In this document: positions 1 through 8,074 of the stretch, piece by piece | Layout of the letters: each line of letters starts with the position of its first letter | Numbering within the stretch: position 1 is the first letter of the stretch | Made by a program: the position numbers and the translations under genes | Source: a virus | Lineage: Duplodnaviria > Heunggongvirae > Uroviricota > Caudoviricetes | Length of the DNA: 8,074 nt | Reading direction: 5' to 3' (one strand) | IMG/VR virus record: IMGVR_UViG_2537561710_000018 | Notes under the pieces: generated by a model | What the model saw: the letters and a program-made list of their open reading frames with translations, nothing else | Told to the model about the DNA's origin: nothing | Databases searched by the model: none

Positions 1-19
1 AATTGAAGCAGTTTTTACG

Positions 20-574
20 TCAAAAAGCAATAACTTTTTTCTCTATACCAAAAGCCATAACCATTGGTTTGTACAAAATAAATTCTGCCACCTTTAGCCA
101 ATGCTCAATGCGTCTTTCACAGGTTCTTAAACTCCATTCCGGATGTGCATCATTCAGCAGTTCAGCCATTTTGCGCTTAGTCATCCCCCGCCCCACATAA
201 CGCTGACTCAGAACATTGAGCAGCCCGGGATAACCTGCCAGTACTTCACCAATAACCCTGTCGATTATTAACGCCTCTGAATCGGTACAATGCACCAGCC
301 AGCTTTTTTGCTTGCCGTTGATCATATCCCGCAAAAAAGCCTCAAGTTTAGGTTTGTCCAGACCTGCTTTTTTCATCCTCCGGAGCGCCTCGTTAATTGC
401 CGTTTTTGTCAGCTTTTTAGAGGTCAGCAACTGGTTGAACATATTTCCCGTCTTACCGCCGCCAATATACGACCAGCGCCCCCACATACGTAGTTTCCCC
501 TGAATCCAGACACTTTCCAGCGTGGTGAGACGAAGGTGCTCTCCGCTTTTTCCTGTGTTCGTTGGGTAAATCAT
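20..574 (-). CDS. Putative late-gene antitermination protein Q (QuuD/PF06530-like), 184 aa; start taken at the internal ATG 572-574 that overlaps the upstream stop (ATGA) rather than the ORF-track start at 694
   Basis: Last gene of a ybcN-like/ybcO-like/Q-like minus-strand string, as in DLP12. Recalled QuuD-like motifs are present: LRMWGRWS (cf. LERWGAWA), LLTSK (cf. LITSK), DSEALII (cf. DDDAMII), YVGRGMT (cf. YVVGMTF). Comparison is from memory, not alignment. Confidence 0.6.
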   Translation of the reverse strand: MIYPTNTGKSGEHLRLTTLESVWIQGKLRMWGRWSYIGGGKTGNMFNQLLTSKKLTKTAINEALRRMKKAGLDKPKLEAFLRDMINGKQKSWLVHCTDSEALIIDRVIGEVLAGYPGLLNVLSQRYVGRGMTKRKMAELLNDAHPEWSLRTCERRIEHWLKVAEFILYKPMVMAFGIEKKVIAF

Positions 575-861
575 AAATAACCGTCCTTTCTCCAGATCTC
601 TTGTGTGCGAAAAACACCTTCTGCATGCATCAGGCGCAATTCTTCTTTGGTGTAATCGCTGGTTTTTACTCTCCCGTCGATTAAATCGTGGCATGAGTTA
701 CAGGCAATCGCTGCCTGCATATCGTGTGGCTTTATCGCTGTTCCGCACGTTCCCGCCAGCCTGTAATGCGCCAGCACAGAGGTTTCGGGATTGTGATTGC
801 AGTAGCCAGGGATTCTGATCTGGCATATCTGGCCTTTAGCCGCTTTACGTAAATTCACCAT
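571..861 (-). CDS. YbcO-like DUF1364 prophage protein (putative Cys/His metal-binding nuclease), 96 aa
   Basis: 96-aa ORF with Cys/His-rich sequence (CNHNPE, CGTAIKPHD, CNSCHD) recalled as matching E. coli DLP12 YbcO. Start ATG overlaps the upstream stop (TAATG at 859-863); stop overlaps the downstream start (ATGA). Confidence 0.6.
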   Translation of the reverse strand: MVNLRKAAKGQICQIRIPGYCNHNPETSVLAHYRLAGTCGTAIKPHDMQAAIACNSCHDLIDGRVKTSDYTKEELRLMHAEGVFRTQEIWRKDGYL

Positions 862-1460
862 TACGCAAACTCCAGTAGTTGTGCGGCCACATTTTCAACT
901 TCCTCCTGAGAGGAGAATTTACGGAACAGAATCCAGTTCCACAGCACATTCAGTACAGATTTATAAACCTGCTGAAACTCGACTTCGTCCATATTCGCAA
1001 AAGCGATGGATTTTGCCCGACGCCCACGGCTACCGTCCGGATAAATATGCTCGGTGTAAAATCCGGCCTGAATGGTTACCCACTCGCGGAAAGCCTCAAA
1101 CGACTTTAGCAACGCCGTATCCCGGGTTCTACGAGTCGCAACGGTGTTAAGGTATTGCTCTGCGGCATCACTCAGGGCTGGCGTGTGTTCCCGACCAACT
1201 GATTCGCACAGGTAATCAACGAAACCAGACAGCAGTTCTCGTTCGCGAGGCGTGATCGCCCCACCGACCGGAGTCCAGTAATCGAATCCCAGTTGCAGGA
1301 GTTTGAAAAAACGCTTGTGGAATGCGTAGTTACGCACACGCTTAAAATCTGCGTGTATCCACTCACCTATTTTGATTTGATGCAGAAAATCGCAACTCTC
1401 CGGCGTCGCCGGGAGAAGTAAACCAGAAGAAGTTTGTTTGACCAGTTGTATATGCGCCAT
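861..1460 (-). CDS. YbcN-like DUF1367 prophage protein, 199 aa
   Basis: Long ORF with E. coli-like composition, translationally coupled to the YbcO-like gene; N-terminus MAHIQLVKQ and gene order match the lambdoid nin region. Family assignment from memory. Confidence 0.5.
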   Translation of the reverse strand: MAHIQLVKQTSSGLLLPATPESCDFLHQIKIGEWIHADFKRVRNYAFHKRFFKLLQLGFDYWTPVGGAITPRERELLSGFVDYLCESVGREHTPALSDAAEQYLNTVATRRTRDTALLKSFEAFREWVTIQAGFYTEHIYPDGSRGRRAKSIAFANMDEVEFQQVYKSVLNVLWNWILFRKFSSQEEVENVAAQLLEFA

Positions 1461-1879
1461 TTCTCAATCTCTCGATGGCGCAGTGCAGCAGATGCCAGTT
1501 GTTCAAGCTAGCACGCAAATTGTAAACCAGAATGCCAGGAAAAAACAAAACCCGCCGAAGCTGGTTGTGTGCGGTTGCGTTGAAGTCTCCTAGCCAAAGA
1601 GTAGCGGTGACCACTCCCCGCCGATAATCTTAGTTGTTTAATTTCGTAAGCTAACTAGGCTAAAAGCTCTCTGTTGTCTGCCTGTTGTACAATTAACAAA
1701 ATGAACAACGAACTAGATATACCAACGCCAGAATGGTGCAACAAATCCCAAACAACACAGCAATGCAACAATAACATATGTTATTTTCCTCTCACGGGAT
1801 TCAGTCCTGAATTCTCATAAAGCTAATCTTTTTTTAAAAACATACTGTTAGATCACATGCACTTTCTTTCTTAACATCG

Positions 1880-1907
1880 TTGACTTCGCATGCGAAGCGT
1901 TTAAAAT
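1880..1907 (+). promoter_or_regulatory. Candidate sigma70 promoter of the GHKL operon with a palindromic operator-like site
   Basis: TTGACT (1880-1885), 16-nt spacer, TAAAAT (1902-1907), about 50 nt upstream of the ATG at 1960. Perfect 14-bp palindrome CTTCGCATGCGAAG (1884-1897) lies in the spacer. GAGAG Shine-Dalgarno-like element at 1950-1954. Confidence 0.4.
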
Positions 1908-1959
1908 CAACAATTTGCACTTAAGGTATTTATTTTCCCAAACACATAGAGAGTAAATT

Positions 1960-3351
1960 ATGACTGAGAACACGACTCCAACAGCAGACTTTAGTCCTAG
2001 TAAAAGATTTTTTGTAAGTATGCTAACTCGAGATATCGACTTAAACGATGCCATACTTGATCTGCTTGATAACTGCGTCGATGGGGCTTTACGTACAATA
2101 AAAGACACAAAAAAAACTTCAAAACCATATGAAGGATTTTATGCGAAACTTACGATTAATAAAGATGTCTTTATTATAGAAGACAATTGCGGAGGTATCC
2201 CTAAAAGCTTCCGAGAATATGCTTTTAAAATGGGACGACCCCATCAAAAAGAAGAAGAAAATGAAGGCACCGTTGGCGTCTATGGTATTGGTATGAAAAG
2301 AGCCATTTTTAAAATGGGTAGAGATTGCTCAATACAATCGAATAATCCCGATGGCGCATTCACTGTAGATATAACACCTGATTGGATCGATGGTGATGGT
2401 TGGAAAATACCGATGCACGAGAGTGACTATGATAACAAAAATCCAACAGGCACAACTATAGAGATAAAAAAACTCCATTCTAATGTGGCACAAAAATTTA
2501 ATGAGAGCACATATCTTACTGATCTCTTTTTACAGATAAAACACTCATTGTCATTTATTATTCAAAAAGGATTTAAAATAGAATTAAATGGAGTTGTTGT
2601 TGAACATAATCCGATTAACATCATAACTGATCATTCTAAAATAGAACCATACATATATAAAGCTAAAATAGACGATGTTGATATCGATTTAGTTGTTGGC
2701 TTCTATAAAAATTTAGAAGATGACAATGATGATGTTTTAGAAAAAAGGAGTTCTGATGATGCTGGATGGACTGTCATTTGCAATGACCGCGTTGTTCTAT
2801 ATTGTGATAAGACACATCTCACAGGTTGGGGCTTTGCTAATGTACCAAGGTTTCATACCCAATTTATAGCAATTTCTGGGGTTGTTCGCTTTACCAGTAA
2901 AAACCCAGAAAAATTACCAATAACAACAACGAAACGAGGTGTCGATCTTAGTTCTACATTGTACAATGATGTACGAAATAAAATGATTGAAGGGATGATG
3001 CATTTTATTCGATTCACCAATCAGTGGAAAGGTGAGCATCTTGAAGAAGGGAAAAAATTACTTAAGTCAGCTCAGTCACATGAAGCTCAATCTTTATTTG
3101 AAATTACCCCACAATCAACTCCAGAAGATAAAAAAAATAACTGGTCCAACCCTAATAGAAACAAAAATGAGTGGCGATATACACCTAAGCTGCCTACCCC
3201 AGTAAAAAAAAGCTCTACTGTACGAATAATCTTCACCAGAGAGAAAGAAGATGTTAAAATTTTATCTAAATATTTCTTTGGACATGAAGATGCTAGCGCT
3301 TCTGATGTGGGGATGCAATGCTTTGATACGGTGATTGAAGAGGTGAAGTGA
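1960..3351 (+). CDS. GHKL-superfamily ATPase, MORC/Hsp90/MutL-like (Bergerat fold), 463 aa
   Basis: N-box DLLDNCVDG (2059-2085) matches ExxxNxxDA/G. G1 box EDNCGG (2179-2196) matches DxGxG. G2 box GVYGIGMK (2275-2298) matches GxxGxG. All in the canonical order and spacing within the first 115 residues. Confidence 0.8.
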   Translation: MTENTTPTADFSPSKRFFVSMLTRDIDLNDAILDLLDNCVDGALRTIKDTKKTSKPYEGFYAKLTINKDVFIIEDNCGGIPKSFREYAFKMGRPHQKEEENEGTVGVYGIGMKRAIFKMGRDCSIQSNNPDGAFTVDITPDWIDGDGWKIPMHESDYDNKNPTGTTIEIKKLHSNVAQKFNESTYLTDLFLQIKHSLSFIIQKGFKIELNGVVVEHNPINIITDHSKIEPYIYKAKIDDVDIDLVVGFYKNLEDDNDDVLEKRSSDDAGWTVICNDRVVLYCDKTHLTGWGFANVPRFHTQFIAISGVVRFTSKNPEKLPITTTKRGVDLSSTLYNDVRNKMIEGMMHFIRFTNQWKGEHLEEGKKLLKSAQSHEAQSLFEITPQSTPEDKKNNWSNPNRNKNEWRYTPKLPTPVKKSSTVRIIFTREKEDVKILSKYFFGHEDASASDVGMQCFDTVIEEVK

Positions 3352-4340
3352 TGTCTGGACAATACATTCCCTATCACTTAAGGCATAATAAGTCTATTGA
3401 TAGAGAGATTTTTCTCGAAAGCCTAAACCTCTTAAGCAAAAGACTAAATATTCAAGAATATACATATATAGGTTTTGGTGGTCCGATGCTTGAAGATTTT
3501 AGAATCATGCATAATCGTATCGCTCTTTCTGATATGATTTCTCTCGAAGAACAAGAGTCTACTCACATCAGACAAAAATATAATTTGCCTTATAATTGTA
3601 TTGATTGTAAGCTAATATCAGCTCATGACTTTATTCTTGATTATAGTTTTTCTAAACCATCAATAACATGGTTAGACTATGCCTCCCCGAAAAAAATACA
3701 AACGGATCTAGATGATATACACTTACTAAGTACTAAAGTAAGCTCTTTTGATATTTTGAAGGTCACCTTCCCCATAAATCCTAGTTCTTATTACCAACGT
3801 AGAGTTGGAGAAAGTTTAGATATTTTTAAAGAAGCTTTTATTAATTCATTAAAATCATTGCTTGGGAAAAAGTATCTTGATTTTAATCTTCAGATATCAA
3901 ATGCAGATCTTTCAGATCGTAAGATTAAAGCTCTTTTAATACGAATTATTACAAACGCTTTTAGATCAGCAATAGAACGTGGTCTTTCAGGACGTAAGGA
4001 TAAGATTCAGTATTACCCATTATCCTTAAATCAATATAATGATGGCAGTCATACCATGTTGACAATATCAGGTTTTTTCTCCTCAGAACAAGAATATATA
4101 GAGTTATCTAAGGCATGCGACCTTTCTAACTGGCAATTTTATTCAACAAATTGGGAAGACGTGCAAGAAATAGCAATACCAACACTAACAATTAAAGAAA
4201 AGATAAATTTAGATAGTAAACTGCCTGATAAAGAAGCATATCAGGCAGCCGCTGAAGAGTTCTCTTTAAACGAAAATGAACGGGATAACTATTATAAATA
4301 CTATAGGTTATACCCTAACTTCCAAAGAATTATGGTTTAA
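3351..4340 (+). CDS. Uncharacterised partner protein of the GHKL ATPase, 329 aa (candidate effector or specificity subunit)
   Basis: ATG at 3351 overlaps the upstream TGA (TGATG) with GAGGTG 6 nt upstream, indicating translational coupling. Same AT-rich codon usage as the ATPase gene. No nuclease or methyltransferase motif recognised; a glycine-rich IGFGGP segment lies near the N-terminus. Confidence 0.7.
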   Translation: MSGQYIPYHLRHNKSIDREIFLESLNLLSKRLNIQEYTYIGFGGPMLEDFRIMHNRIALSDMISLEEQESTHIRQKYNLPYNCIDCKLISAHDFILDYSFSKPSITWLDYASPKKIQTDLDDIHLLSTKVSSFDILKVTFPINPSSYYQRRVGESLDIFKEAFINSLKSLLGKKYLDFNLQISNADLSDRKIKALLIRIITNAFRSAIERGLSGRKDKIQYYPLSLNQYNDGSHTMLTISGFFSSEQEYIELSKACDLSNWQFYSTNWEDVQEIAIPTLTIKEKINLDSKLPDKEAYQAAAEEFSLNENERDNYYKYYRLYPNFQRIMV

Positions 4341-5459
4341 ATATTCGGGCTGTACTCTTTTATTTAATAAATTGTACAGCCCCTTTAATATATATTCAGC
4401 AACTATTGGTGACACGCTATTTCCTATTTGTCTGAAACTATGCCATTTAGTTACATGAAAGCGAAACCAATCAGGGAAGCCTTGTAATCTAGCAGCTTCT
4501 CTTGGTGTAATCACTCTTGGATGATAAGGGTGGATCGGCCTGACGGCTTGAAAGCTTCCTTTATCTCTAGCGGTTCCCGCCCTTAAAGTCGGGCAAAAAC
4601 CATTTGGATCTAATCTTGTAGATCTTGAAATTTTATCAGTTTCCCCAAAAGATAAGGAAGCATAACGCTCTTGGACGATTTTGCTATGTAATGTTCCGGT
4701 ACATCCAGATATGATATTATTTTTTAACTTAGCGATCGATTCTGTATCACCAACATTCCGAGGGATCTGCCCCCATAATTTTTCATAAAATCCCCCTTTT
4801 CGATCTTTTTTAATTGTTCGCCAACTCTCAGAGTCTGATTGCCAATTGGCATCGATAATATCTGGTAATCCATACAAAGCATCTTTTACAGTAACCGGAT
4901 CAATCATTTTAGGCATAAATACTTCATCTGAAATATCAAGCTTCAATGATTTTTTTACACCGATAAAAAAATATCTAGTTCGAATAGTTGGAGCACCATA
5001 ATCAGATGCTTTTACCTTGATGGGATCAAGAATATCATAATCACCGCTAACCAAATTAAATGCTTTATTTCTAATGCCAGAATATTTCTCTTGCATAATA
5101 CCTGGAACATTTTCTGCCAAAAAGAATAATGGCTGTAATTCTGATACTAAACGGTAGAAATGCATGTAAAGCTGATTCCTGCTATCATCAGGATTCCCCT
5201 TGCCTATTGAACTAAATCCTTGGCACGGAGGACCGCCAATAATACCATCTATGGGCATATCGTTTTTAAAAAAACCCTTAATTATTTCTGCATTTAGTAA
5301 AGAAACATCTTCTTGGACGTGCAAACTTCTTGGAAAATTAATTGCGTGAGTATTAATAGCATGTTGATCAATTTCAACTGCCATTTTAACATCAAATCCA
5401 GCACGTGCAGCACCAAGACTTAGACCTCCAACGCCAGAAAACAAATCTATTACATTCAT
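4308..5459 (-). CDS. DNA (cytosine-5)-methyltransferase, 383 aa
   Basis: Motif I DLFSGVGG (5424-5447), motif IV GGPPCQGF with catalytic Cys (PPCQ at 5220-5231), motif VI ENV (5106-5114), a variable TRD-like region, motif IX RVITPREAARLQGFPDWF and motif X GNSV, all in canonical C5-MTase order. Confidence 0.9.
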   Translation of the reverse strand: MNVIDLFSGVGGLSLGAARAGFDVKMAVEIDQHAINTHAINFPRSLHVQEDVSLLNAEIIKGFFKNDMPIDGIIGGPPCQGFSSIGKGNPDDSRNQLYMHFYRLVSELQPLFFLAENVPGIMQEKYSGIRNKAFNLVSGDYDILDPIKVKASDYGAPTIRTRYFFIGVKKSLKLDISDEVFMPKMIDPVTVKDALYGLPDIIDANWQSDSESWRTIKKDRKGGFYEKLWGQIPRNVGDTESIAKLKNNIISGCTGTLHSKIVQERYASLSFGETDKISRSTRLDPNGFCPTLRAGTARDKGSFQAVRPIHPYHPRVITPREAARLQGFPDWFRFHVTKWHSFRQIGNSVSPIVAEYILKGLYNLLNKRVQPEYLNHNSLEVRV

Positions 5460-5483
5460 ATAGTTGCAACGTCTCTTATTAGT

Positions 5484-5500
5484 TTCTATGTATTATAACA
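5484..5500 (-). promoter_or_regulatory. Candidate extended -10 promoter of the methyltransferase gene
   Basis: Minus strand reads TGTTATAAT (TGnTATAAT; hexamer at 5492-5497, TG at 5499-5500), about 30 nt upstream of the ATG at 5459. The -35 is weak (TAAAAC/TTAAAA). Confidence 0.4.
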
Positions 5501-5721
5501 CAACTGTTCTTGATGTTTTAACCCCATAAGATAACCTCATAAAGGCTATCCCTTGAAAATACCGGATCGCATAAATTTAATCTTTCAAAACTACTTGTCT
5601 ATTAATCGAGCAATTTAAGGTTGTTTTAGTCATGTCGATACCGACATAGTTAACTAAACCCATTTCATCGTCCAACAAATGGGGGTAATACACTTTGATT
5701 TATAGTCGGGTGGGTTTTTCT

Positions 5722-5757
5722 CTATCTGCCTTTGGTGTTCATGCCCAAGGCAGATAG
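5722..5757. repeat. Perfect 11-bp inverted repeat (CTATCTGCCTT, 14-nt spacer, AAGGCAGATAG)
   Basis: Arms at 5722-5732 and 5747-5757 are exact reverse complements. Located in the non-coding region at the right-hand composition transition of the island. No adjacent U-run on either strand, so not a classical intrinsic terminator. Confidence 0.5.
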
Positions 5758-5890
5758 CCTCAAGCACCCGCAGCAATTCTACTTAACTATCCTTTTCCCG
5801 CAAACCGTTTTTATCCCCAGCGGCAAATCGAATACACCACCAGCGCCACCGCCATCGCAATTCCTACCGTTGTGAATGCTTCAGGCCAGG

Positions 5891-6448
5891 TCATTGATTC
5901 ACCTCCTGCGGCGGTTCTGGTAGCGACATCCAGTGGGTTGCTTGCCTAAGATCATTACCCGGACTAACTGCTATACCTCCGCGCCGGAACGTGCCTCCGA
6001 GATAGCGTGCGGAATATATTAATGGCCCAGCCTCGCTATCGATATTCATCGAAATAAGCACGTTCTGGCTCTTTTCAGGCATTCGCTCAGTACAGCTTAT
6101 CCAGCCATCCAGAGTTATCGGAGATCTGGTTGACGTTTCCGAGATTTCCCGAAAATTGTTGGTTGACGAATTCTTATTTTCCCGAAAGTTTCCGGCCTGA
6201 AGCATGGCGACGCGGCAGGCGTTCCAGCCATCAGCATATGTTTTAGTTACACCGTCGAGATGGCAGGTAAGCAAATCCATTTCATCAGGCACTACCATTG
6301 CTATCGGCTCTGCTTCCAGTGATGCCAGCGCGATACGAAACACATTAGCCAGCAGGCTGTCTGAAGACTTGTTATCGTGCGCCGAGTCGCTCAGGAAGCC
6401 TGTGATGTATGATTTAATCTCCGCGCGTTCTCTGGTAATAGTGCTCAT
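5891..6448 (-). CDS. DUF551-like prophage protein, 185 aa
   Basis: C-terminal ATHWMSLPEPP resembles the conserved THWMPLPEPP tail recalled for DUF551 prophage proteins. E. coli-like composition; tightly packed with the upstream gene (2-nt gap). Confidence 0.55.
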   Translation of the reverse strand: MSTITRERAEIKSYITGFLSDSAHDNKSSDSLLANVFRIALASLEAEPIAMVVPDEMDLLTCHLDGVTKTYADGWNACRVAMLQAGNFRENKNSSTNNFREISETSTRSPITLDGWISCTERMPEKSQNVLISMNIDSEAGPLIYSARYLGGTFRRGGIAVSPGNDLRQATHWMSLPEPPQEVNQ

Positions 6449-6449
6449 A

Positions 6450-6668
6450 TCAGTTTTCCTTATACGGATTAATTTTATTGTGCAGTGCGCTGAATGATTC
6501 CCATGTCACATCGGTATATAGCTCAATAACTGGTTCAAATGTCCTTCCAATTATCCAGACCAGTAATAGCGGGGATATCGGTATCATCAACACTATAAAC
6601 AGAATGAAAAACAGAAACTCTGTTGTTCTGCTCTTTCGTGGGTAATTTTTTTCTAAATAATGTTTCAT
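6450..6668 (-). CDS. Small hydrophobic (predicted membrane) prophage protein, 72 aa
   Basis: ORF contains a long hydrophobic stretch (FLFFILFIVLMIPISPLLLVWIIG) consistent with a transmembrane helix; stop is 2 nt from the downstream gene start. Function unknown. Confidence 0.4.
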   Translation of the reverse strand: MKHYLEKNYPRKSRTTEFLFFILFIVLMIPISPLLLVWIIGRTFEPVIELYTDVTWESFSALHNKINPYKEN

Positions 6669-6674
6669 TTCTTA

Positions 6675-6690
6675 CCGCCCTTTCGGGCGG
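6675..6690. repeat. GC-rich hairpin (CCGCCC-TTTC-GGGCGG) just upstream of the small membrane protein start codon
   Basis: 6-bp GC stem with 4-nt loop; on the minus strand it ends 6 nt before the ATG at 6668-6666. No U-run follows on either strand. Confidence 0.4.
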
Positions 6691-6795
6691 CCTCCTGATG
6701 TTCTGAGGGTGCAGGAATCCCTCCGGTTAAGGATTTAATAAAAATCGTTTCTGATTTAAATCTTCAGTATTTAGTTGTTAGTTGGTTTATCGCCT

Positions 6796-7107
6796 TTATG
6801 CTTCAGCCTTATTTCGCAACCAGACACAAACCGGGCCATCTTCCGTATCATGAATGGAACCAATAAACCAGCCATCGCCCTCTGGTCGTTCCGGTTCCCA
6901 TGCAGAAATATCAGCATCACACGCATCAAGGTCAGCACATCCTTCATCTCTGAAGCAGAGGACGTATTGAAGATTATTTTCCTCCATCCAGGCGTTAAAC
7001 TCTTCCGTTGAAATATATTCCCGACCATCACAGAATTTTTCATATTCAGGATGTGTCCAGTAGCCATATCCGTCACGAACTACCGGCATTTCTTTAATTT
7101 CACTCAC
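6796..7107 (-). CDS. Highly acidic, Trp-rich small prophage protein, 103 aa, function unknown
   Basis: GTG start at 7105-7107 preceded by AGGAGG with 6-nt spacing. About 25 Asp/Glu against about 8 Lys/Arg by my count. Chosen over the overlapping 6771-7076 ORF because of the Shine-Dalgarno element and protein-like composition. Confidence 0.5.
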   Translation of the reverse strand: MSEIKEMPVVRDGYGYWTHPEYEKFCDGREYISTEEFNAWMEENNLQYVLCFRDEGCADLDACDADISAWEPERPEGDGWFIGSIHDTEDGPVCVWLRNKAEA

Positions 7108-7327
7108 TGTTAACCTCCTGCAACGCTACACGATACGCCTTCTTTATCCACGCCTTACTGCCATATAATTTCGTCTTCATAATAAACACACCTGCACGAC
7201 TCGCCGATATCCCCGGACAGGTTAACAGCACAGCATCCACCACACGGTTATGCTTCCGAAACTCCATTACAGTACTGCTGATAACCACCTGCCCCACCGG
7301 GCCGTAATCCTGATACAGGATTTTCAC
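7100..7327 (-). CDS. Hypothetical small prophage protein, 75 aa
   Basis: GTG start at 7325-7327 overlaps the upstream stop (GTGA), suggesting translational coupling; stop overlaps the downstream start region. No recognisable motif. Confidence 0.35.
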   Translation of the reverse strand: MKILYQDYGPVGQVVISSTVMEFRKHNRVVDAVLLTCPGISASRAGVFIMKTKLYGSKAWIKKAYRVALQEVNSE

Positions 7328-7605
7328 GCAGACACCCTCCTGTCGAAATAAACGTAGTTATTCACTATGCGCAGCGGCATGCCTAATTTTCTGGCAATTT
7401 CCCTTCTTTGCATGCCTCTCTGATGCAGTTGCCGCGCCAGCTCAATATCACGCTGAGAATATTTTGCCGACGGGTGAAAATCACCACGTAACATCATGCT
7501 GATGCCCAGCTCCCGTGCCTTCGTTCTCACTGCCGCTTCAGTTCGTCCGATAAGTGCGCCAACGCTTTTTACCTTCATCGTTCCCGCACACTGCCGGAGT
7601 ATCAT
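7324..7605 (-). CDS. Putative DNA-binding protein with two helix-turn-helix-like segments (NinH-like?), about 93 aa
   Basis: HTH-like segments GRTEAAVRTKARELGIS and RREIARKLGMPLRIVNNYV. Start placed at internal ATG 7605 (alternative 7578) because the ORF-track start at 7728 would overlap the upstream gene by about 90 nt. Confidence 0.4.
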   Translation of the reverse strand: MILRQCAGTMKVKSVGALIGRTEAAVRTKARELGISMMLRGDFHPSAKYSQRDIELARQLHQRGMQRREIARKLGMPLRIVNNYVYFDRRVSA

Positions 7606-7637
7606 GATTTCCGCCCGGCACCACGTCTTCCACCCAC

Positions 7638-8045
7638 TCACCGCTGCTGTTCTCTGGTGGCGGTAATATCCCGGAGAATATCCCGGCACTTGTTCAGCTC
7701 CCGCAGCGCGGCGCAGACTCGCTCCCACTTCTGAACCTGACCTTTTGCCCGGCGCAGCTCGCGGTTAGCCACATGCAGCGATGGTAAAATCAGACCATCC
7801 GGATGCTTTCTGGTGAACGACGGCTGTGACTGCACTGTGACCGCCACACTTTCCGTTTTTATTTCTTCCTGTGTTTCCGCTTCCCCGACTGGTAACGCAA
7901 CACCTGCTGGCTGAGGAAAGGCTTTACCATCCGTTTCCGTTATGGATGCGGCTTTCGGCTCTGCCGGTAAATCAGCGCCCGGTATGCAGTACCGAAATTT
8001 ACCGCCCTGATTCACGCGAATCAGACGCCCTTTGCTGATTGCCAT
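7638..8045 (-). CDS. Hypothetical prophage protein, 135 aa, with C-terminal predicted coiled-coil/basic region
   Basis: ORF with E. coli-like composition in the same minus-strand string. ATG at 8045 lacks a clear Shine-Dalgarno element and lies 29 nt from the window edge, so the true start may be upstream of the window. Confidence 0.4.
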
Positions 8046-8074
8046 GGCCAGTGATGAATTCGCCCGGCGGGAGG

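Follow-up and report, generated by a model that had tools for sequence, protein, structure and literature searches.

A perfect 14-bp palindrome, CTTCGCATGCGAAG, lies over the promoter of a small operon in a Rac-like lambdoid prophage, and it raises a simple question: is it a control site, to which a repressor or a DNA methyltransferase would respond, or is it an accident of a promoter spacer in one bacterial lineage? The preliminary description of this DNA had leaned towards the former, pointing to a classic position for a repressor operator and to the core GCATGC as a hypothetical methyltransferase target. We address the question by computational analysis of the whole stretch of 8,074 nucleotides (IMG/VR record IMGVR_UViG_2537561710_000018, Caudoviricetes), hereafter the window, and of related cassettes from other genomes, referred to below by L numbers.

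The cassette and its prophage setting

Positions 1500-5894 of the window are 100% identical to prophage CP-933R of Escherichia coli O157:H7 EDL933. Homology to phage Rac ends at 1460 and resumes at 5712, and the DNA in between is a low-GC island in a prophage of about 50% GC. In a blastn comparison the window and L160 align over one stretch of 3652 bp (window 1875-5521) at 78.7% identity, within which the following features are found.

1875..5521, no strand: conserved mobile three-gene cassette (3.65 kb), its extent being that of the DNA homology with L160
1960..3351, plus strand: GHKL (HATPase_c_3) and transducer-domain ATPase of 463 aa, MORC/Hsp90/SMCHD1-like (Pfam PF13589, E 2.9e-9)
3351..4340, plus strand: PF20553 (Methyltransf_35) protein of 329 aa (Pfam E 2e-89; RefSeq coordinates)
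4308..5459, minus strand: C5 DNA cytosine methyltransferase of 383 aa (Pfam PF00145, E 2.6e-61)
5492..5521, minus strand: methyltransferase promoter, TTAAAA and TATAAT 18 nt apart with an upstream TG (extended -10); AGTTGTGnTAnAATAC is conserved in L141, L160, L142 and L083

The shared unit is bounded on both sides by the -35 boxes of its two promoters, that of the ATPase operon on the left and that of the methyltransferase on the right, and with its edges placed so, the cassette would bring along the signals for its own transcription and nothing else. The methyltransferase promoter (5521-5492 on the minus strand, TTAAAA - 18 nt - TGTTATAAT) is conserved like that of the ATPase operon.

The ATPase has more than 5400 homologues, and its AlphaFold model (pLDDT 83) was matched by Foldseek to the ATPase modules of Hsp90, TRAP1, SMCHD1, MORC2, MORC3 and topo IV with E values of about 1e-13. 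Its stop codon overlaps the start of the PF20553 gene by one base (TGATG), and the two genes are translationally coupled. The model of the PF20553 protein (pLDDT 88.6) resembles Trm1, BamL and other methyltransferases (Foldseek E 1e-6 to 1e-4, TM 0.3-0.4), and judged from this model the protein is a class I SAM-methyltransferase-like Rossmann fold. The C5 methyltransferase is essentially identical to PDB entry 3G7U (3g7u_A, E 1.3e-254); its gene is named Z2389 in prophage CP-933R (PMC4048457 Table S3) and has been reported to be RpoS-repressed (PMC2907692). Our literature search returned no paper mentioning 3G7U or PF20553, the defence models of PADLOC (2023) gave no match for the ATPase or for the PF20553 protein, and no nuclease or helicase domain was found by Pfam in the cassette. 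The PF20553 and methyltransferase genes are convergent and share 33 bp (4308-4340), and the same overlap is seen in L083, L084, L086, L092, L141, L142 and L145.

GHKL ATPases of the MORC/paraMORC type have been described in association with DNA cytosine methylases, in operons predicted to encode restriction-modification systems (Iyer, Abhiman & Aravind 2008, PMC2292703). The present cassette resembles those systems in having a GHKL and S5-type ATPase module beside a Dcm-type methylase and in its patchy occurrence across bacteria and archaea, and differs from them in the third partner, which here is the methyltransferase-like Rossmann fold of PF20553 and not a helicase or a recognisable nuclease. 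Diverged relatives of the cassette are spread over many phyla of bacteria and reach at least one archaeon. At 80 distant genome loci, a PF20553 homologue adjoins the ATPase gene in 75, and a C5 methylase likewise in 75. The gene order varies: of 128 distant loci, genomic and viral, that were classified by gene order, 62 have the methylase gene immediately upstream in the same orientation and 49 have it convergent. Related cassettes occupy unrelated prophage and chromosomal sites, while in E. coli the region is present in 173 of 5426 complete genomes (at least 99% identity), O157:H7 and O111 among them.

Both junctions of the insert carry features of their own. On the left, a remnant of about 100 bp (1485-1583) is 84-90% identical to sequence that carries the annotation 'mobile element protein' in several phages and plasmids of E. 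coli. On the right, two arms of 14 nt (CTATCTGCCTTTGG / CCCAAGGCAGATAG, 5722-5757) form an inverted repeat around a loop of 8 nt; it lies in DNA 95% identical to phage Rac and, as read by eye, comes after a small hydrophobic minus-strand ORF. In published strand-specific RNA-seq of EDL933 (PMC4048457 Table S3) a contiguous block of about 30 genes, Z2385-Z2415, which includes the cassette, has zero reads in all 11 conditions. This probably reflects a deletion in that laboratory strain rather than silencing, and we set these zero reads aside as evidence on expression.

The promoter of the ATPase operon

Upstream of the ATPase gene, the elements relevant to the question are as follows.

1880..1885, plus strand: -35 hexamer TTGACT; TTGAC is invariant in seven aligned promoter variants and is present also in L213 and L160
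1884..1897, no strand: the perfect 14-bp palindrome; its outer arms CTTC/GAAG are kept in the nearest clade, its inner GCATGC is not
1902..1907, plus strand: -10 hexamer TAAAAT, in a conserved block TAnAATCA of which T, A, A, T, C and A are invariant in the alignment
1943..1953, plus strand: 5'-UTR block CACATAGAGAG, with CACA.AG.GAG invariant in the alignment

TTGACT and TAAAAT, separated by a 16-nt spacer, make a 10/12 match to the sigma-70 consensus, the top-listed of four such matches in the window. A Shine-Dalgarno-like GAGAG (1949-1953) lies inside the conserved 5'-UTR block, 6 nt ahead of the ATPase ATG at 1960.

For the comparison we used cassettes whose ATPases are from 87% down to 64% identical to that of the window. 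At the DNA level, identity to the window is 79.8% for L213 (from Klebsiella aerogenes), 78.8% for L160/L082, 77.8% for L141, 75-76% for L142 and L083, 71% for L145 and 68.6% for L092. The 173 E. coli genomes, being at least 99% identical over the region, carry no comparative information. The aligned promoters read as follows, with the dyad score given as the number of Watson-Crick pairs at the register of the palindrome (that of L213 was counted from its sequence).

Window: -35 TTGAC; spacer TTCGCATGCGAAG + CGTT; -10 TAAAAT; dyad 7/7
L213: -35 TTGAC; spacer TTCCCTAGAGAAG + CGAT; -10 TAAAAT; dyad 6/7
L160 (L160/L082): -35 TTGAC; spacer ATCCCTATCGAAG + CGCT; -10 TAAAAT; dyad 4/7
L141: -35 TTGAC; spacer AATCAATCAGAAG + TGCT; -10 TAGAAT; dyad 2/7
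L142: -35 TTGAC; spacer TTCATCCTTCAAG + TGCA; -10 TAAAAT; dyad 4/7
L083: -35 TTGAC; spacer TTCACATTGCAAG + TGCA; -10 TAGAAT; dyad 4/7
L145: -35 TTGAC; spacer TTAGCTGGTGAAG + CATT; -10 TAGTAT; dyad 4/7
L092: -35 TTGAC; spacer ATACTTTTATCAA + TATC; -10 TATCAT; dyad 1/7

The -35 block TCGTTGAC and the TAnAATCA block vary little or not at all among eight cassette lineages, in which the distance between them is constant; in the promoter alignment TC.TTGAC and TA..ATCA are invariant and identically spaced. The DNA upstream of the -35 and in the middle of the 5'-UTR cannot be aligned between lineages. Since the boxes are kept at the same spacing in DNA that is otherwise unalignable, the promoter call is well supported, and the earlier assignment, made from near-consensus hexamers, holds. 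The comparison of sequences is strong evidence that the sigma-70 promoter is real, and we infer that it is active and constitutive. In the nearest clade the conservation reaches beyond the hexamers, to GAAGyG upstream of the -10 and to CAAnAATTTrCAC downstream of it.

Further promoter variants were sought widely. A metagenome scan returned identical E. coli copies only, a genome scan only relatives at about 45% identity, and BLAST against phages and plasmids no close relatives; scans of viral contigs with the promoter pattern turned up, besides identical copies, one known variant and chance matches. In the more distant enterobacterial cassettes L084, L086, L088, L090 and L161 the promoters are different and contain nothing equivalent to the palindrome.

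Several of the related upstream regions show motifs of other kinds. In L145 (4839-4856), in a cassette 77% identical, an 8+8 dyad of its own, TGGATTAT-GG-ATAATCCA, is found just downstream of the -10, and L083 has a 6/7 dyad, TGATTAT-GA-ATAAGCA, at the same place; from its sequence, this could be a different, lineage-specific operator. In the Serratia marcescens cassettes L088 (about 4860-4915) and L089 (about 4865-4905) a (CACACC)n tract lies some 90-150 bp upstream of the ATPase ATG, and its copy number differs between the two, so that the repeat could be phase-variable. LexA-box-like sequences occur about 270-300 bp upstream of the ATPase ATG in L082, L142 and L083, near small divergent genes (TACTGTATAAACATACAGTA in L142 is an example), with no counterpart in the window; at the matching position of L213, DinI and LexA_DNA_bind genes are called.

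The palindrome: chance, conservation and possible roles

The palindrome had been described as lying in the spacer between the -35 and the -10. The perfect 14-mer is there indeed, and its right end stops 4 bp short of the -10; it is not, however, wholly inside the spacer, as it begins with the final two bases of the -35 hexamer. It ends at 14 bp, A1883 and C1898 being unpaired. By dinucleotide-preserving shuffles, a window of 8 kb should contain 0.62 perfect 14-bp palindromes, with at least one in 47% of shuffles, while for the intergenic region 1615-1959 (345 bp) the expectation is 0.036 and two long perfect palindromes are observed. The 14-mer is thus unremarkable as a pick from the whole window and unusual in its local context, and statistics alone do not decide. 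The second palindrome of that region, a 16-mer (AATAACATATGTTATT, 1770-1785), lies outside the conserved cassette and overlaps the ATG and a Shine-Dalgarno-like GAGG of a 40-aa minus-strand ORF (1655-1777). The window holds five occurrences of GCATGC against 2.25 expected, and searches of it for tRNA, tmRNA and Rfam families came back empty.

The preliminary description proposed to check whether the palindrome is kept in homologous cassettes. It is not: in the seven relatives the dyads amount to 6, 4, 4, 4, 4, 2 and 1 of 7 pairs. Four of the six bases of the inner GCATGC are different in both of the nearest relatives, L213 and L160, and the hexamer is found in no other variant. Between GTTGAC and GAAG there is no invariant column, and the centre of the palindrome is the most variable part of the promoter; of the 21 inner pairs that the seven relatives offer, three in each, 7 are complementary, near the random expectation of 25%. 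The arms CTTC..GAAG are confined to the nearest clade, where they are identical between the window and L213 and keep three of four pairs in L160. The outer pairs show no co-variation across the variants. In L141 and L092 the left arm is gone while the promoter persists, and the right arm (GAAG or CAAG) is nevertheless present in seven of the eight variants. Its conservation appears to be independent of dyad symmetry, given that L141 keeps it without a left arm, and it could possibly belong to a stretch contacted by RNA polymerase just upstream of the -10.

The alternative that withstands these data best is a lineage-restricted operator, in which a dimeric protein of the host, the prophage or the cassette would bind CTTC-N6-GAAG and repress the ATPase operon. 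The arms lie about one helical turn apart, centre to centre, which would lay the binder across the -35 and the spacer, with the palindrome of E. coli as the high-affinity version of the site. An inverted repeat of 7+7 bp overlapping the core promoter at its -35 and ending so near the -10 would be ideally placed to occlude RNA polymerase; it is improbable in so short an intergenic region; and the outer arms have been retained in the nearest clade despite some 20% divergence of the DNA. In L213, moreover, the centre reads CTAG for CATG, a symmetric change. This symmetry of arms and centre in the nearest clade is weak support in our reading of the sequences, with three lineages and a chance of about 0.16 for two of three inner pairs.

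Against an operator stand the lost left arms, the lack of co-variation and the absence of a cognate regulator from the cassette, although this unit moves between unrelated prophage and chromosomal sites. No HTH family was detected in the ORFs of 1438-5875, nor does any ORF there, outside the three cassette genes, match any family of Pfam or PHROG, which bears out the earlier remark that the island encodes no C-protein-like HTH regulator; no C gene was seen either among the called genes of the related cassettes that were fetched. The structural models of the ATPase and of the PF20553 protein match only GHKL/Hsp90/MORC-type ATPase and class I methyltransferase folds. Among the neighbouring prophage genes there are proteins with weak HTH matches, for instance ORF 7324-7728, which could supply a binder. 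Further copies of the site are missing: even with three mismatches allowed the 14-mer occurs only once in the window, the half-site TTCGCA occurs in it at chance frequency and is absent from 5460-5700, and neither a copy of the palindrome nor a half-site is found at the methyltransferase promoter. The family as a whole has no tendency to upstream palindromes; at 66 distant loci whose ATPase gene has an upstream region to itself, palindromes are not enriched over shuffles, 6% of the loci reaching p<=0.05. On this evidence the repressor-operator reading of the preliminary description is not sustained, and we consider a lineage-restricted operator unlikely.

Control by methylation is harder still to reconcile with the comparison. 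It would have the C5 methyltransferase recognise GCATGC, or a site nested in it, so that 5-methylcytosine in the spacer tunes transcription of the operon in the manner of CfrBI. GCATGC is a 6-bp palindrome within the spacer, with cytosines on both strands, and promoter-methylation control does exist in restriction-modification systems (review PMC12707154); the locus is like CfrBI in having a short cytosine-bearing palindrome inside a promoter near a DNA methyltransferase gene. In CfrBI, however, the promoters are divergent and overlapping, while here the genes are convergent and the promoters (1880-1907 and 5492-5521) lie 3.6 kb apart. The candidate site is also missing from all related promoters, which share no palindromic 4-6-mer outside the hexamer boxes. 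The methyltransferases of the related cassettes are 65-83% identical to that of the window, collinear with it and well conserved in their target-recognition regions, and to judge from their sequences they probably share one specificity. As these enzymes are alike through the target-recognition region and GCATGC occurs only in the window's promoter, the earlier suggestion that GCATGC is the methyltransferase target is argued against. In most of the wider family the methylase gene immediately precedes the ATPase gene within one operon, and the latter lacks a separate promoter. We also count against a methylation switch that C5 enzymes are not known among the methylases of the GCATGC (SphI) type. 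Taken as an analogy with CfrBI, such a switch would be very unlikely here.

If both kinds of control are considered together, namely that CTTC-N6-GAAG is a true operator or a methylation-sensitive site by which a host, phage or cassette factor would switch the cassette off, with the E. coli palindrome as its tightest version, we still regard the proposition as rather improbable.

A purely structural role, in which a hairpin or cruciform would terminate or pause transcription, for example minus-strand read-through from the phage early-right or methyltransferase direction, is hardly credible: a stem of 5-6 bp with a 4-nt loop can form on either strand, and early-right and methyltransferase transcription do run on the minus strand, but at -5.9 to -7.1 kcal/mol the hairpin has little stability (z-scores of -0.5 and -0.8 relative to shuffled sequence), and its stem is not conserved. 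An intrinsic terminator was rejected as well, given the weak hairpin, the lack of a U tract on either strand and the absence of a call by the terminator scan.

The locus was also compared with other known systems. Operators of the MerR family (copA/CueR, zntA/ZntR, merT/MerR) occupy over-long spacers of 19-20 bp with dyads of 18-22 bp. The likeness is that of a dyad which starts at the 3' end of a TTGAC -35 and fills the spacer, and the arms CTTC..GAAG recall the CueR site CCTTCC..GGAAGG. A MerR-type operator was nevertheless discarded, as the spacer here is 16 bp, the dyad 14 bp, and the neighbourhood has no gene of the MerR family. Inverted repeats at restriction-modification promoters are known too from the methyltransferase-repressor fusions SsoII, Ecl18kI and EcoRII and from C-proteins with their C-boxes (review PMC12707154), where they are bound by HTH domains. 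A fusion of the SsoII/Ecl18kI/EcoRII type does not fit the methyltransferase of the window, whose PF00145 match starts at residue 1: the protein begins MNVIDLFSGVGG, which is catalytic motif I, with no N-terminal DNA-binding extension, HTH or other, before it. C-protein control was likewise dismissed; the island has no C gene, and C-boxes normally lie upstream of, or overlap, the promoter of the C gene itself.

What the promoter and the palindrome mean for the cassette

From our analysis and the comparisons discussed above, it seems probable that this is an ordinary cassette promoter, in which the freely evolving centre of the spacer has, in the E. coli lineage, come to make up a palindrome by chance. 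In related cassettes the promoter is retained without the palindrome, and the latter is therefore most likely incidental and specific to E. coli. If each of nine promoter variants is given a chance of 1/64, which is our own estimate, one perfect inner hexamer among them would arise with a chance of about 13%.

We propose that the sigma-70 promoter would drive the ATPase-PF20553 operon and form the left edge of the mobile cassette. Selection may act on the -35 block TCGTTGAC, on the GAAGyG..TAnAATCA block at the -10 and on the ribosome-binding region, while the six central bases of the spacer would evolve freely; in the E. coli lineage they read GCATGC and, together with CTTC/GAAG, would yield the perfect palindrome by this route. 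The palindrome would have no regulatory role and presumably binds nothing, and the operon may be transcribed from an unregulated, moron-type promoter in the lysogen.

The proposed arrangement has a close counterpart in the moron promoters of lambdoid prophage cassettes, with which this one shares near-consensus boxes, a 16-bp spacer and a place on the border of a low-GC insert within the nin region; here the promoter is oriented against the phage early-right transcript and is conserved together with the cassette. It differs from an ordinary moron promoter in that blocks beyond the two hexamers (GAAGyG and CAAnAATTTrCAC) are conserved too.

As a regulatory element, then, the palindrome is probably unimportant. 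If an operator or methylation role were true after all, it would add one more case of a known kind of promoter control and no new principle, and it would at the same time give a first regulatory handle on a cassette that has no recognisable nuclease and whose two operon proteins match no PADLOC (2023) model. What the locus does offer is the promoter itself, which, defined by its conservation, marks the exact left end of the 3.65-kb mobile cassette.

Follow-up and report, generated by a model that had tools for sequence, protein, structure and literature searches.

The window analysed here, i.e. a stretch of 8,074 nucleotides from the tailed-phage record IMGVR_UViG_2537561710_000018 of IMG/VR, contains a low-GC island (31-38% GC versus 45-52% in the flanks) located in the nin region of a Rac-like lambdoid EHEC prophage (annotation of NZ_AP018802; the integrase adjoins ttcA). 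The island carries three genes, encoding an ATPase, a partner protein and a C5 cytosine methylase, which constitute a self-contained, horizontally mobile cassette. At an identity of at least 99%, this cassette is present in 173 of 5426 complete E. coli genomes (approximately 3%; EHEC O157:H7 and O111). Nothing relevant emerged when the window was scanned for repeats, tRNA genes and Rfam families. The locus is composed of the following elements:

1650-5750, no strand: low-GC island with the three-gene cassette (composition profile)
1880-1907, plus strand: promoter-like site TTGACT-16-TAAAAT, 53 nt upstream of the ATPase start (consensus scan, 10/12 matches; weak evidence, since the number of such sites in the region is not above the shuffled expectation)
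1960-3351, plus strand: paraMORC-like GHKL ATPase of 463 aa, comprising a transducer-like middle domain and a C-terminal extension specific to the family
3351-4340, plus strand: partner protein of 329 aa, class-I SAM-methyltransferase fold, Pfam PF20553 (Methyltransf_35)
4308-5459, minus strand: C5 cytosine DNA methyltransferase of 383 aa (PF00145, E 2.6e-61)
5492-5521, minus strand: promoter-like site TTAAAA-18-TATAAT with extended TG, upstream of the methylase gene (consensus scan only)

The start of the partner gene overlaps the ATPase stop codon as TGATG, an arrangement indicating translational coupling, while the methylase gene is convergent with the partner gene, their 3' ends overlapping by 33 nt.

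The ATP-binding motifs of the ATPase are all encoded on the plus strand:

2059-2085: N-box (motif I), D34-L-L-D37-N38-C-V-D41-G42, with two acids and the Mg-coordinating Asn
2179-2196: G1 box (motif II), E74-D75-N-C-G78-G79 (conservation among 84 homologs)
2275-2298: G2 box (motif III), G106-V-Y-G109-I-G111-M-K113, of the MORC/Hsp90-like form GxxGxGxK
2449-2466: motif IV, G164-T165-T-I-E-I (G164-T165 at 2449-2454; conservation; model strand 165-172)

The first three of these, together with residues N38 and D75, had been named in a sequence-only reading of this DNA, and a codon count along the ORF places them exactly where that reading had put them; motif IV was not on its list. In an alignment of 84 homologs drawn from 80 loci, residues D34, D37, N38, D41, D75, G79, G106, G109 and G111 are invariant, N76 and C77 of the G1 box occur in 83 sequences and G78 in 82, and in motif IV G164 is found in 82 and T165 in 83. 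The signature had been described as complete, which holds true as far as the presence of all motifs is concerned, but not for their canonical form. The first acid of the N-box (the position of GyrB E42 and MutL E29) is Asp in every homolog and never the catalytic Glu, and the G1 glycine pattern is D-N-C-G-G, i.e. DxxGG, as opposed to the textbook DxGxG, whose Asp contacts adenine. With Asp in place of the first catalytic Glu, ATP turnover may be slow or atypical; a two-acid mechanism for motif I is described in PMC13614785.

As judged by its motifs and modelled fold, the protein is a GHKL (Bergerat-fold) ATPase of the MutL/Hsp90/MORC type. The membership originally proposed from the letters was borne out by a Pfam profile match, by residue conservation and by structural comparison. 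The HATPase_c_3 profile (PF13589) matches aa 28-132 with E 2.9e-9 and 37.5 bits, above its gathering cut-off of 25. An AF2 model (pLDDT 82.1, pTM 0.74) was matched by Foldseek to Hsp90/TRAP1/GRP94, ParE, SMCHD1 and MORC2 (E 5e-14 to 1e-11, probability 1.0) in alignments of approximately 390-450 columns; given this length of about 400 columns, both the N-terminal GHKL domain and the middle domain must align. A search of PDB sequences with the single protein gave no match, and the family profile found only MORC3 and MORC4, marginally (E about 0.03), lining up the G2-box stretch with both. When aligned by hhalign with N-terminal fragments of E. coli MutL and GyrB, the profile covered motifs I-II only, at a probability of about 1% (20 columns and 1% for MutL), and it was in such a low-probability alignment that the N-box fell on E42-V-V-D45-N46-A-I-D49 of GyrB. 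No MutL model of Pfam or NCBIfam matches the ATPase, and an NCBIfam scan yielded negligible matches only. PADLOC has no model for the ATPase or the partner, either in the window or in the P2 and Vibrio homologs; its MzaB model matches the Pf homolog of the ATPase only, and marginally (E 0.001), so that the MZA defence system was rejected as a candidate (NF041932, 12.4 bits versus a cut-off of 850). The ATPase is assigned to PHROG 20521, a family without annotated function. Public annotation already labels the protein 'ATP-binding' with HATPase_c_3, and the motif observation itself is routine.

The sequence-only reading had placed the protein among molecular switches or clamps rather than histidine kinases, and profile, conservation and fold evidence agree with this: the predicted class, supported by sequence and model, is that of ATP-driven dimerising switches or clamps. 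We see next to no chance that the protein is an atypical two-component sensor histidine kinase, although there is a weak HATPase_c match (E 0.004, 17.9 bits, under its own cut-off) and one publication (PMC8011034) likened a related cassette to two-component systems. As had been noted from the sequence, neither an H-box nor a receiver is present; Pfam detects no HisKA/DHp or Response_reg domain in the ATPase or its neighbours. The structural neighbours, i.e. Hsp90, ParE, MORC and SMCHD1, align through the middle domain, the downstream gene encodes a methyltransferase fold, and the best that NCBIfam could offer in this direction, DpiB, reached 16 bits against a cut-off of 656.

Beyond the nucleotide-binding domain the ATPase continues with the middle domain and a family-specific C-terminal extension. 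Pfam scans of its C-terminal fragments (aa 191-463) were empty even at E<=10, and the full-length representatives, of 456-512 aa, show no domain fusions. Two conserved elements of the middle domain are encoded on the plus strand:

2779-2862: family-specific invariant polar cluster C274, N275, D276, R277 ... D283 ... H299, Q301
2923-2940: T322-T-T-K325-R-G loop (K325 at 2932-2934), preceding the long helix 333-355

Within the polar cluster N275, R277 and H299 are present in 84/84 homologs and the remaining residues in 79-83 of them. K325 is likewise invariant (84/84), and the TTTK loop resembles in its pattern the SSQTK...SS of GyrB. By analogy with K337 in the QTK loop of GyrB and K307 of MutL, K325 is a candidate gamma-phosphate-sensing lysine. 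Sequence and model together support grouping of the protein with the GHKL ATPases that possess a middle (transducer) domain, namely Hsp90, GyrB/ParE, MutL, MORC and SMCHD1. The S5 signature of MORC, GhXhhpXXRhl, is not conserved among the 84 homologs: the nearest S5-like stretch, G289-W-G-F-A-N-V-P-R297-F-H, is a partial fit in the E. coli protein, R297 is Arg in only 42/84 homologs, and position 4 of the signature is Glu in the family consensus.

Both remaining products of the cassette are related to methyltransferases. Their diagnostic motifs are as follows:

3471-3485, plus strand: partner motif I, G41-F-G43-G44-P45, SAM-binding glycine loop after strand 1 (model, conservation)
3546-3548, plus strand: partner E66 at the end of strand 2 (76/76 invariant; model strand 61-66)
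3675-3680, plus strand: partner D109-Y110 at the end of strand 4, motif IV position (model strand 104-109)
5220-5237, minus strand: methylase catalytic motif G-G-P-P-C79-Q (translation; DNA GGCGGTCCTCCGTGCCAA)

The partner thus displays the features of a class-I SAM-methyltransferase, i.e. a Rossmann-like fold, the glycine-rich motif I, the strand-2 acid and motif IV. An acid ending strand 2 is the usual ribose-binding acid in such enzymes. D109 occurs in 76/76 homologs, and residue 110 is Tyr or Phe in 75/76. In the partner, neither sequence nor fold revealed a nuclease, a helicase or any further known effector domain, and all 120 listed homologs are 322-336 aa long, without fusions. The methylase is near-identical to PDB 3G7U (E 1.3e-254, aa 1-367), and with its PF00145 domain and GGPPCQ motif it has the properties of an R-M modification methyltransferase. 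A restriction endonuclease was looked for in the cassette by sequence and fold, and no nuclease domain was found.

The cassette family comprises at least 1,030 clusters at 50% identity across bacteria, and is also found in at least one archaeal metagenome-assembled genome. Its gene neighbourhoods were surveyed in 80 loci, one of them archaeal, that represent more than 15 phyla. The partner lies immediately downstream of the ATPase in 76 of these, a C5 methylase homolog is adjacent in about 70, and most contain the complete trio, usually as an operon (Dcm>GHKL>MT35>) or in the convergent arrangement seen in E. coli. Exceptions include four loci with ATPase and methylase without partner, and seven cyanobacterial loci in which the ATPase-partner pair, flanked by housekeeping genes, has no linked methylase. 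Clustering of the ORFs of the 80 loci, combined with a scan of 120 flanking proteins, identified only two other recurring neighbours, Vsr (28/80) and HhH-GPD (7/80), with Type I R-M, MADS, AriA-like, GajB-like and HNH genes scattered among the loci. The conserved neighbours include no nuclease, helicase or other known effector.

Vsr and HhH-GPD proteins are the customary deamination-repair companions of C5 methylases, and their recurrence could be taken to mean that a MutL-like ATPase, together with its partner, aids the very-short-patch or mismatch repair of T:G mispairs arising by deamination of 5-methylcytosine. E. coli MutL, which assists Vsr, provides a model for such a role, and the parallel with MutL and VSP repair is pointed out by Iyer et al. 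2008 (PMC2292703). We consider this explanation highly improbable. Vsr is missing from most loci, including the window; where present, it may lie on either side and on either strand, and therefore tracks the methylase rather than the ATPase. Moreover, the pair persists without any linked methylase in seven loci, and the ATPase has neither the C-terminal domain of MutL nor a match to the MutL family.

The cassette travels as cargo of four kinds of mobile element: lambdoid, P2-like, Pf filamentous and Tn7-like. In P2-like prophages its place is precisely the interval that separates gpA from the portal gene gpQ, which it occupies entirely, in the Pseudomonas Pf prophage PfAC20 it resides at the accessory end, and in V. 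cholerae it directly adjoins TnsC-TnsD-TnsE of a Tn7-like element. Megablast against phage genomes produced no match, and a protein-level search of phages found one Pf phage. The ATPase and partner genes of the window run counter to the phage operons and are transcribed from their own side of the island, an orientation that resembles that of a lysogen-expressed moron.

This setting also bears on the unlikely case that nothing is restricted at all, and that the two methyltransferase-fold proteins modify the DNA of the element itself, with the ATPase as their loader or processivity clamp, in order to shield it from host restriction or to provide an epigenetic mark. We know of no role for an ATP-driven clamp in simple methylation. 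The moron-like transcription just described speaks against such a modification-only module, as does the fact that the trio is equally conserved at non-phage chromosomal sites and as Tn7 cargo. Furthermore, in P2-like prophages the cassette fills the gpA-gpQ (old/tin) interval, a validated phage-defence hotspot (Rousset et al.); an entry in their Table S5A probably belongs to the same protein family, its Pfam content and position being identical. Partition systems, toxins and other cargo unrelated to defence are also found in this hotspot, and location in it is therefore no proof of defence by itself.

Taken together, we consider it rather probable that the cassette serves as a paraMORC-type immunity module resembling restriction-modification, and that the prophage of the window carries it as a moron. 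The translational coupling, the low-GC island, the conserved trio and the four kinds of mobile carrier favour this reading, while the absence of a nuclease, helicase or known effector domain from the ATPase, the partner and the conserved neighbours counts against it. The seven cyanobacterial loci are awkward for an obligatory R-M logic, unless their methylase is unlinked. The four loci without partner, the lack of PADLOC models and the Asp at the position of the first catalytic acid likewise weigh against this reading. In the proposed mechanism the C5 methylase would mark its own target sites on resident DNA, and the ATPase and the SAM-binding partner would form a complex that inspects DNA for this mark. 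On unmarked DNA, binding of ATP (N38 through Mg, D75 through adenine, and the G2 lid) would shut the N-terminal gate of the ATPase dimer, the active site being completed by K325 of the middle domain, and the closed complex would then block or damage the invading DNA. Alternatively, the ATPase might sense infection or unmarked DNA and unleash the partner, which as a methyltransferase of host RNA (rRNA or tRNA) or of some other essential target would be toxic, thus stopping growth of the infected cell; we rate abortive infection of this kind as decidedly unlikely.

The immunity module that we favour has a precedent in the GHKL+S5 paraMORC ATPases, whose genes share R-M operons with those of C5 methylases and Vsr (PMC2292703). 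The ATPase shares with MORC and paraMORC proteins the N-terminal GHKL domain with intact motifs I-IV, the middle domain and a conserved basic residue, and with paraMORC1 a conserved C-terminal extension. As in the case of paraMORC, linkage to C5 methylase and Vsr is combined with a sporadic distribution over distant phyla (more than 15 in our survey), as lateral transfer predicts. Unlike the proteins described there, the family lacks a conserved S5 signature, and neither fused to the ATPase or the partner nor among the conserved neighbours did we find any SFII helicase, restriction-fold, HNH, TIR or other effector. It also possesses an obligatory class-I methyltransferase-fold partner, of which the accessible part of PMC2292703 contains no mention.

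Experimental evidence for anti-phage activity exists for paraMORC3 (Shedu I-D, VcSduA), whose GHKL ATPase, also with motifs I-IV, controls the anti-phage function: the motif mutant E27A loses defence, and in the published model two entwined subunits form a dimer whose middle domain is clamp-like (PMC12137116). VcSduA contains a fused DUF4263 PD-(D/E)xK nuclease and works alone, whereas the cassette described here has no nuclease and two methyltransferase-fold genes. Cassettes of HEF_HK (PF19191) and Response_reg_2 (PF19192) are likewise linked to C5 methylases (Bellieny-Rabelo et al. 2021, PMC8011034), and resemble ours in combining a HATPase_c_3 protein whose C-terminal part is uncharacterised, an adjacent small Rossmann-like partner and a C5 methylase on mobile elements. 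In contrast to them, PF19191 was undetected here, even at E<=10 on C-terminal fragments, and the partner has a SAM-methyltransferase fold instead of a receiver-like one. The 'Kinase-methylase' system, which has a similar Pfam combination (HATPase_c_3, TadZ_N, DNA_methylase and GIY-YIG) and is classed among the unknown systems by Rousset et al. 2022 (Table S6), differs in that its Vibrio example has a GIY-YIG nuclease. With classical Type II R-M systems with a C5 methylase the cassette shares its compactness, its mobility and a convergent or co-operonic methylase gene, often accompanied by Vsr, but it has no recognisable endonuclease, and its non-methylase half consists of an ATPase and a SAM-binding protein. 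No experimental test of the cassette was found in the literature searched, and queries for Methyltransf_35/PF20553, for HATPase_c_3 in anti-phage defence and for GHKL with cytosine methyltransferase in defence returned nothing.

Eukaryotic MORC and SMCHD1 ATPases are functionally tied to DNA cytosine methylation, and MORC2 (9cdh) and SMCHD1 (6mw7) are structural neighbours of our ATPase model. The bacterial protein differs from them by the lack of CW, coiled-coil or SMC-hinge domains, and the similarity in sequence is marginal (E about 0.03). There is an outside chance that the cassette represents nuclease-free, methylation-keyed immunity, in which a MORC-like clamp, with a methyltransferase-fold reader as its guide, would neutralise DNA lacking the cassette's 5-methylcytosine without cutting it, as a counterpart, and possibly a forerunner, of the eukaryotic silencing axis of MORC and DNA methylation. 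Neutralisation could then proceed by entrapment or compaction, by a block of replication or transcription, or by poisoning methylation.

The value of the locus lies in the cassette to which the ATPase belongs; the sequence-only reading saw the switch and not its context. To the defence-finding tools now in use, this cassette is an R-M methylase that is 'orphan' or 'incomplete'. Should it prove to be an immunity system, it would add a family with a nuclease-free non-methylase half, would bear on the means by which BREX and other methylation-keyed systems halt phage when no cleavage of DNA is obvious, and would offer an experimentally tractable bacterial model for MORC-type ATPases acting with cytosine methylation. 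The cassette lends itself to direct functional testing: it is about 4 kb long, its E. coli background is standard, and the point mutants to be made are clear. Finally, in one O157:H7 strain a single deletion has removed the methylase gene along with two-thirds of the partner gene, counted from its 3' end, a single case that fits the loss of a modification gene only together with the restriction function.

The ATPase of the window has the motifs of a Bergerat-fold ATP-binding signature exactly where the sequence-only reading had placed them, as shown by counting codons on the sequence.

Features of the ATPase gene
1960-3351, + strand: ATPase ORF, 463 aa
2059-2085, + strand: N-box DLLDNCVDG, D34-G42 (codon count)
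2179-2196, + strand: G1 box EDNCGG, E74-G79 (codon count)
2275-2298, + strand: G2 box GVYGIGMK, G106-K113 (codon count)

The Pfam model HATPase_c_3 matches aa 28-132 (E 2.9e-9; 37.5 bits against a curated cut-off of 25), while the generic HATPase_c model scores under its own cut-off. Residues D34, D37, N38, D41, D75, G79, G106, G109 and G111 are invariant across 84 homologs (80 genomic loci), and the same comparison added two elements beyond the span flagged earlier, the G164-T165 pair of motif IV and K325, a lysine that never varies. The claim of a complete, canonical signature holds for the motifs themselves, with two departures from the textbook form: the first acid is Asp, and G1 reads DNCGG. 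The Asp is found in all members, at the position matching GyrB E42 and MutL E29. The second acid, D37, is likewise invariant, in agreement with the two-acid mechanism recently reported for MutL and GyrB (PMC13614785). When the profile was aligned to the E. coli MutL and GyrB sequences, only motifs I-II were covered. The middle domain, for which Pfam gave no match, contains a polar cluster that is specific to the family and invariant in it (C274, N275, D276, R277, D283, H299, Q301), and the MORC-specific S5 signature GhXhhpXXRhl (Iyer et al.) is unconserved in the homologs. The family is large and uniform in length: a word-indexed search returned over 5,430 homologs, of which the 120 listed each measure ~460-490 aa. 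When 1.84 billion cluster representatives were searched exhaustively by profile, 1,030 clusters reached E<=1e-30; their full-length members run to 456-512 aa, and none is a fusion.

An AlphaFold2 model of the ATPase (35-sequence alignment; mean pLDDT 82, pTM 0.74) was compared with the PDB using Foldseek. The matches were Hsp90, GRP94, TRAP1, the ParE ATPase domain, SMCHD1 and MORC2 (E 5e-14 to ~1e-11, probability 1.0, ~390-450 columns aligned), with coverage extending from the Bergerat domain through the subsequent middle domain; a PDB sequence-profile search with the family reached only MORC3 and MORC4, marginally (E ~0.03). Pfam and NCBIfam scans found no DHp, H-box or receiver domain, which argues strongly against a histidine kinase, and the protein is almost certainly not one. 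Profile, fold and the missing domains therefore support the class proposed from the motifs, a predicted ATP-dependent switch or clamp. In the model K325 lies in a T-T-T-K-R-G loop between strand 305-312 and the long helix 333-355; the loop resembles the GyrB S-S-Q335-T-K337...S-S loop, and by this analogy K325 is a candidate phosphate-sensing lysine. The motif finding is correct but in itself ordinary, because automatic annotation already captures the motifs; the interest lies in the widespread, hotspot-borne and readily testable cassette to which they belong.

The 329-aa partner ORF begins inside the ATPase stop codon (TGATG, 3349-3353). The partner belongs to Pfam PF20553, 'Methyltransf_35, putative O-methyltransferase' (E 2e-89), and its SAM-binding signature is complete and conserved (G41-F-G-G-P45; E66 ending strand 2; D109-Y110 ending strand 4); the 'O-' of the family name found no support from any feature examined. 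An abortive-infection design, with the partner as a toxic RNA or other methyltransferase, is quite improbable. The third gene, converging on that of the partner and overlapping it tail-to-tail by 33 nt, encodes a 383-aa C5 cytosine methylase (PF00145, E 2.6e-61). PDB entry 3G7U, deposited as 'cytosine-specific methyltransferase', holds a near-identical protein (E 1.3e-254 over aa 1-367), so that one component of the cassette already has a crystal structure. Just beyond the partner stop, within the methylase 3' coding region, lies a hairpin with 14-nt arms (GGGCTGTACTCTTT ... AAATTGTACAGCCC, 4347-4382), which might terminate transcription in both directions or serve to control convergent transcription.

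Neighbourhoods were compared for 80 loci coding for ATPase relatives (42-47% identity), which span cyanobacteria, Latescibacterota, Chloroflexota, Acidobacteriota, Planctomycetota, Firmicutes, Proteobacteria, a Methanoregulaceae archaeon and others. The partner is directly downstream of the ATPase in 76 of them, and a C5 methylase homolog adjoins in ~70, usually as a methylase>ATPase>partner operon or in the convergent E. coli form. Clustering of the flanking ORFs gave only two further recurrent families, Vsr (28 loci, on one side or the other and on either strand) and endonuclease III / HhH-GPD proteins (7 loci), both known deamination-repair companions of C5 methylases. A role of the ATPase as a MutL-like helper of very-short-patch repair, a pathway to which the Vsr genes would belong, is very unlikely. 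The same clustering found no nuclease or helicase conserved with the trio; the flanks hold scattered Type I R-M, MADS, AriA-like, GajB-like and HNH genes in no consistent set. A modification-only or anti-restriction module is unlikely.

Two cyanobacterial sub-patterns look vertically inherited. Seven loci (L003, L008, L011, L014, L031, L041, L055) carry the ATPase-partner pair without a linked methylase among housekeeping genes, in three cases with a GH31 glycosidase on one side and an ABC transporter on the other, and four (L030, L042, L067, L069) carry ATPase and methylase without the partner in a common CinA-AroQ-MiaE-GNAT context. Several loci encode two GHKL ATPase paralogs (L006 5593-7206; L077 ~6318-7265; L020, downstream on the minus strand; L052 10963-13177), which hints at heterodimeric ATPases or at tandem systems with one shared methylase. 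L052 has a whole second ATPase-partner pair, inverted, around a single Vsr. In L048 (679-2328) and L070 (6274-7935) the methylase is read as a 676-aa ORF, with ~200 extra residues, an in-frame insertion, between the two halves that are conserved (query aa 3-121 and aa 141-370).

Iyer, Abhiman and Aravind 2008 (PMC2292703) described GHKL+S5 ATPases of the MORC and 'paraMORC' types in R-M operons that also encode C5 methylases and Vsr, and proposed that such ATPases bring about looping or reorganisation of the DNA lying between the sites of recognition and cleavage. Anti-phage defence, dependent on the ATPase, has been shown for paraMORC3 (Shedu I-D, VcSduA; PMC12137116), and a parallel cassette of HEF_HK, Response_reg_2 and a C5 methylase was reported in 2021 (PMC8011034). 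The present cassette shares this logic but is made up differently: it lacks PF19191, its partner has a SAM-methyltransferase fold, and it contains neither nuclease nor helicase. These precedents place the general kind of system as known, and the cassette, different in its predicted make-up, is therefore a variant of it.

What the analysis establishes is the fold and motifs of the proteins, their conservation, and the linkage, mobility and hotspot location of the genes. The cassette is probably an R-M-like immunity module. The methylase would mark self DNA, and a putative ATPase-partner complex, sensing methylation, would act on unmarked DNA via ATP-dependent dimerisation, giving an immune phenotype. 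It is rather unlikely that immunity is nuclease-free, with a MORC-like clamp and a methyltransferase-fold reader silencing or poisoning unmethylated DNA; if true, bacteria would have a counterpart to the way in which MORC proteins and DNA methylation are linked in eukaryotes.

The cassette recurs on mobile elements. A divergent E. coli cassette (ATPase 41%, partner 34%, methylase 64% identical to those of the window) lies between portal gene and gpA in P2-like prophages and takes up that whole interval, the old/tin anti-phage hotspot (Rousset et al. 2022). The trio is not among the systems reported there as cloned from this hotspot, and HATPase, GHKL, cytosine and Dcm were not found in the main text. 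In V. cholerae the trio and a second, 610-aa HATPase_c_3 protein directly adjoin TnsC-TnsD-TnsE of a Tn7-like element. This fourth gene (L089-L091, 8256-10088) encodes a product that shares 24% identity with the window's ATPase across aa 17-342 and whose C-terminal part (aa 422-512) weakly matches the PADLOC model PD-Lambda-5_A (E 1.6e-5); in that variant it may be the source of the effector that is otherwise missing. The Pseudomonas Pf prophage PfAC20, a 13.6-kb filamentous prophage, has the trio at its accessory end (L084 280-3711), scored with PADLOC by its authors as incomplete R-M, methylase alone (PMC11878078). No PADLOC model matched the ATPase or the partner of the window or of the P2, Vibrio and Pf relatives, save for a marginal MzaB match of the Pf ATPase. 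PfAC20 also has a second, short annotated 'DNA cytosine methyltransferase' (ORF9, L084 5438-6082).

In the window the trio fills a low-GC island (31-38% versus 45-52% in the flanks). The surrounding prophage, lambdoid and Rac-like, is integrated beside ttcA and carries the island in its nin region. ATPase and partner are transcribed opposite to the phage's own genes, and the methylase in the same direction as them. Of 5,426 complete E. coli genomes, 173 have the island with >=99% identity, chiefly EHEC O157:H7 and O111. Only one of the 173, O157:H7 F6294, has <80% coverage of the cassette: its deletion took the methylase and the 3' two-thirds of the partner gene, leaving the ATPase and prophage flanks intact, a single case that agrees with R-M logic. 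The region concerned in F6294 (NZ_CP038372; L092 5261-7400) corresponds to ~3720-5760 of the window.

At the right-hand margin of the island, two 14-nt arms around an 8-nt loop form an inverted repeat that is nearly perfect (5722-5757), with terminator-like matches close by (5707-5731). For the 185-aa DUF551 ORF (5891-6448, -) RefSeq has just an 81-aa C-terminal fragment (L001 19192-19437), the start choice being different. A second GC dip (38%, 6401-6800) coincides with a 72-aa ORF (6450-6668, -) whose central stretch is strongly hydrophobic (FLFFILFIVLMIPISPLLLVWIIG), and which may be another small membrane-protein moron.

Follow-up and report, generated by a model that had tools for sequence, protein, structure and literature searches.

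The window, an 8,074-nucleotide stretch of a Caudoviricetes record (IMG/VR IMGVR_UViG_2537561710_000018), carries a three-gene cassette in an island of low GC content (about 32–38%, against 45–57% in the flanks). An ATPase gene is followed by the gene of a 329-residue partner, and a C5 DNA cytosine methyltransferase (Dcm) gene converges on the latter, a 3′-end layout that recurs at many proteobacterial and firmicute loci (Table 1). Of 5426 complete E. coli genomes, 173 contain the segment from 1700 to 5600 at 99% identity or more; the flanking genes (DUF1367, YbcO-type DUF1364 and DUF1133) and the Rac-like prophage context were read from the region of identical sequence in E. coli O157:H7 PA20. 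The cassette is a moron of lambdoid prophages in Shiga-toxigenic E. coli, including O157:H7. Comparison with the nearest phage records gave no match at the DNA level and a single Pf phage at the protein level. The window contains no Vsr gene. Promoter-like sites precede the ATPase and Dcm genes, in a region where the count of such sites does not rise above shuffled expectation.

Table 1 Features of the cassette and its surroundings, in window coordinates.
Feature	Position	Strand	Remark
Low-GC island with three-gene cassette, in the nin region of a lambdoid (Rac-like) prophage	1750..5500	.	composition profile
Promoter-like TTGACT-16-TAAAAT, upstream of ATPase gene	1880..1907	+	weak evidence
Prokaryotic MORC-type GHKL+S5 ATPase, 463 aa, obligate upstream partner	1960..3351	+	
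Shine-Dalgarno-like GAGGTG, within 3′ end of ATPase gene	3341..3346	+	sequence reading
TGATG stop/start junction	3349..3353	+	ATPase TGA 3349–3351, partner ATG 3351–3353; 1 base in common
Partner, 329 aa + stop, class I SAM-methyltransferase-fold, Pfam PF20553 (Methyltransf_35)	3351..4340	+	
N-terminal motif Y8-H-L-R-x-N-K14...R18	3372..3404	+	>=95% conserved, in 36 and in 84 sequences
Motif I region YTYIGFGGPMLEDF, residues 37–50	3459..3500	+	strand beta1, glycine loop, start of helix A
E66, acidic end of strand beta2, motif II	3546..3548	+	>=95% conserved; modelled strand E61–66
Motif IV position W107-L-D109-Y110, end of beta4	3669..3680	+	modelled strand E104–109
Variable basic insertion, mostly helical, residues 146–215	3786..3995	+	pI about 10; alignment, identity profile
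Convergent overlap of partner and Dcm 3′ ends, 33 nt	4308..4340	.	
C5 DNA cytosine methyltransferase (Dcm), 383 aa, convergent with partner	4308..5459	-	
Promoter-like TTAAAA-18-TATAAT, extended TG, upstream of Dcm gene	5492..5521	-	weak evidence

The partner matches the Pfam family PF20553 over residues 1–328 and positions 1–308 of the 309-position profile (score 300.4 bits, cut-off 27; E 2e-89). The 36 aligned homologues match it too, without exception. A PHROG match (E 1.7e-154) and 2126 clusters at 50% identity, found by exhaustive search at E<=1e-3, complete the picture; among the best 150 of these clusters, nearly all proteins are about 300–380 residues long, and all except three match in a single full-length stretch. 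Judged by these sequence matches, the partner ORF is a genuine gene and not a random reading frame. Its mechanical start is an in-frame GTG at 3348, but alignments of homologues begin at the ATG at 3351 instead, and the GAGGTG within the ATPase gene lies at Shine-Dalgarno distance from that ATG. The first-pass annotation had read the overlap of this ATG with the ATPase stop as a sign of co-expression. The one shared base is confirmed, and the coupling is kept elsewhere: stop and start overlap by 8, 4 or 1 nt at 65 of 81 loci from many phyla and are separated by no more than 11 nt at 14 more, so that overlap or near-abutment, consistent with co-expression, holds at 79 of the 81.

That annotation had also described the partner as a candidate novel effector with no recognisable catalytic motif. 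Neither description is supported, for PF20553 is a catalogued family to which the protein belongs over its full length, and its invariant residues fall in SAM-site motifs I, II and IV. The RefSeq entry (WP_000016656.1) is named O-methyltransferase and the Pfam description reads "putative O-methyltransferase". Relaxed Pfam scans of the 36 homologues revealed no second family, and searches against solved structures, with the single sequence and with profiles, gave matches at chance level. The modelled structure has the alternating beta/alpha core and seven-stranded topology of class I methyltransferases, and its Foldseek neighbours, from the structure comparison that the annotation had proposed, are SAM methyltransferases without exception, with no nuclease among them. 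The closest folds are nucleic-acid methyltransferases. As modelled, then, the partner shows a class I SAM-dependent methyltransferase fold, and SAM binding is predicted.

The SAM-site motifs can be followed along this fold. The glycine-rich loop, which the annotation had guessed to be a possible SAM-binding turn, is indeed motif I: G41-x-G43-G44-P45 (here G41-F-G43-G44-P45) leads into helix A with E48 and D49, and the modelled secondary structure places a strand at residues 38–42 and a helix at 45–57. Conservation across 84 sequences is 95% or higher at Y39, G43 and D49 and 85–95% at G41, G44 and E48. The acidic residue of motif II binds the SAM ribose in the class I fold, and E66 occupies its position. 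At motif IV, conservation of W107 and D109 over the same 84 sequences is again 95% or higher, and only the W, the D and a Y/F are kept at this position; the partner reads W107-L-D109-Y110-A-S-P and, lacking PP, does not have the (D/N/S)PP(Y/F) of amino-methyltransferases. This W-L-D-Y differs from known DNA amino-methyltransferases, an observation that speaks against the restriction-like module proposed below. In the 84 sequences, which come from many phyla, G43 (motif I), E66 (motif II) and D109 (motif IV) all reach 95% conservation or more, an invariance that the predicted SAM binding explains. The N-terminal motif might, at a guess, serve as a lid over substrate or cofactor. Residues 146–215 form the least conserved stretch of the protein.

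The annotation had regarded the partner, should the cassette be a restriction-like system, as the likeliest seat of a nuclease or target-recognition activity; on that reading its catalytic site would be unlike known motifs. No recognisable nuclease occurs in the module, and on this argument either the ATPase or the partner would have to supply the activity; moreover, the partner has invariant charged residues beyond what a SAM site needs (H9, R11, K14, R18, D49, R74, D231 and E283), and its basic insertion could touch DNA. Yet the entire core is a methyltransferase Rossmann fold whose neighbours are all SAM methyltransferases, and SAM binding already accounts for G43, E66 and D109. Pfam and PADLOC contain no match to PD-(D/E)xK, HNH, PLD or GIY-YIG in the partner, the absence of which the annotation had correctly noted. 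A partner segment that co-diverges with Dcm gave no signal either, in a comparison of low power with only 16 non-independent swap pairs. We consider a novel nuclease or target-recognition effector very unlikely.

The family name suggests another role, in which an O-methyltransferase would act on a small molecule or protein (the ATPase itself, a metabolite or a signal) and leave nucleic acid untouched, with the ATPase as a sensor; methylation might then be the regulatory or effector step. Besides the Pfam and RefSeq names, this agrees with the mildly acidic pI, as seen in many small-molecule methyltransferases, with a motif IV unlike that of nucleic-acid amino-methyltransferases, and with the many natural-product methyltransferases that appear in the Foldseek list at similar scores. 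O-methyltransferases are among these structural neighbours, but they score no higher than N- and C-methyltransferases, and sequence comparison with characterised O-methyltransferase families and solved O-methyltransferases gave no match. PF20553 is a catalogued family for which we found no characterised member, nor any literature bearing on its function, and by sequence the "O-" in its name appears unsupported here. Such a role is improbable in our estimate.

The gene upstream encodes a MORC ATPase of prokaryotic type. It has GHKL motifs I–IV, an S5 domain with the basic sensor residue (a lysine) and the MORC-specific GhXhhpXXRhl motif, and in structure it comes closest to MORC3, SMCHD1 and MORC2. 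At least 5430 sequences match it at E<=0.001 among 8000 candidates scored, and the best 120 matches listed are all of ATPase length. A ribbon-helix-helix at the C terminus was considered and set aside as speculation, having the secondary-structure pattern alone and no family match. Our literature search found no experimental study of any prokaryotic MORC ATPase. The third protein, Dcm, matches PF00145 (2.6e-61) and the PADLOC MTase_II profile (2e-98), has practically the same sequence as PDB 3g7u chain A (E 1.3e-254) and shows FSGxGG, PPCQ, ENV and GNSV motifs in its translation.

All ORFs within 7 kb were clustered at 84 loci from many phyla. At 83 of these, the gene immediately before the partner is the ATPase; Dcm adjoins at 70, bearing out the earlier placement of the partner in one cassette with a C5 methyltransferase, and Vsr at 28. 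No fifth recurrent family, a nuclease gene included, emerged from the 84 loci, and HNH_2 occurs in the flanks of only four. A further GHKL gene, larger than the first, is present at some loci, accompanied at one of them (L031) by an HNH_2 gene. Pairwise identities of the ATPase and the partner correlate (rho 0.49), while those of either with Dcm scarcely do (rho 0.10–0.14); between two loci (L026 and L028) the ATPases are 72% and the partners 69% identical, the Dcm proteins only 30%. By these sequence comparisons, the partner's pairing and co-inheritance with the ATPase are strict, and exchange of Dcm proceeds without the other two genes. In Nostocales the pair lies by itself, flanked by ndh genes, and no Dcm occurs within 7 kb. 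The independent swapping of Dcm and these Nostocales pairs both speak against a restriction-like module. Isoelectric points are mildly acidic in the partner (median pI 6.3) and in the ATPase (5.7), which is unusual for a stand-alone DNA enzyme and a further point against the module, whereas they are strongly basic in Dcm (9.3) and in Vsr (10.7).

The surroundings are those of a mobile, defence-type module that is widespread in temperate phages and islands. The cassette occupies the nin region of lambdoid prophages in E. coli and Yersinia, the accessory end of Pf filamentous phage, an integrase island in Pseudomonas and a site beside a ScoMcrA_N/NOV_C gene in Ralstonia, and its flanks hold scattered integrases and HNH, HsdR/ResIII and GajB-like genes. 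Confident homology to a non-defence housekeeping family, named in the annotation as evidence that would count against an effector, did not emerge; PF20553 members sit in these mobile, defence-type contexts.

Another reading makes the pair a dedicated MutL-like accessory that deals with damage caused by Dcm and would aid Vsr-type very-short-patch repair of T:G mismatches arising from 5-methylcytosine deamination. Two thirds of the loci, the window included, have no Vsr, the pair is found also without Dcm, a SAM-binding partner has no obvious repair role, and prophage-moron and island settings are unsuited to such a function, all of which makes this highly improbable. The partner could instead be an active second methyltransferase in a modification-only module, epigenetic or anti-restriction, which the MORC loads or drives and in which no restriction takes place. 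Intact and conserved SAM-site motifs, nucleic-acid methyltransferases as nearest folds, the lack of a nuclease and the retention of the Nostocales pair without an adjoining Dcm all fit this, as does the orientation of Dcm, which shares its strand with the early-right genes of the phage and could thus also be expressed during lytic growth. But a plain modification enzyme seldom has a strict ATP-dependent partner, the sporadic, island-borne spread near other restriction genes and the convergent layout reminiscent of restriction-modification favor a conflict system, and the acidic pI and non-canonical motif IV differ from known DNA methyltransferases. Modification without restriction seems to us unlikely.

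Catalogs of defence systems do not hold the pair. PADLOC-DB 2.0.0 has no family for either the ATPase or the partner at E<=1; NCBIfam has no model of the partner, and its sole hint for the pair, MzaB at E 0.037, falls far short of that model's cut-off. For phage PfAC20, PADLOC had been run independently and picked up the methylase alone (PMC11878078). As for type II restriction-modification, the methylase is present, but Pfam, PADLOC and NCBIfam searches gave no nuclease match for the ATPase or the partner, and no nuclease gene recurs at the 84 loci. WonAB of Vibrio cholerae, which the literature on paraMORC brought up, combines an ABC ATPase with a PD-(D/E)xK nuclease and is unrelated. We found no experimental work on the cassette in the literature.

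Known systems offer partial likenesses. CglI and NgoAVII, in work attributed to Zaremba et al. 2014 (NAR), reportedly couple an m5C methylase to a two-protein, NTP-hydrolysing restriction half, whose subunits are said to be an SF2 helicase-like protein and a PLD-nuclease/B3 protein. The cassette shares the m5C methylase and the two-protein, NTPase-bearing half, but SF2 helicase-like and PLD/B3 domains are absent from it. In BREX, a methyltransferase-fold protein is required for the non-self-directed arm together with ATPases, and no nuclease is known to take part. The cassette likewise sets a methyltransferase-fold protein beside an ATPase with no nuclease identified; it differs in that PADLOC finds no homology to PglX, PglZ, BrxC or BrxL and in that the self mark would come from a separate C5 methylase. 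Relative to RsmD, Trm1 and RlmI/RlmO, the partner has 7–13% identity, a TM-score of at most 0.45 and no DPPY/DPPF, and it has in addition the N-terminal motif, the basic insertion and, at the C-terminal side, a helical region; structure-database and Pfam searches detected no kinship to them at the sequence level.

Two published studies offer further likenesses. Prokaryotic MORCs have been predicted to be restriction-modification components, and a minority of their neighborhoods contain methylases and lack a helicase (Iyer, Abhiman and Aravind 2008, PMC2292703). Our ATPase resembles the MORC and paraMORC ATPases described there in its GHKL motifs I–IV, S5 sensor lysine and GhXhhpXXRhl motif, and the cassette in its linkage to cytosine methylase and Vsr and its sporadic, laterally transferred distribution; the second, larger GHKL gene of some loci, with HNH_2 at L031, parallels paraMORC1. 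About 70% of the MORC neighborhoods in that paper carry SF2 helicases and nucleases, whereas the present module has neither and holds instead a methyltransferase-fold partner, of which the sections consulted make no mention (PMC2292703). [quoted passage not shown] 2021, PMC8011034), in which a C5 methylase, often with Vsr, and a HATPase_c_3 GHKL protein are accompanied by a small Rossmann-like partner. That partner is a receiver-like domain, in contrast to the SAM-methyltransferase fold modelled here, and the GHKL protein has extra HEF_HK and HATPase_c domains, where the present ATPase is a plain MORC module.

We propose that the SAM-binding, methyltransferase-fold partner and the MORC ATPase form the non-Dcm half of a mobile, Dcm-marked, restriction-like module, a proposal to which we give about an even chance of being right. 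Eukaryotic MORCs and MutL close their dimer upon ATP binding. The partner, as an obligate companion of the MORC, would be made in fixed proportion to it, within a module that joins Dcm, at times accompanied by Vsr, to the MORC and the methyltransferase-fold protein and that is laid out like restriction-modification. Dcm would place 5-methylcytosine on resident DNA as a mark, and ATP binding would close the MORC dimer on DNA. The SAM pocket and substrate cleft of the partner may engage the target, by methyl transfer or by reading its methylation state, and this engagement would direct or license the ATPase against DNA lacking the Dcm mark. No nuclease domain or gene was found in the module, and this lack of an executing activity speaks against restriction. 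In our best reading the partner is not a nuclease, and its mode of action is one that we infer.

A more specific and unlikely form of this proposal is restriction that needs no nuclease, in which the SAM-loaded partner would probe cytosine methylation and license a MORC clamp to trap, compact or block unmarked DNA. In a variant, the MORC would sense foreign DNA and activate the partner, which would then be toxic through methylation. If the clamp reading is true, the MORC would silence DNA and not cut it, as a bacterial counterpart of the methylation-coupled silencing by eukaryotic MORCs. A 2008 proposal already derived the MORC silencers of eukaryotes from prokaryotic MORCs; a MORC-clamp cassette, if that reading is true, would be a plausible ancestor of MORC-mediated silencing in eukaryotes.

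The pairing of a MORC with a methyltransferase-fold protein, usually beside Dcm, is a widespread mobile module with no recognisable nuclease. Defence finders label such loci orphan or "incomplete" methylases (PMC11878078), and since they miss the cassette, the defence repertoires of the prophages that carry it are possibly under-counted. The cassette is small, with three genes in 3.5 kb, and its location in prophages of O157:H7 and other Shiga-toxigenic E. coli makes it directly transferable to K-12. If the cassette restricts, it would do so by a new mechanism; if it does not, the association of Dcm, MORC and methyltransferase would still call for an explanation.

The partner, the 329-aa product of the gene downstream of the MORC-type ATPase, is a full-length match to Pfam family PF20553 (Methyltransf_35, 'putative O-methyltransferase'; E 2e-89); it also matches PHROG 19983 and carries the RefSeq name O-methyltransferase (WP_000016656.1). 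The first-pass annotation had found no recognisable motif in this protein, a claim that fails because a catalogued family includes the gene and an annotation for it already existed. The identity of the partner is resolved and is an ordinary one. An alignment of 36 homologues gave a confident AlphaFold2 model (pLDDT 89.2, pTM 0.87). Since identity to its structural neighbours is only 7–13%, and sequence and profile searches detect no kinship to proteins of solved structure or to other Pfam families, the partner represents a distinct, isolated family within the methyltransferase fold. This family is large and uniform, comprising 2126 clusters at 50% identity (E ≤ 1e-3); among the best 150 of these, nearly all are ~300–380 aa and all but three are full-length, single-stretch matches.

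The glycine-rich loop previously offered as a possible SAM-binding turn is indeed methyltransferase motif I. Within YTYIGFGGPMLEDF (residues 37–50), strand 38–42 leads into G41-F-G43-G44-P45 and then helix A. Farther along the protein, E66 at the end of strand β2 occupies the ribose-binding position and D109 at the end of strand β4 the motif IV position. Among 84 partner sequences from Proteobacteria, Cyanobacteria, Firmicutes, Acidobacteria, Verrucomicrobia, Chloroflexi, Latescibacteria and others, Y8, H9, L10, R11, N13, K14, R18, Y39, G43, D49, E66, R74, W107, D109, T139, Y229, D231, M236, P277, E283 and P322 are at least 95% conserved. Because the residues at the motif I, II and IV positions are conserved, the predicted SAM site looks intact. 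Motif IV reads W-L-D-[YF], which differs from the (D/N/S)PP(Y/F) of amino-methyltransferases, and family, sequence and structure comparisons gave no support for the 'O-' in the database name. A protein or small-molecule methyltransferase is a rival reading that we consider improbable. The first-pass annotation had further named the partner as the most likely seat of nuclease or target-recognition activity, should the cassette be restriction-like; Pfam and PADLOC return no nuclease-type matches in it, and a cryptic nuclease is very improbable.

The window is a segment of a lambdoid, Rac-like prophage. Its interval 1700–5600, used as query, matches Shiga-toxigenic E. coli genomes, O157:H7 PA20 among them, at 100% identity. 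Of 5426 complete E. coli genomes, 173 carry a copy of at least 99% identity, chromosomal in every case. The composition profile reveals a low-GC island (~33% GC, roughly 1750–5500) containing three genes, with DUF1367, DUF1364 (YbcO-type) and DUF1133 genes on one side, hypothetical-only genes on the other, and replication genes farther out beyond the latter. The ATPase and partner genes (1960–4340) oppose all flanking phage genes (20–1460 and 5891–8045), and Dcm, the C5 DNA cytosine methyltransferase, shares the strand of those flanking genes. Judged from strand layout, this fits a putative moron with its own promoter in the lysogen, whose methylase may also be readable from phage early-right transcription.

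Genes of the low-GC island
Feature	Position	Strand
ATPase, 463 aa	1960-3351	+
Partner ORF, 329 aa	3351-4340	+
C5 DNA methyltransferase (Dcm), convergent	4308-5459	-

The partner ORF and its stop/start coupling to the ATPase gene had been read correctly, and the coupling is also kept in most of 81 related loci, which span many phyla. The A of the partner ATG (3351) is shared with the ATPase stop TGA (3349–3351), and GAGGTG (3341–3346) lies at Shine–Dalgarno distance. An overlap of 8, 4 or 1 nt between the two genes is seen in 65 of the 81 loci, and a spacing of at most 11 nt in a further 14. At their 3′ ends the convergent partner and Dcm genes overlap by 33 nt (4308–4340). Among the loci from Proteobacteria and Firmicutes, at least 12 (for example L024, L029, L032, L034, L035, L037, L050, L054, L057–L059 and L061) have convergent overlaps of 9–49 nt. 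Such overlaps could let the two halves control each other through antisense effects or transcriptional interference.

The sole Pfam match of the ATPase is HATPase_c_3, and a profile search of PDB sequences ranks MORC3 and MORC4 first, weakly (E ~0.04). All four GHKL motifs are present in the alignment, the TTTK325RG loop preceding the long S5 helix contains the usual sensor lysine, and G269-WTVICND-R277-VV fits GhXhhpXXRhl, the motif by which Iyer, Abhiman and Aravind defined MORCs (PMC2292703). Across phyla the ATPase is much better conserved (45–48% identity) than the partner (~30%). No nuclease features were seen in its C-terminal 130 residues. The last ~45 residues (~421–463; window 3220–3348) hold VRIIF, helices 429–440 and 447–462 and a conserved VGxxCF, a strand–helix–helix pattern speculatively reminiscent of a ribbon-helix-helix module, a reading backed by no family match. 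Dcm is essentially identical to PDB 3g7u chain A ('Cytosine-specific methyltransferase'; E 1.3e-254, residues 1–367), which we take to be the enzyme of prophage CP-933R in E. coli O157:H7 EDL933; the searchable literature yielded no paper on it. Orthology to host Dcm was rejected (35.7 bits against the NF007772 cut-off of 710).

We compared 84 loci (80 fetched with the partner profile, one genome per species, plus earlier loci), labelling their ORFs by iterated profile searches and clustering. The ATPase gene lies directly upstream of the partner gene in 83. A C5 methylase gene neighbours the pair in 70 loci, being either codirectional and upstream or convergent and downstream, and 28 loci include Vsr. 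A Vsr/MutL-like repair accessory is a very improbable rival reading. ORF clustering found no other recurrent family in these loci. The 137 flanking ORFs, with scattered integrases, HNH_2 (4), ResIII/HsdR (3), GajB-like helicases (3) and other methylases, form a mobile, defence-island kind of neighbourhood and include no constant fifth component. A Yersinia prophage carries the cassette at the equivalent nin-region position with a partner of only 32% identity, and in Pseudomonas it also occurs in an integrase island.

Individual loci vary in content. At Ralstonia pseudosolanacearum locus L002 (10172–12057) the cassette adjoins gyrB; after it come Vsr and a ScoMcrA_N/NOV_C gene encoding a type IV restriction-like protein. 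This arrangement suggests a small defence cluster beside replication-origin genes. At the accessory end of the Pseudomonas filamentous Pf phage PfAC20 (PP058144; L091, 280–3711) lie the genes for the ATPase, for the partner, which is annotated as 'hypothetical protein', and for the cytosine methyltransferase; published PADLOC analysis counted only 'cytosine methyltransferase, incomplete RM' (PMC11878078) because the methylase alone was detected, in agreement with the absence of a PADLOC model for ATPase or partner. A second, larger GHKL ATPase (~540–610 aa) occurs in nine loci (L021, L022, L023, L026, L027, L031, L033, L039 and L043), with HATPase_c_3 as sole Pfam match in the three scanned (L021, L022, L033). 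It usually lies beside Dcm, in L021 and L039 beyond the pair and away from Dcm; L031 additionally encodes an HNH_2 endonuclease. These loci resemble the 'MORC plus paraMORC1 (plus HNH)' neighbourhoods of PMC2292703. In a Rhodoferax MAG (L019, 5616–12709) a single Dcm is flanked by two divergent ATPase–partner pairs (partners 26% identical, ATPases 32%), the second partner having G-M-G-S rather than G-F-G-G in motif I. The cyanobacterial loci from Scytonema, Nostoc and Kastovskya (L011, L013, L016, L017) have no Dcm within 7 kb, showing that the pair can be maintained where no methylase gene adjoins it; NADH-dehydrogenase subunit genes (Proton_antipo_M) lie on both sides in L011, L013 and L017 and on one side in L016.

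A C5 methylase, often Vsr, a separately transcribed and tightly coupled gene pair and mobile DNA are all R-M-like traits. By analogy, the layout is of the restriction-modification type, the MORC ATPase and methyltransferase-fold partner forming the putative 'R' half. Prokaryotic MORCs are predicted R-M components in PMC2292703, a minority of neighbourhoods having methylases and no helicase, and PMC8011034 describes an analogous set of Dcm, paraMORC-like kinase and small Rossmann partner. In our preferred reading Dcm would mark resident DNA, a MORC dimer would provide ATP-driven DNA engagement, and the partner, which is very probably not the nuclease, would provide a SAM-dependent substrate-engaging site for methyl transfer or methylation-state reading.

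Our confidence in this mechanism is low, owing to the missing nuclease, Dcm exchange, lone Nostocales pairs and acidic pI. Pfam, PADLOC and ORF clustering of the 84 loci found no nuclease anywhere in the module. A modification-only cassette is an unlikely rival. Exchange of Dcm is uncoupled from the pair: pairwise identities of ATPase and partner show a rank correlation of 0.49, against 0.14 and 0.10 with Dcm, and some pairs are ~70% identical while their Dcms are ~30%. A low-power test found no partner segment diverging specifically in Dcm-exchange cases. The Nostocales pairs stand alone between ndh genes. Median pI is mildly acidic for partner (6.3) and ATPase (5.7), in contrast to strongly basic Dcm (9.3) and Vsr (10.7).

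The searchable literature yielded no characterised member of the partner family and no experimental study of a prokaryotic MORC, and the combination of MORC, methyltransferase fold and Dcm is not a named system. We rate it as a MORC-associated R-M-like system of the predicted kind, without helicase or nuclease and with a methyltransferase-fold partner. The module is compact and broadly distributed, encodes no recognisable nuclease and lends itself to direct testing in E. coli; it is also relevant to the origin that has been proposed for eukaryotic MORC silencing.

Follow-up and report, generated by a model that had tools for sequence, protein, structure and literature searches.

Where two genes meet tail to tail and their coding sequences interlock, is the overlap a device that adjusts one product against the other, or does it simply record how tightly the genes have come to be packed? 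The question is raised by a stretch of 8,074 nucleotides of Caudoviricetes DNA (hereafter the window), in which a gene for a DNA methyltransferase (MTase) and the gene that faces it share their final 33 bp. A first-pass annotation, made from the sequence alone, proposed that transcripts of the two genes must overlap in antisense, that the junction left no room for a terminator, and that transcriptional interference might thereby balance the MTase against its partner. Here we follow these proposals through the relatives of the locus, the reading frames of the overlap and the RNA structures on either side of it.

A three-gene methylation module in prophage Sp10

The window is prophage Sp10 of Escherichia coli O157:H7 Sakai, over the region ECs_1953 to ECs_1955, and the EDL933 region is the same. 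A frameshift or sequencing error is an improbable cause of the gene arrangement, as 173 complete E. coli genomes carry 3.9 kb of this region with an identity of 99% or more. The + strand operon begins with a MORC-like GHKL ATPase of 463 aa (1960..3351), followed by a 329-aa protein with a class I methyltransferase fold (3351..4340), which matches PF20553 ('Methyltransf_35') with E=2e-89. The open reading frame of the latter extends from 3348 to 4340, and its annotated start is the ATG at 3351, which has one base in common with the TGA of the ATPase gene (TGATG). It is therefore this PF20553 gene that overlaps the MTase, and the ATPase, which the first-pass annotation had associated with the overlapping gene, lies upstream (1960-3351). 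On the - strand, the third gene encodes a C5 DNA cytosine methyltransferase of 383 aa (4308..5459; PF00145, E=2.6e-61; TIGR00675 dcm; PADLOC MTase_II). Its Pfam domain stops at residue 361, the final ~17 residues form an unconstrained tail, and PDB entry 3g7u_A is this very MTase, the crystallised construct comprising residues 1-366 and a tag but lacking the last 17 residues. Both overlapping reading frames are genuine genes, as attested by the PF20553 and PF00145 matches, by homologues in many phyla and by the 3g7u structure of the MTase. The GC content of the three genes is 32-36%, versus 47-49% in the flanking phage DNA, and the module, which sits in the nin region of this lambdoid prophage, would appear to have been acquired horizontally. 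A megablast search of a phage collection with the element gave no match, and only the prophage form of the element is known.

The ATPase has the architecture of the MORC/paraMORC class, an N-terminal GHKL ATPase fused to an S5-fold domain, and is closest to the MORCs. A sequence search of the PDB returned nothing for it and a fold search was used instead; the closest structural relatives of the ATPase module are MORC and SMCHD1, which act in methylation-linked silencing in eukaryotes. At least 5430 homologues of the ATPase were found. PADLOC and NCBIfam gave no match for either the ATPase or the PF20553 protein, and our literature search on PF20553 found no paper mentioning it. In prokaryotes, restriction-modification-like operons are known that couple GHKL ATPases of the MORC/paraMORC type with DNA methylases (Iyer, Abhiman and Aravind 2008, PMC2292703). 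The present module resembles these operons in that a GHKL+S5 ATPase adjoins a DNA cytosine methylase, in a neighborhood that is conserved (77 of the 88 distinct loci have a C5 MTase in the flank that was fetched), mobile and patchy across phyla; it differs from them in that the constant third partner is PF20553, and not a helicase, Vsr or a nuclease with a restriction endonuclease fold. The C5 MTase supplies the DNA methyltransferase gene expected of a type II restriction-modification system, and no nuclease domain that might represent a linked restriction endonuclease was found in the module. The Vibrio cholerae WASA GHKL system was considered as a relative and rejected, since the GHKL passages of the paper that describes it deal with a Shedu-type GHKL-nuclease fusion of unrelated architecture. 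The C5 MTase, the MORC-like ATPase and the PF20553 protein thus constitute a very widespread, uncharacterised DNA-methylation module, the functional dissection of which would require knowledge of how its two units are transcriptionally separated.

The overlap has a chance length, and is conserved among close relatives

The convergent overlap occupies 4308..4340 on both strands, and is supported by the ORF listing, by the sequence and by the RefSeq annotation, where it is identical for ECs_1954/ECs_1953 in Sakai and likewise in EDL933; each stop codon does lie inside the other gene, as first described. The PF20553 stop, TAA, is at 4338-4340 on the + strand, and the MTase stop, TAA on the - strand and hence TTA on the + strand, is at 4308-4310. 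As 33 is a multiple of three, the two frames are codon-aligned, and each stop is therefore antisense to a TTA leucine codon in the opposite gene. The codons for the MTase tail LNHNSLEVRV* lie antisense to those for LYPNFQRIMV*, the C-terminus of the PF20553 protein, and the choice of start codon in either gene leaves the overlap unaffected. That antisense overlap of the transcripts is unavoidable also holds, over at least 33 nt, for mRNAs that reach their own stop.

The length of the overlap calls for no special explanation. Antisense stops in this register can arise only from the PF20553 codons TTA, CTA and TCA, which account for 30 of its 329 codons (9.1%), so that the expected antisense run is about 11 codons; the observed run is 10, and the probability of a run of 10 or more is 0.38. 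Given that no stop in the MTase frame occurs before the PF20553 stop, the overlap is no longer than chance predicts. Its conservation, unlike its length, exceeds chance. Relatives were gathered via a protein search, a scan of one genome per species, scans of metagenome contigs and of viral contigs, and look-ups of exact proteins, and every one of the 11 distinct relatives with 58-100% identity in PF20553 has an overlap of precisely 33 bp. The varied contexts of these relatives, which include several lambdoid prophages, a site beside purB in Enterobacter and metagenome contigs, indicate that the three genes move as a unit. The comparison of homologous loci that the first-pass annotation had recommended came out both ways, as the overlap retained by these 11 relatives is replaced by spacers in sister lineages. 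At 47-56% identity the overlap is not kept and gaps of 28, 58 or >200 bp are found: a locus in a Yersinia prophage at the same nin position (L072, 53% identity) has a 58-bp spacer, another (L073, 47%) has a 28-bp spacer, and in two more (L071 and L115, ~55%) PF20553 is separated from the MTase by a second and larger GHKL gene. The MTases of L072 and L073 are 367-370 aa in length and end in ...PLYNLCK* and ...KLCQL*, respectively, without a tail. Among more distant clades, other overlap lengths are seen (6, 18, 40, 47 and 50 bp).

A broader survey of 88 distinct loci, drawn from many phyla and including one archaeon, recorded the position of the MTase relative to the ATPase-PF20553 pair. The MTase is convergent and overlapping by 6-50 bp at 27 loci, convergent with a gap of 1-100 bp at 10, and convergent but further away at 5; it is upstream in the same direction at another 27, downstream in the same direction at 7, divergent at a single locus, and not seen within the fetched flank at the remaining 11. 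Linkage of the three genes is accordingly a trait of the family, and the overlap a trait of particular clades. The view of the locus as a tightly linked, co-evolved module is thus upheld as regards co-inheritance, with an MTase in 77/88 loci, but not as regards the overlap as its defining feature, considering the 28-58 bp spacers of the sister lineages and the 27/88 loci with an upstream, co-directional MTase.

Among well-characterised genes in 338 genomes, 7% of overlaps are convergent (3,035 of 42,055; PMC2478687); their standard origin is the loss of a stop codon, upon which one gene is extended at its 3' end (Rogozin 2002; Palleja 2008, PMC2478687). The locus has the hallmarks of this class: two real genes and a short overlap, one frame being extended to a chance antisense stop, with conservation only among fairly close relatives. 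It departs from the class in that the extension has swallowed or re-created a terminator region, such that a covarying hairpin lies inside the tail. The overlap is an ordinary by-product of tight packing, belonging to the known convergent 3'-extension class, and is in itself of little weight, short convergent overlaps being familiar and mostly the neutral result of stop-codon loss.

Constraint in the overlap falls on one reading frame

Within the overlap, the PF20553 C-terminus reads LYPNFQR(I/V)(M/I)V in 11/11 relatives, and the MTase tails vary (LNHNSLEVRV, SYNDALEIRV, SDNYPLKVGV and others). When the 11 relatives are compared in all pairs, and for the overlap only, the codons that changed comprise 280 synonymous and 58 non-synonymous cases in the PF20553 frame, as against 61 synonymous and 277 non-synonymous in the MTase frame. 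Purifying selection in the overlap is therefore evident for the PF20553 frame only, and was not found for both frames together. The MTase tail is a passenger that follows the PF20553 frame, the overlap is a neutral 3' extension, and the tail is dispensable for folding, given that PDB 3g7u covers residues 1-366.

Conserved hairpins lie beyond both stop codons

Contrary to the proposal that the junction has no room for a terminator, two conserved hairpins with moderately U-rich tails are present, one downstream of each stop codon and each inside the opposite gene. The first, H1 (4347..4382, + strand), begins 6 nt past the PF20553 stop and lies within MTase codons G360-P371, with arms GGGCTGTAC ... 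GTACAGCCC. On the + strand it folds as GGGCUGUAC...GUACAGCCC, with a loop of 18 nt, and is followed by the tail CUUUAAUAUAUAUU (up to ~4396); its minimum free energy is -17 to -19 kcal/mol (z = -2.7). H1 is present in 11/11 relatives despite changes in its sequence and in the residues that it encodes, for example from GLY...VQP to RLR...TQP or KLY...AQL. A MAFFT alignment of its 14 pairs has 90.9% of cells paired, with 11 pairs changed on both sides; none of 500 shuffles matched these values, and slid controls were 24-51% paired. One relative (L067) lacks the U-rich tail, the sequence after H1 there not being U-rich.

The second hairpin, H2 (4219..4250, - strand), lies 57 nt past the MTase stop, in the PF20553 codons for LPDKEAYQAA. 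Its core, CTGCCTGATA / TATCAGGCAG, folds as CUGCCUGAUA/UAUCAGGCAG, with a stem of 10-12 bp and a U-rich tail thereafter. It is also present in the relatives, where 88.6% of cells are paired versus 25-51% in slid controls. Covariation of H2 is weak, with 3 pairs changed on both sides, and part of its conservation stems from conserved amino acids. The tails in the window, CUUUAAUAUAUAUU for H1 and UUUACUAUCUAAAUUUAUCUUUUC for H2, correspond in relatives mostly to UUUC, CUUUUU or UUUUUC, and both U-tracts are moderate, with 4-5 U among the first 8 nt. Each hairpin has what is expected of an intrinsic terminator in being a stable stem-loop shortly past a stop codon on the transcribed strand. The most likely role of H1 is to terminate the ATPase-PF20553 mRNA intrinsically or to stabilise its 3' end, and H2 most likely does one or the other for the mRNA of the MTase. 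Termination of transcription at H1 and H2 is something that we infer from sequence, and any effect on the methyltransferase-to-effector ratio would be a further step of the same kind. Moreover, H1 forms in the MTase mRNA too, upstream of the MTase stop, and could have a further effect there.

The spacers of L072 and L073 contain a textbook terminator hairpin, which in L073 is AAAAGCTCTC-AACT-GAGAGCTTTT, and in both loci this single hairpin, with an A-tract and a U-tract, has the form of a shared bidirectional terminator. Bidirectional intrinsic terminators are reportedly found between convergent genes of E. coli (Ju 2019). These two sister loci thus resemble the E. coli pairs in having a classical single intergenic hairpin, and the window resembles them in that the 3' parts of its transcripts would overlap and a stem-loop is predicted to set the end. 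The window is unlike them in bearing two strand-specific hairpins ~130 bp apart in coding sequence; a single hairpin serving both strands was not found in the window, where the two separate hairpins have opposite strand bias. We also considered whether H1 could be the positional descendant of the intergenic terminator of L072, and rejected this, as one arm of H1 lies in conserved G-L-Y codons that are encoded upstream of the stop in L072.

A probable explanation for the junction, and its alternatives

We consider it probable that the intergenic spacer was lost, that the overlap arose as a neutral extension at the 3' end, and that each unit ends at a hairpin embedded in the opposing gene. Under this explanation, a + strand unit, comprising the MORC-like ATPase gene and then PF20553, would face a - strand unit, the C5 MTase gene, each with its own promoter. 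Loss of the spacer would have occurred in the lineage with the 33-bp overlap, leaving the MTase frame to run on beyond the PF20553 stop as far as the first antisense stop, which is supplied by the TTA or CTA codon of the invariant Leu320. Purifying selection would act on the PF20553 frame, with the MTase tail just tracking it. Each unit would then close at its conserved U-tailed hairpin inside the opposing coding sequence, H1 for the + unit and H2 for the - unit, the most likely role of these hairpins being to terminate transcription intrinsically, or to stabilise the 3' end, on one strand only. If they do terminate transcription, the antisense overlap of the two mRNAs would span roughly 180 nt, from ~4210 to ~4395.

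Candidate promoters are found for both units. A sigma-70-type promoter-like site, TTGACT-16-TAAAAT (1880..1907, + strand), scores 10/12 in a consensus scan and would serve the ATPase gene, whose start is ~50 nt further downstream; four relatives (L065, L117, L116 and L067) retain TTGACT/TTGACA and TAAAAT-like hexamers. For the MTase, a putative extended -10 site, TG-n-TATAAT (5492..5521, - strand; 10/12 with TG), lies ~30 nt upstream of the ATG, and a TGnTA(t/g/a)AAT element is retained in five (L065, L101, L117, L116 and L067). In a microarray study of the Sakai lysogen, ECs1954 and ECs1955 fell by 2.6 and 3.2 fold, respectively, at the transition to stationary phase (PMC2241611), and their joint fall is consistent with one operon expressed from the prophage.

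A competing explanation treats the overlap as a regulatory device, whereby polymerase collision, or RNase III cutting of the paired 3' ends, sets the ratio of MTase to effector, and N-antiterminated transcription from pR, on its way through the MTase gene, silences the ATPase operon in antisense on induction. Retention of a convergent layout with zero spacer over 58-100% identity would fit such a role, as would the codon for Leu320, which is TTA or CTA in 11/11 relatives although such codons make up about half of the leucine codons in these genes. Precedents exist in the programmed, stem-loop-dependent collisions of RNA polymerases between convergent E. coli genes (Wang 2022, 10.1101/2022.10.23.513370), in the RNase III cleavage of 3'-overlapping type I toxin-antitoxin RNAs, and in the antisense control of EcoRI and Eco29kI (PMC3874152). 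The likeness to type I toxin-antitoxin RNAs (fst RNAI/RNAII and bsrG/SR4) and to EcoRI and Eco29kI (PMC3874152) extends to facing promoters, to RNAs that are complementary over tens to >100 nt at their 3' ends, and to the placing of a protective and a potentially harmful function on opposite strands; unlike the type I systems, both RNAs here are full protein-coding mRNAs, and the likeness is one of layout only. Against these points, close sister lineages manage with spacers of 28-58 bp, and the MTase is co-directional or divergent in 35/88 loci, from which it follows that the module can do without the overlap. The conserved hairpins to either side of it, furthermore, suggest transcripts that stop rather than run into one another, and we would argue that terminators on both sides favor insulation at least as much as interference. 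On balance we regard a regulatory role for the overlap as unlikely.

The orientation of the genes bears on the same question. Wherever the module is in a lambdoid context, the MTase points the same way as the early genes of the phage, with the ATPase operon opposed to them, and antiterminated lytic transcription would therefore pass in antisense over the ATPase operon. This arrangement, which also speaks for regulation by the overlap in general, admits a more specific scheme in which the interlocked 3' ends act as a switch for a MORC-like module with a role in epigenetics or defence. In the lysogen, the embedded terminators would insulate the two units, with the ~180-nt antisense duplex tuning the ratio of their products; on induction, antiterminated early transcription would read through H2, raise MTase expression and, through polymerase collision and transcription in antisense, shut down the ATPase/PF20553 operon. 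If this were true, progeny DNA would be methylated while the effector is switched off. We regard the switch as speculative, and give it rather little credence.

Spacer loss with embedded hairpins, the explanation that we favor, must also be weighed against the suggestion that H1 and H2 are not terminators at all, but protein-bound DNA palindromes or chance products of codon choice. At the DNA level both hairpins are indeed inverted repeats, H2 covaries little and falls within conserved codons, and a simple consensus scan for promoters and terminators reported neither H1 nor H2 near the junction. We rejected this last negative, as the loop limit of the scan (<=8 nt) bars H1, and its rule for tails narrowly misses H2. 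The pattern of wobble pairs is more informative: H1 on the + strand has 18 G·U versus 1 A·C cells, and H2 on the - strand has 17 G·U versus 4 A·C cells. Wobble pairing is in each case favored on the strand whose stop codon lies just 5', and since a strand-asymmetric G·U bias (18:1 and 17:4) is expected of RNA and not of duplex DNA, the pattern points to hairpins that act as RNA. As regards codon choice, H1 is more stable than synonymous-codon resamples that keep the amino acids of the tail (P<=0.004 in 10/10 sequences), and H2 is likewise more stable than its codon resamples (P<=0.02 in 8/10); moreover, the stem sequence of H1 is free to change while its pairing persists. Taken with the position of each hairpin 3' of the stop on the very strand where its wobble pairs work, these results make a non-terminator origin highly improbable.

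The proposition that the MTase tail, with its 10 overlapping codons, is a functional peptide that might dock the ATPase/PF20553 complex, and thus an instance of true dual coding, was rejected as barely credible, because its near-constant length in the 33-bp clade and its recurrent residues (Leu379 and a terminal (V/I)-x-(V/I)) are countered by the invariant PF20553 residues on the opposite strand that force that recurrence, by the 277 of 338 changed MTase-frame codons that are non-synonymous, and by a Pfam domain ending at 361, a crystal construct ending at 366 and outgroup MTases that have no tail.

Hairpins in opposite-strand coding sequence

The locus offers a clean, testable case of RNA hairpins set in opposite-strand coding sequence, where H1 covaries despite encoding a protein tail, and the transcript that uses it is revealed by the direction of its G·U pairs. 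One lesson is that 'zero intergenic distance' must not be taken to mean 'no terminator'. The arrangement has a counterpart in the clades with overlaps of 40-50 bp, where an analogous + strand hairpin is formed from the codons of MTase motif X (GGTAAYAGC/GCTRTTACC), with one covarying pair.

Distribution and genomic setting of the module

The three-gene module at 1960-5459, comprising a C5 DNA cytosine methyltransferase, a MORC-like GHKL ATPase and the PF20553 protein, is widespread: homologues of the ATPase number at least 5430 at E ≤ 1e-10, with identity of 45-48% across phyla. PADLOC holds no model for this combination of genes, and a literature search on PF20553 found no paper naming the family. 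In some related loci, the partner of the C5 methyltransferase is a second GHKL ATPase of larger size (about 580-610 aa, PF13589), so that the arrangement comprises four genes, two of them coding for distinct GHKL proteins (L071, 5208-8195; L115, 4274-6990; and L011, L014, L015, L019, L028 and L058). One Rhodoferax locus (L008, 3616-10709) contains two diverged ATPase-PF20553 pairs, both of which converge on one C5 methyltransferase gene.

Within the prophage, the module occupies a site in the nin region, with DUF1367 and Q-antiterminator genes on one side and replication-side genes on the other. Its GC content is 32-36%, as against 47-49% in the flanks, and it is bordered by non-coding spacers of about 500 bp (1461-1959) and about 430 bp (5460-5890). 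Both the length of these spacers and the low GC of the module are consistent with a moron-like insertion at this site.

Identity of the module proteins

The closest folds to the PF20553 protein (3351-4340) are nucleic-acid N-methyltransferases (Trm1, RsmD-like and RlmJ), in light of which its RefSeq label, 'O-methyltransferase', looks doubtful. Invariant motifs of this protein, FGGP, S-x-E and W-L-D-Y, may tentatively be read as a SAM-binding loop together with a DPPY-like motif. Its convergent neighbour, the C5 methyltransferase, has been crystallised: PDB entry 3g7u_A is an exact match to residues 1-366 of the window enzyme (4362-5459), plus a tag, and the construct lacks the 17-residue tail within which the overlap with the PF20553 gene sits.

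Candidate RNA elements within and upstream of the methyltransferase gene

In the clades with overlaps of 40-50 bp (L075, L012, L017, L020, L021 and L103-L113), a plus-strand hairpin lies about 20 nt past the PF20553 stop, its arms formed by the methyltransferase motif-X codons GGTAAYAGC (G-N-S) and a downstream GCTRTTACC, with one covarying pair (T-A to C-G). Alongside the hairpin in the tail codons of the window gene (4347-4382, plus strand), this is a second, independent example of a hairpin embedded in methyltransferase coding sequence.

Upstream of the methyltransferase gene, an unannotated gap contains a match to the sok antitoxin RNA (RF01794; 5645-5769, minus strand), which covers the full Rfam model at 50.2 bits (E=3.9e-9), below the gathering score of 59. 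Just upstream of this match, also on the minus strand, lies a small ORF (5811-5894) encoding a hydrophobic peptide of 27 aa, MTWPEAFTTVGIAMAVALVVYSICRWG; the two together may represent the remnant of a hok/sok-like type I toxin-antitoxin.
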